Assembly: GCF_035594765.1 (NCBI RefSeq)
Contig: NC_085844.1
Coordinates: 194,448,107 to 194,512,106 of the forward strand
Length of the DNA: 64,000 nt
Direction of reading: 5' to 3'
DNA from: Anolis carolinensis
Taxonomy: Eukaryota
The position numbers were made by a program, and so were the translations under genes. This document shows, one piece after another, positions 1 through 64,000 of this stretch; positions within the stretch are counted from its first letter, which is position 1; each line of letters begins with the position of its first letter. The notes beneath the pieces were generated by a model, which worked only from the letters and a program-made list of their open reading frames with translations, was not told where the DNA came from and searched no databases.

Positions 1-3000
1 TGGCAGTGACTTTATTAACAATTTTTGATGTTCTGCTTCCTTCTATGAAATAAAATTCAACTGAAAACAGATTTCTTTCATATGATCAACTGAGGTTAGA
101 GGGATTTGCACATTCCTGATTGGCCTTTTGAATGTATTTAAAGTCAAGTGCACTTATGTGGGATATTCATGGGAATTCCTTACTTTTGTTAGGTTTATAC
201 TACGTATCCTCTCTGCTATGAAATGAACTATACTACTGCAGTTGTAAGCAGTACAGAATAGTAATTGAAAATAGAATTGATGCCTCCAGTTACAAGCACC
301 CTGTTAGGGTTTTTGTGCATTTCCACAAATGATACAAATGTTATCATATAAAGCTATCCTTGCAGTATTTCTGAATTATAGTTGGTATAAAATGTTGTAA
401 CCAGGTTGTGCTTTATAGAAAGTTGTTATTATTTGCCTTCAAATAAGCAATAATAATATAGGGTTTTCTTATTCAGAGAAGGTTTGTCATTGCCTTCATC
501 TGTTGAGAGAATGCATCTTTGCCAACCTCACCCAATAGGTTGCTGTGACTAATCAAGAGATTTCATCCCTAGCTCCCCAGTCTAGTTCCACACTTAAACT
601 ACACCACACTGGGCCTACTTATAGATGATACTTATCAGTTGCACCAGCTTCCAATTTGTTTTACAATGCAACATAACTGTCACCTTTTATATTCCTCCTT
701 TATTTCATTTGAGATCTACTATAAAAAGAATGCGAGGCTTAATGTGGTAGACTCGTCTTAATTCTTGTATTGATGGTTTAATTAATTTGTTATCCATTAT
801 CAATGTTATGTCCACAGAAAGAGCCAAATTTAACATAAAAGGCTCATGTGGTGTCTGGTACCCACAGCTGAATAATAGTGGTGGTTTTACTCAACTATTT
901 TGTATTTAATATCTCTCTGATATCGAACATACTATTAATATGCTAATTCAGTTCAAATAAGGAAACTGAAAAACTGAATAAATCAACTGAAGCAGACTGG
1001 GTCTTTTTTCCCCTTGCCTACATTATACCTTTTTCTTGAAACTCCAGTAACAAGAATTGTCTAGGGAAATGAAAATGTTAGTGGCTTCTCTTGAGTCCAT
1101 TGAATTAGTCCTTTGGTATGAGCTGAAAGGCCTAAACTTGGTATTTTTCCTCTCCGCTTCTCCAAATAAGATGTAGTTTCTTCCAGAAATAGATTTCAAG
1201 CATGTAGAGTTGGACTACTCCTTATTTATTTAGAAGTGGCCCTAGCTTTGTTTCTCCGGTGACACTTTTTTAATTATTTCTGCCTTGCTAGTTGTCTATC
1301 CAGCAGTGTACAATATAAGCGCTGGCTTTGCCCTTTTCCTTTTCAGGGTGAATCATAGTCCAGAGTGAGAACTCCCACTTCCCACAAAAATGGGTGACCT
1401 ATATGAAATGCAGAGCATAGCTGGCTGAGGGCAAATATACAGCATCGAACTTTTTCTCACCCGTGAGCAATTTGCTGTACAAAAAAAGATTGATACCCAA
1501 TGTTCAGTATGCCTCTAATCAAATTCTAGTTGGCGATTCATTTTGTGGAGAAAGAGGAATTATTGTAATTTGAGCTTTCAGAGAGTAACATGTCACAAGA
1601 ATCGCAGTCTGTTCTAGAGAACTGGACAGTAAACATCATACCCATATTTGTGCCATTAGCCTGTTCCAAGTCTGTTGTTGATTGAGTCTTACCAGACAAA
1701 TGAGTGAAAACTATGGGAAAACACATTAATATGCATAGGTAAACTCCTATATTAAAGAAAAATAAATATGGAATTCTGAAAAGCAAAGGCTACAAATGCT
1801 GAGTGACTTTAAAAGGGCTTAATCCCCGAGAGGAGTGAAGACCGAGAAGAGTGATTGGAAAACTGAACAAAAACACTTTGCACTGGAGAATTCTGTTGCT
1901 GATATCAGTTCAGTATAAAAAGAACATAGAAAACAATGAAAAGAGATACAAACTAATGCACATTGCCTTTCTGAATGAACTGTTCCAAAGACGGACATAG
2001 AATTGTCATTTTCATTCCGGCCTTGTAGTAATCCAAATGTTTCGTTGCAACTTTATCATTGTTTTATTGTCAGTATCCTACCCTGCTCCCTCTAAATATG
2101 GAGTAGGGTGTTGCTTGATTAATCGTTAATAAAAAGCCAACATTTAAGTAACAGCTTTTGAAATAAATGAGATGTAGTTTTGTTTGTTGGTCACATCAAC
2201 CCTGAATGATACTTTCACTGTTCACAGTAGTGTGCAGCTACCCAGAATCCCTCAAATGTTTATGGTTCAGAGAAATAAAACCCTCTAGAATTTCAGAAAC
2301 TATATAAACAATATTAGTTTTCCTGAGTGGTTTCCTAGTAAGAATGTGGTGTTCACATTGCTTTACAGCTAATAATAAAAAACAGTTTTTGCCATAGTCT
2401 TACATTGAATCTCATGTTTCTTCAAGGGAGATCAACTGTTGTATCAAAACAAAGACCTGTGGGCAGTAATGAGATTTCAGTTTTTATATTCACTCCTTAG
2501 AAAACATTTCAGTTGTGAATGAGGACAGCACAAAAGAGAAATACAGACTTGACTTCAAAGCCTCTAGTTGTATTGCCATCTATGAAAAACTATTTCAGTT
2601 CGTTTCTAGTTAAACCTAATATCCACTTTGAGCTCACATAATTGCATAATTTACTGATGGTAAAAATGGACCAGCACATCTGGTCCTCCAAGTCACCTGC
2701 TAACTAAATGTATGGTTTATTTTATATGAAAGAATACTGATAGCCAAGTCATAAAAACTTTCAGTTCATTCTGTACAGTACAGACATTCTTTAGTGATAG
2801 CATTTTACTGTAACTAATTTCAGGAATGGAGATGTTTCTTAAAATGGGGAATGTTTCAGAGAGAAGGTGTTTAAGGTCAAAAGTGGGGAAAATGCAGTTC
2901 ACAGGTTGCTCACCCCCCCCCCCCCCAATCCAGCTGTTCTCAGAGATCCCAGATACCCCAGCACCCCAAGTTGTTTTTTCCCAATAGCTTTTTGTTAAGA

Positions 3001-4936
3001 TTGCTCCTTTGGGGAGGAGAATTTTACCACTTTTTGCTTTGAGAACTGGGCTGTTTCAGATCATAGGAGAGAGTATTTTTCAAATCATGAAGCCCATCAA
3101 AATTTGGCTTTCAACTGACCTCTGTTTTTCAAAGGCCTTTTCTGGGCTTTAAAGTGGTCAGGGAGGGAAATATGGTAAAATTGTTAGCCCACTGTACACA
3201 GGAGACATGGTGAGCCACTTAGCGTTAAAATAATTTTGGATAAAGAAAGGAAAATATTTTGTGGGGCTGGGTGCTGTGACTTTCTGCCTTTTTATGTAAG
3301 GTCAACACAATAACCCAACCCCTAGCAGTTGCCCACTGCGGTTTTAAAGCTTTGCATTGCTTTGTGTATAAGACCAGTTTCATTTTTAAAAAATTAAAGC
3401 TTGCATCTTTTGAAATTAAAAACAGACTTAATTGCTATTCTAAAATAATCAGAATCTATCAACTGTTTTGAGTCATTGGCTAGAGAGACTATATACACAC
3501 AAGCAGTCCCCAAGTTACAAACATGACAGGTTCTGTAGGTTTGTTCTTAAGTTGAATTTATTTGCAAATAAACAGGTACTTTTTAAAGTGCAACTCCAGC
3601 CTTACACATACACACACACACATACAAATATGCATATACATACATGGATAGCATAGAGACACCACTGTGGTGTTTGTTTTGCTGTCTGTACCCCCTGTTC
3701 AGGAGATTTTACCTCAGAATTTTGAAAAAAATTGGCTTGTTGTGGAAACAAGGATTCTTGACAAAGCATCAGTTGAGACACCTTTTCCCCATGAGAACTC
3801 TTTCAGGAGTGAATATTCTTTCCGAGGGGCAGATTGCTCTCGCTTGCTGTTGTCTTACTCCTGTTACTAATTATTAGTTGTTTGCAGGTCTGATGTTTGT
3901 AATTCAGGGACTGCCCTCCACCCCCCACCCCCTCTCTATATATAGACTTCCTCAAGTCAGTGAACCCTTTTTTAAATAGGTAAGCATATTCCTTTAGTAA
4001 GACTATGTGAACCTCTGGATAATGGAATGCAAATCTATTATTTTTTTTTAAACCACTTTTTCTGAATTTCCCAAGTATGTAAAGCAACAGTTGAAACTGT
4101 CAGAAACAGTTTTTTGTCACGTAATGCCCTGGGCTCTTCTGCCATCATTTTCTAATTGGCGGGATGAGCTAAAATTTGAGGATATTAAAGTATGAGATGT
4201 TCACAGATAAATTGAAATTCTGACATTAATTTAACTAAATATAACTTGGTGTCAAGCCTGATTTGCCTCCAGTGATCTTCATTAGAGCTTCTGTGTTCTT
4301 TTTTCCTCTTCCTTATATACATGAGTTGGAGCTACAGTAACCTTGAGTGCATAAGTAAAGTGTGCTGAATGGGGTTTAAATTAATGCTTGTCCCATCTTG
4401 TCTCAATTAAATGCTTACATTCCTCGCTAAAAGTAATAATTTGAGACTATTTTTCCTTTTACCAGAAGAAATTAAGTAGGCAATGAGAAGTCTATATTAA
4501 TTTGTGTCTGCATTCATGGCTTAGGTGGCATTTGTCCTTCCCTATAATATGTGTCACTTCTGGCACATAACCATTTCTGTTATATTTAAATTTAGGGCCA
4601 CATTTAACATTTAAACCTCCCTCTTCCCATTTTCTGTAATGAAAATCACATACCCTTGAAGCTGCTCTTCCTTCCTCGTTATGAAAAGTTTGTATGTGCC
4701 TTTGTGCTTTTCCCAATGGGACAAACAATAACTAGGGAATTTAAATTAGGAGAGGTACAGGGGAACTCTGATCAGATCATGTACACTTATCTTCATTGCT
4801 TTCCACCCTCCCCAACCACTATTTGCAAACATTTAGAGCTTGCAAAAATGTATACCGTCTCCTTAGTTTGTTAAAATCAGAATTCACTTTCTTGAATTTT
4901 TACAAGCCTACAATGCATGTCACAAACAACTGACTA

Positions 4937-5084
4937 GGCCCCTTCTACACTGCCATATAATCCAGATTATAAAATCAGATAATCCACATTATCTGCTTTG
5001 AACTGGATTATATGATTCTATACTGCCGTATAATCCAGTTCAAAGCAGATAATCTGGATTTTATATGTCAGTGTAAAAGGAGTC
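4937..5084. mobile_element. Palindromic MITE (possibly PIF/Harbinger-type); related copies at 45660-45935, 46580-46820, 49190-49420 and 61100-61700
   Basis: ggccccttctacactgccatata ... tatatgtcagtgtaaaaggagtc with internal inverted tatctgctttgaactggatta / taatccagttcaaagcagata. Confidence 0.75.
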
Positions 5085-8000
5085 ATAGTCATAGCCAAAC
5101 AATATAGTGAATGTCAACAGTTATTTTGCAGCCTATGACTTTTTATGGAATTGGTAACAATACTAGTTTTAGAGACATTACTTGATTTGCAGCTTCCATT
5201 TGATTCTGCATCTGAACTGAATTTACAGTGGTTATTACCTTACTGTGTTGCCTGTACATGTATTCTGCAATTCTTCATTAAATGTGTTATATCAAACTGC
5301 ACCCCTCCAATCCTACATTACATAATAGACTGCTGTTGAGACTCAGTGCTCTTTCAAAAACAATTTGAAATGAGGGTACGATAATTCAATTGAATTCTCA
5401 GAATGAATGATCCCACAAAGGCAATTCAACACGACAGAGAATGTCAGATTTTAGCACAGTCTGTTAAAGTAGAGTGTTGCCGTAGACATGTCTCTACATG
5501 CAGCTTTTTGTATTTCTTATCCTTCCTTTCAGTCTTAGTTTTTCAGTATTCTTGTTGCAAGAATAAAAATAAGCCCTTTCTTCTCAAACAGAATGCAGAA
5601 TCCATATGTGGTCTTCAACAGAGCAAATGGTAATATTTATTTTGCCCTCAGTTAATGCATATCGTGAAAATTGAGACAACTGTTTCTGTGAGACAGTTTT
5701 ACAAAAGTAGTGGATTGTCCTGTGAATATGAGAATTATGTTTCTATTGCAAGATATTAGGCCAATAACATTTTCTTTCTCCTGTTCTTCTTACTTTGGAA
5801 TTCTGAATTCTCATGAGCATAGAATAATTGATTTTTTAAAAAATCATATACATGATTAAACACTATATACCAAAAATAACAGTAACGAGGTGTTTGCAGA
5901 CTGTCAAACAGATATTTCCACAATAAATCCTAAATCTGAACTGTGGTTTCCAATTCTTCATTTTTACATTAGCTCTGATACAAGGCTGATGGAATTATTT
6001 CGTGATGGCTACCATACATCAGTGATCTAAATGAAAGGTTCAAAGAAGTGACTTGCCACTTCCCTTGCTGCCTGAATACTGGTTAGGCCTGGAGCTGCTA
6101 ATACAATTTCAGCTCTCACCTTTGTTGCACTTACTGCTTTTCATGCTACAAATCCTTTAGTCCCTGGTAACTGTCATTTATACTGGTCAAACAGAACGAT
6201 TGGAGGGTATGAAGTCGTATAAAGGATTAAACAATTTAGTTGGATAAAGGGAACATTTTCTAGTCTAATTGTGAATTCTTAATTTGTTCAATACACTGCT
6301 TTGTCAATTTTGGAAACAGAGCAATAGACACACCCATGCTTAAACTGCCCTATTGATAATTCAGAATCAGTGCAAGTCAGAAGGAGTATACTAGGAGCTT
6401 TATTAGTGACACCAGTAAATGATGTTTCAATAGCATTTTAAAAAGTCAAGTCAAAGTAGGGTAATTAACTCCAGCCAGTTGCGGAGACTAGTACCCGAGA
6501 TAGTTCTAAGTATATTATTTTGGCTGAGATGAAGAAAGATGTTATCCTGTTGGCAGATTAGAAATTGCCGGAAACTGGAATGTTTGTGATAATATTCAAT
6601 AAATATAATAGGATTTGAAAAATTAAAAGAAAATGTTATCTTATCTGTTCCATGAGAAAGTCCACTGGGGCTCGCATAACTACATTCTCCTCTGTGGCTA
6701 CAGAAGAGGAAAAACTTTAGGAAATTTGTCAGGAAGGTTGAGATGCGGGGGGGGGGGGGGGGGGGTCATATTGTCAGTCCTGGAGAATATAGAAGCAAAT
6801 TTCAAAACAACCCCTATGACTGGCTGGCTTGTAATTCAACTTCTTGAGAAGGTTCTGGAATTGAAATGCAAGGTAAGGTACTGCAAGTGCTAAAAACTTA
6901 TGAAATCTAAATGCTCAGTGTGGAGAGTATGCAAGAGGCATGGCATTCTCAGTACAAGTTTTAAAACTACTCCCAAAAGAAACTTATGGTTCTCCAGTGG
7001 TTCCCATGACCAGAGGTTTCATATATTTATTTCAAATTCAGTTTGTTCACTGTGAACTACAGTATTAGCAATTATATATATTATAGATCGGTCATATTTC
7101 CAAGTCCCAATAGACATGGCCAGAGGCACATGTCAAATAAGTACTCTGCTCTCAAATTATCTAAAATTGTTAGGGGTGCCTTTAAAAAGTTGCAACATGG
7201 AAGAGATTTGGGGATGTGGTATTATAATTAGTGGAGAGGTAGGTAGTATACTGAACAGCTGGCATGTGTGTTGGTTGATGGACTACTAATCCCAAAATTA
7301 GCACTGTAACACTTTTTCAAATATCAATATCCCTACTGTAGCAGAAATGTGTTCCGCATTGAATTAATCCTAATCCCCTACTTGCAACATACTGCATTGC
7401 AGCAAGGAAGATGACTTACTGCTATTACACTGAGCATATAACCTTAAAATACTCTCAGAAGTTGTCATCAGACTAGTTTTGGCCTTTATATAACTTGTAT
7501 GATGCTGCTCTCTAGTTATCTTCCTTTAAAACAATGTGCAATTTCCTACTCGCAGCATTATGTATTTAAACTCAATTGAGCAGCTAGGAACAAAACATTT
7601 GAGATTCTCTTGTAAAGATATGTCGTTAAGATGTCTTGAGTGCCAGGTGTTCTGACAGATTTCCACATTTGTAATCTTGCTGTTTCAGATTGGAATTGTT
7701 TAGCAGGGTAGTTATTAGCTCAGCAGTGCATTTGACTTCAGAGAAAGTGAGGAAGCTAAACTACTGAATAACAACAACACATGTTCCTTCCTCATTTAGA
7801 AGAGTGTTACTTCTAAAGTATGTTCACTCTTAACTGATCCTGCATTGGAGAGTGGGTTGAAAAATTGTCAGCAACTTGGTCAGTAAAGTGAAAGGATCTA
7901 CACTGTGAGGCAATATGGCATTGCTTTTATTTTAGAAAATACTCTTTGTGAACAGTGCTGCTGGGTCTAAGTCTGGAGCTCATTTTCTGACACTGGGACA

Positions 8001-8114
8001 AGTCAAGGGCCATACACACTTGAGATAAAGCCAGATCCCAAACATGGCAATTGACAGCTGAGTTTCTAGTCAAGGGACCATATTGCCTTCCACCATTCTA
8101 AATATATATTAATG

Positions 8115-9350
8115 ACGTGCTGCATAAAGTCTAGCGTATCAGCCGGGACTGCAATTTTACAAAAACCATCCAGATCCTCCTAGAAAACCACAGCTTCTGT
8201 TTCAGGGCAGGAAATGTAGATGGAGGAGGCAAAAGAATAGTCTACCTCAAGGCAGCGTTTTTGCACTGACCTTGTTTAACATCTTTACTAATGTTCATCT
8301 ACAACCACCACTCAGAAAGAGCTTTATATATGCTGATGAACTTGACCTAATAACATAAGCAAAAGACTTTGAAACAGTTGAAAACCAACTTACTAAAAGA
8401 TCTCTCCAGCTACTATAAAGATAACCACTTGAAGCCTACCCCTGCCAAGATACAAGTGTGTGCTTTCCATCTACATAATCGTGAAGCCAAGAGAAAACTG
8501 AAGGTTACTTGGGAAGGCCAAGAGCAGGAACACTGTTTCAGCCCTAAATATCTCAGTGTCACCTTAGACCGAATGCTAACATTTAGGAAACACTGTGCAA
8601 ACACCAAGCACAAGATAGCTGCATGCAATAACATCCTGCAGAAACTTACTAATAGCACATAGGATGCAGACCCAAAATTAATAGGAACATCAGCCCTGGC
8701 CTTGTCTTCCTCAACTGCTGAATATGCCTGCCCCCGTTTGGCATAGGACAGCTCATGCGAAGCAAGTGGATATAGCACTGAATGAGACATGAAGAATAAA
8801 TCATGGGATGTCTTAAACCTATACCCGTTGATAGACTCTATGAGCTAGCTGGCATTGCTCCCCCCCCCCCCCCCATTGTGTGATGGGAAGTTGCTGGCAA
8901 TTATGAGAGAAATAAGGTTGAACACTGTGAAAGCCATCCACTGTATGGCTACCAGCATCCTCCCAGTAGACTTAAATCAAGGAAAACTTTTATGAGAACC
9001 ACCACTCCTCTAAATGTTCCTCTAGCAACAGCAAGAATATCCCTGTGGGCAGCACAATTAGGCAATTCCAATTGGATGGCCCCCCACGAGGGTCTTTCTC
9101 CAGGGACATACCAAGAATGGGCAACTTGGAAGTCCCTGAACAGACTCAGAAGCAAGAGTTGGCAGATCAAAAGACATCCTGGCAAAATGGCACTACCTAG
9201 AAGAATCCTCCACCTTGTGTGACTGCGGAGCAGAACAAACAAATCATCTGTATTTGCCCACAATACCCAGACTCATGCACAGAGGAACTGTTTAAAGCTA
9301 TCAATTTTAAACTTATTTATTATGCAACGCTTTTGACACAAAATAAAATA
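8115..9350 (+). mobile_element. 5'-truncated, degenerate non-LTR retrotransposon (Vingi/Ingi-like RT and C-terminus)
   Basis: RT motifs LPQGSVFA.TLFNIF and FIYADE, PKYLSVTLDR, C-terminal WKSLNRLRS...CDCGAEQT; stops and frameshifts; A-rich tail. Confidence 0.82.
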
Positions 9351-12300
9351 CATATTTAATGTAGAGATGCCTGCAATAAGTCAAATTACATTTGTAGATT
9401 TTGACTGTGAAGTACTCATATTCAGGCAAGATCATCAGACAAAGTAGACTTGACCTATATACTTATGTATATTTAGTTAAAAAAAATCATTCCAAAAAAC
9501 CCCTGCGTCAACCTATCCAGCGGTCAGTGTGAGTACTGCACTAACTCTTCTCAAAAAAGAGACATCCAATTTCTGAGTAGAGTGGCGGCAAAAACAAGAG
9601 CACAGTCCATCCCACAGGAAGCTAAAACAATGTATGATCCTCCTTTGCTATCTGCAGCTGTTGAATGCCTGTGTGGGGAAATGGTGGCTGGCCCCTGAGG
9701 CGACATTGTTGCTTTCCCCTCTCTGGAATTTTGATCCTTGACATATCAAAATCTAGTCTGCCCTCAACTTATACAAGAGGTCAACTTATTTATGAGTATA
9801 TAAGGTAAGTCTAAAAGCTTATGTTTATAAATACTTCTTTCTCTCAGTCACAACATTGCTGCAAGATCTCTGCGTACTGATTCAGAGTAAAACAGCTGTC
9901 TTTGAATACCACCACCAGGGTGTTATAATGTCACAATGATATGTAGGAGTGCAGTTTTCCCTTGGATTGATTCACAGTGGTGTCTCTTACAGGTTTTTAA
10001 AATAATGAACAGCTAGACAGAGCAGCCTCTTGACACTTTCTCCTACTTTGGTTCATATGATTACATTAAGAGATTTCCTGCCAGGTTTTGTCTGTCTCAA
10101 ATGTATTTTGCTTTCAAATGCTTGTAAAGAAGGACTACTTAATGAAGACTTCCCTCTGTTTTAAAATGCATTTCTTCTCTCAGAAACAATTATGGAAAAG
10201 TCTCTCTTCTCTCCCCTATGGATTTTCTACCTATGTGCTCAGTTCCGCCTGCTTTTCAGAGAACCGAAAATAGCCTTTGCCTTTTAGTCACAGATAACCA
10301 ATTGGATTCTAGAACTGGCAGCCTTTGGAAGGAACAAACACTGGGCTTTAAAAGGAAGCAGGGGGTCCATTTCAATAGATGGTGAAGATTTATCTTTGCA
10401 AGCACAGTTTAGGATGTTCAAATGAATAAAGCCTGTAATTACGTGCTGAATATTATGTGTTGCATGTTAATTACCTTTTAAAATGGTGATTCACAAAATG
10501 AAAAAGAGAAGAAGGCAGAAAATCACCAGCTGTAAAGAATAATACAGTAAAAGAGAGAGCAGCAGTAAAGAAAATCCCCTCCCAGCTTTTTTGGTGATGA
10601 AAATAGGGTCTTGTTTTCCAAATTCTTACCCCACAACTTCTCTTTCTAAATTGTTACGTGGGAGAAGTGCACTAAAAACTCTGGAGCAAATAGTGGTTCA
10701 AGTGGAGGTCCTGAAGCTGGTGTTAATAGAAAGATTTTTTTTTTTGTCTTAAGACTTGCACTAAACATAGGTGGGCAAATTATTACTCTTCCTCATTGAG
10801 CCCAACTCTATGAAGACAAAGTAAGGCTTGCTGAATCCAACAGGACCTTACCTGCTTATCATATGTTGAGGAATATAGAGTAATATGTTATGGAATAAAG
10901 CTGTTGTTGAAGTGTCCTAGTCTGAGAAATTTATACTTGGCCTCCTCCTAAAAATTTCCACAGAACAGATTATGGGGTACATGAAAAATTGAAGCTGGTA
11001 TGGAACCAAGCATAAGGCTATAGGATTAACTTGGGAATTATATCCCTGTCTCTGCTACTGTGTAAACTTGAAAAAGTCACATAGTACAGACAAGTAGAAA
11101 GGAGCCAATGCCAACAAGGCCTAAAAGATTAAATCTGTTATTTGCATATGAGATATACTGAATCAGTGATATGTATAATTGGGTGGCATTTGCTATTAAG
11201 ATACATCGACAAGTTTTATATTTTACAAAATAGCTGCAGCTGCTGTTCACAAGGCAACAATAAACCAAAAAATCAGTTATGTTCTTGGTGTGTGTGTTTC
11301 ACAAAATTAAGATTATAAAATAAGTTCCATTTCGGAGAAAATCCTTAACTTGGCAGATAATCAGTGCAAACACCAGTTGTTTTTTGTTGTCATTTCACTA
11401 GAATCATTTACTTTTTTAGATAAAATGGTTTATACAATACAATGCTTGTGAAAACACAAAAACCTTGTGCATGCGTTGTACACCCTGCTATATGGGATCT
11501 ATCCACAGTAAGAACTTGGATCTTGTGCTATTTATATTCCATGCCACGTCATATGTATTCTCATACCAAGATGGCCTAATCTCAGAGTGTGCAATTACTG
11601 CTGTCATTTCATGTGTAAAGAGGAATGATTGGCCACACACCTTCAGCAGATGGGAAATTCACTCTCAAATAGTCTTCAATATTTTATTACTACGTTTATT
11701 ACAAAAGGTTGATTTATCCCATGCAGTCTCCCCTAACCGATACAGCTAAACCCAGTAGGGGGATAACTAGAAATGTATTCAAGAAATCACTCACTAGAAT
11801 AATTCCTTTTTCTGCCCCCTCAGTTGCTGTTGCTTAAACATGTTGACACAAAATGGGAGTTTCAGATAGTTAGGGGACTGAATGAATGGTATGTATTTAT
11901 AAGGTAATTTCTTATACCACCTTCAGTTCCTGACGAGCCCCCAAGGCAGTTCACAAAAGTAGAAATAATAATTTCATACACTTTAAAAGCATACAAGGAT
12001 CCAGGAAAATCATAGAGAAAGAATGGGAGGCAGATTTAAAATAAATTGCAAGCCCTGCAGAATAGCTGTCTGGCTAGAAATAACCAACAGAGGGGCTGAT
12101 CTAACTTCTCAGTTGAGATATTTCCAGAACCAGGACATTGCCACAAGAAAGACCTTCCTCTCTTTGTTTCAGGGCATTGAGCAAGACCTCCAAAGATCAT
12201 AATATTTGGCGGGCAAGTTAATGTGGAATTTGATGCTCCTTCATATATACTGGCTCCTAACCAATATCATAGAGAGTTTATTTTTATATACCATCAGTAC

Positions 12301-14233
12301 ATTTGTAGAAGCAATTTTAGTACCTAACCTGTGATTTCATTTGGAATGTGCCCTTGTGCTATAAAGTGTGGAGGATGTAACCAGTTAACAACCCTTGCCC
12401 ACTACCCCCCAGAAGAAATAAAGAAGTAGTGAGAATTGGATTTTAACAATCTAGCAATCCCCTCTGCTATTTATAAGTCTCTCCCTTTGTCTGAAAAATG
12501 TATTTCACCTATTCGCCTATCCAGAATAAAATTGTAATTTATTTTACAAACATATGGAGGAATGCAGAAGTCATTACTATTATGTGGGAAATTAAGTTGA
12601 ATTTGGAGTCCTCCACTTTTATCTCAATATGTACCCTGGTATAAAAATATATTGATTTATGGAAGACAAAAATGAGTGAGAATAATAAAAGCCTGTTTGG
12701 TCCAACATGGTATTGACGCAGCAGTCAACCAGTAGATCTCAAAAGCAAACAATGTATTACAAAGCTAGTTTTTGTTTTAACGCTGGTTCAGGAACAGGGC
12801 AGCTATTCTGCAGATACGTTTGTATTCCCTTTAATAAAAGAAAATATATAGCAGAGTAGCTATTGAACATTGGCTTCATTAAGCTCTGTGTACTCGTTCA
12901 TTCCTCCACACTTCATATACGGGGATAATGAGCTTTGTAAAGAGTGTGTAATGATGGAAGCCACTGCTCTGGAAAGGGGTGGGTTGTTTCCATCTCCATG
13001 GAGATGCATGATAAATTACAGTGATATTGACCTTCCTCAGATTGTTGGCGTGCTCCAAAATAAATTCAATTTTCTCTCTCTAGCCCTCAAGGGAGTTCAG
13101 GCAATGATGAGCTTTCCCTGCATGCAGTGCAATGCACTAGCAAGGCTGACTATGAGAAAAGGGCAGGCAGTTGAAGCTGCATTGTGGGGGGGGGGGGGGG
13201 TTATACTGAATTGTTAAACTGTGCTAAAAGAGATGACTGATGAAACCAAGCATTATGAAATGGGAAGGTCATGTAAATCAATCGGCTAAAATTTATTGGA
13301 TAGAAAGAAATGTAGTGGAGCTCACAGGGAAAGTAGGCTGTAGATAGCATGACTCAAAAAGTTGAGGAATTTTTCAGACCCCCAGTGCAGTGCTTTTTCA
13401 TGGCTGTCAAGTGTAAAATAGGGAAATGAAAACTCTTAAGGCTACATTCCTGTTGTCCCAGGAATGTATCTCAGGGATCATAGAAAGGAGCAGATCTCCT
13501 TTTCTAGAATTCATGATGAAATTTCAACTTCAGAGAGATACAGTATCAGATGCCTTTAGCTATTGCCAGATGTCTGTCAGATGACTTCAATCTAAAACGT
13601 ATTCTCACATCAGAACTATCTGACTGCATCAGTGGAAAAAGTGATAAAACAAAGCCTTCTCCTTGATTGAGACCAGTTGCCATTTAGTGCTTCATGTTAC
13701 AGAACTGTCCCTGATTATAACCATACCTGATCATTTTATGACTTCATTATGCAATAGTATGGAAAAACTAATATCTGAACATCTTTGAATATCTGAACAT
13801 TCTCTTTTCCTCTCCCCTTGTATTTCCTTTGTATTCTAAACAGTTGTTTAAATCTGTAAACAGACTGGAGTAGTTTTAAAGAAATGCAGGAGAAAAATGT
13901 GTATTCATTGTAGGTACCCATGTGTACTCATTATGGGTATTCATTATATGTACTAGCCAGAAGGTGTCTGGGACATTTGCATTTTTTAAGTTTTAATATG
14001 GAGTTTACACACTGCTCTATATCAGAGATTCACAGCAGTGTATGGTGTATTAAAACAAATAAATACAAAAAATAAATGCATAAACAAGTACATTAATAAA
14101 GCAGTGATTTTTTTTTATTAGTTGAGGAATGTTTGTTTGGAAATAACCCTTTTCAAAGCTGATCAAAAACAGATAAGGTTTTGCACATTCCTAACCTCAG
14201 ATGGAAAGGATGGGAGACAATATGGTAAATATG

Positions 14234-14661
14234 GAGGCCCTCTTCGCAGACGCGATTGGTGGGGATGAGAGACAGGGCCTTCTCGGTGGTGGCCCCTCGA
14301 CTGTAGAACTCCCTCCCCAGGGAGATTAGATCAGCCCCCTCCCTTTTGATCTTCCGCAAGAAAGTTAAAACATGGCTCTTTGACCAAGCCTTTGGAAATT
14401 TGGTGCAAATTTGGTGCAGATAAGGAGATGACCAATGGAACGGCCCGGACCACACTCTTGGATCTCGTGATTTACTCTGCTGTCAGAGTTAATTGTTTAT
14501 TGTTTTAATTATGTTTTAATCGTATACTAATGTTTATTATTATTATTTAAATGACTATTTTTGTACTTGTTTTTAAAAGGCATTGAATTATTGCCACACT
14601 GTGAAGCTGCCTTGAGTCGTGAGAAAGGCAGGGTAAAAGTATCATAAATTAATAAATAAAT
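14234..14661 (+). mobile_element. L2-like LINE 3' end
   Basis: agggccttctcggtggtggcccctcg...aactccctcccc (RAFSVVAP..NSLP motif), 3' gccttgagtc...ggcagggta and (TAAA)n tail. Confidence 0.8.
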
Positions 14662-15626
14662 ACCCTATTTGATGGCTTTCCCATCAGGTCATGGACACAC
14701 ATTCAACTACTGGAAATGTCTTCTCAGAAAATTTCAGTGACTACACAGAATGATGAGAAGTTACATCCTCAGATGTCATGATCTTTAATTGGTTGGAAGT
14801 TGTGAACTAGTGCAAAAACTTGAATTTGGTTCAGTGGCAAATAGAAACTCAGCACATAACCAACAGCCGTAGGGCTGCCTACTACACTATGTGCAAATTT
14901 TAAACCAGCATCATGAGAAATGCCACATACAATTTATTGTGCTAACTAGTTTTCAAGCACCACGATGCTACATACCCTTTTGACATGTCTATCATATTAG
15001 TAATGCTAGTTAAGGGAGCAATTCAATATCTTGAAGAACAGTATTTCCACATCTCTTGACTAACACTGTATTTATGGCATGCATCTAGGAGAAAACTATA
15101 TTGCTATCATAAATCTGGAGGAGATGCTGAGGGGGCAAGATATAATAGGCAACTGACCACCAGCCATGAGATTTTATTGTAAGGGCTTCTTGCTGTTCCC
15201 CATTCCCAGATCTGTGGAGCATATAAAGCTGTGATAAAAACAATGATTCTTTATTAAGAAAAACAGAAGTTCTGATTTTTATGTATTCCATGCAAATGTC
15301 ACTACGTATTTGCATAATTTGTTGCTTTGTAGAAAATTTTTACCACTAGAAAGTTGGATTCCCTCTGGCTTCAGTGATTTTGCTCGGTGAATTGCACACA
15401 TCTTCAAGAATATATTTTACAGCCTTAAGAACTAGAGAGTAAAATTTGCTTAAAAATATAAAAGATGGTAAATTCTACTTTCAGTATCAAATTCCACATC
15501 TGCATGATTTTTATGCAGAGTTGTGGGACATACACAGGTTGGATTAAAATGCAAAAATGCTGTACCTTATAATTTTTTTCTCCTATTACTGAACCTCTAT
15601 TCCATGTTTGTATCATCTTCCTGCAG

Positions 15627-15725
15627 GGCTGTAATGTCATGGAAGATCAGGACCTTCGGGAAATTGGTATTAGTGACCCACAGCATCGCAGAAAACTTCT
15701 ACAGGCTGCGCGTTCCCTTCCTAAG
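15627..15725 (+). CDS. ANKS1A: ANKS1A exon, C-terminal part of SAM1 ([33 protein letters not shown])
   Basis: ttcctgcag| acceptor, aag|gttaa donor, 99 nt, phase 0-0. Confidence 0.96.
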
Positions 15726-18700
15726 GTTAAACACATGCATATCTTCACATATAAACACAGTTAAAGTAGAATATTCTGGACTTGAATGGACAGACCATGT
15801 TACAGAAGCAAATTACAGTCTGCTATACTAATTGCACTGGGAGTAGAACTGCTTAGTAAGAAATAGAGAATATTCTATTTTTCACTGAACCTTTGAGTCA
15901 AACAGATCTTGAACTGTGAGCAATTAGAGTTAAGAAGAACAACATAAGCTTTGCTGCTTTTGAGAAAACAATCTTTTTGTAGACTAGCAGATACCATCAG
16001 AGCAGATGCAAACATTGTGAAGAATTACATACTGTCTAGCTTGACCCATGATGAAACCATTATTGCAGAAGTAATTCGACTGATAGCAGATTTACTAAGG
16101 AGTTGCTAAGTCACAAAACAGTTTTTCCTATTGTCGGCAGTGAAATACCTCGCTCTTGCTTGGTTGCCAATACAAACATAAAATGCACCAATAAAGCTTT
16201 TCCTTGTGTGACTCTATTACTGGAAATATAGGGCATTTCCAAATGTAACAACTGTACTTTGTACTGAATGGAGCATTAAGATTTTATGCGAGTTAAATTA
16301 CTCCTCCTGGAATAGAAAGTTTAGTATTCCATTCCAAAACATTCTGCTTCAAATAGATTTAAGCAGTAAACCAGGAAAACTGGTTTGCTTACTTAAAATG
16401 ATTTGCTTTTTGAAACACAAAGTAGCAGAAATCATTTTTTTCCCCTTAAGTTCCTGATTCTTGGTTATTTCTGAGCCAGTACATTCTTACACAAGCAGGT
16501 ATACTAGTGTTTTTTGGATTTTATTCTACTTGCAAAGATTGTTGTACCACTGATATACAGAATTGGGATCTATTGATTCCTTGACAGGCTTATCATTTGT
16601 CTCTTAGATGGAAACTTTTTCCCCCTGAAGGACTATATTCTCCTGGGGGTTAACTGTTGGGTTAGTTTGGGTGATGGACTAGGCTGAAGCCCACAATGAA
16701 CAGGGCCAAAAAAGTAGGTGAACCTCCCGCCATCTCTAATAAGCCCTTTTCTCTTCCCTCCCCAAACTGTGCCCCATTCATGAGGCCTGGAAAGAGATGG
16801 GTTGTTTTTACTAGAATTCAAATGTAATCACTTGGAAAAGGCCACATGAAATTAGGCTGAAGACAAGTCATGGTTTATTCCATTTGTATAGGGTCTTAAC
16901 TCACATTGACCTTATTAAGGGAGCTGTGAGATAAAGAAAATGTTGCATATAATTGAAATGTGATGGGCCATTTGTTCGGTAAGAAAAAGAAGTCTTGAGT
17001 TATTTGGAGCATAGTTTGGGGGATCTTTTGGAACAGAGATGGGTAGTCAACATTTACACCATCCAAATTCAAACACACATATGCTTTTTTTCCTTGGAAG
17101 AGAAAAAAGGCACTACCATAGGATCTACAGTAACTTTTCATGGACATATTATTGCTTCCATCTCATAGGAAATGATGGAGTGTTTGTTCTTCAAACGTCT
17201 TGCATAATAGGTGTAGCTAAATTTAATTTTGAGATAGGATCACATGGAAACCTTCTTTTTGTTAAGATCCAAGCTCTCTGAGTCTTGTGCTGTGTAAATA
17301 CTTTCTTCTCTTGCTGTCTGCAGGTGAAATCCTTGGGCTGCGATGGAACTCAGCCTTCGGTCCCTGCCTGGCTGGACTCCTTGGGGCTGCAGGACTACAT
17401 TCAATCATTCCTGTCAAGTGGCTATAGCTCTATAGACTCTGTGAAAAACCTCTGGGAACTAGAACTAGTAAATGTACGTTCCTAAGCTCCAGTTAAGAGC
17501 AAAATTCTGATACTTGCAGGACTATTTTCATATCGGCAATGTACAATATAGGAAGGATCTGGTGTGGGGGTTTTTTTAAACCACTTTCTCCATCTCTTCA
17601 GGTGCTCAAGGTAAATCTTCTCGGGCATCGTAAACGCATAATAGCCTCTCTGGCAGACAGACCATATGAAGAACCCCCACAAAAGCCACCACGGTTTTCT
17701 CAGCTAAGGGTGAGTCACAATATTTCAAATTTCCTGCTTATTTTTATAGAACATGTGTTCTTGATTTCTATTGTCCTTTTAACCATCTCTTCACTAACTA
17801 TGAAAACCATAGCCCTCTGTAGGGAGACATGAAGCACAAGCCTCTGGATTTTAGCAATGTTAACAGAGGGCTCGTGTGCGTCAGAAGAGTTCTACACGGG
17901 GTTTCAGTATGAATGTTGGAAATGCAGAATTCATACTTCTCTCCCAAATATACTTTCTTTTCCTTTGAAATTATCTCAGAGGAAAGCCTAATTTGTAAAA
18001 TTTGCTATATATTGATGAAGAGTGGAAAAAGCCAAATAAAAGAACAGCTGCACCAGCATATTCCCCCAAACATTTCCCCTGCCATTGAGATTTAAAACTA
18101 GAAAGGTTAGAAAGAGCATCCTTTTGGAAAGCACGGGAAATACTTATTTTTTAAAAAATCAGTAAGAGCTTTTATTCCAAATGAGAAAGAAATGTACTTG
18201 TCTTCCTTTGTCTTGGTTCAAACTTTACAGTTGTTATATTTATCTTTTTTGGCAGAATTGATAAATTCATTTAGGTTTAATCTGTGACTCCATTTTCCAC
18301 TGGTAGGATTCATGAGACTTGTCTTTAATCCACTACTATCTTTTTTTTCTATTGGTAGTTCAGTGCCACAGCTTAAATGCATCCTTGATATGGAAAATAG
18401 AATACACTGAACAATGTGTCATTAGGTGTGCTTTAGCTAAACTTTATTCTATTTTTCCAGACCCCCAATATTAGTCCCAAATTATGCTCTAAAAAGCAGA
18501 AGACTGTAGTTAGAATAACAGTAGCTTTAACTTTTTATAGAGACTATAACCTATTGTTAATTTTGTACAAAATAAAAGAAATAACATTCTTTACATCCTT
18601 TATTACATGACCCCAAATTTTATACTTGACTTATTCACAGGCCATATCAAAATTACTAATTTTGGCATGTATTCAACGTATACATAAGGTTGACTTATAT

Positions 18701-21700
18701 ATGAGTATATATATAGTTATGGTACAAAATGAAATTACACACAGCACCAATGATCCACTGGGGATAGTAATTGTGGAGGCTGATCTTCTATTTGTTCATC
18801 TATCCTGGTACTTACTCAAAAACAGTACACTCTTGCAATGTGTCAGCTGTTCTCTTCTAACTTAGATACATTGGTTCAGGTTTTGGAGGGGTTGATTTTC
18901 CGTCAAAAATGTCTTAATTTACACATATACAGTAGCGTGTGACTTGTATGCTTAGCCATTGCAATTCTTCCTGTTCAAAGGGGAAGTCTTAAGAATAAAA
19001 TTCAAGTGCTTTCAGAGTCACAAAAAAAGTCACGAAAACATGTCATGCAAAATTGCATACACAGTGGTGGTATGCTCAGCTCCTATTCTCTATAATTATC
19101 ACAGGATTTCTAGTAGATGATTTTAAGGAAATATTACACATCAAAACTATTGCAAACTGATAAAATTATGAATATTTATTAAATAATTTTAAAAGCCTAA
19201 TAATCTGCAGCAAATTGACAGTGCAGTTTCACCGATGACAGGGAGATATGTATGGACCCTTATTATCACAAACAGTAGATGAATAATGAAACCTGTTAAG
19301 AGATTTTCAGTCTGCAACATGGGGTCTCATGTGATTTGAATTGCCACCCAATCCAAGATCCTCTTCTCATACACTAGTCTAGATAACAGGAACATTTGTA
19401 ACCAAGGCTCACTCTCTCGTAGCTTTTTTTTTTTTTGACAGCAGAGAATAGTAGAATAGGTCAGAACTAATGTGTCTGACCTTACTGGCATTGCCAGCAG
19501 CAAAGTTACCCAAGGGAACCACATCTCTTGAAGTTGGTTCCTTGCAACCATCCAATGAAATATGATTGTCTGGAACATTTGCATCTGGCATAGTGGCCAT
19601 CCAGCAAATGGACTGCCCCACTATCATGAAGACATCCTGCATCAAGGAGCACCCCAGTTTACATTGTGAGAAACTGAGCATCCACTGCAAGTAAAATCAC
19701 AATTGTAGAGTGAGTGACTTCTGCTGCTTCTTCACCAATTCTGGCATATTAGTAGACATAAGAGGAAGGAAAATCCCATCCTGATTATTTTTTTCATATT
19801 TTGTAATTTAAAAAACAAACATACATACTACAAAAAAAAACAAATATAAACTTCCACAATATCCCACTCTGCAATCCCTCTCATCTTTATTATTTTTATT
19901 ATTCCTTTTTGAAGAAAGACGTCATTGCTTAGAACCATATTACACACTATTAACAAATATAAGTACTCAACTAAAAATGTAATTTTGAAGTTTGAGACCT
20001 AATTTTTTTCTGTATGTTAGGCTGAAGTGCATTGTTTCCTTACAGAAAGAATTCTCTTTACTTGTTAGTGGAGTTGCAGAAGGTTTTTTCCTTCATGACC
20101 TTAAAATGTAATAGGTAGTTAGCTGGCTGTGCTTTGATTCACTCACAACTGATAATGCTTTGTGGTGAACTGTCAGTCTTAATAGGACAGAGCCAAAGAG
20201 TGATTCATATTCTGTAGTAGACTTGCATTAATATCTCAAATGCATTGTTAGATCAGTGTGTACCATTTGATGCAAATGGTAGACCTGGACTTTCAGAGAA
20301 TATTTTTTCTAGTATTTCTTCTATCTGCGTTTTCAGGATGGATGTTAATTAATAGAACTGAATATCTTTCTTCTGGCTGTGTTGGTCTTAATAGTCATTA
20401 TTTACATATTTTAATGGATCTGCATCTACCTGAAGATACACAGATCATAATGCATATCTTTCTGATTGCAGTGCCAGGATTTGATATCCCAGACATCCTC
20501 ACCTCTGAGCCAAAGTGACTCTTACACTGGGAGGTCAGCAGATCTCCTGCTTCCCTTGGGGGATGCTGGAAAGAAGAGACATGAGGGCAGCCATGATACT
20601 GTTTCTTACCCCAGAACAGAGAGACTCAAGGTATAGGTTAAAAAAACCAGTTTGAAATGTGCTACTTTTTCTTGTTAGTGTCTCCTGTGGGGGTCACAGG
20701 CTGCAGTCAACTACTTCAGCTATTGCTGTGAAAGCAGTTGCCATCACTTTTTTTAGAAAAGGATGGTCCAGCAATCATTGCTGCGGAGAGAAATGTAGTA
20801 TTGCTTTCTACTCTGTAGGGGTACCCTACTGTAGTTAGTCTCTTGTTACTGTGTTCTCTGATCCCCCTGCACTTAGATAACCGCTGTCTGTCTTTTTCAA
20901 AAACACACACAGAATCACACACACACGTGGACAGTCACTTCTCATATTCCCACCTGCTCCACTGAGAAGTGACTCACTGCTTCTAGGGGAATGCCCAAGG
21001 ACTGCACCGGAGGGTAGGAAAAATAGCGCCTCTTCTGAGTGGCTGCCAGATCATCTCCGAAAAATGACTTGTCATTGGCTGTCAGGAGACACTAGGGCTG
21101 TTTGCTCACTAATGGGTTCTGACTCTTGCTGAAGCCAAGAGGGGGAGAGAGAAGGGCAGTTTCAAAAAGCAAGAACAGAACATTTTGAATTCACATTTTG
21201 AAGTTGAAGCAGGGAATTAATTTTGAAAATTAGTTTAAATTTGGTAAGTCGAAATAGCATTGTATACCCAAATTGACTACTTAGGGAAATTGTGAAGGCA
21301 CAAAATTTTTCAAGTACTGTTGGGATAAGTACATTTTCTTGCAATAATTTTAGTTAAAATTAAATGACAAACTAATTATGGTGGAATTAAAATGAACATT
21401 TGGGGGCTTGTAATCACATTACATTTGAATTAATTATAATGAGCATGTGTGCTTGTGCAGCCCCTCAGCTGATTTCTCATGGAGCTCTTGGGACCACAGG
21501 AGTATAGCTTCGTTTATTAGCTTGTAAGATGCTGTATGACTGTCATACTTTATTATGGTAGTAGGGAAGTAATCCTGACAGAAAAGCAGAGGAATTTGAT
21601 AGCAGTTGTGGCAGTTTCCCTGACTCGAGGAACACAGTGGTGAGCTATGGCTATTTGCTTTGAGGCTTCTGTTGTAGAAAAAGCAGCTGCTGTTTTAACA

Positions 21701-24700
21701 TTAAAAGCAATGTCTAGCTCTGGATGTTCCTGGTCTTTAATGCTTTGTGAATTTTTTAAGTGGGTTTTTATGCTAAAGATAAAACAGCTATCTTTTATCC
21801 CCTTCTCAAGTTGTGTTAATCTTCATATCTTTTATATGGTGTAATGCAGTGCTACTCAAAGTAGGGTCCTTAGGCAAATCACATTGTTTGCTTTACAGAA
21901 AGGCAAACCCGCCGTGAACAAATCTTGCCAAGAAAACTCTGATAAGGCTTCCATGATAGGGTTGCCGTAAGTCAGAAGCAGTTTGAAGGCACACAACAAA
22001 AAATGTTGGATTTGAAAGACTGCCAGTTGGATTGGCATGGTTCTTCTTACCAGACAGTGCTTAAACACCAGGATAGTGTTATGCACTGTGATTAAAGTCT
22101 AAATAATGTTTCATTTATTATTTAGAAATATTTATATACTGCTTAGATCCAAAACTTTTAAACCAATGAAATATAAAAGGTACTCAGTACCCAATGCACA
22201 GTAGAGCACGTGGCCCATGAAATAGATGTTAGCTTGTGCTAGATAGGGAAGGCTTGCATAAATTTTAAAATGTATCTAGAATTAAGAATAGTTGGAGCAT
22301 TGTGAATATCTAATGGAAGAGCATTCCGCATAGTAGCAACCACACACTAAACACTCTGCTCCAAACAGTTGCAGAGTGCACCTTCGGCACTGCCAGGAGG
22401 CCCTCTCCATATGACCCGATTGAGTGAATGAAAATATAAAGAAGGTTGCCTGTCAACTAACCAGCTCCCATTGTATATATGACTTTGTAAATGAGTAACG
22501 AAACCTTAAATGTGGCCCAGTAGCTAACAGGCGGGCAGTCCTTTTCTTTCAGCAGAGGTATCATGTACAACTAAGATTTGATCAATTGATCTTCCTGTTT
22601 TACTAGTCTAGTTAGCAGGGATTAGGAGATAGCACTGGATGCAAACTTTGGCAACTTTCCTCTCATTGTTGTTTTGAAAAAACTATAAACATCCAATTTT
22701 CCCCAGGTTTTTCAATTCTCTGTATTGTCTATATTCTAATAGGTAACTTTTTATTATGTAAAATCAAATATTTATGTTGATAACTAGAAGATCTGTGTGC
22801 ATGTAAACTACTTTAAGCTTTATGAAACACTGTATCAAAATATATAAAGGAAGGTCTCAGTAACCATGCTATATAACATTAATCTTCAGAAGACTTATTA
22901 AACAAATGTGTGTAATGTGATATGTTTAAGTTTTTACTTTCGCTATTATTGGTTAGTTATTACAAGTTTATATTGCTCTTGTTTTATTTATTGTATTGAT
23001 TGATTTGTTGTTTGTCTGTTTTTATGGCATTGAATGTTTGCCACTTTTGATGGAAACCACTCTTAAGTCTCCTCAGGGAGATAGGGCGGGTTACAAATAA
23101 ATAAGTAAATAAATAAATAAATAATCTCGGTGGCCTGATTCTGATTTAAACTGGCACTTGCATTTTCAGGAGGAACGTCATGAATCCAAACTTATGCTCA
23201 GACCCCCAAGTCTGGCTGCTCCTTATGCCCCTGTTCAACATTGGCAGCACCAGCCAGAGAAACTTATATTTGAGTCTTGTGGGTATGAAGCCAATGTAAG
23301 TATTTTCTAAATCATTATACAAATTAACGAATCTGGTGAATAATTACTATAAAACACAGGTGGACAAAGTGTGGCCAGTGGGTTTACGCACCCCTCTGCA
23401 GTCATTTTTGTGGCCTCCCCTGGAATTAGATTTTTTTTTACTCCAAAATGCCCAGAAGCAGCCTTTTTTTTGAAAATGGACAAGCATCTCTATTCACTCT
23501 TTCTGTGGTTAAAAAGTCCTCTCTGGGGACCAAAATGGCCAGGAGGCACTTAAAATGGCAGAACCCCCCCACCACCACCACCACCACTTAGAGGGTATTT
23601 GGTGCCTGGGAGATAACAGTGGAAGTCCAGTCCTCCAAGGTCATCACATATGCCTACTTCTGTTTATTGCTGTTTAGTTGTGATGGAGATGGAAAAGTTA
23701 TTCTCAAAAATACCGCGTAGAAAGGACATTGCCACCACATATGTACTGAATCTTTGCCCTTCCTGGCTCTTGAAATGAGCTAAAGGGGGACTGGCTGAGT
23801 GGATAAGGAGGGTGGTGAATGCCTCAGGGTAGCAAGTGAAATTCCAGTCCTACCCAAAGGAAGCTATAGTGAGGCCATTAAAGGTCTTAGAATCTAGTGG
23901 CTTTCCAGCTCCATGGATTTCTGCATGAAACAGTTTATCTAGATTAGTGTCCCATTTGACTTCAGTCCTGGCTATGGGCCTGAGACAATGGATGGCCTAT
24001 GTTGGTAACTGAGCAGGGTGTGTGTCCCTGTTGGTTCTGCTAAACCTATAAATCAATAGTGAATTGGATATTCATCTCTTAACGTGCTGCAAGATCCCAT
24101 TCTACAAACAATCATGCTAACAGTTACTTTTGCTTCTATCTCCCTGTCAGTATTTAGGATCCATGTTAATCAAAGATCTTCGAGGGACAGAATCAACACA
24201 GGATGCCTGTGCAAAAATGAGGGTAAGTTTCCACTTCTTCATAGAATGCAGCACCTATGTCCATCTTGAAAGAAAAACTGTATGTTCTGTTCACCCCATT
24301 TTTGAATCTTCAAATCAGAGCCCAGACCATACTAACTTAAGAATTAAACATGAAAATCTTTTCGTTTTCATAATTTCACAATCTGCCATCTTACGCTAGT
24401 CAAGATCTTTACTAGATTTCTTTAAAACTGTGGAATGGTTGACAGGTTATTGCTGACAAGAAAACTCAGTTTCTCTTTTTTAATGCGTACATATTGCAAA
24501 GATCATTCTGAAGTTATGAAATCCAAAATGTGTGTGTTGTTGGAGGCTTCTGAAATCTTGCTTGCCCATGACCCCACCCATAAAAAGAATAAGCATTTTG
24601 TCTTTTAATGAGGGTTTTCTTTCCTTTTGTGAAGAAATCTACAGAACATATGAAGAAGATCCCAACAATAATATTATCTATCACTTACAAAGGAGTGAAG

Positions 24701-27700
24701 TTCATAGATGCCTCTAACAAGGTAAGAAAAAAAATCCTACTGAAACCCTGAGAGCCATTGCTAGTATTAACTAAGAATGGGGAATCTCTGACCCATGGGC
24801 CAGATTAGGACTGAAAAGTGGAAGTCTCAAACCTGTCACAAGCTTTTCCCCGCTATTATCTTTGATCAGTGATTGGGGATAATGTATTAAGACACTTATC
24901 TAAAGTCCCAAAGGCTGACCTCTGATGTGCAACCTACAGAAGTGGCGCATGGAAGTGAGTTAAGCTTTTCACATGTTTAATGTTGTTGCAGTGTAGACCA
25001 CTTTGCATACAATTGAGCTATGCTTTATAGGCTTGGAAGGAAAATGTCAACATTGTTAATAATTTTGCTGGTGTTCAAACTCATTAGCTCTGTCCACCCC
25101 TGGGATGCAGTTCCTGAGATTTTTCCTACATTAGGCCCTATAAAAAAACCCGATCTGCCCCTAATACAAACGATACTGAGGTATGTGTGTGAGCTAGGGT
25201 TGCTAATTAATATGTAAGATTTCCTTTTTGAACTTCTATTACTTTGTATCATGATAACTTCAGAAAAGTTATCCCCATTTTTGAATCTGGGTCATATTAT
25301 TTTTCAGCCTGCTTAAGACAAGGATAGGCAGCTTGTAACCCCCTTATCCCCATGATGTAGTACTGCAATTCCTATCAGCTGAAATTACTGATAATAAGCA
25401 ACGATAGAGTTGTAGACCATAATCATCTGTAGAGTCAATTTATCCACCCCAACTTCAGAGAAGGTAAGATTATGACAGTTGCCAAAATTAGAAGTATTAA
25501 TTTATGTGAGGTTACTTGATGGCAATCAGTGGTTTGAATCAATGTATACATTAATGAAATGAAATGTTTTTTTTTGTGAATTTAAGGGTTTTTAAAGGCA
25601 GCTACACTGTATAATATTGAGCAAAACCTGGTGTTTGCTTATGTTTGGCAGAATGTTATTGCTGAACATGAAATCCGGAACATTTCCTGTGCTGCTCAAG
25701 ACCCAGAGGATCTCTGTACATTTGCATATATCACCAAGGACTTGCAGACTAGCCACCACTACTGTCATGTATTCAGTACCATTGATGTGGTAAGAGATGT
25801 GCAATAATAGAAGAGAATGTGTTTCATAGCTTCAGGGGTATGAAAAATAGATTTTGTGAAATACAATATGCTTGTTATAGGGACCTAGGAGTAAATACCT
25901 GCAATTTATTTAGTTTGTAAATGTAAATATATCCATGTGATTTATGTTTGTGGGCGATGTACTATGAACTATGGGGTAAATGGACCTGTATAAAGATTTA
26001 TTTATGAAGTTCTCATTGATTCGGGGAGTTTACTGTATTTATGACTAATTGAATGTATCCTAATCATAATCTATAGAGACATATACGCAGAAAAACTTGA
26101 GGAAGGTTGATTATGAGATTTTTTTTCCAGTGCCATATTTTAAATGTCATCCAGATCAATACCACAAAGGCCTGGCAAATACTTGAGGTCCATAAGTGAA
26201 CACTTCTCACCAATGCAATGGTTATCACTGTTTTTTGTTTCTTTCATTTAGTTTTGCTTGTAAAGATGTGACACTGAGGAATGATGTTCACCTATGAAGT
26301 TAGGCATTGGCTGTAAGCTACAGTAAAGTAGTCTTTAAGATATTATTTAGTGCCCTTTTTTGCTGAAGTAACGTATTTCTTTCTTTCTTTTCTCAAGAAT
26401 CTAACATATGAAATCATTTTGACACTGGGGCAAGCGTTTGAAGTAGCCTACCAGCTGGCTCTCCAAGCTCAAAAGTCAAAACCTCCAGGTGCTCTGACAG
26501 CTGAAACGATAGAAACAAAATCTTCTAAACCTGTGCCTAAGCCTCGAGCCAGCATGAGGAAATCAGCAGTATGTCATTTTTAAAATTCATCCTTGTATTT
26601 GTATTTAATGTGATGCAAGAGTACAGCAGACAAGAAAATACTGCCTGTGAAAATAACAATAGTCTCACGTTCTCCTTCTTTCTTATCTGGGTTCAGTTAT
26701 TTTAATTGATTCCATAAAGTCACTTTGGGTAAATGTAATATTTATGAACAAATTGTCCACCAATAGAAACAAAGAAAAATTACTGTATACTTTGAATTAT
26801 AGTACAATAATGTTTTATTTTTGAAGGATAATAAGCAGAACTAGTTATGCATGGTGTAGTGATTTAAGCATTGAGCTACACCTCTGGAGATTGGAGTTGA
26901 CATTCTTGCTTGGCTATGGAACCCCACTGGTTGACCTTGAGTAAATCAGTCTCTCAGCCTTAAAGAAAGGCAAAGATAAACCCCCTCTGAATAGATCTTG
27001 TCAAGTAAACTCTGTGATCGCAACAATAAGTGTACACTATGCATGTGGGACCAAAGAAACTCCACTACACAACATATGCTGATAGGAGAAAAAAGGAATT
27101 GTCCAGACAGCATGTTTCACTGTACCTTGTCTTTGCAAATGGTGACTGTACACGGAGTGTTGTGTTTGTACATTGCTGTTGTTCACTATTTATTGTATAA
27201 CAGCACATAGTCATTGACATGTGTTGCAGTGTTGTTATCCTGCATGGAGATGTTGCATCTTGTCTGTGTACAGATATTTATACTGTGCTGAGGGAATATT
27301 GGATTGCAGCCAAATTATATCACAAAAGTGAAAGCACAATTCAGATTTTTCTGGCCAGTATAAAAGATGTTCCTAACTCACAGTCAGGCCTTCTTCCTTT
27401 AAATATCCAAGCAAATGCTATCTTCCACACAGCTTGCCCTCTGTTCATGAAGATGAACCACAATGTATCTACAGCGCAACACTTGAATTTCTTGCTGACT
27501 GTTTATGAAATCTAGATTATGCAGATTGATCTGACTTTCTGCCTCCCATTTCCAAATTGGCCCAACTACCCTGTTTCCCTGAAAATAAGACATCCCCAAA
27601 AAATAAGACCTAGTAGAAGTTTTGCTGAATTGCTAAATATAAGGCCTCCCCCGAAAGTAAGACCTAGCAATGTTTTGTTTGGAAGCATGCCCGGTGCCCG

Positions 27701-30011
27701 CCAAACAAAACACCATAGCATGCNNNNNNNNNNNNNNNNNNNNNNNNNNNNNNNNNNNNNNNNNNNNNNNNNNNNNNNNNNNNNNNNNNNNNNNNNNNNN
27801 NNNNNNNNNNNNNNNNNNNNNNNNNNNNNNNNNNNNNNNNNNNNNNNNNNNNNNNNNNNNNNNNNNNNTCCCCAGAGGGACTCGGGGCAGCTTACATACC
27901 AGTTGTATATGGAAATAATGGTAGTAACAAGAAATTCTTGACAGGAGTCACAGTTTGTCTGGTTTAGTTATGTTGGTTTGTGATGACAGCTACTGTACAG
28001 TATAGAATAAATGTTCATTTTTTTGTTCAACAATGAATATGAATTCTTTTTCATGGAAAAATAAGACATCCCCTGAAAATAAGACCTAGCGCATCTTTGG
28101 GAGTAAAAAATAATATAAGACACTGACTTATTTTCGGGGAAACACGGTAGTTTAGCAATGCACCAAGGTAATCACTGGTGTCTCTTCAAAGAGGCCTGGT
28201 GAATAATCAAAGAAATATATAGTGTAGATAGTTGTTCTAGGCCTTGGATCCTTTAATGTTTTACGTCTATTGAATATGCTTGAAGTGTAAAAGTCAAAAA
28301 ATGGATGGTTGGGATATAGTATCCCCAGAAAACAATCAGGACAAGAGCTATTCATTGACAATGGAAAATTCTCTTTTGTACTGCGATCTAATATTGTAGA
28401 TTCATGTGTCCGGTTTAAGTGGTAATCAAGGACTAAATGGGTTGTATGTTTTCCGGGCTGTATGGCCATGTTCCAGAAGTATTCTCTCCTGACATTTCGC
28501 CCACATCTATGGCAGGCATCCTCAGAGGTTGTGAGGTATACAACAAGCCTGTGATCCCTGCCATGAAAGCCTTTGACAACACAAGGACTAAATGGGCTGT
28601 ATCACAGCTTATCTTCAAATAAATGACCAGGTTCCAAAAACACATACATCATAGTGCCCAGATCAAAAGTAAAACATGTCATGTAAAGCATATTACCATT
28701 CTTAACTCAGATATTTGCAGAGAATTTCTGAGTTGCAGTGAATGGGGACCTATGAAGACATTAGACAGTATTTTTACCATCATTAGGGCTCTTTTACTGC
28801 TTTGTTTTCTTCCAAAAGATAGTTTTTCAAGCTGCTGATAGGTTGTATCATTTCCTCGTGTTGCACGTTATTTCTGTGTTGCCACTGATAACTAGATAAT
28901 TACCAGTATTTCTCCAATATTGCTCAGTTGAGATCATCACCAACCCCTGCCTTATTTGTGCTAGTATTCACATATTCCCTCAAGCTTTTCTGTAGAATTG
29001 ACAGGATCATACCATCATGGTCACCTTAAGAGTCCTTGTTAGCCTAACAAGGAAATCAACCTACTGGAGTTCTGGGCCACATACCTCTTATACTTGTTTT
29101 CCTTCAATGTTACCTTTGTCTGTGTTTTGCTTGCTCCTATTCCTCAGGTGCCGCTCCCTCCCGATAATCGCTGTTGTAACTGTCACACCTGTACTACACA
29201 CCGTCCCTCCTATCTGCCGCTGCAATCTGTTAGTCAAGGAGCTAAGGTCTTTACCCTTCTTGCAGTCACATGTCTCTAGTTATGAATGCTTTCTGTTACT
29301 CAAAAACTCGCCTTCAGACTATCTCATTCTTTTCCCCAAAGCTTTCCTGCTGGGTTTCCATTTGTTTTCTACATTTTAAGTTGGTTAATCAGATTTAGTC
29401 TTTCTTACATGACATTACATAAGAGTTAAAATCTCGCTTCAGTGACACATTTGCTGGATTTTGCTTTTTTCTATTAAATTAAATTTATCAGGAAAAGAGT
29501 TCTCTGACCTGAATAATAGGTCACACCAGATAAACCAGCTCTATTGCTCTGCTACTTTATGCTTCATTTATTTCCCTTTACTGAATGTTAGCAAACTGCA
29601 CCAAATTGCATCTTCAGTTTGTACTGATTTTTGCTTGTATACATTTTTATTTGCTCATATTCTGAAAGTTTCCATTACCTGGAACATTGGTTCATGTCTT
29701 TATGTTGACATTTTAGTGATTTACCTCTTCATCTGCACATCCTCTACTTAAGCATTTAAAAAAAAACAAAGAAGCTAAACATCTTGCTCCCAAAGCTGTT
29801 TTATCATTTTGAATAATACGCCCAGTTCTGCCTTCACATTTCCAGAGGAAGCAACTTGTCTGACCTGTTCTTTCCTTTCAATGTTTTTTAGTTGGAGCCC
29901 TCTGAAGTGGACCAAGACTCCCAGTCTCACGCCAGTGTGTCCTGGGTAGTGGAACCCAAGCAGGATTCCAAGAGGACCCTCAGCACTAAGTATGAGACTA
30001 CTATCTTCTGA
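15627..30011 (+). CDS. ANKS1A: ANKS1A (Odin), 5'-partial multi-exon CDS: join(15627..15725,17324..17473,17602..17709,20472..20630,23170..23295,24151..24222,24635..24721,25652..25789,[26398..26568],[29148..29246 cassette],29892..30011); SAM-SAM-PTB C-terminal half, about 442 aa
   Basis: Every exon has AG/GT boundaries and they join in frame. The translation matches my recall of mammalian ANKS1A, e.g. [57 protein letters not shown] and [24 protein letters not shown]. It lies tail-to-tail with TCP11, as in mammals. Confidence 0.96.
17324..17473 (+). CDS. ANKS1A: ANKS1A exon, SAM2 N-part ([50 protein letters not shown])
   Basis: gtctgcag| acceptor, aat|gtacgt donor, 150 nt; SAM motif WLxSLGLxxY. 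Confidence 0.96.
17602..17709 (+). CDS. ANKS1A: ANKS1A exon, SAM2 C-part ([36 protein letters not shown])
   Basis: ctcttcag| acceptor, agg|gtgagt donor, 108 nt; follows a 128-nt intron. Confidence 0.96.
20472..20630 (+). CDS. ANKS1A: ANKS1A linker exon ([53 protein letters not shown])
   Basis: attgcag| acceptor. The only open-frame donor is aag|gtatag at 20630/20631; the alternative GT at 20637 would include TAG. Confidence 0.88.
22900..23123 (+). mobile_element. L2-like 3' tail just upstream of the ANKS1A acceptor at 23170 (older L2 remnant near 22110-22570 on -)
   Basis: ggcattgaatgtttgcc...agtctcctcagggagatagggcggg plus (TAAA)n. Confidence 0.65.
23170..23295 (+). CDS. ANKS1A: ANKS1A exon leading into PTB ([42 protein letters not shown])
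   Basis: ttttcag| acceptor, aat|gtaagt donor, 126 nt. Confidence 0.96.
24151..24222 (+). CDS. ANKS1A: ANKS1A PTB exon ([24 protein letters not shown])
   Basis: cctgtcag| acceptor, agg|gtaagt donor, 72 nt; PTB YLGS motif. Confidence 0.97.
24635..24721 (+). CDS. ANKS1A: ANKS1A PTB exon ([29 protein letters not shown])
   Basis: Pyrimidine tract plus gaag| acceptor, aag|gtaaga donor, 87 nt. Confidence 0.95.
25652..25789 (+). CDS. ANKS1A: ANKS1A PTB exon ([46 protein letters not shown])
   Basis: tttggcag| acceptor, gtg|gtaaga donor, 138 nt. Confidence 0.97.
26398..26568 (+). CDS. ANKS1A: ANKS1A PTB C-terminal helix exon ([31 protein letters not shown]...[14 protein letters not shown])
   Basis: tttctcaag| acceptor, gca|gtatgt donor, 171 nt. 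Confidence 0.96.
26850..27020 (+). mobile_element. Old tRNA/CORE-type SINE fragment (related copies near 470-610 and 57290-57440 on -)
   Basis: atggtgtagtg head, tgaccttg...ctctcagcct core, aaaggcaaa...cctctgaat tail. Confidence 0.55.
27569..28147. mobile_element. pogo/Tigger-like non-autonomous DNA transposon spanning the assembly gap
   Basis: TA^ccctgtttccctgaaaataag ... cttattttcggggaaacacgg^TA; subterminal repeats aaaataagacatcccc / aagacctag. Confidence 0.85.
27724..27868. other. Assembly gap (145 N)
   Basis: Run of N. Confidence 1.
28442..28581 (-). mobile_element. Penelope-like pLTR fragment with an inverted terminal piece
   Basis: ggctgtatggccatgttccagaag...ggcatcctcagaggttgtgagg plus inverted ...gccatgaaagcctttgacaac; 15-bp TSD caaggactaaatggg at 28427-28441 and 28582-28596. 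Confidence 0.85.
28488..28528 (-). ncRNA. Minimal hammerhead ribozyme in Penelope pLTR (stem III variant GAAATGTC)
   Basis: Same fold as 37141-37181 with a single C>T change in the palindromic loop. Confidence 0.7.
29148..29246 (+). CDS. ANKS1A: ANKS1A probable cassette exon ([33 protein letters not shown])
   Basis: Strong pyrimidine tract ending tcctcag|, weak aag|gtcttt donor, 99 nt phase 0-0. Resembles a Cys/His-rich insert I recall from rodent Anks1a isoforms. Confidence 0.8.
29892..30011 (+). CDS. ANKS1A: ANKS1A terminal coding exon ([39 protein letters not shown]), with an internal alternative donor at 29989/29990
   Basis: ttttttag| acceptor; TGA at 30009-30011; internal AA|GTATGA donor. 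Confidence 0.92.
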
Positions 30012-33000
30012 AAACAAATCCTGCATCCATCCAGTCTAACCGTGCCTTTGCAGTCTGATCTGTCTCCTCTTCTAAACCTTCCCTTCCTCCCATTGCTGGC
30101 ACTAGGTGTGGCACCATCAGAGGCAGCAACACTAGGATACCATAAACTAAACATCTTTTTGTACCTGATTTTTACTGAACACTGTGAATTCTCCTAATGG
30201 AAAAAGGGTAACTAATTGAGAGAGCCACCTGTTTTAGATCGTCTAAGAGGTGGGAGAAACAAAGTCTATGAGAGTCGAATATGTGGATTTTGGAAACCAC
30301 CTGGTTTTCCTGGACGTTGTCTTCATTTTGACACTGTGAATTTGTGGGGTGCACCAACACTCCATGGGCCTTTTTTATTTAGCATTCTTATTCCTGGACT
30401 GTTCTACAACTTTGGTCTCACATGTACATTCTGTTGCAGTCTAGATTATACCTCCACCATGAGCCATGGCCACAAACTGTTCCAACAAGTAGCACTCTTT
30501 TACCTATAATCAGAAGACGCTAACCACTGTGATACTACTAGCAAACCTCTTGCTCACCACACCCTAGCATGGATCCCGCTCACAATCTTTGCTATCCCTG
30601 GATATCTGAATGCATGGTATAATATAAAAGTATTCTAGGCAATATGACTGACTACTTCTATTAAGCACTGTTTCTTTTTCTTAGGATTCAGGCTTGATAT
30701 AGATACAAGAATGTCCAACCATTGTTTTCAGCTGTCCGTTGTATTTCTTGCCATCTTTTCTTATTTACTACTTGGCTTTTTTATTCAGAATAACCAACTT
30801 GCTTGAAAAGGATTTTAAATGTTATTTTCTGGACTGATTAGATTGAACATTTTCAAAGGCACATGCTGCTAATCCTAAATTATGAGGAAAGACTGACACT
30901 AAGGGCCTCATATTGAATTAATCAAAAGTACAGAAAGAAATGGGGTGGGGAATTTTGCTGTATTCAAACACAGTTCCCTTATAAACGTAGCATAATTTTG
31001 TATTGAGCGCATTCCGTTAGAGCCTGCTCATACTGAACTATCAAAATACTTACTATTCATCTACCTCCAGACAGGCCAGTAGCCTTTTCTATTTGGCCCC
31101 ACATATATTTCAGATACAAACTTTACTCAGCTCCTGAAACAATGATTGTAACTTTGGAAGTTAAATTTTGCGTAATGACCAGTTTTAGAAGTCAAGATTA
31201 AGTGTGAAGTCTCGTTCTCGAAACAGTTACCTGTGATACTGTTACAGAGTTGAAACAAACATTTTACTGGACGAAGACCTGAGGAAAATTTCATGCCTGT
31301 TTGTTCTGAGATAAATGTTAGGGTCAGCTGTGAGACAATTGTGGATGATGAGTGAGGTAAAGCCTGATGTCTGCCCCTGTCCTTTTACTCGCTTTGAAGG
31401 GTGGGTTACACAGTTCCCCTCCTCTTTAAGTATAGTTATTCCAAGGATATCTTAGATCTTGTTTCATTAGATTCAGTTACTAGCAGCTAAATGTCTCAGC
31501 TTTTCTAGACTACTGCACAGTTCTGCTCACATTTGGGATTCCAGCAGAAACCTGATCATAAATAAATAAAATCCTGTTATGAGATTCCCTCCAGTGGTCT
31601 CCCCAGAAGCTTGTTACAAGTTGAACAAAATAGTTCTGTATTTGATACATATATACTCAGTAATTTATCTTCTCCAAGAATATTTTTGAAATGGAACCAT
31701 TATTGTAAATCAGAACTGTGGCCTCTTAACACAGAAATCAGGACTCTATAGACATACACTATGTTTAGCAAACAAGCATATACACGTTATTTCTTTCATT
31801 GTTCGTAATGAACTAGGCTGCTAACCTTCTTTACTGGATTATGAAAACTGGAGATACATTGCCACAGTTTGAGAGGCAGTTTGAAATATCTTCGTATTTT
31901 ATTTTTGTTCTCAAATTGGATGCCCCAACTTTCAAGGAACTTAGGAGCACATATTCTCTTCACCGGAATAGTTTTTAAACCTATAGGTATCTCTTTATCA
32001 GGCACCAAAACTCTTAATAACATCTGCAGGCAATGTCAGTGCTCAGTTCTTCTGAAAATGAGATAATGTAGCACATGTGCCTTTTAATGGTGTGCTTTCC
32101 AGCAAACATCACAGCAGTTGGTTATGAATAGCAGATTTCAGCCATATGGCTGACACATATATAAAGCCATAGGCCTATCAACATCTCCACTACTGTCATC
32201 ATAAAGGTCCCTCAGCTGTGTTATTTGAATGAAATCATTCAGTTCCTATTTTTCTTATAATTAATATTGTACCCCATTCTGTTTGCCTTCTGCCAAGCTG
32301 AACTACAGACATCCGCGTTGCACCATGGAAAATATAGTAAAGGGGCAGATCACTATGAAGCAGTGGGACCCTGATGGTGTGAAGATCAATACCGGGCTCT
32401 GGGATGTGTCCTTGGATGATCATTAAGGACTTCCAGAGTTGTGTGAAAAGGGATTCCAGCCACAAGTGTACAATAAAGTAAAAACAAAGAGTATACGTTT
32501 CTAGTAGAAGTGAAACATCTGAAGTTAAGAGACTTGATGCCATGTGCTATAGATTAAAGGGTTTTTTTTAAAAAAAAATACAGTGGTACTGTAAGATCCA
32601 CAATTTCAGCATGGCATTGATAATGGAGAGTCTTATCTGATAAAAGAAAATACAAGAATGTCTGCCTTATAATATAGGGTGAGTGGATGCCCCAATGTTA
32701 AACAATTCACTTCAACAAGTTCCCAAAATTGCTGCAATGTAAATGTATTTTGGAGGTACTGGCACCTAGTTTGAGAGCTGCAGTAAGCATTTAAGTGGAG
32801 GAAATTATTGAAATATTTAACCCTGAGTGATGGTTACTGAACAGAAACCTGATACAAATCTGTTTTCAGTGCAGATAATTGTATCATTGCAATATTTCTG
32901 TTGTGAAAGTAGCATTTTCTCCGCAAGTTGTATATATAGATAACTGAGCTGTAGCTCCTTGCATTTCATTCATACACCATTTTTTTAAAAAATGTGTTTG

Positions 33001-34552
33001 TGTCCTGATGGTTTGACATTTTTAAAGAAGTTTATTCACAAATAGCACTTTTATACTAGTTCATAATTTAAGTATGCTTAGTATAGCAATTTCAGAATAC
33101 AGAAAATGTGGAGGTATTTTGGGCATTATGTTATATCACTTGATTTCTTATTCTACTCCACTCAAGAATGATTGCTTCAAGTGGAAGCTGTGAGCATAAT
33201 TGTGCTTCATGTAAAGTATCACAGTCTAAAACACTGGTTATGCTTACGGCTGTGACGAGTGCATCTCTCTGTACCCGATCTATGGGAAAGATGAGGAAGT
33301 GCAAATAAGTCTGTGGCAGATATGATAGTTTGTGGTACCCTGCTACTGTGTTAATAGCTTGTTTCAACTTTTCTTACTGCTGTATCTTTAAGATGTTATT
33401 TAGTCTTATTCCAGTTCATGAAAATGTAGGGGCAGAAACCAAATTGGTTCCAAAAGGCTTGAATTTGCAAATGATTATTGGATCAATTTAAAAATATGAC
33501 ATTCCTTTATATGAATTTGTAACTGATATACTATTGTTAATAGAATTTTTGCTGCACTGGTAATTCTTTTCTGACAATGAAAAATGAAGTTTTGTTGTGA
33601 AGGAGGAATCTTGGAACATGGTGGAGATGTAGATGGTACAATCTTCCAACATGCTTCATGATCAGGTGCTTCCTACAAGTTTAGATAGACCTAGTAATAT
33701 TTTAACTTCATCATCTTCTTATGCATTCTTTTAAAAAATCAAAGTCTTTCTGGACCTGACCTTTCTTAGGAATTCTAGTTATTTACAGCTTCCAAACAGT
33801 TTGAAAATGTCAAGTGTTCAACTTCTTGCCTATTTACAGGATTTATAGCACACTAAAAAAGTGCCCGATATTCCTGGCATTAAACGTGTTTTAAAGTGTC
33901 CTCTGAAAATGCAATTCCTTTTTCTAGCACCAGCCTTTGATAAAGTAGCATCATATATCTATGCTACTTTTGCCACTGCTCCATTTTTTCCTCCTTATGA
34001 AAAAGAAACTTTATTTTCTGTAAGCTTCTATTTACCTTGTATGGCTGCAGAATAAGAACATACTGTAGATACTATGTTGGATAAAGGGTTGCTTATTTCT
34101 TGAATGGGAAATCACATTATTAAAATCAAAGTCATATAATCTCTGTATGTTTTACATACTATTGCTAACTCATAGAAACTGGCCTTTAGACTTCCTTAGA
34201 TTAAAAGGAAAGTCTTATTTGATTTCAAAGTGCATTACAATTCTGCCCTTCTCCCTTCTGGAAAATAAATTCTAGAGCAGCTTAAGTGGTGACCTCTGCT
34301 GCCCTTGTAGACAACATACTGATAGGTACCCTACCTTTTAAAATAATTTCTCTTATGAAACTAAAATGGTTTGGGTGATACTTCACTCTTACATTGTCTC
34401 CTTTTGCATGATCGGTATGAATGTCTATTAACAGGATTTTCTTCTATGCTTGCTCCGGAAATGAGCAGGTAGATTCTTGGTAACAGGCATTTTGGTTTAC
34501 AGTGTAGACACTTTTTGGCTAATTGTGATGTATGGCAGTGGGACTGATTTGT

Positions 34553-34558
34553 AATAAA
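34553..34558 (+). promoter_or_regulatory. ANKS1A: Candidate ANKS1A polyadenylation signal
   Basis: AATAAA followed by a U/GU-rich tract (tgttatttgatctgtctttgtatttt), at the end of a 4.5-kb stretch with no recognisable TE after the stop codon. Other AATAAA copies exist upstream. Confidence 0.45.
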
Positions 34559-35056
34559 AATGTTATTTGATCTGTCTTTGTATTTTGATACTTGAACTAT
34601 TTCCTTGTTATTTCCTGTATATAAAATTGTTTATCTGTCCATTTTTGTGGTACCAAACATAACCAATCTGTGCAACAACATAGACTGACCTCACTACGAC
34701 AAGGCGAGACTGTAAATATTCCTGGGCTTCCAGCAGTCGTTTTGTTGTTTGTTTTTCATAATTGTATGACTTAGAACAGACTAAATTAATAAAATTAGAC
34801 ATCTCTGTATGGGTTGCTGTGTTATGAGTATTAGTCTGTACTGTATATTATAGGAGGCTACAATTCTATGCATGCTTGCAAATATGTTTCATTAAAATCA
34901 GTCAAGTCTGCTTTCTAGGGTAATGCTTATAACATCAGGTTAGTCGTCGTATCATTCCCAGGTGAGAGAACACACATCAGCTGGTCTAAAAACACAGGAC
35001 AACATTTTGAGCTGTTCAAAGGTTTACTGCAGCAAACTTGGCATTGCCAGTTGGTA

Positions 35057-35062
35057 TTTATT
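35057..35062 (-). promoter_or_regulatory. TCP11: Candidate TCP11 polyadenylation signal
   Basis: TTTATT on + (AATAAA on -), about 170 nt after the stop codon. Confidence 0.55.
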
Positions 35063-35229
35063 TAACTGTACCCTGCAGCTTCTCTAGTCCAGCTGTACAA
35101 GTGCTTTGGATACAGAACAAGGCAGCTGCTCTGTTGATTACACTGGACTTGGAGCCAAAAGCACAGCCTGAGCAATTGCCAGTCTTCGCCCTCCTGCCAT
35201 CATGTGCTGTCCCTCATTTGAGATGGTTA

Positions 35230-35450
35230 TTAGGAAGCTGTCCCAGGCTTTCCCTCTGGAAGCAGCAGTTTCTTCAGGATTCCTGAATAGTATGGACCAA
35301 AAACCTGCCTGTTGTAATGAATCAAACTGCTGAACCGTTGGCCAACTTCCAGTAGTTCTTCCTGAATGGGAGCAAGTCCTTGGGGTAGAGTTGTAGAGTT
35401 TTTTCCACCATGACATAAACAGTGCTTAAGAAAGGTTTTGATCCGTTGTT
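35230..35450 (-). CDS. TCP11: TCP11 last coding exon ([17 protein letters not shown]...[29 protein letters not shown])
   Basis: cccacag| acceptor on -, TAA at 35232-35230. Confidence 0.94.
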
Positions 35451-38400
35451 CTGTGGGAATTAAGATAGCTTTGGAAACAAGCCTACGTCTGCAACTGTCC
35501 TTTCATTTTTTCACCCCCAGTTAGATAAACAGATAAATAGGATCATCAGCAGTGAAATGACAGGAAAAACATGTTTTAAGATCAGGTGGTTAATATTACC
35601 CCCCACAGGAAAAACCAGACAGACTTCAGCATATCCTCCCCTACAAGGTATCCACTCTGATTCTTAAAACCTGAAACCATGATACTGAGCTTCAACATGT
35701 CTTATGGGCAATTAACCTTTTCTTTAAAAAAAGCTCAGTACCAGAAAAGGAGTATCACACAATCCTCCAGAACAGGGTACCAAACTCACCCAATCAGCCT
35801 TACGGTTTCCCTAAAAAGTTGCCTGTAACCGGAGGGCTGTATAATGCAATGATGTTGCCCTGGCATTGAAAGCCTCGTGGGCCACATAAAATGATGTGGT
35901 GGGCTGAAGTCAGCCCATGGGCCTTGAGTTTGACACCTGTGCTCCAGAAGAATTGTAACTCCCAACAGTGAGAAGTACCGCAGGTTGCAATCCAATGTTA
36001 TCTGGAGATGTGTATGATTCCTATCCCTGCTTCATAACCTGGGTGGCATTTTTTTTTTACCACCAATGGTAACTTAGCTGGAGGCTGAAGGTAGATTTAT
36101 TATTTTACTTACATTTAGATGAGAATTGCACATGCCAGGCTATGTCTGCTGAATGCATATTCTGTCTTTTAATACTCTTTAAAATAAGTAATGATACTCA
36201 AAATGCCATTTCTGTTCTGATGAATATCATCATTCTTCTGCATATTTATAGTATCAATTGTGATTGTGTCCCTCTAAGGAAGGACCCTGTAGAGTAGCTC
36301 TCTACTCCAAATCAATCAACTGCAAATGATGCTTGTAATACATTCAATCAATATTTTTCTGCTCAAATAAGTTGTCTGCAGTGTCATTTTTCGTGCATGG
36401 ATACTTAAGCAGACAAAACTGGTATATTTCATGTATAATAGGCATCAGTTGGGTCAGGGGAACACTAGAGTTGAAGATTTTACAGAAAACTCCCAAAACA
36501 TTTATGAGGATTCATATGGAAAACTGTACATATGGAAATATTATCCTAGAAATAATTCTCTCCTGCAAATATTCTATTCTACTGTCTATTGAAGTACACA
36601 CAGAGGTGCATGTATATCAATACAAGAATAGACATAATGGTGTAGTTAGCTATGACTCGTAGTTTGGAGAGGCAATCTATGCTGAAATGGATCTACACTG
36701 GCTAATGAAACTCAAGTAAGAAATTACATTAAACTATGCAAACATAAATGACTCACCAATTAAAATCCGTACTGCATTGTCCTTATCTGCAAGGCTTCTG
36801 AGTTGGCCTTTCAGCAAAGTAGCCTTATCACCAGTAAGAACAGGGTACCCCAACTGGAGGAGTGTTTTGTTCACTTCCTGATGTATTTGGCCACTGATAT
36901 CCAATAAAGTGTCTTCTAACCTAAACCATTTATAAATGGGAGCACAGTCATGATTGTTAATTGAAACTCACATCAGGAAATACTCTAGAAGCATAAATAG
37001 TAAAGAAGAATCAACTGGATGTGCATATAAGGCTTGGAATAAGGGAATTGGCAATATGTTGTCGAAGGCTTTCATGGCCGGGATCACAGGGTTGTTGTAT
37101 GTCTTTCGGGCTGTGTGGCCATGTTCCAGAAGCATTCTCTCCTGACGTTTCGCCCACATCTATGGCAGGCATCCTCAGAGGTTGTGAGGTATGGAGAAAA
37201 CTAAGCAAAGAGGTTAATATATATCTGTGGAAAGTCTAGGGTGATAGAGGTCAGTATGAATGTTGTGTAGTTAATCACTTAAATTAGCATTGGCAATACT
37301 TTCTCCCTCATCTAAATCAGAAGCTGTATGCACAGTTTTAACTATTTCAGTTAATACATACTCCTATTCACCCTTCTACCTTACAACATACAATTTATGG
37401 TTGTCCCAGCTAAAATCATTACATTAATTATTATACCTGTTTTTGTCCCAATATTTGGACTAATGGTGGCTTTGAAATTATTTAAACCTGTAAACATCAT
37501 TAATCAATAATAGCACATAGCATGTCCAATTTAAAAACAGTTGAGCTAAGTATAGAGTAAAACAACACAAAATCCATTAAAATCTATATATATAAAAGAG
37601 TGATGGCATCACGGCGACCCACAAAACAACAAAACGACAGGCCCCCCAACCTCGACATTTGACAACACAACCCATCATCCACAGCTCTAGGTTGATACAA
37701 CAAAAAGAAAAGAAAAATAAAGTCCTAATTAGAGAGAGAGAAATAATTGCTTTTATCCAATTGCTGTCAGTTAGAAGGCTAAGCTCCTCCAACTTGGTCT
37801 CCTAGCAACCCAATAAAAAATAATAAAAAACACTAAAAAATAATTAAAAACACTAAAAAATTAATACAATAAAATACTATAATAGAAAATAACTAAAAAT
37901 AATACAAGAAAATAATAAAATATAATAAATAAAAAGATAACTTACAATAAAATTAATTAAAAAAATACAAATAACATCAAATAAAAATTACACAACAATT
38001 TTTAACCAATACCACCACCACTTTGCCACAGCAACGCGTGGCTGGGCACAGCTAGTGTATTATAAAGTGAATATGACCTCTTAAATGTCAAAATGTGTAT
38101 AGCTGCATTCCATAGGCAACATGAAATGAGGGTAATTAGAGAACATTCTGATCAGGAAAGGAAAATCACAGCAGCATTTGAATTGGCCTGTTATGAATCC
38201 AAGCCTCCAGCAAGATTGCAAAGTGCATCAGACTAAAGGAAAGATTGCCTGCCTTAGAAAATATTTATTTATTCCACCCTTAACAGAAAAGAAACATTGA
38301 AAGCCATTTCCAAAGGATACTTTATATATATAAAAATGTAATGTTCGTTTGTAGGACGGAGTAAACAACAAAATGACTGGGCCAAATCACACCAAATTTG

Positions 38401-41400
38401 ACCACAAAACCTACCAACCCAATGAGTGACCAACACTAATAAAAACACATAAAAACACAGCGCCAAGGACTTTAAAATCTTTCCCCGTCACCCTACAAAC
38501 CCCAGAAAGTGCAAAGAAGACTTTTCAACAGCCCATGGCGCAAGGCCCTCTGGGAGCCATAGTTCGGCCGCAGACATTCCATTGGCAATGGAGTGGTGGG
38601 AGGCTTCCACTGCACGTGCACGAGGAGAAGTCCAGTGGAGGGAGAGAGAGCATGCGCCCGCACCGTTTACGTGTGCGCGTGCGTAGTCACCTCCTTGGAT
38701 TATCCCTCGCAAGAAATCGACCAGGCAATAGGTAACTTTGCTTCTCCCTGCAGCTGGTTAAAGATGGAGCCACTGGATCGGGGCCTCCTCCTCTGGTGGA
38801 GTTTCTCCTCACGGCGCCGCACTGCCCCAAAGGCCTGGTTCTTTCCCTCAGAAAGACCGGGCCTCAAAAGGGGGGCGAGGGGACAGGGGGCGGGGCACAG
38901 GCATCCTGGCTCTGCCTCCTTAGATCTAGAGCCATTGTAATTTGAAGTTCAAGCTCCGTAAACTTTCAAGTGTACAGTCGGCCCACTGATTCTCATCCCT
39001 GGCCAGGTCCCACTTGGGGAGGCGGTCCGGGTTGGGAACCAGAGCTAGGTGGGAGGGATTCTGTGTGTATGTGTGTGTATGCACACATACACACACATAT
39101 CTGTAGACATAACACAAACAAACACACCTTTATATTCACACAAATACTTGTACATCTGAAAGATCCACGGTGGGAGAAAGAACTCTTTTCTAATTGAGCC
39201 CAGGGGGAATCCTTAGCTGGCAAGCTTGAATAGCACTGAATAGCCTTGCAGCATCAAAACCTGACTGCTCCCTACTGAGGGGAATCCTATGTGGACCACC
39301 TTCAATAGCACTGAATAGCCTTGCAGCATCACAACCTGGCTGCCTCCTGCCAAGAGGAATCTTTTGTTGGCCAACTAGAATAGCACAGAGCAATCTTGCA
39401 TCATCAAGGCCTGGCTGCTTCCTACCTAGGGGAATTATTTGTTGCCCAGCTTGAATACCATTGAATAGCCTTGCAGCTTCAAAGCCTGGCTGCTTTGAAG
39501 CTGCAAGGCTATTCACTGCTATTCCACCTGGCCAACAAAGAATTTCCATAAGCCACAGCAACACGTGGCCAGGCACAGCTAGTTAACTATAATTAGAAAA
39601 CAATCACACTTTTAAAAAGAGCTAAAACTCAAAATATGCTATCTTTTCAAAAATACACTGTCATAAAATAGGAAGATAATCTGTTAAAACTAACTCAGTG
39701 CAATGGCTCTTCACTGAAAAAAACCTTAAAAATTCAGACAAAACTAATGTCTTGAAACCTTTTTAAAGAATTCATCTTGTTCTGTGACCTGTAAACTTTC
39801 AATGTGACAAGATATGGTAAATAGTTTAGAAATGTCTTAGATGTTGTTGCAGAATCTAGCCTTGCAAATATTTGGTGATGGCACATTCATAACATGTGAC
39901 ACCTATATTGTATCAACTGTATAAACTGCACTATGTGCTTTCACTATATCCCAAAGGGAGCAGATTTCTAAACACTGGCTGAACATTATCCAAACTTGCC
40001 TTTTACAGCATGGCTCCGTCCTACCACCTTCACACTACCATTTTTCAATAAGGCATTGATCTTCTCCAAGGTTCAAACCAGAACTAGCTATGAACAATTT
40101 TAGAAGTCTGAGACCATGTGGTAGATTTCTGTCCTAAAAACAGTTTTATCTAAAATGTTCTGTAAACTGGTCACCATGGGCCTTTAAATGTTCTAGCTGT
40201 TATTTCTGAAGAGGTATTTAAGTAGCTGAAAGGATTCCTCTGAGTGACATAAAGCAGAAATAATGGAGAACAGAGGAAACATATCCTTACCACTGTCACT
40301 GCCAGAGTAAGATCACAAACAGATCCTTACTTGTGTTCAGCTACATTTATTAGAAGTCTATCTTTAAGATGTAATTTAGTGTACTCTAATCTTCAACTCT
40401 ATTTTATTGCCCTCAGCTCCTCAGAATATCAATCACTTTGTATAGTTGGGCCAAGGATATTTTCAAGTGATTATATCCATGTTCTGGTTCATGTTATCCT
40501 AGGAATAAAGTAAGATGTTGGCAGGACCAGATTAAGCATCTTACCTTGCACCAGGAGCTCCTAGCAGAGCTTTTGTTATCTGTTTCAACCTATCTCCACA
40601 ACCTGCTGAGCCAAACACCCCATTTCCACATGTGCTGTTGCTCACTAATAGAACTGCAGCAATAATAGCTAGCTGATTCACTTCCTTCTGAAGAGCATGC
40701 AAACGATCTTTATCCATCATCATAGTCTGTAAATAAAGAACAGTATAATATTGTGCAGAAATTTCTAAAACTTGAGATTTATATCTTTAATGGATATGAA
40801 CAAATAAGCTAAAACTGTGATAAATTCCTTGCTGCCTAAAACTAGAATGACCACGAAGCAGATTGGATGAGGGTGGAGACATGGATTATTTTATATTATT
40901 TTATATTTTAGATATGCTGCTTAGATCAAGATAAGTTCCTACAATGTGCGCTCTTAGGGATTTTTTTTCTCCCTTTTGTTTCTGGGGCACTGCGAAAAAC
41001 ACCCCTTACCTCAGGATATTGTTCTTTTCCAGGATCCCAATGCAGCAAATCCATGTATGCTTGGTTTAGCACAGCTGTAGGGCTATGGATAAGCAGGACT
41101 TCTCCAGTAACTGCAGGGGAAGTAGGTGCAGGCGCACTGATCTCAGAGGTGGATGAAGAGGATTGTAAATCAGAAGATACTTCAGCTGCTGCCGTCTGCA
41201 GCCACTCAGTTGTAACCACCAGGCCAGCTGGAATGTGATACCAGAGAAAGTTTTGGAACAACTTTTGCCTGCATGCAAGAGTTTTATTTCTTGTTTTTAC
41301 TTTTACCATTATTGCTCCCTCCTGAAGAATCAGGCAACTTTTGATTATGACACTTTTGCAGCAAGGGAATCAAATGAGAAATATGTTTAATTTAGTATCC

Positions 41401-44400
41401 CAGAATTTATTATTTACTTATTTAAAACATTAAAACATTTATATTCTGCCCTTCTCACCCCAAGGGGACTCAGGGCGGAGCACAACATATATACGGCAAA
41501 CATTCAATGCCAGAGCATAAATTAAACCATATACATAAACACTAAAATCAATTATTTTCACATTAAAACCATTATTTAAAACTATTGCAAGACAGCCGCA
41601 CTGTATCCGGTCAGCAGGAGGAAATTTCCTATTGCTGCCGTTATTGCACTGCCCCAAAGGCTTGGTCCCACAGCCAGGTCTTTACCACCTGTCTGAAGGA
41701 AAGGAGGGAGAGGGCTGATCTAGTCTCGCCAGAGAGGGAGTTCCATAACCCAGGGGCAATCACTGAGAAAGCCCTGTCTCTTGTCCCTGCCAATCGCGCC
41801 TGTGACAATGGCAAGACCGAGAGCAGGGCCTCCCCGGAAAATCTTAATCTCCAGGGATTAATGTTTATAAATTTCTAGATATGAATTGGATTGGCTTAGT
41901 GCAAGCTAAAGGACGGTCAGCCCTGGTTACTACATGGATGGGAAACTGTCAATGAAAAACTCATACTATAGGCTATATTTCAGAGATGGAAACTGGCAAA
42001 ACCAGTTTTTAAGTATTCCTTGCCTAAGAATATCCTATGAAATTCATGGGCTCACAGTAAGTCAGTGAACAACTTGAAAGCACACACACACACAATAATA
42101 ATGTTGTAATGTTTCTCTTTTTCACCACTTTAAGTTTTGGAGAGACATACTGTTAGCATTATATCTACCTTATTTTCCAGCAACAATTAAAATAGAGTCT
42201 CAGTTATCCGACATAAACTGGCAGGCAGAATGTCAGATAAGTCAAACTGTTGGATAATAAGGAGGAATAAACCTCCCCTCGCTCACCCTCCTTCCATCGC
42301 TCACTCGCCGGGCCGAGTCCTAGTTCTGCAGTTGTTGCCATCACCGCCTTTGCTGCTAAGACCTGGCCCGGAGATGAGCTAAGCGAGTGAGGGGCAGTGG
42401 TAAAGGCGACAGTGGCAGCAGAAGCAGGAGCCTCTTAGCGAGGAGGAGGGAGGGTTAAAAAGAAGGCAAGTGAGTGAGTGAGTGAGAGAGGGCAGGCTGC
42501 AAAGGTGACAGTGGCGGCCGAAAGAGGAGTCTGAAAGAGGTGACCAAGCTCCTGCTTCTAATGCCAACTGTCGCCTTTGCAACCTGCCCTCCCTCCCTCA
42601 CCAGCCAGGTCTTAGCATGGAGGAGAGAGAGGGGGAAAGGGTGCAGGTGAATGAGTGAGTGAGAGAGGGAGGGCAGGCTGCAAAGGTGACAGCGGTGGCA
42701 AAAAGAGGAGACTGAAAGAGGTGGCCAGGCTCCTGCTTCTACCTCCACTGTCGCCTTCGAGCCTGCCTCCTTTCTTCTCTCACTCAACCGCTCTCTTTCC
42801 CTCTCCCTCCTCCTCACTAAGACCCATTGGATAATGTGAAGTGTCGGATGACCAAAGTCGGATAACCAAGACTCTACTGTAGGATAAAATAAATTTGTGA
42901 ATCTATTTCTGAATGCAATTTGAAATTCTTTGCCTTTACCATTCTTAGTGAAAAAATTTTCCAAAGTGATGAGTCCCCTCGGGGGTGAGAAAAGCAGTAT
43001 ATAAGTGCAACAAATAAATGGAAATATAAATATATAACCATATAAGATCAATCTAGAGAACCCTATATTCAATTATTTTGTTAGAGACATATGTGGTAAC
43101 AGAAAATGTAGCAAAAGATAGGACACCTAAAAGCAAGCAGTTCTTGTTACAAACTTAATATTAACTTTCAATATTTTCTCTTTGTGTATGCTTTTGAAAA
43201 GTACTCCAAATGGCTTCTGTGTGGCATGTGTTAATTCTCTTAACAAAAGAGGTAAGGCAAACTTGGTCATGATACTGTGGAAAATGGAAGGAAAAAGGAA
43301 GCGGGGCCGACCAAGGGCAAAATGGATGGATGGACTAGCTTGACCTTGAAGGAGCTGGGGGTGGCGATGGCTGACAGGAAGCTCTTGAGTGGACTGGTCC
43401 ATGAAGTCACGAGTCGGAAGTGACTGAACGGGTAAACAACAACAAACTTGATTCATTAACAGCTTTGGCTCCTACCTGGTAATTTATTCAAGAGCTCTTG
43501 AAATTTTTTCCTCTCATACTGGACAGAGTGCTCTTGGAGATGGGGCCGAAGAGTTTGTATGGTAAAATTTACCATATCCATTCTCATCAAATCCAAAACT
43601 CGGAAGATCTCCCTACCATGGGATGTGGAAACACAGTGCATTTAAATCACCATTTCCAGCAACAAGGATTTCTTAGAATATGAAATTAGCGTATTTAAAA
43701 TTGTTTGGTGTAATTCCCCATTCCCCAAATTTAATAAAATTTAATATGCCGTCCAATATATCAAGCCTAACCTTGGGACAACCCAATCCAACCCACTTTG
43801 CTAATATTCATCTCATAGAGAATACAGCTTAAAGGAATATGCTACAGTACCTAAGACAAAGAGAAAGTGTCCTGTCAAATCCATAAAGCTCCTCACAAGG
43901 CCGACTACAATTTTCCTAAATGAATCACAGCCAAATGACACAGAAACATGTACAAATCCCCCCAAATATTCAATTAACAAATCTGGAAGGGTGCAAAATG
44001 AACATTGCATTTTAACACTTCACTTCCCCTCCAAGACTTCTAAAGTCATGAAATCCAAACCACACGTGATTTTCTGTCATTTCCAAGTCAGATTATTTGG
44101 CCAATTTCAAAGTGCTGAGGAATCTGCTATACCTGTGCAAGGAGAAAATGGTTCCTGAGCCAGCTATAGTTGCCTGTCCAAACTACATATACCAAAGAAA
44201 TACTAAATCAGATCTATATTCTGATTCTCTAATAACGTTTATTTACTAATGAAAGAGACATAGTTATTATTATGGGCAACTATGGGTTAAAAGATTGTAT
44301 TAACACATTTTAACACATTTTTCTTACTAGATAATATCCAACAGCATATGGGACTGTGAGATATTATCTTCATAGATAACAGTGGTGGGCATAGTAGTAG

Positions 44401-44567
44401 TAATAACTTTATTTTTGTACCCCGCCTCTATCTCCCCGCAGGGACTCGGGGCGGCTAACATGGGGCCAAGTCCGAATTTCCACAATAAACAAGATAAAAT
44501 ACATGAAGCTGCCATCCTGCAGCTAGATGACGCTACCAATATAGTCATCTTCATAATGACTTCATAA

Positions 44568-44604
<37 letters not shown>

Positions 44605-47600
44605 CTTCATAATTTTATGCCTGCATGATGGCACAACTACGCCACTATACTGCTCTAAAGCTGGAATTCTTGTTGACACTTCCATATCAAGTAAGCATTT
44701 TTAAAAATTTGGGAGGAATTTTTTTAAAAACTCCTTCTTTATTAGGAGAGGGAGTGTGGGAGAGCTGAGTAATCCCACCTCCTGATGTCACTCCTATGCT
44801 TGCGTGCTAGTGCTGAAGTGCCTGGAACCATTGACATTCAACATTACACAAATTAAAACACCATTTTAAACAATAATATAATGGCAAATAGAACTGCCAA
44901 ATAAAAACAATACCATGGTTAAAATAGCAAAAGTCTGGGCAGTGGCGCGAGGAGTGCATGATTAAAACCTGATGAGATAGATAGAAGTGCTGTAGTATAA
45001 GAGGGGAATTCTGGGTAGGATAAATGAGGAAAGTAATTACCAAATAAGAGCAAGAAGACAGTATGTCAAGCCCGGTAATAGTCAATACTGAGGAGGTTAT
45101 TCTTGTGATCAGTTGTTGTAAGCACATTGGAGGAGCCAGGTTTTGAAGTCTTTCTTAAAGGCTGCCAGGGTGGGTGTTCCAGACTCGAGGGGCCAACACG
45201 GAGAAGACCCTCTCCCTCGTCCCCACAAGCTGCGCTTGCGATGGGGGTGGGAGTGAGAGAAGGGCCTCCTTGATATTCTGCCTTGATATTCTGGGTTATA
45301 TGGCTGTGTGGGAGGACCCTGGGTTGTCTAAATCTACATTGCCATATACAGTAGAGTCTCACTTATCCAACATTCTGGATTATCCAATGCATTTTTGTAG
45401 TCAATGTTTTCAATACATCGTGATATTTTGATGCTAAATTCATAAATACAGTAATTGCTACATAGCATTACTGCGTATTGAACTACTTTTTCTGTCAAAT
45501 TTGTTGTATAACATGATGTTTTCATTTTAATTTGTAAAATCATAACCTAATTTAATGTTTAATAGGCTTTTCCTTAATCTCTCCTTATTATCCAACATAT
45601 TCGCTTATCCAATGTTCTGCCGGCCCGTTTACGTTGGATAAGCGAGACTCTACTGTATTACAATTCAAGGCAGATAATGTCTGTTATTCTGCTTTAATAT
45701 TCTGGGTTATATATATGGGTTATCTGAGTCCACACTGACATATGTAGGCAGGAAATTCCACAATATCTGCTTTGAACTGGGTTATGTGAGTCCACACTGC
45801 CATATATTCCAGTTCAAAGAAGATAATGTCGGATTTCTTGCCTTGATATTCTGGGTTATATGGCTGTGTGGAAGGCCCTCAAGGCCCTTTCTACACTGCC
45901 ATATAATCCAGATTATCAATTCAGATGACCCACATATTTATTTATTTATTTAATAAATTTATATCCCTCCCTTCTCACCCCAAAGGGGATTCAGAGCGGT
46001 TTACAAATTAAATTTACATACAATATGATATTATTAGCATAGCACAATACAGGTAATAAATTACCATATTGTACTATATCTATATATTGTAATATTATTA
46101 ATAACATTACATGTAATATATAATATATAATTAATATTATTATATTGTATTACTAGTATTATATTGTATTATAAAATAATATTATTAATATTATATGCAT
46201 ATACGATATATTATAATATTATATATTATTGTAAATTATATTGTATATATGTATATATGTGTATATGTATGTGTGTATACAGACATAAAAATATATATAC
46301 ACACATCTACATATCTATACATATATAAAAGGGTAATGAAATTTCGGCCTAGGACAAAACAACAAAACTACACATCCAAGAAACACTAAATTTGGCAGCA
46401 CAACCCCTCATCCATGCCTCTACGTTCATACAACAAAAAGAAAAGAAAAATAAAGTCCTAATTAGAGGGAGAGGAACAATTGTTTTTATCCAATTGCTGA
46501 CAGTTAGAAGGCTAAGCTCCACCCACTTGTTCTTCTAGCAACCCACTCAGCCCAGGGGACAGGCAGAGTTAGGCCTCACTTAGGCCTCTTCCACACTGCC
46601 TATAAAATACAGATTATCAGATTTGAACTGGATTATATGGCAGTGTAGACTCAAGGCCCTTCCACACAGCTATATTACCCATTTATAATCTTATATTATC
46701 TGCTTTGAACTGGATTATCTTGACTCCACACTGCCATATAATCCACTTCAGTGTGCATTTTATACAGCTGTGTAGATGGGGCCTCATATAATCCAGTTCT
46801 AAGCAGATAATATAAGATTATAAATATACAGTACAGTCTCACTTATCCAACATAAACAGGCCAGCAGAACGTTGGATAAGTGAATGTGTTAGATAATAAG
46901 AAGGGATTCAGAAAAAGCCGATTAAACATCAAATTAGGTAATCATTATACAAACTAAGCACCAAAACATCATGTTATACAACAAATTTGACAGAAAAAGT
47001 AGTTCAATACGCAGTAATGCTATGTAGTAATTACTGTATTTACAAATTTACCACCAAAATATCACAATGAATTTAAAACACTGACTACAAAAAGACTGAC
47101 TACTAAAAGGCAGATTGCGTTGGATAATCCAGGACACTGGATAAGCAAATGTTGGATAAGTGAGATTCTACTATAATAAGAAATAATTACTGTGGTAGAA
47201 TAATGCAGAACAATATAATTTCTAAAAGCCGGACAGTAAATAAAGAGCAACACTCTGAAAGCAGGGAAATTGGGAATTCCACAAAGGAAACAATCAGGGC
47301 CAGCTAACACCTCCCAAAAAAGGATTCTTCCAGAAAGGAAGCTGAGAAGGAAGTGAAGCAGTGTGTATTACCAAAGTCATTATTATTACTATTATTATTA
47401 TTGACACAACGATGTTGTATGACACAGCAAACAAGATAGACATGCTGGATTTCGTTTCACAAAACCACAAGTCAAACACTTCCCAAGTGTCTAGGACTGT
47501 GTGATGTATTTTCGGATGATGCGTGCAGATCCCAGCAGGGTGGCCTTTTGCAGTTGGCAGATCGTAATTTTGTCAATGTCTATTGTTTCCAAATGCTGGC

Positions 47601-48224
47601 ACGGCACCCAATGTGCCCATCACCACCGGGACCACCTGTACTGGTTTCTGCCAGAGTCTTTGAAGTTCAATCTTGAGGTCCTGATAGCGGCTGAGTTTTT
47701 CCTGTTGTTTTTCATCAATGCGACTGTCACCTGGGATGGCGACATCAATTATCCAAACCTTTTTCTTTTCCACAACTGTGATGTCTGGTGTGTTGTGTTC
47801 CAGAACTTTGTCAGTCTGGATTCGGAAGTCCCACAGTATCTTTGCGTGTTCATTTTCCACGACCTTTGCTGGTTTGTGATCCCACCAGTTCTTTGCTGCT
47901 GGCAGGTGGTACTTGATGCATAAGTTCCAATGGATCATTTGGGCCACACAGTTGTGCCTCTGTTTGTAGTCTGTCTGTGCAATTTTCTTACAGCAGCTGA
48001 GGAGATGATCAATGGTTTCGTCAGCTTCCTTGCACAGTCTGCATTTTGGGTCATCAGCTGATTTTTCAATCTTGGCCTTAATTGCATTTGTTCTGATGGC
48101 TTGCTCCTGGGCTGCAAGGATCAGGCCTTCTGTCTCCTTCTTCAGGGTCCCATTCGTGAGCCAGAGCCAGGTCTTCTCCTTGTCAGCTTTTCCTTCAATT
48201 TTGTCAAGGAATTACTATTATTAC

Positions 48225-48267
<43 letters not shown>

Positions 48268-51200
48268 GTGCTGCTGTGAACCGTGAAAATTAATACAATC
48301 TGGGTCCAAGTATTCAAAAACACCAAAATCAGAATATATAAAAATTACTGTGGTATAATAAAACAAAACAATACAATCTCTAAAATCAAAACACAAAATA
48401 AAGAACAACACTCTGAAAACAGGGGAATTCCACACAAGAAACAATCAGGGCCAGCTAACACATCCCAACAAAGTATTCCCATCACCAAAGTCTGGTAAAT
48501 CCTCTGTTTTCTGAGGGCCACAGACAGTAGAAGCACATAAAATATCGCAAAGAACACCACTCTGAAAACAAGGGAATTCCAGGAACCAGGAAACAATCAG
48601 GGTCAGCTAACACCTCCCAACAAAAAATTCACTCAGGGAGGAAACAGCTAGGCTTTAAAGCTGCAAGGCCATTACATGCTAATCATTTTCCTAATTGTAG
48701 CATTCATACTTGCCTCCAACAGACCAAAAAAAAAATCAGAAATATTGTATATTCACAAGCTTTAGAAAATAATATCCCCTGATGGCGCAGCGTATTAAAG
48801 CGCTGAGCTGCTGAACTTCTAGACTGAAAGGTTGCAGGTTTGAATTGGGGGAGCAGAGAGAGCCCCCACTGTTAGCCCCACCTTCTGCCAACCCTAAAGT
48901 TCAAAAACATGCAAATGAGAGTAGATCAATAGGTACTGCTCCGGCAGGAAGGTAACGGCGCTCCATGCAGTCATGCCACATGACCTTGGAGGAGTCTACA
49001 GACAACGCCAGCTATTCGGTTTAGAAATGGAGATGAGCACCAACCCCCAGAGTCAGACACGACTGGACTTAACGTTTACCCTTTACCTTAACTACCACCA
49101 ATTCCTCAATACTTTATTTCCCATATCACCATACTTCACCACAGCAACGCGTGGCCAGGCACAGCTAGTATACATATAATTAGCAAAGCATATCTGCTTT
49201 GAACTGGATTATCTGCGGGCCCTTTCACAGAGTCACATAACCCAGAATGTCAAGGTAGAAAATCCCACAATATCTGCTTCGAACTGGGTTATTTGAGTCC
49301 ATACTGCCATATATTCCAGTTCAAAGCAAATAATGTGGGATTTTATTCAGCTGTGTGGCGGGGGTGGGGGTGGGTGGGTGGGTCTACACTGCCATATAAT
49401 CCGGTTCAAGGTATTATATGGCTATGGAATCCAGGGAGCTGTAGTTTCCCAAGGCCTTTAGCCTTCTCTGCCAAGGAAGGGTGCTGGTGCCTCACCAAAC
49501 AGGTGTGTGCCTCGAATAGACAAATACATGTACAGGAAGGAGAGAGGCCCTGCTTCCCAAAAAAGGCTCAACTTTCAGCCTGCCCACCCGCCTCCCTCCC
49601 TGCTTCCCATTCGCTTTCACCTCTCATTCTCGTTGCAACCTGGGCGTTTCTGCGGCCCGCACGGCTTAGCCCCGCCCACCACATCGCACGGCTCCGCCCA
49701 CCATGTCGCGTGACGTGGTGGGCGGGGCCAAGCCGTGCGGGTTGCATGGCGGCCAAGGAAAGGCCCAGGTCGCAGCGAGAAGGACCAGACTGCGGCGGGA
49801 AGGATCTTCCCGCCACGGCCTGGCACTTCTCGCTGAGACCTGGGCCTTGCTGCGGCTGCCATGCGGCCTGCACGACTTGGCCCCGCCCACGCCCCGCGGC
49901 ATGGTGGGCAGAGCTGTGTGGCGTTGTTCTTCCCGCCGCAACCTGGGCCTTTCTGCGGCCCGCACGGCTTAGCCCCGCCCACCACATCGCGCGGCTCCAC
50001 CCACCACGTCGCGTGACGTGGTGGGCGGGGCCAAGCCGTGTGGGTTGCATGGCGGCCAAGGAAAGGCCCAGGTCGCAGCGAGAAGGACCAGACTGCAGCG
50101 GGAAGGATCTTCCCGCCACGGCCTGGCACTTCTCACTGAGACCTGGGCCTTGCTGCGGCTGCCATGCGGCCTGCACGGCTTGGCCCCGCCCACGCCCCGC
50201 GGCATGGTGGGCAGAGCTGTGTGGCATTGTTCTTCCCGCCGCAGCCTGGGCCTTGCTGCCATGGGGCCTGCGAGGCACCGGGAAGGACCAGGCCACGGCA
50301 GGAATGACCAGCCCCAAGCCGAAGGAGGCGGGGGGTGGCGCCATCATCCCGGGGGGCTCGAGGGCGCCCCAGGACGATGGTGCCACAGGCAAATGCCTCC
50401 CTCGCCTGGCGGGTGGACCGCCTCTGGCGGCAGCACCGGGCGCTAAATTTACACGGGGGCGCTGCTCTCTCATTCTTGCTAGTGTTGATTTTGTGGCCCT
50501 TTTGAAATGTAATGCTAAAACCATACTAATACTATATGCACTAGCAGAAATGAGCTTCCGCTCTTCCAACATCCCCCTTCCTTCTGCGATAAAGTCAAGA
50601 AGAAACCATAGATTTTCACTTCCTTTACCCAGCAAGATCAAGTAATATGAATTGTACATAACTAGGATAACAAGATGGTTAATCTTGCATTGGAATAGTT
50701 TTAGCAAAGATTGTACTGCTTCTATAGAATTACCTTTGTCCAAGCCAATGGTGCCCACCTGAGCAGATGAACTGGATCTGTCATGACTCGCAGTCTCTGT
50801 ATTTCTTCATCTCGGACAGGGGCACAGAGCATAGCCATTGTACCTAGGATATATGTGGTGAGGTTAGCAATGTCCAAAGCTCCATGCTCAGCCTCTTGTT
50901 TTATCAACTCCATATCGAGAGCGTCTTCAATTTGACTTTTCAAACGGGTCTGCCGGGGCAGAAGCAAGGTCAGCAGGATCTACACAACAAGAAAGTGTAT
51001 TTGTTTGTACATACAAACCTTCAAATTAATTTTTAATCTTTGATTTTCAAAACATGCACAATTGTTTCAGATATCACAGAAGTTATGGGGGATGAATTTC
51101 ATTTCACTCTTTACCAGTCTAGTCTGATTTTACACGACTAAACAGAGAAAATAACTCTCTGGGGCCAACCATATTTATACTCTTATTCCAGACATTGTTT

Positions 51201-54200
51201 TTAATAAAGTGTAAGACAAGTATGAACAGAGGGTAATCCCACAAAAATTTAGCACCTGAAAGGAAGATAATTGTGCAGCAAATAGTAATTCGAGGAGCAG
51301 GTATGGCAGCTATTTACCTAAAATATTTATTTATCACATCTCACCTCAGCACTTTGTCTTCTCTTTACATCCAACCTCTTTTCTTTCATGCTGCCCTCTG
51401 CTACATAATACTGTCCATAAAATTATCGAGTTGGAAGACACCACAGGGGCAATCATGTGGCCTCTACCAGCACCAGCCAAGCTAAAAGATCTTTTGCATA
51501 ACTCATTTCAGTGTTATATTCCGCCCTCTTCCACTGTTTCTCTCTTTTGCTGGTCTTCATCTCCTTTCACCCCTGGTGTTAGTTAAATCTTTACCTCTAC
51601 TAAACTGCCCTGTCATGCATCAGTATCCAGTCAATCAGTCTATTTCAGGACTAGCATCAAAATAAAGACAGCTACATTTATATATTATATACATTATAAT
51701 TGCTCATTATGCAAACTATTCTGTGAGTCATGAACACACAGATAATTCTGAATTTGCCCTAAGAGATATTTCTTTCAAGTTTGCTTTATGGATAAAAGAG
51801 ACTGGGTTTCCTTATGTTTTTCTTTCTTTCTTTGGCATGTAATACGAGGATTCACAGCCTGTAGCCTAAGGTATCTTCCATGCTCTCCCTTTCTTCTCAA
51901 TGAGCTCCTGTGGCTTCAACAGCTTTGGGAAAGGCACCTATTTAATAAGTATAGTCTCCCAAGAACAGAGATACCATAAAGTTTGAGGATTCTTTTTGAG
52001 GCATCTAAAATTATCCAACCATGCCTATGCTCAGCATTCCATGGTAAAATGGCACTGAAACCAACTTACAGGAACAACAGAACATTTCCTGACAATTACA
52101 TCATAACCATACATAAAAATCTCACAGACACAATGTTCAGTAAGATTAAACAATTAATAACTCGCACTAGACTAATTTTGGGAAAATGCCAAAATACAGT
52201 ACAGCTAAAACATTTAACTTAAAGATAAGTATTGCTTCAGCCACAACCCTTGCGGCCTTTAAGCAGTAGCTACTGCCACCCTTGAAGATGGAATATTTCC
52301 AGGCCATTCAGATCAGCTTTTAGGTCTTGCAAGACTTACAGCTTAGATGACCTCCAAGTACCTCTGTGGCCACAGCAGTCATGATAGCTAGGATAAGTCA
52401 AGACATGTGGGAAGAATAAGGTCTATTGGGATTCCAACTCCCAGAATTCCTACCATTGTACAAGCTGACTAGGGATTCTGGGAATTGGAGGCCAAACCAG
52501 CTGGAAGGCCGGAGTTTGAGGATGCCTGGTCTAGATGCCTCTCATCCCCATCCTTTACCATGCACCAAATGATTCAATCATTTCAAAAGTTCAAAAAGTA
52601 AATCAGAATAGAGTTTTAGCTTTGTAGATATGTTTATATAGTACATGTAAGCTGGTTTATGAAAAATGTGCTTGTAGTTATATCTAATTACAGGAATGTT
52701 TTGGGGGAAATGATAACTTTCTGCTGAAATACTTTACAAAAATGTATACAGTCATTTTGGTGTCATTTTCCCTGTTGGTGTCACCTGGTGTGGTTTACTT
52801 GCTTTTCTTTTTTGGTTTTCAGTTCTTTTCAAATAATATATATTTCTGATCTCAAGTTTTCTTTAATATTCAGGACCACATCTACTTTGTGAATTAATGT
52901 ATACTTGTAATGAAGTTTTTTTCTCCCCTCTCAACTTCATTATCTACCCTCATTTATAACTCACCTCTTTGATTTCTTGAAGTAGTTTGATAGCATGGGA
53001 ATAATCTGGTGGTATTCTGGAAAGCTGTTCTCTCAGACGGTCCCAAAAGACTTTGTGCAATGTCTCTTTTACTCTGCTTTCCAAACTACAAGTTAAAAGC
53101 AGCTACTGTTAACATTTTCCCTCTAACATATTAGAGAACAATGGTTCTCAACCTATGGGTCCCCAGGAGTTTTGGCCTACAACTCCCAGAAATCTCAGCC
53201 AGTTTACCAGCTGTTGGGATTTCTGGGAGTTGAAGGCCAAAACATCTGGGGACCCACAGGTTGAGAACTAATGTTAGAGAATGACCCACAATAGACCCCT
53301 AGATATTTCTTCTCCAAAACTATTAACATATTCCTTGAACCTGAACTGCATGTACAACAACTGCAATACGGTCATGGGGGGTTTCTTCCCTCATCCTATG
53401 CATTTGTCCTTCAACTCAAGAGTAGAAAGTACACCACCCATGGCATCACTGTTGCATCATTCTGTGCAGACATTATGCATAGCTCTTTAAGGAGAACTTT
53501 ACGTGAGACAGTTATAGTTTCTCATGTAGATAATCGCTTAAGAGAGAATCATTTCTATTTTGGATTAAATAATTCAATTTAATATTTAAAAACACCACTT
53601 AGGAATACTTCACTGGCTGCCATAACACATCACACATAATTCATGGTGTTAGTACTAGTGTATAAAGTAACTTAGGATCCAGGTGCTTAGAGAGCCATAT
53701 TTCCCAACACCAGTGGTTCTCAACTTGTGGGTTGCCAGATGTTTTGGCCTTCAACTCCCAAAAGTCCTAACAGCTGGTAAACTGGCTGGGATTTCTGGGA
53801 GTTGTAGGCCAAAACACCTAGGGACCCACAGGCTGAGAACCACTGCCCAACACAAACATATTAGGATTCAAAGTCAGTAATTAAAGGATCACCAACAGTG
53901 ATCCTTTAACATGAACTGTATTGCTATTAGTCGGCCCTCCACATTTGTGGATTTGATTAATCGCAGATTTGATTAAAATGTTCTAAGTCCTCCAGGTAAA
54001 CTCTATAGTCAGCTTCCTCCAAAGGTTGACCATAGTCACACTAGAGTGCCAAAGAGATTCCTAGAGATAACACCTCTCTATAGGAACCTCTAGGTCTTCC
54101 AGTGCAATTCTATGGTCAATGAATAAATGAAGTAACTGATTTAGTTGAAAACAATTTGGAACATGTTTTTTTTTGTTAAATCCTACCTGTTTGGTGGGAA

Positions 54201-57182
54201 ATTCACCTCTTGCAGTTTGAAGTCCTGATTTACTACAATTTCATGTGCTATGGTCATTTTTGAGACTTCATTAGCTGTTTCCATGAGTTCAGCCATGGAA
54301 AATAATTGAGAAGGACTGGCTGCATAAAAATAAAATATAATGGCACTTAGGAGACTCATCAAAGATGATAGGAATTTCTATTGAAAAGGGAGGAGGATCA
54401 ACTATATATACATTCACTAGAAAGAAAACAAGACAAGCAATGACAAAAACCCTTACCAAGACACTAGAGAACTATAGCCACTATAGACACTACAGAACAG
54501 CCAGGATTAGGTTAGAGGGACCCAAAGCCATTCCTAGGCTACTATGGGATACTAAGCCATCCTCTCTCTGATGTTCTTACACCAAGAGACAAAGTCTTAT
54601 TCAGACAAGGCTTTAGCAAATAAGCTGCTCGTCATTAAAGGGAAATTTTAATTTAGGCCGATGCTGAATTTCTCCCCATTTTACTGATTTTCTTTTTAAA
54701 GTTATCATGTTTAAATTAATTTCTTTTTTAGTTCTTAGTTCTGGTTAATGTTTTATTAGTAATCCTGTAACCCATTTTGGAGAGAAATGTAGGCTATAGA
54801 GCCATAAAATTGTAGAGTTGAAGGAAACCATACGAATCATGCAGTCCTACCCGCTGCCACGCAGGAAAACAATCAAAGCATTCTTGACAAATGGTCATCT
54901 ACCCTCTATTTTAAAGCCTACAGAGAATGAGACCCCATCACACACTGAGGCAGCATATTCCACCTCAGACAGCAATAACCATCGGAAAGTTTTTCCTAAT
55001 ATTTAGGTGGAATTTCTTTTCCTGTACTTTGCATCCATTGCATTGTCTTGGTTTTTGGAGCAGCAGAAAACAAGTCTGCTCCCTTCTCTAGAAGACATCC
55101 TTTCAAATGATTAAACATGGCTATCACTTCCCCGCTCAGTCTTTTCTCTGAGCTAACCAAACCCAGCGAACTAAGCTGCTCCTCACAGAGCTTCACTTCC
55201 AGACATTTTGATTGCCCTTCTCTGGAGACCTTCCCACTTGTAAGTATCCTTCCTGAATTGTGGTGCCAACAACAGGATACATTATTCCAGGTGAGGTCTG
55301 GTCAAAACATAATAGAGTGGTGCAGTAGAGTCTCACTTATCCAAGCCTCGCTTATCCAAGCCTCTGGATAATCCAAGCCATTTTTGTAGTCTATGTTTTC
55401 AATATATCATGATATTTTGGTGCTAAATTCATATAGTAATTACAACACAACATTACTGCGTATTGAACTACTTTTTCTGTCAAATTTGTTGTATAACATG
55501 AAGTTTTGGTGCTTAATTTGTAAAATCATAACCTAAGTTGATGTTTAATAGGCTTTTCCTTAATCCCTCCTTATTATCCAAGATATTCGCTTATCCAAGC
55601 TTCTGCCGGTCCGTTTAGCTTGGATAAGTGAGACTCTACTGTACTATTATTTTGCTCACTCTAAACCAGTGATTCCCAAAGTGGGCGCTACTGCCCCCTG
55701 CTGGGCGCTGGAGCAATCCAGGGGTGGTGGTGATGGCATCTATTAGGACATGGGGGCGAGGCCAGAGAAGGGGCGGGGCCTCTTCCCAAGTGCTGGAGAC
55801 AGGGCTGAGAACCGGGAGCGCCTGTTAGGACACACGGGGGCGGAGCTAGAGGAGTGGGCGTGGCTTCTTCCCAAGAGCCTGAGACAGGGCTGAGAATCTA
55901 TACCTCTCTTGAGGCGCTTGTTGGGACACAGAGGGCGGAGCTAGGGAAGGGGGTGGGGCCTCCTTCCAAGAGCCCAAGACAGGACTGAGCCTCTATACCT
56001 CTCCTGAGAGGCCTTTTAGGACTAAAGGGCAGGGCTGGGGTGGGGGCGGGGCCTCTTCCCAAGAGCGCGAGTCAGGGCTGAGCCTCTGTAAACCTTCCCT
56101 GAGGCGCTTGTTAGAACACGGGGGCGGGGTATAGATGCTCAGCCCCGTCAGGCACTTGGCAAGAGGCCCCGCCCCCTGTGTCCTGGCAGACGCCGCAGGA
56201 CAGGGATAGCTCAACCCTACTTCAGAGCTCGTAACTCCACCCATCCCAGTCCCATTTGTGGCCCCACCCACCTCCCCTCGCAGCCCTGTATCTCAGCCCA
56301 GCCTTCTTGAGCAGGATCCACACCCACCCCTCTAAGCCACACACCCCTTCCCAGGGGGTGCTGAGTCATATTTTTTCTGGAAAGGGGGTGGCAGGCCAAA
56401 TAAGTTTGGGAATCACTGCACTAGACACTATACCCCATTTTTCCCCATGTCAGGAGTGACTTGAGAAACTGCAAGTTGCTTCTGGTGTTGATGCAACCTA
56501 GAATTGCATTGGTTCTTTTGGCTATCACATCACATTGTTGATTCATGTTTAGTTTGTAGTCTACTAAGATTCATGGAGTGCCTGAGTTAAGTAATTTGAC
56601 CTAATAAAAATCTGAATAATTTTTTCATACAAAATCTACTGATCGGCAGTTTCTTTTTTCTATACTGCAGCTATTACTTCTGCTAATGAAAAATATTAGG
56701 AAATAATTACAGATATAATTATGGTTGTCACAACACATTTTAAGCTTTGCTGTTTGGAAATCTAATTTCAGCTGCTTCACTGTATGTACTACTTTATGAA
56801 ATGCTTTATGAAAATTAAATAAGTCAGTTTAATGGACCTGACACACTATTATACAAAGTAAATTAAACTCTTTACTGATCCCTTTTTGTATAGTTTTTCT
56901 TTGAAGCTCTCTCTGCAAAAGCTTTTCTATTGATTTCAAAACCTATATTGCTTATCAAAGTACTTTCAATTTTTCCAATACAATTTCAAAATAGGCTACT
57001 GAGATACTTGAGTTTTCAAGCATTCACACAGAATTGCACATACAAGGTGGAGTTTCAGGTGGACAGAGGTCAGGCATATCTCCACCATGGCTGTCTTCAT
57101 GTTCCTTTGCTTTTCTGGGGTCACAATCTGCACTCTGGGAAGCATTCCAGTCACTTGGGGTGGTCTCCTCAGCATTAGGCAT
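35230..57182 (-). CDS. TCP11: TCP11 (t-complex 11), complete multi-exon CDS: complement(join(35230..35450,36757..36920,40545..40726,41010..41227,43476..43612,50759..50979,52965..53085,54187..54319,57044..57182)); 1536 nt, 511 aa
   Basis: Nine GT-AG exons with compatible phases sum to 512 codons. Tcp11-family motifs present: FWD(R)[39 protein letters not shown]. Adjacency to ANKS1A favours TCP11 over TCP11L1/L2. Confidence 0.92.
36757..36920 (-). CDS. TCP11: TCP11 exon ([55 protein letters not shown])
   Basis: tttag| acceptor, G|gtgagt donor, 164 nt; not in the ORF track. Confidence 0.93.
37057..37288 (-). mobile_element. Penelope-like pLTR fragment
   Basis: tgttgtcgaaggctttcatggccgggatcac... 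pLTR; 10-bp TSD attggcaata at 37047-37056 and 37289-37298. Confidence 0.85.
37141..37181 (-). ncRNA. Minimal type-I hammerhead ribozyme in Penelope pLTR
   Basis: The minus strand reads cct-CTGAGGA-t-gcctgc(catagat)gtgggc-GAAA-cg-TC-agg: intact catalytic core, stem I cct/agg, 6-bp stem II, palindromic ACGT in place of stem III. Confidence 0.8.
37583..38055 (+). mobile_element. Non-autonomous Helitron
   Basis: A^TCTATATATATAAAAG 5' end; 3' hairpin gccacagcaacgcgtggc then CTAG^T; inserted at an AT dinucleotide with no TSD. Confidence 0.88.
38320..39582 (+). mobile_element. Non-autonomous Helitron with GC-rich captured segment and 75-bp minisatellite
   Basis: 5' ttatatatataaaaatgtaatgttcg (start approximate); 3' gccacagcaacacgtggccaggcacagCTAG^T. 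Confidence 0.8.
39204..39547. repeat. 75-bp tandem repeat (about 4 units) whose last partial unit is inverted
   Basis: gggaat recurs near 39204, 39279, 39354 and 39429; perfect 24-bp inverted repeat at 39462-39485 and 39492-39515. Confidence 0.85.
40545..40726 (-). CDS. TCP11: TCP11 exon ([29 protein letters not shown]...[16 protein letters not shown])
   Basis: ttacag| acceptor, AG|gtaaga donor, 182 nt. Confidence 0.94.
41010..41227 (-). CDS. TCP11: TCP11 exon ([14 protein letters not shown]...[25 protein letters not shown])
   Basis: ttccag| acceptor, GAG|gtaagg donor, 218 nt. Confidence 0.94.
41405..41850 (-). mobile_element. L2-like LINE 3' end
   Basis: Reverse complement similar to 14234-14661 (ggagttcca...gagaaagccctgtctc); (TTTA)n tail. 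Confidence 0.8.
41900..42092 (+). mobile_element. Degenerate 5S-rRNA-derived SINE
   Basis: aagctaaaggacggtcagccctggttactacatggatgggaaac resembles the 5S internal control region; (CA)n tail. Confidence 0.6.
42190..42879. mobile_element. Related TIR element with GC-rich internal duplication
   Basis: tagagtctcagttatccgac / gtcggataaccaagactctactg^ta; about 100-bp direct repeat at 42478-42578 and 42653-42757. Confidence 0.78.
43270..43445 (+). mobile_element. RTE-BovB 3' end (second fragment near 58395-58490)
   Basis: gaaggaaaaaggaagcggggccgaccaagggcaaaatggatggatgg ([15 protein letters not shown]), ggtccatgaagtcacg...agtcgga, (CAA)n tail. Confidence 0.8.
43476..43612 (-). CDS. TCP11: TCP11 exon ([46 protein letters not shown])
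   Basis: ggtag| acceptor, CAG|gtagga donor, 137 nt. Confidence 0.95.
44830..45270 (-). mobile_element. L2-like LINE 3' fragment
   Basis: cgaggggccaacacggagaagaccctctccctcgtccccac matches the other L2 copies. Confidence 0.65.
45349..45655. mobile_element. Tc1/mariner-superfamily (pogo-like) MITE
   Basis: TIR CAGTAGAGTCTCACTTATCCAAC / GTTGGATAAGCGAGACTCTACTG, TA TSD. Confidence 0.9.
46829..47173. mobile_element. Same MITE family, opposite orientation, inside the Helitron
   Basis: Slightly degenerate TIRs; internal sequence is the reverse complement of 45349-45655. Confidence 0.85.
47403..48211 (-). mobile_element. R4/Dong-like non-LTR retrotransposon 3' fragment (CCHC knuckle and restriction-like endonuclease)
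   Basis: [18 protein letters not shown]; [10 protein letters not shown]...NTPDITVV...IIDVAIP...EKLSRYQDL; internal deletion near 47600; (TAA)n tracts on both sides. Confidence 0.85.
48212..48267. repeat. (TAT)n microsatellite; others near 44570-44604 and 58780-58825; AT-rich low-complexity tract at 46020-46310
   Basis: Direct inspection. Confidence 0.95.
48776..49090 (+). mobile_element. Sauria SINE (inside the Helitron)
   Basis: tRNA-like head tggcgcagcg...ggtttgaat, body gcaaatgagagtagatcaataggtac...gacaacgcc...gaaatggagatgagcacc, ACCTTT-type tail. Confidence 0.9.
49636..50262. repeat. GC/CpG-rich tandem duplication with a 303-bp period, built from subunits in both orientations; probably TE internal sequence
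   Basis: caacctgggc...ctgcggcccgcacggcttagccccgcccaccacatcgc at 49636 and 49939; explains the 101-aa periodic ORFs on both strands. Confidence 0.88.
50759..50979 (-). CDS. TCP11: TCP11 exon ([37 protein letters not shown]...[23 protein letters not shown])
   Basis: gtgtag| acceptor, CAG|gtgggc donor, 221 nt. Confidence 0.95.
52965..53085 (-). CDS. TCP11: TCP11 exon ([41 protein letters not shown])
   Basis: ttgtag| acceptor, GAG|gtgagt donor, 121 nt. Confidence 0.95.
53139..53273. mobile_element. hAT MITE
   Basis: TIR caatggttctcaacct / aggttgagaactaatg; perfect 8-bp TSD ttagagaa. Confidence 0.9.
53711..53845. mobile_element. hAT MITE, same family, opposite orientation
   Basis: TIR cagtggttctca / tgagaaccactg; perfect 8-bp TSD cccaacac. 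Confidence 0.92.
54187..54319 (-). CDS. TCP11: TCP11 exon ([43 protein letters not shown])
   Basis: atgcag| acceptor, CAG|gtagga donor, 133 nt; AHEIVVN family motif. Confidence 0.93.
54803..55322 (-). mobile_element. CR1 LINE 3' region, interrupted by two DNA transposons; continues near 56490-56570
   Basis: Minus-strand translation [29 protein letters not shown] is a CR1 ORF2 C-terminal motif; tccaggtgaggtctg and gcaacctagaattgcattgg are CR1-like. Confidence 0.8.
55323..55641. mobile_element. Same MITE family, inserted in CR1
   Basis: TIR CAGTAGAGTCTCACTTATCCAAGC / GCTTGGATAAGTGAGACTCTACTG. Confidence 0.9.
55667..56418. mobile_element. Non-autonomous hAT element with GC-box-rich internal tandem repeats
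   Basis: TIR cagtgattcccaaa / tttgggaatcactg; TSD ctctaaac/cactagac (6 of 8 match); repeated ggggcggggcctcttcccaag...agggctgag. Confidence 0.85.
57044..57182 (-). CDS. TCP11: TCP11 first coding exon ([46 protein letters not shown])
   Basis: Acceptor ctag| at 57190/57189, acaATG at 57182, T|gtatgt donor whose phase 1 fits the next exon; acidic/Pro-rich MP- start like mammalian TCP11. Confidence 0.78.
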
Positions 57183-58777
57183 TGTGTTCCTAGTATAATA
57201 CACACATTTAAGAATATGGAATGGACTGAAACAGCAACATCTGAAAGCCATAAAAATCATTAGGGGGCTTTGCAGTCAATTTAAGCAAAGGTTCATTTGT
57301 TGTTTGTATTCAAGTATATTCTGACTTATGGCAATCCTATCATGGCAAGATTTGTTTAGAGGGGTTTGTCTTTGTCTTAAGTGGAGTTTGATTTGCTATT
57401 AGGACAACCAGCGATTTCCATGGCTGAGTGAGGATTTTAATCCTACTCTCAAGAGATGTAGACAAACACCCAAATTACACCATTCTTGCTCCTAAAAGTC
57501 CGTAAGAACTGCACTTTTTTCCACCTAAGATTAGTGCCATTAAACAACTTTAATGTAGTACTCCTTAATTTTTGAGACATAGCACAAATAGAGGGTAGAT
57601 TCCTTATCAACTCACATCCCAATGTATTAATTGGCCCATGCCTCACTGAAGAGTATGCCTTTTCAACCTGGGAAATATTTATCTTCACACCCTCAGCTAA
57701 CAAATAAAAAAGCTACTTTCAAGTATTTCTGTTTATTATTATAGTTTAACTAAGGTCTAAGTAAGTAACATTACTGGGGTAATGGGACAAGGCATCATTC
57801 CATTCCTTCTAGTAATTATGAGGCTATGACCTCACCACTTAGATGGCCTTTTATGCCACAGGCCACCAATTCTACAATACCTTTATTTATGCAAATCTAA
57901 TGCACCATCAAATCTAATGTGAACCTCCATTTTCAAAACCCTGAAGCCAAAAAAAGTATTTACTGCCAAATGTAATGCACAGCGGCAAAACTCTTTGTAA
58001 TTTGGCCCAAAAAGGTGTGCATTAGTTGCTTAAAAACATAAGTATTAGAACTCCAAAGCTTCCAGCAATGGAAATGAGACTTTAACTGCTCTTGCTCAAT
58101 GCTATGGCATCATTGGGGGGGGGGGGGGGGGTAGTGTAGTTTTAGAAGGGATTGAGCCTTCTCTGCCAAAGAATGCTTATGCCAAACTATAAATCCCAGG
58201 ATTGCACAGCACTGAGGCATGGCAATTAGAGATGATGTCCCTGTAGGAGTTCCAGGTGCTCCTGAAGAAGCTCCCCCTTTTCCTTTGGCTCAGCCACACC
58301 AGATGCCACCAACTGAGGAGTGACACCAAAATGACTATATTTTTGTACAGTATTTCTGAAGAAATTTGTCATTTTTAAAAACATATTTCATAAGGCTTGA
58401 CCTTGAAGGAACTGGGGGTGGTGACGGCCAACAGGAAGCTCTGGCGTGGACTGGTCCATGAGGTCACGAAGAGTCGGAAATGACTGCATGAAGAGGCTTA
58501 CATGTCCTGTATCAATATAACTACAAGGCTAAAACTCTCTGAAATTTTTAATAGCATGCATTCCCATCAGAGCTCTCATTATTACCCAGAATTGTATTTG
58601 ATGGTTGACTGATATTATTAACTATTATAATACCTTTGTTTTATATTGTATTTTGTTTTTATCTTGTTATTGTGAATTGTATGTATGTTGTTTTTATCTG
58701 ATTATGCTGTCTGGGCTCTGCTCCATGTAAGCCGCCCTGAGTCCCCTTGGGGAGATGGTGGTGGGGTATAAATAAAG

Positions 58778-58826
<49 letters not shown>

Positions 58827-59294
58827 GTCACTTTAAGTTTTCTCCATATGTGATTTTTATAGTTGCTGATTTTGTCAAATTTTCTGGTATTTAAGCTACA
58901 ATATTGTGGAATAGTCTGGTACGGGAGAAGTTCCACGGAGGCCGACACCATAAGGCACTACATTGGCTAACACCAACTCTGGTGAGGCCATTATAAAGGC
59001 CTACCAGTGGCACCAATGTATAAGAGGTCCATTGGAGTGATTCCTTGCTGATACCATTCCTAGTGACACCACTGTATAGGAAGCTTATCTGGATGACTCG
59101 ATGAGTTACCACAGTGGTGACCCCAACCCACGAGAAATCATTGTAAGGCAAGAGCTTCATGTGTGGTCTCCGTGAGTTATCACACTGGGTGACGCCAATC
59201 CTTGAGAAAGTACTTTGTGGAAGGCCAATGTGGGCAATCCCAAGACAAAAGTTATGATCTCCAAAAGGTGTTTTTCCAAAAGGTTATGAATGCC

Positions 59295-59688
59295 TTGTCA
59301 AAAGCTTTCATGGCCGGAATCACTGGGTTGCTGTGAGTTTTCTGGGCTGTATGGCCATGTTCCAGAAACATTCTCCACAAGCTTGTGGATTTCAGTGGCT
59401 TCTCTGTGTAGTCTGACATGGTGGTTATTATAGTGGTCCAGCATTTCTGTGTTCTCAAATAATATGCGGTGTCCAAGTTGGTTCATCAAGTGCTCTGCTA
59501 TGGCTGACTTCACTGGTCGTCTACAGTGCCTTTCATGTTCCTTGATTCATGTTTGGGCAGTGCTGTGTTTGGCGGCCCCTATGTAGACTTGTCCACAGCT
59601 GCATGGTATTTGGTAGGACTCCTGCAGAGGTCAAGAGAGAATGCTTCTGGAATATGGCCATACAGCCAGGAAAACTCACAGCATCTCA
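59295..59688 (-). mobile_element. Penelope-like element fragment with GIY-YIG endonuclease remnant
   Basis: Minus-strand translation YQIPCSCGQVYIG...KEHERH...KSAIAEHLMN...HREATEI; inverted pLTR pieces at both ends; 12-bp TSD gttatgaatgcc (59283-59294 and 59689-59700). Confidence 0.88.
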
Positions 59689-59886
59689 GTTATGAATGCC
59701 ATTTTCCAAAACTAGCGCCACAATTCCCTTTGCTTAGACGGTCCCCAATGCTTCTCAAGAGCCATGTGATGAGTGAACACAGGGTGACCGCAACCAGAGC
59801 ACAGCTGTTATTGGAAGATTCACACCAGGTGGGGCCCAACGTCAGGAGAGGGGGTCCATGTAGGTGACTCCAAGAATCATGTACAC

Positions 59887-60064
59887 CAGGCATGGGCAAA
59901 CTTGGTCCCTCCAGGTGTTTTGGACTCCAACTCCCACCATTCTTAACAGCCTCAGGCCCTTTCCTTTTCCCCCTCAGCCGCTTAAGGAAAGAGCCTGAGG
60001 CTGTTAGGAATAGTGGGAGTTGGGAGTCCAAAACACCTGGAGGGACCAAGTTTGCCCAGGCCTG
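59887..60064. mobile_element. hAT MITE (long palindrome) nested in an older MITE
   Basis: caggcatgggcaaacttggtccctccaggtgttttggactcc / ggagtccaaaacacctggagggaccaagtttgcccaggcctg; TSD atgtacac/ctctacac. Confidence 0.88.
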
Positions 60065-60258
60065 CTCTACACCGAGTGATACCAACTCCTAGTGACTCCA
60101 CTGACCTCGGGACATTGAACCAGTTTCTAAATGCTCATTTCCTGCCCTAGGTTGGCTCTCTTTGGTGTGAAGCCCCTATTCCCCCGTCTCTCAGGTTAGT
60201 TGGAAGCATTCTGCGGCCTATAAAACACAAAGCACAAACAAGGCCTGGCCTGCCTTAC

Positions 60259-60500
60259 AGGAAGGTCCGCCAAAGTCGGGGAGCTCAACCCAAAGGTCTC
60301 GGCCGGACGGGAGAGAAGCGTCCTCTCTCCTTCCCGAAGGGGAAGGGAGGAAAACGAGGCCGGGCCAGGCGCTGGGAAGGAGGGAGGCGGCGCCGCCGGT
60401 GTTCCTGGCCGCCTTCAAACAGCTTCAGTGGCTTCTGAGGGTTCGTTGGTCCCTTTTGCGGGCCGATTCAAACTGGACCGAGTCAAGCACCATCCCGGGG
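60259..60500 (-). promoter_or_regulatory. TCP11: CpG-rich segment; probable TCP11 promoter and non-coding first exon
   Basis: GC/CpG-rich patch with no recognisable TE, 3 kb upstream of the first coding exon (which begins with an acceptor). Candidate donor CT|gtaagg at 60259/60258; two TTTGAA motifs on -. Confidence 0.6.
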
Positions 60501-61248
60501 GGGGGGGACAGTAATACCAAAAAAATAAGGGCACAAATAGAAAAAAAAAACACTTCGGAAAAAATTGAAGCTTATTTTTTATATAAGCCATCTTCATAGA
60601 GACGCTGTAGCCAAACAGCCTTTCTTCTGTATGTTCATTCCTTAAAGAACTTAACCAAGACCCCCCTACATTTCCATCCTGAATGGATCATTCCAATCCC
60701 ACTGGGAAACGCTTGTCTGTTGTGGGCTGAACTAAGTGGAGCAGAAAGTAGGGGAAGAAACTATTGCTCGCAATATCTCTCTCGTGGTGGGAATTCTAAC
60801 TGTTGTTGTTTTTTTACATGGTGTTTTACATAATATTAAGCAATCTCGCCATCCGAAAAATACTATTCTATAACAGTCTAATCGATTTCACCCCTCTCCT
60901 CACTAATGGGATTCTCTAAAGGGCAGCCTGAGAGGGACTACTGGCAGGTCGGAGGGGAAGACAAAAGCGCCACCTAGAGGCAAGTGTTTGGCATTGGAAA
61001 GAATTGCATCCTTTGTGCCATGGGTAGCATTTACATTAGGGCTCATCCAAGCTGATTGAAAACGCAGGTTTTGTTCCTTTTGTTTCCAATCGTAAACAGA
61101 GGGCTGTTCCACACAGCCATATGACCTAGAACCCTTCCACACAGCTCAATAAAATCCCACATTATCTTTGAACAGGAATATATGGCAGTGTGGACTCAGA
61201 TATCCCGGTTCAAAGCAGATGTAGGATTTTCTGCCTTGATATTTTGAG

Positions 61249-61545
61249 CCCCGGTGGTGAAGTGTGTTAAAGCACTGAGCTGCTGAACTTGCAGACCAAA
61301 AGGTCCCGGGTTCAAATCCCGGGAGCGGAGTGAGCGCCCACTATTAGCTCCACCTTCTGCCAACCTAGCAGTTCGAAAACAAGCCGGCGGGAAGGTAACG
61401 GCGCCCCATGCAGTCATGTCGGCCACATGACTTTGGAGGTGTCTACGGACAACGTCGGCTCTTCTGCTTAGAAATGGAGATGAGCACCAACCCCCAGAGT
61501 CAGACATGACTGGACTTAACGTCAGGGGAAACCTTTACCTTTACC
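61249..61545 (+). mobile_element. Sauria SINE inserted in a palindromic MITE
   Basis: A/B boxes (ggttcaaatcc), (ACCTTT)n tail; 9-bp TSD tattttgag at 61240-61248 and 61546-61554. Confidence 0.92.
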
Positions 61546-61975
61546 TATTTTGAGGTATATGGCTGTGTGGAAGGGCCCCCAGAATATCAAGGCAGAAAAT
61601 CCCACAATATCTGCTTTGAACGGGGATATCTGAGTCCACACTGCCATATATTCCAGTTCAAAGCAGAAAATGTGGGATTTTTTGCCTTGATATTCTGGGG
61701 GCCTGGGTAATACACTGATCTGATTAGCGTCTGAAAAAAGTATCTGATCTTATCATGAGCTGATAAAAATATATCTTGCCACGAGGCAGTAAAAATATTA
61801 TGGGGTAATCATAAATGAAACATGTACAACCAGCTTTTTGTATCTGCTGGGATTTGGTTCCAATACAAAGTCCCATTATATACAGTTGTGTGGTTAAATG
61901 TTATCCCATAGAAAACAGAGGAATCATGGTCTGGCTTTTGGGATTTTAAAAAATACGTTCAGGTAGTGAATGGTT

Positions 61976-62478
61976 ATTTATTTCATGTCAAAAGCATTGT
62001 ATAATAAATAGGTTTAAAACTGATAAAATATAAGGATGACAAGCTGCTAAATAGATTTAGACCAGAAACTGGCAACAGCGACTGCATTGTCTGTAGCTTT
62101 CAACAGTTCTTCCTCTTTGCATGAGGCAGGGCATTGTGGGCAAGCATACAGATGCTGAGTTGTTTGTTCTGCTCCACAGTCTCACAAGGTGGAAGATTCT
62201 TCTAGGTAGTGCCATTTTGCCAGGTTGTCCTTTCATCTGCCAACTCTGAGTGTGTTCAGGGACTTCCAAGTTGACCATTCTAGGTTTGCCCCGGAGGAAA
62301 ACCCCCGTGGGGGGCCATCCAGTTGGAATTGCCTGATCTTGCTGCCTACAGGGATATTCTTGCTGTTGCTGGAGGAACGTTTAGAGGAGTGGTGGTTCTC
62401 ATAAAACTTTTCCTTGATTTAATTCTAATGGGAGAAGGCTGATAGCTGGGCAGAGACTGGTTTAAATAAATAAATAAA
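61976..62478 (-). mobile_element. Second Vingi-like 3' fragment, joined head-to-head to a short (TAAA)n-tailed piece
   Basis: Reverse complement is similar to 8950-9350; 13-bp TSD gtagtgaatggtt at 61963-61975 and 62479-62491. Confidence 0.8.
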
Positions 62479-62820
62479 GTAGTGAATGGTTGAATCCATG
62501 GATACAGAATCTGGATGCAGAGAGTAGGCTGTATCTCTAAAATAAAATCAGAAGAACCAGAAACAAATTCTGGGACTCTGCTTTTTAAAATCAGTTCAAA
62601 AGACTGAAACTTTAAAGGGCATCATTTAAATTGTAATGCTTGTTTATTATAACAAAAACAAAGGACTACCTGAAAGCATTATTGTGCAGTTATGAAAGAA
62701 TAGTTGACTTTCAAGATCCAATTGAAAACTATCCATAATTGCTTCTCAAAAACCAAATCGATAAAATTCAAGTTCAATTCTCAATTGGGTCATGGGAGAG
62801 GGGCCTTTGCTTTTATTTTA

Positions 62821-63516
62821 CAGTAGAGTCTCAGTTAACCGAGCCCCAGTTAACTGAGCCTCTGTATTATCCGAGGCGCCGCCAGGGCGCCCCTTCCTCT
62901 CCCTCTCCTTCTCTCGAGCAAAAGGAGCTTGAGAAGAGAGGGAGAGCGAGAGGCCTGGCCGAGGTAGATCCGGGTGTTTCTCGGAGGGAAAGGCCCTTGC
63001 TCCAGCAAGGGCCTGTCCCTATGAGACACGAGGAGCGTGCTGCGGGTTTTCCTTGGCCAGGCCCTTGCTAGAGGAAACTTTTTCCTCCAGCAAGGGTGTG
63101 GCCAAGTGAGATCCGGGGAGATGTCCCTCAATGACCACTCGCATCTTGGAAGTGCCTGTGAGTGCTGCTAGGGAGCAGCACTCACAGGCGCTTCCCTGGG
63201 GCAAGTGGTCGCCGAGGGACAGAGGCCCGTCCCTCAGCGACCACTCGCCACTTGGAAAGCACCCGTGAATGTTGCTAGGCAGCAGCACTCACAAGTGCTT
63301 CCCTGGGCTGAGTGGTCGCCGAGGGACGGAGCCCTGTCCCTCAGCAACCACTCGCCGCTTGGGAAGCGCCCATGAGTGTTGTTAGGCAGCAGCACTCACA
63401 GGCGCTTCCCTAAACCGGATTGCTGGGAGGGATAATAGGGCCTCCTAGCAATCCGAGGAGTTTGGTTATCCGAGATTAAGCCTGCCCCATTATCTTAGAT
63501 AACTGAGACTCTACTG
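62821..63516. mobile_element. Related TIR element carrying a tandem array of palindromic 106-107-bp units
   Basis: TA^CAGTAGAGTCTCAGTTA ... TAACTGAGACTCTACTG^TA. Confidence 0.88.
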
Positions 63517-63518
63517 TA

Positions 63519-63915
63519 CTTACTTATGCGATCCCTTATTGTCCGAGTATGGTGGCCTTCCAAGTTCTTGCAAGATGCCTGTTCGTGAGATTTTTTAATG
63601 TGTGGAGGTCGGTGCATAGCCGATCAGCACACAGTCTTCACAGAGTGAGGGTCCCAACTAGTGGCGTGGTTAACACTACAACGGTATCTTCTCAATCTGT
63701 TACAGCTTTCTTCCACCTTCACAGCTGTTGTAACATGTACCATGTTATCTCCCACCTGATCCAGTGTTGAGGTCTTTGGATTGTGCTCAGTCTGGAACCT
63801 TCCCTGTGCCCCCCCCCCTCCCCGGGGAGTGCATGACTCCAGTGGTTACACCTGCAGGTTCATTGGAAAATGCAAACCCCCCCCTCACCTTGACAAGGTG
63901 ACAGTCCATCGAGAG
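63519..63915 (-). mobile_element. Short RTE-derived non-autonomous element (5' and 3' ends only)
   Basis: On -, 5' cttgtcaaggtgagggggggtttgc...ccaatga resembles RTE 5' ends; the 3' end shows a degenerate zinc-finger-like segment and a (TAAG)n tail. Confidence 0.5.
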
Positions 63916-64000
63916 CAGCTTTTATTTTACTGATAATCCAAGTTACAAAGCCATGAAACATTCCTTGAAAGTCCCTGGGAATGGCTGCCATTTGATTCAT

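What the first reader, a model, noticed from the sequence alone, without database searches (positions are those of the whole stretch)
37141..37181. Intact minimal hammerhead ribozyme in the sense direction of a TCP11 intron
Seen: on the minus (TCP11 sense) strand, cct-CUGAGGA-u-gccugc[cauagau]gugggc-GAAA-cg-UC^-agg. This is the full hammerhead core with stem I (cct/agg), a 6-bp stem II and only a palindromic ACGU where stem III should be. It sits in a Penelope pLTR insertion with a 10-bp TSD, about 220 nt upstream of the acceptor of the penultimate coding exon (36920). Established: Penelope-like elements carry such minimal hammerheads, which cleave efficiently mainly as dimers. Inference: TCP11 pre-mRNA could be cut co-transcriptionally, alone or after pairing in trans with other Penelope RNAs, coupling germline TE expression to TCP11 splicing or stability.
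Basis: partly seen in the sequence, partly recalled or inferred. Interest (0 to 1): 0.7.

Follow-up and report, generated by a model that had tools for sequence, protein, structure and literature searches.

The report
Common anole Penelope stub with ribozyme
This self-cutting-RNA motif is one of more than 12,000 identical copies spread by a known jumping gene of the green anole; this copy landed in a TCP11 intron and is likely a silent passenger, so the finding is ordinary.

Summary
37141-37181(-) is an intact minimal type I hammerhead, in the sense direction of the intron before TCP11 coding exon 8 of 9, with the cut site 223 nt from the acceptor. It lies in a 240-bp retroelement stub flanked by a 10-bp duplication. 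The stub is a 5'-truncated copy of PAc (Poseidon, Penelope-like) of Anolis carolinensis: 87 of 87 bases after the cut site equal the PAc RNA printed in PMC11167929. The 41-mer occurs 12,566 times exactly in this genome. In 1.78 Mb of six other genes, sense and antisense copies are equal: 24 vs 25 in all, 10 vs 9 core-intact. The copy is intact because it is young. PMC11167929 tested this ribozyme: no cleavage without PAc protein, and no RNA-seq ends at the site. This stub stops near +120, short of the +172 that their insertion assay needed, and the core is predicted to be hidden in a competing hairpin. A regulatory cut of TCP11 pre-mRNA is unsupported; no RNA data for this locus could be examined. 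The scan has found this element before on other DNA.

The parts
37141..37181 (-). Minimal type I hammerhead of PAc: stem I CCU/AGG, core CUGAGGA, bulged U, 6-bp stem II, GAAA, palindromic ACGU, predicted cut between 37144 and 37143
   Evidence: Sequence; descriptor vs shuffles; cut site 26 nt after the ATG, as stated for PAc in PMC11167929
37053..37292 (-). 240-bp 5'-truncated PAc stub (about -120 to +120 around the element's start codon): pLTR, hammerhead, first 40 codons and tail; no RT or endonuclease
   Evidence: Boundaries from 29 other genomic copies; 87 of 87 bases 37143-37057 equal the PAc RNA in Suppl. Fig. 1 of PMC11167929 (compared by eye)
37170..37172 (-). PAc start codon: A9, the bulged U and G10.1 of the ribozyme
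   Evidence: [quoted passage not shown]
37053..37088 (-). PLE 'tail' between the two preferred 3' ends; the outer end lies at or just beyond the reverse-transcription start region (+111 to +118)
   Evidence: Of 51 alignments, 28 end at 37052-37054 and 12 at 37087-37089 (the query favoured tailed copies); PMC11167929
37289..37298 (-). Upstream copy of the 10-bp target duplication; its last 4 letters also fit the element's 5' end
37047..37056 (-). Downstream copy of the 10-bp target duplication; its ATTG also fits the element's 3' end and holds the ATT motif that PAc prefers to cut
37173..37189 (-). Predicted competing hairpin: 37189-37185 pairs with core bases U4-G8 (37177-37173)
   Evidence: Pair probabilities 0.82-0.98 in 4 of 4 sequence contexts at 37 and 30 C; prediction only
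37225..37255 (-). Predicted splice-acceptor-like signal brought by the pLTR (branch-like CUGAC 26 nt before a CAG ending at 37225)
   Evidence: Heuristic scan; use untested
36921..40544 (-). Host intron of TCP11 (3,624 nt) between coding exons 7 and 8
36755..36920 (-). TCP11 coding exon 8 of 9 (penultimate)
   Evidence: translation

Best explanation
This is the hammerhead motif of a young, truncated copy of the anole retroelement PAc that inserted into a TCP11 intron, and it is likely a silent passenger that is spliced out uncut with the intron. Shown: element identity, boundaries, copy number, orientation balance in control genes, youth. Inferred origin: PAc protein nicked the AT-rich target at an ATT, began reverse transcription at the element's internal start near +118, copied about 240 nt and rejoined through a 4-letter microhomology, leaving the 10-bp duplication. 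Inferred silence: the monomer has no helix III, its core is predicted to be paired off, cleavage needs PAc protein, and the stub lacks +121 to +172 of the RNA that PAc needed for insertion in vitro.
For: 12,566 exact and 45,319 near (<=2 mismatches) copies, strand-balanced, 0 in the reversed control. Six control genes, 1,782,029 bases: sense vs antisense 24 vs 25 (<=6 mismatches), 4 vs 4 exact, 10 vs 9 core-intact, 7 vs 6 intact and solitary; 13 vs 13 by descriptor. Changes among these 49 copies pile up at the two CpGs whether catalytic or not: C11.1 19, G12 8, C15.2 10, G16.2 10; every other position <=7. This copy differs from its nearest fetched copy at 1 of 236 bases and has 1 letter shared by none of 14 full-length comparators. 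PMC11167929: no cleavage without protein, no RNA-seq reads starting or ending at the site. Folding: stem I probability <=0.003 in 5 of 5 contexts; the drawn trans-dimer is 11-26 kcal/mol above two folded monomers.
Against: The orientation test is small (95% interval for the sense share of intact copies 0.29-0.76), so a moderate bias is not excluded. The control genes hold fewer near-exact copies than the genome average (28 vs 43.6 expected, P=0.008), though in both orientations (13 vs 15). G12A was rarer in sense (2 of 24) than antisense copies (6 of 25), not significant at this size. Both junctions stand on unbroken contigs in 4 of 4 runs from 4 studies, so the insertion may be fixed or common; drift can do this, but it does not argue for harm either. 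Folding models ignore tertiary contacts and protein help. A Xenopus retrozyme preprint reports intron avoidance by a related class. No RNA evidence at this locus.
Confidence: 0.86

Rival explanations
1. PAc protein made in the germline binds this stub in nascent TCP11 RNA, refolds the ribozyme (alone or as a dimer through ACGU) and cuts the intron before splicing, lowering TCP11 output.
For: The core is intact and the stub is identical to PAc downstream of the cut. PAc's ribozyme does cut in vitro with its protein. An intronic ribozyme can lower host mRNA (Cpeb3, passages of PMC10919898). The RT-start stem-loop that may bind the protein is present.
Against: The assay used 500 nM protein and RNA for 2 h on a -126/+235 RNA; this stub ends near +120. 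No RNA-seq ends at the site. Polymerase passes the exon 389 nt after the cut, seconds at the rate implied in PMC10919898, where 9.9 kb matched a 2-3 min half-life. No loss of sense intact copies in control genes.
Confidence: 0.04
2. The stub affects TCP11 through splice or promoter signals rather than through the ribozyme. Its acceptor-like site at 37225 would compete with the real acceptor, adding 304 nt out of frame and predicted to trigger decay.
For: The 37225 site has pyrimidine share 0.71, CAG and a branch-like motif at -26, against 0.59 and TAG at the real acceptor. PLE pLTRs carry a promoter and a 5'-UTR intron (passages of PMC8557442).
Against: The scan is a crude heuristic. The only GT(A/G)AG donor downstream (36971) would leave a 51-nt intron. 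Sense copies are not depleted in control genes. No RNA was examined.
Confidence: 0.06
3. Antisense PAc transcripts or small RNAs pair with the stub in TCP11 pre-mRNA and cause editing or silencing; such pairing would destroy the ribozyme fold rather than complete it.
For: A full antisense duplex is far more stable than the folded stub (-480 vs -42 kcal/mol). Inverted copies are common among the 29 fetched loci. Germline small-RNA silencing of retroelements is general knowledge (recalled).
Against: It would apply equally to thousands of introns. There is no locus-specific evidence.
Confidence: 0.04

Closest known systems
PAc (Poseidon of Anolis carolinensis) and its hammerhead, Frangieh et al. 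2024, PMC11167929
   Same: 87 of 87 bases after the cut site are identical; ORF starts at stem II; cut 26 nt after the ATG; 3' end close to the RT start region; ATT at the target.
   Different: A solitary 240-bp stub without RT or endonuclease, no tandem partner, ending near +120; it sits in a host intron.
Minimal hammerheads (min-HHR) of metazoan Penelope-like elements, Cervera and de la Pena 2014, PMC4209133
   Same: No helix III, base between 9 and 10.1, G10.1-C11.1 pair, palindromic 15.2-16.2, location in the pLTR, mostly solitary copies spread over the genome.
   Different: Stem I is 3 bp and stem II 6 bp, shorter than the 4-5 and 7-8 bp given for the Schistosoma families.
Conserved intronic ribozymes with host function (CPEB3 HDV-like ribozyme, PMC10919898)
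   Same: Sense-strand self-cleaving motif inside an intron of a protein-coding gene.
   Different: CPEB3's ribozyme self-cleaves alone with a 2-3 min half-life 9.9 kb from the next exon, with a measured effect. This motif is a young high-copy repeat of another ribozyme class, needs protein, and lies 223 nt from the acceptor.

Membership tests
Metazoan PLE min-HHR (type I hammerhead) | Core CUGANGA ... GAAA ... UH with closing stem I and stem II | tested here: met
Metazoan PLE min-HHR (type I hammerhead) | Extra base between 9 and 10.1; G10.1-C11.1; palindromic 15.2-16.2; no helix III | tested here: met
   U37171; G37170-C37152; ACGU 37148-37145; features listed in PMC4209133
Metazoan PLE min-HHR (type I hammerhead) | Self-cleavage after C17 (as dimer or with protein) | not testable with these tools
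   Published for PAc RNA -126/+235 with protein only; not shown for this stub
Rfam hammerhead families | Covariance-model match | tested here: not met
   0 hammerhead families among 11 matches at E<=10 in 35000-40000
PAc / Poseidon Penelope-like element | Sequence identity to PAc RNA | tested here: met
   87 of 87 bases; the full .gbk consensus could not be read
PAc / Poseidon Penelope-like element | pLTR with hammerhead and 30-40-bp tail; interspersed high copy number; 5' truncation | tested here: met
PAc / Poseidon Penelope-like element | RT plus GIY-YIG ORF (autonomous copy) | tested here: not met
   Only 40 codons are present; this is a non-autonomous stub
Non-LTR retrozymes | Tandem head-to-tail units carrying hammerheads | tested here: not met
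   Single unit; no second copy in 36000-38500; the next hammerhead copy is 8.6 kb away, in ANKS1A
Domesticated intronic ribozymes (CPEB3-like role) | Conservation at the orthologous site across species and a measured effect on host mRNA | not testable with these tools
   No relative genomes are held; youth makes deep conservation unlikely

The most novel reading that the evidence does not exclude
Because the PAc ribozyme is switched on by PAc protein, the thousands of intact sense-strand stubs in anole introns, this TCP11 copy among them, form a transposon-protein-triggered cleavage network. Germline derepression of PAc would then cut host pre-mRNAs in trans and lower sperm-gene output.
Probability: 0.04. 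Interest if true: 0.7.

Novelty: already known. Interest (0 to 1): 0.1.

Why it matters
As it stands it matters little: it is one more copy of a studied element. It shows that 'intact, sense, near an exon' is expected thousands of times in this genome and is no sign of function. If PAc protein did trigger cuts at intronic stubs in vivo, a retroelement protein would control host RNA through scattered ribozymes. That would be new, and a uniquely anchored copy like this one would be a convenient place to test it.

Tried and rejected
Rfam scan: no hammerhead family. Whole-motif folding z-scores are unremarkable, -0.22 to -1.55. ANKS1A alone held only 2 copies in 190 kb, too few as a control; one of them is too degenerate for the 6-mismatch scan and is not among the 49. 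Run search: no RNA holder listed, which is no evidence either way. No empty-site contig among the pieces shown for 4 runs; that output was cut and contigs drop rare variants. RNA junctions and further individuals were not examined. The first index set for the competing hairpin was wrong and was corrected. The 2-mismatch listing showed only exact matches, so per-position decay came from fetched DNA instead. Motif search in the PMC11167929 supplements found nothing as running text; Suppl. Fig. 2 is a picture and gave no content; the .gbk file is unreadable. A search for 'TCP11' with 'hammerhead' found 0 papers. Rejected: chance motif; retrozyme array; special protection of the core; a hammerhead partner in cis within the same intron.

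Full report
1. Observation. On the minus strand it reads CCU, CUGAGGA, U, a 6-bp stem II with two G-U pairs and a 7-nt loop, GAAA, CG, UC, AGG, with the predicted cut between 37144 and 37143. A minimal-hammerhead descriptor finds 2 sites in the 64-kb window and 1 in 200 shuffles, so it is not chance. Rfam does not see it: none of 11 matches at E<=10 is a hammerhead. The host gene is TCP11. The exon at 36755-36920 matches named lizard TCP11 proteins (14 hits, best 96%) and is the 8th of 9 coding exons. Two paralogues lie on other contigs, and ANKS1A is the tail-to-tail neighbour. The cut site is 223 nt from the acceptor and 389 nt from the exon's end.

2. What it is. Comparison with 29 other genomic copies bounds the insertion at 37292-37053. 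In 14 of them the element continues further 5', so this copy is 5'-truncated. A 10-bp direct repeat flanks it, with 4 letters at each junction fitting both element and target. The 87 bases from the cut site to 37057 are identical to the PAc RNA printed in Supplementary Fig. 1 of PMC11167929 (compared by eye). The start codon overlaps A9, the bulged U and G10.1, and the cut lies 26 nt after it, as that paper states. The stub spans about -120 to +120 and ends close to the paper's reverse-transcription start region. The genome is thus read as green anole (inference).

3. How common. The 41-mer occurs exactly 12,566 times (6,339 forward, 6,227 reverse; reversed control 0) and 45,319 times within two mismatches. 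To ask whether sense intronic copies are special, I fetched parts of six genes of known direction: three vinculin-family, two glypican-family, and ANKS1A, 1,782,029 bases in all. An earlier scan note (e1-10287508) suggested this kind of control. All 49 copies within 6 mismatches were counted. Sense vs antisense: 24 vs 25 in all, 4 vs 4 exact, 10 vs 9 core-intact, 7 vs 6 intact and solitary. The sample is small (sense share of intact copies 0.29-0.76). These genes also hold fewer near-exact copies than the genome mean (28 vs 43.6, P=0.008), but in both directions (13 vs 15). Four exact sense copies in 1.78 Mb imply on the order of a thousand or more sense intronic copies genome-wide (estimate; intron share assumed). 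Changes concentrate at the two CpGs, including catalytic G12 (8 of 49), as neutral decay would give. This copy is 1 base of 236 from its nearest fetched relative, so it is intact because it is young. Both junctions lie on unbroken contigs in 4 of 4 runs from 4 studies: the insertion is real and widespread, and no empty allele was shown in the cut output.

4. Mechanism. Origin (inferred from PMC11167929 and the junctions): nick at an ATT in AT-rich DNA, internal start of reverse transcription near +118, early termination joined by microhomology, 10-bp duplication. Present state (inferred): silent. PMC4209133 found a metazoan minimal monomer inactive and its multimers weak. PMC11167929 found the PAc ribozyme inactive without protein, dispensable for insertion, and without RNA-seq ends at the site. 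Its assay used a -126/+235 RNA with 500 nM protein for 2 h, and insertion needed the first 172 nt of the ORF, which this stub lacks in part. Folding predicts stem II (0.73-0.97) but not stem I (<=0.003), with core bases U4-G8 paired to 37189-37185 (0.82-0.98). The drawn trans-dimer is 11-26 kcal/mol uphill. These models ignore tertiary contacts and protein. On timing, passages of PMC10919898 tie an intronic ribozyme's effect to a 2-3 min half-life and 9.9 kb of remaining intron, and say slow ribozymes had no effect (citing Fong et al. 2009, which I did not read). Here polymerase finishes the next exon within seconds, although splicing itself may take longer (own knowledge).

5. Rivals. Protein-assisted cleavage of TCP11 pre-mRNA, 0.04. 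Splice or promoter interference from the pLTR's acceptor-like site at 37225, 0.06 (heuristic). Antisense or small-RNA targeting, 0.04. None has locus-level support, and none was excluded by RNA data: no RNA holder was listed and RNA junctions were not examined. One point against plain neutrality is a preprint reporting intron avoidance by Xenopus retrozymes, a related tandem class (passages).

6. Known versus new. It works like, and is, the PAc minimal hammerhead. It is a non-autonomous stub, not a retrozyme array and not shown to be a domesticated intronic ribozyme. The link to TCP11 was not found in print in one search (TCP11 + hammerhead, 0 papers), but a single copy among thousands is no discovery. 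Earlier scan notes describe the same element in this genome and in other lizards; they are unreviewed and are not counted as support.

7. Sources seen. PMC4209133: parts 1-2 of 4 of the text (abstract, results, discussion, start of methods); supplements not read. PMC11167929: passages and part 2 of the main text, text of supplements 1-3; figures and the .gbk file not seen, and they could refine the pLTR boundary and the predicted folds. PMC10919898, PMC8557442 and bioRxiv 10.64898/2026.07.22.740005: passages only; the preprint's supplements are closed. Others: search listings only.

8. Verdict. Real feature, already known kind and family, likely inert at this site. Interest 0.10.

Noticed in passing
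window 28427-28596 (-): A second PAc stub with a descriptor-positive hammerhead (core at 28525; C15.2 changed to U), preceded by an inverted tail piece and flanked by a 14-15-bp duplication. It lies antisense in an ANKS1A intron.
   Followed up: partly
window 59295-59546 and 59630-59683: An older Penelope-like remnant upstream of TCP11's first coding exon: a short frame that looks like the end of a GIY-YIG domain (label recalled), joined to a tail without the hammerhead, plus an inverted piece.
   Followed up: partly
window 37187-37199, from contigs: Many copies diverge from this one just upstream of 37190-37192. One common variant reads as a pyrimidine run ending in AG right before the hammerhead's 5' leader, which suggests a subfamily whose pLTR intron ends there, as described for D. 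virilis in PMC4209133.
   Followed up: no
window 37580-37790 and 38363-38419: A second, unrelated high-copy repeat in the same intron (very high summed depth; 70% direct repeat), next to an AT-rich low-complexity run at 37790-37990.
   Followed up: no
window 47573-48211 (-): A 212-aa open frame with a CxxC...H...C motif and an endonuclease-like tail, resembling the C-terminus of a non-LTR retrotransposon (resemblance recalled), inside a TCP11 intron.
   Followed up: no
window 49203-50645: A GC-rich, internally repeated stretch with long open frames on both strands inside a TCP11 intron.
   Followed up: no
L004:337-980; G000:C1 near 1,063,400 and 2,664,500: Short head-to-tail arrays of the pLTR unit (about 220 or 173 bp) exist elsewhere. 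These, not solitary stubs, are where cis dimers could form.
   Followed up: no
window 36921-36945 (-): The real acceptor of TCP11 exon 8 has a weak pyrimidine tract (share 0.59) and a second TAG 5 nt downstream.
   Followed up: no
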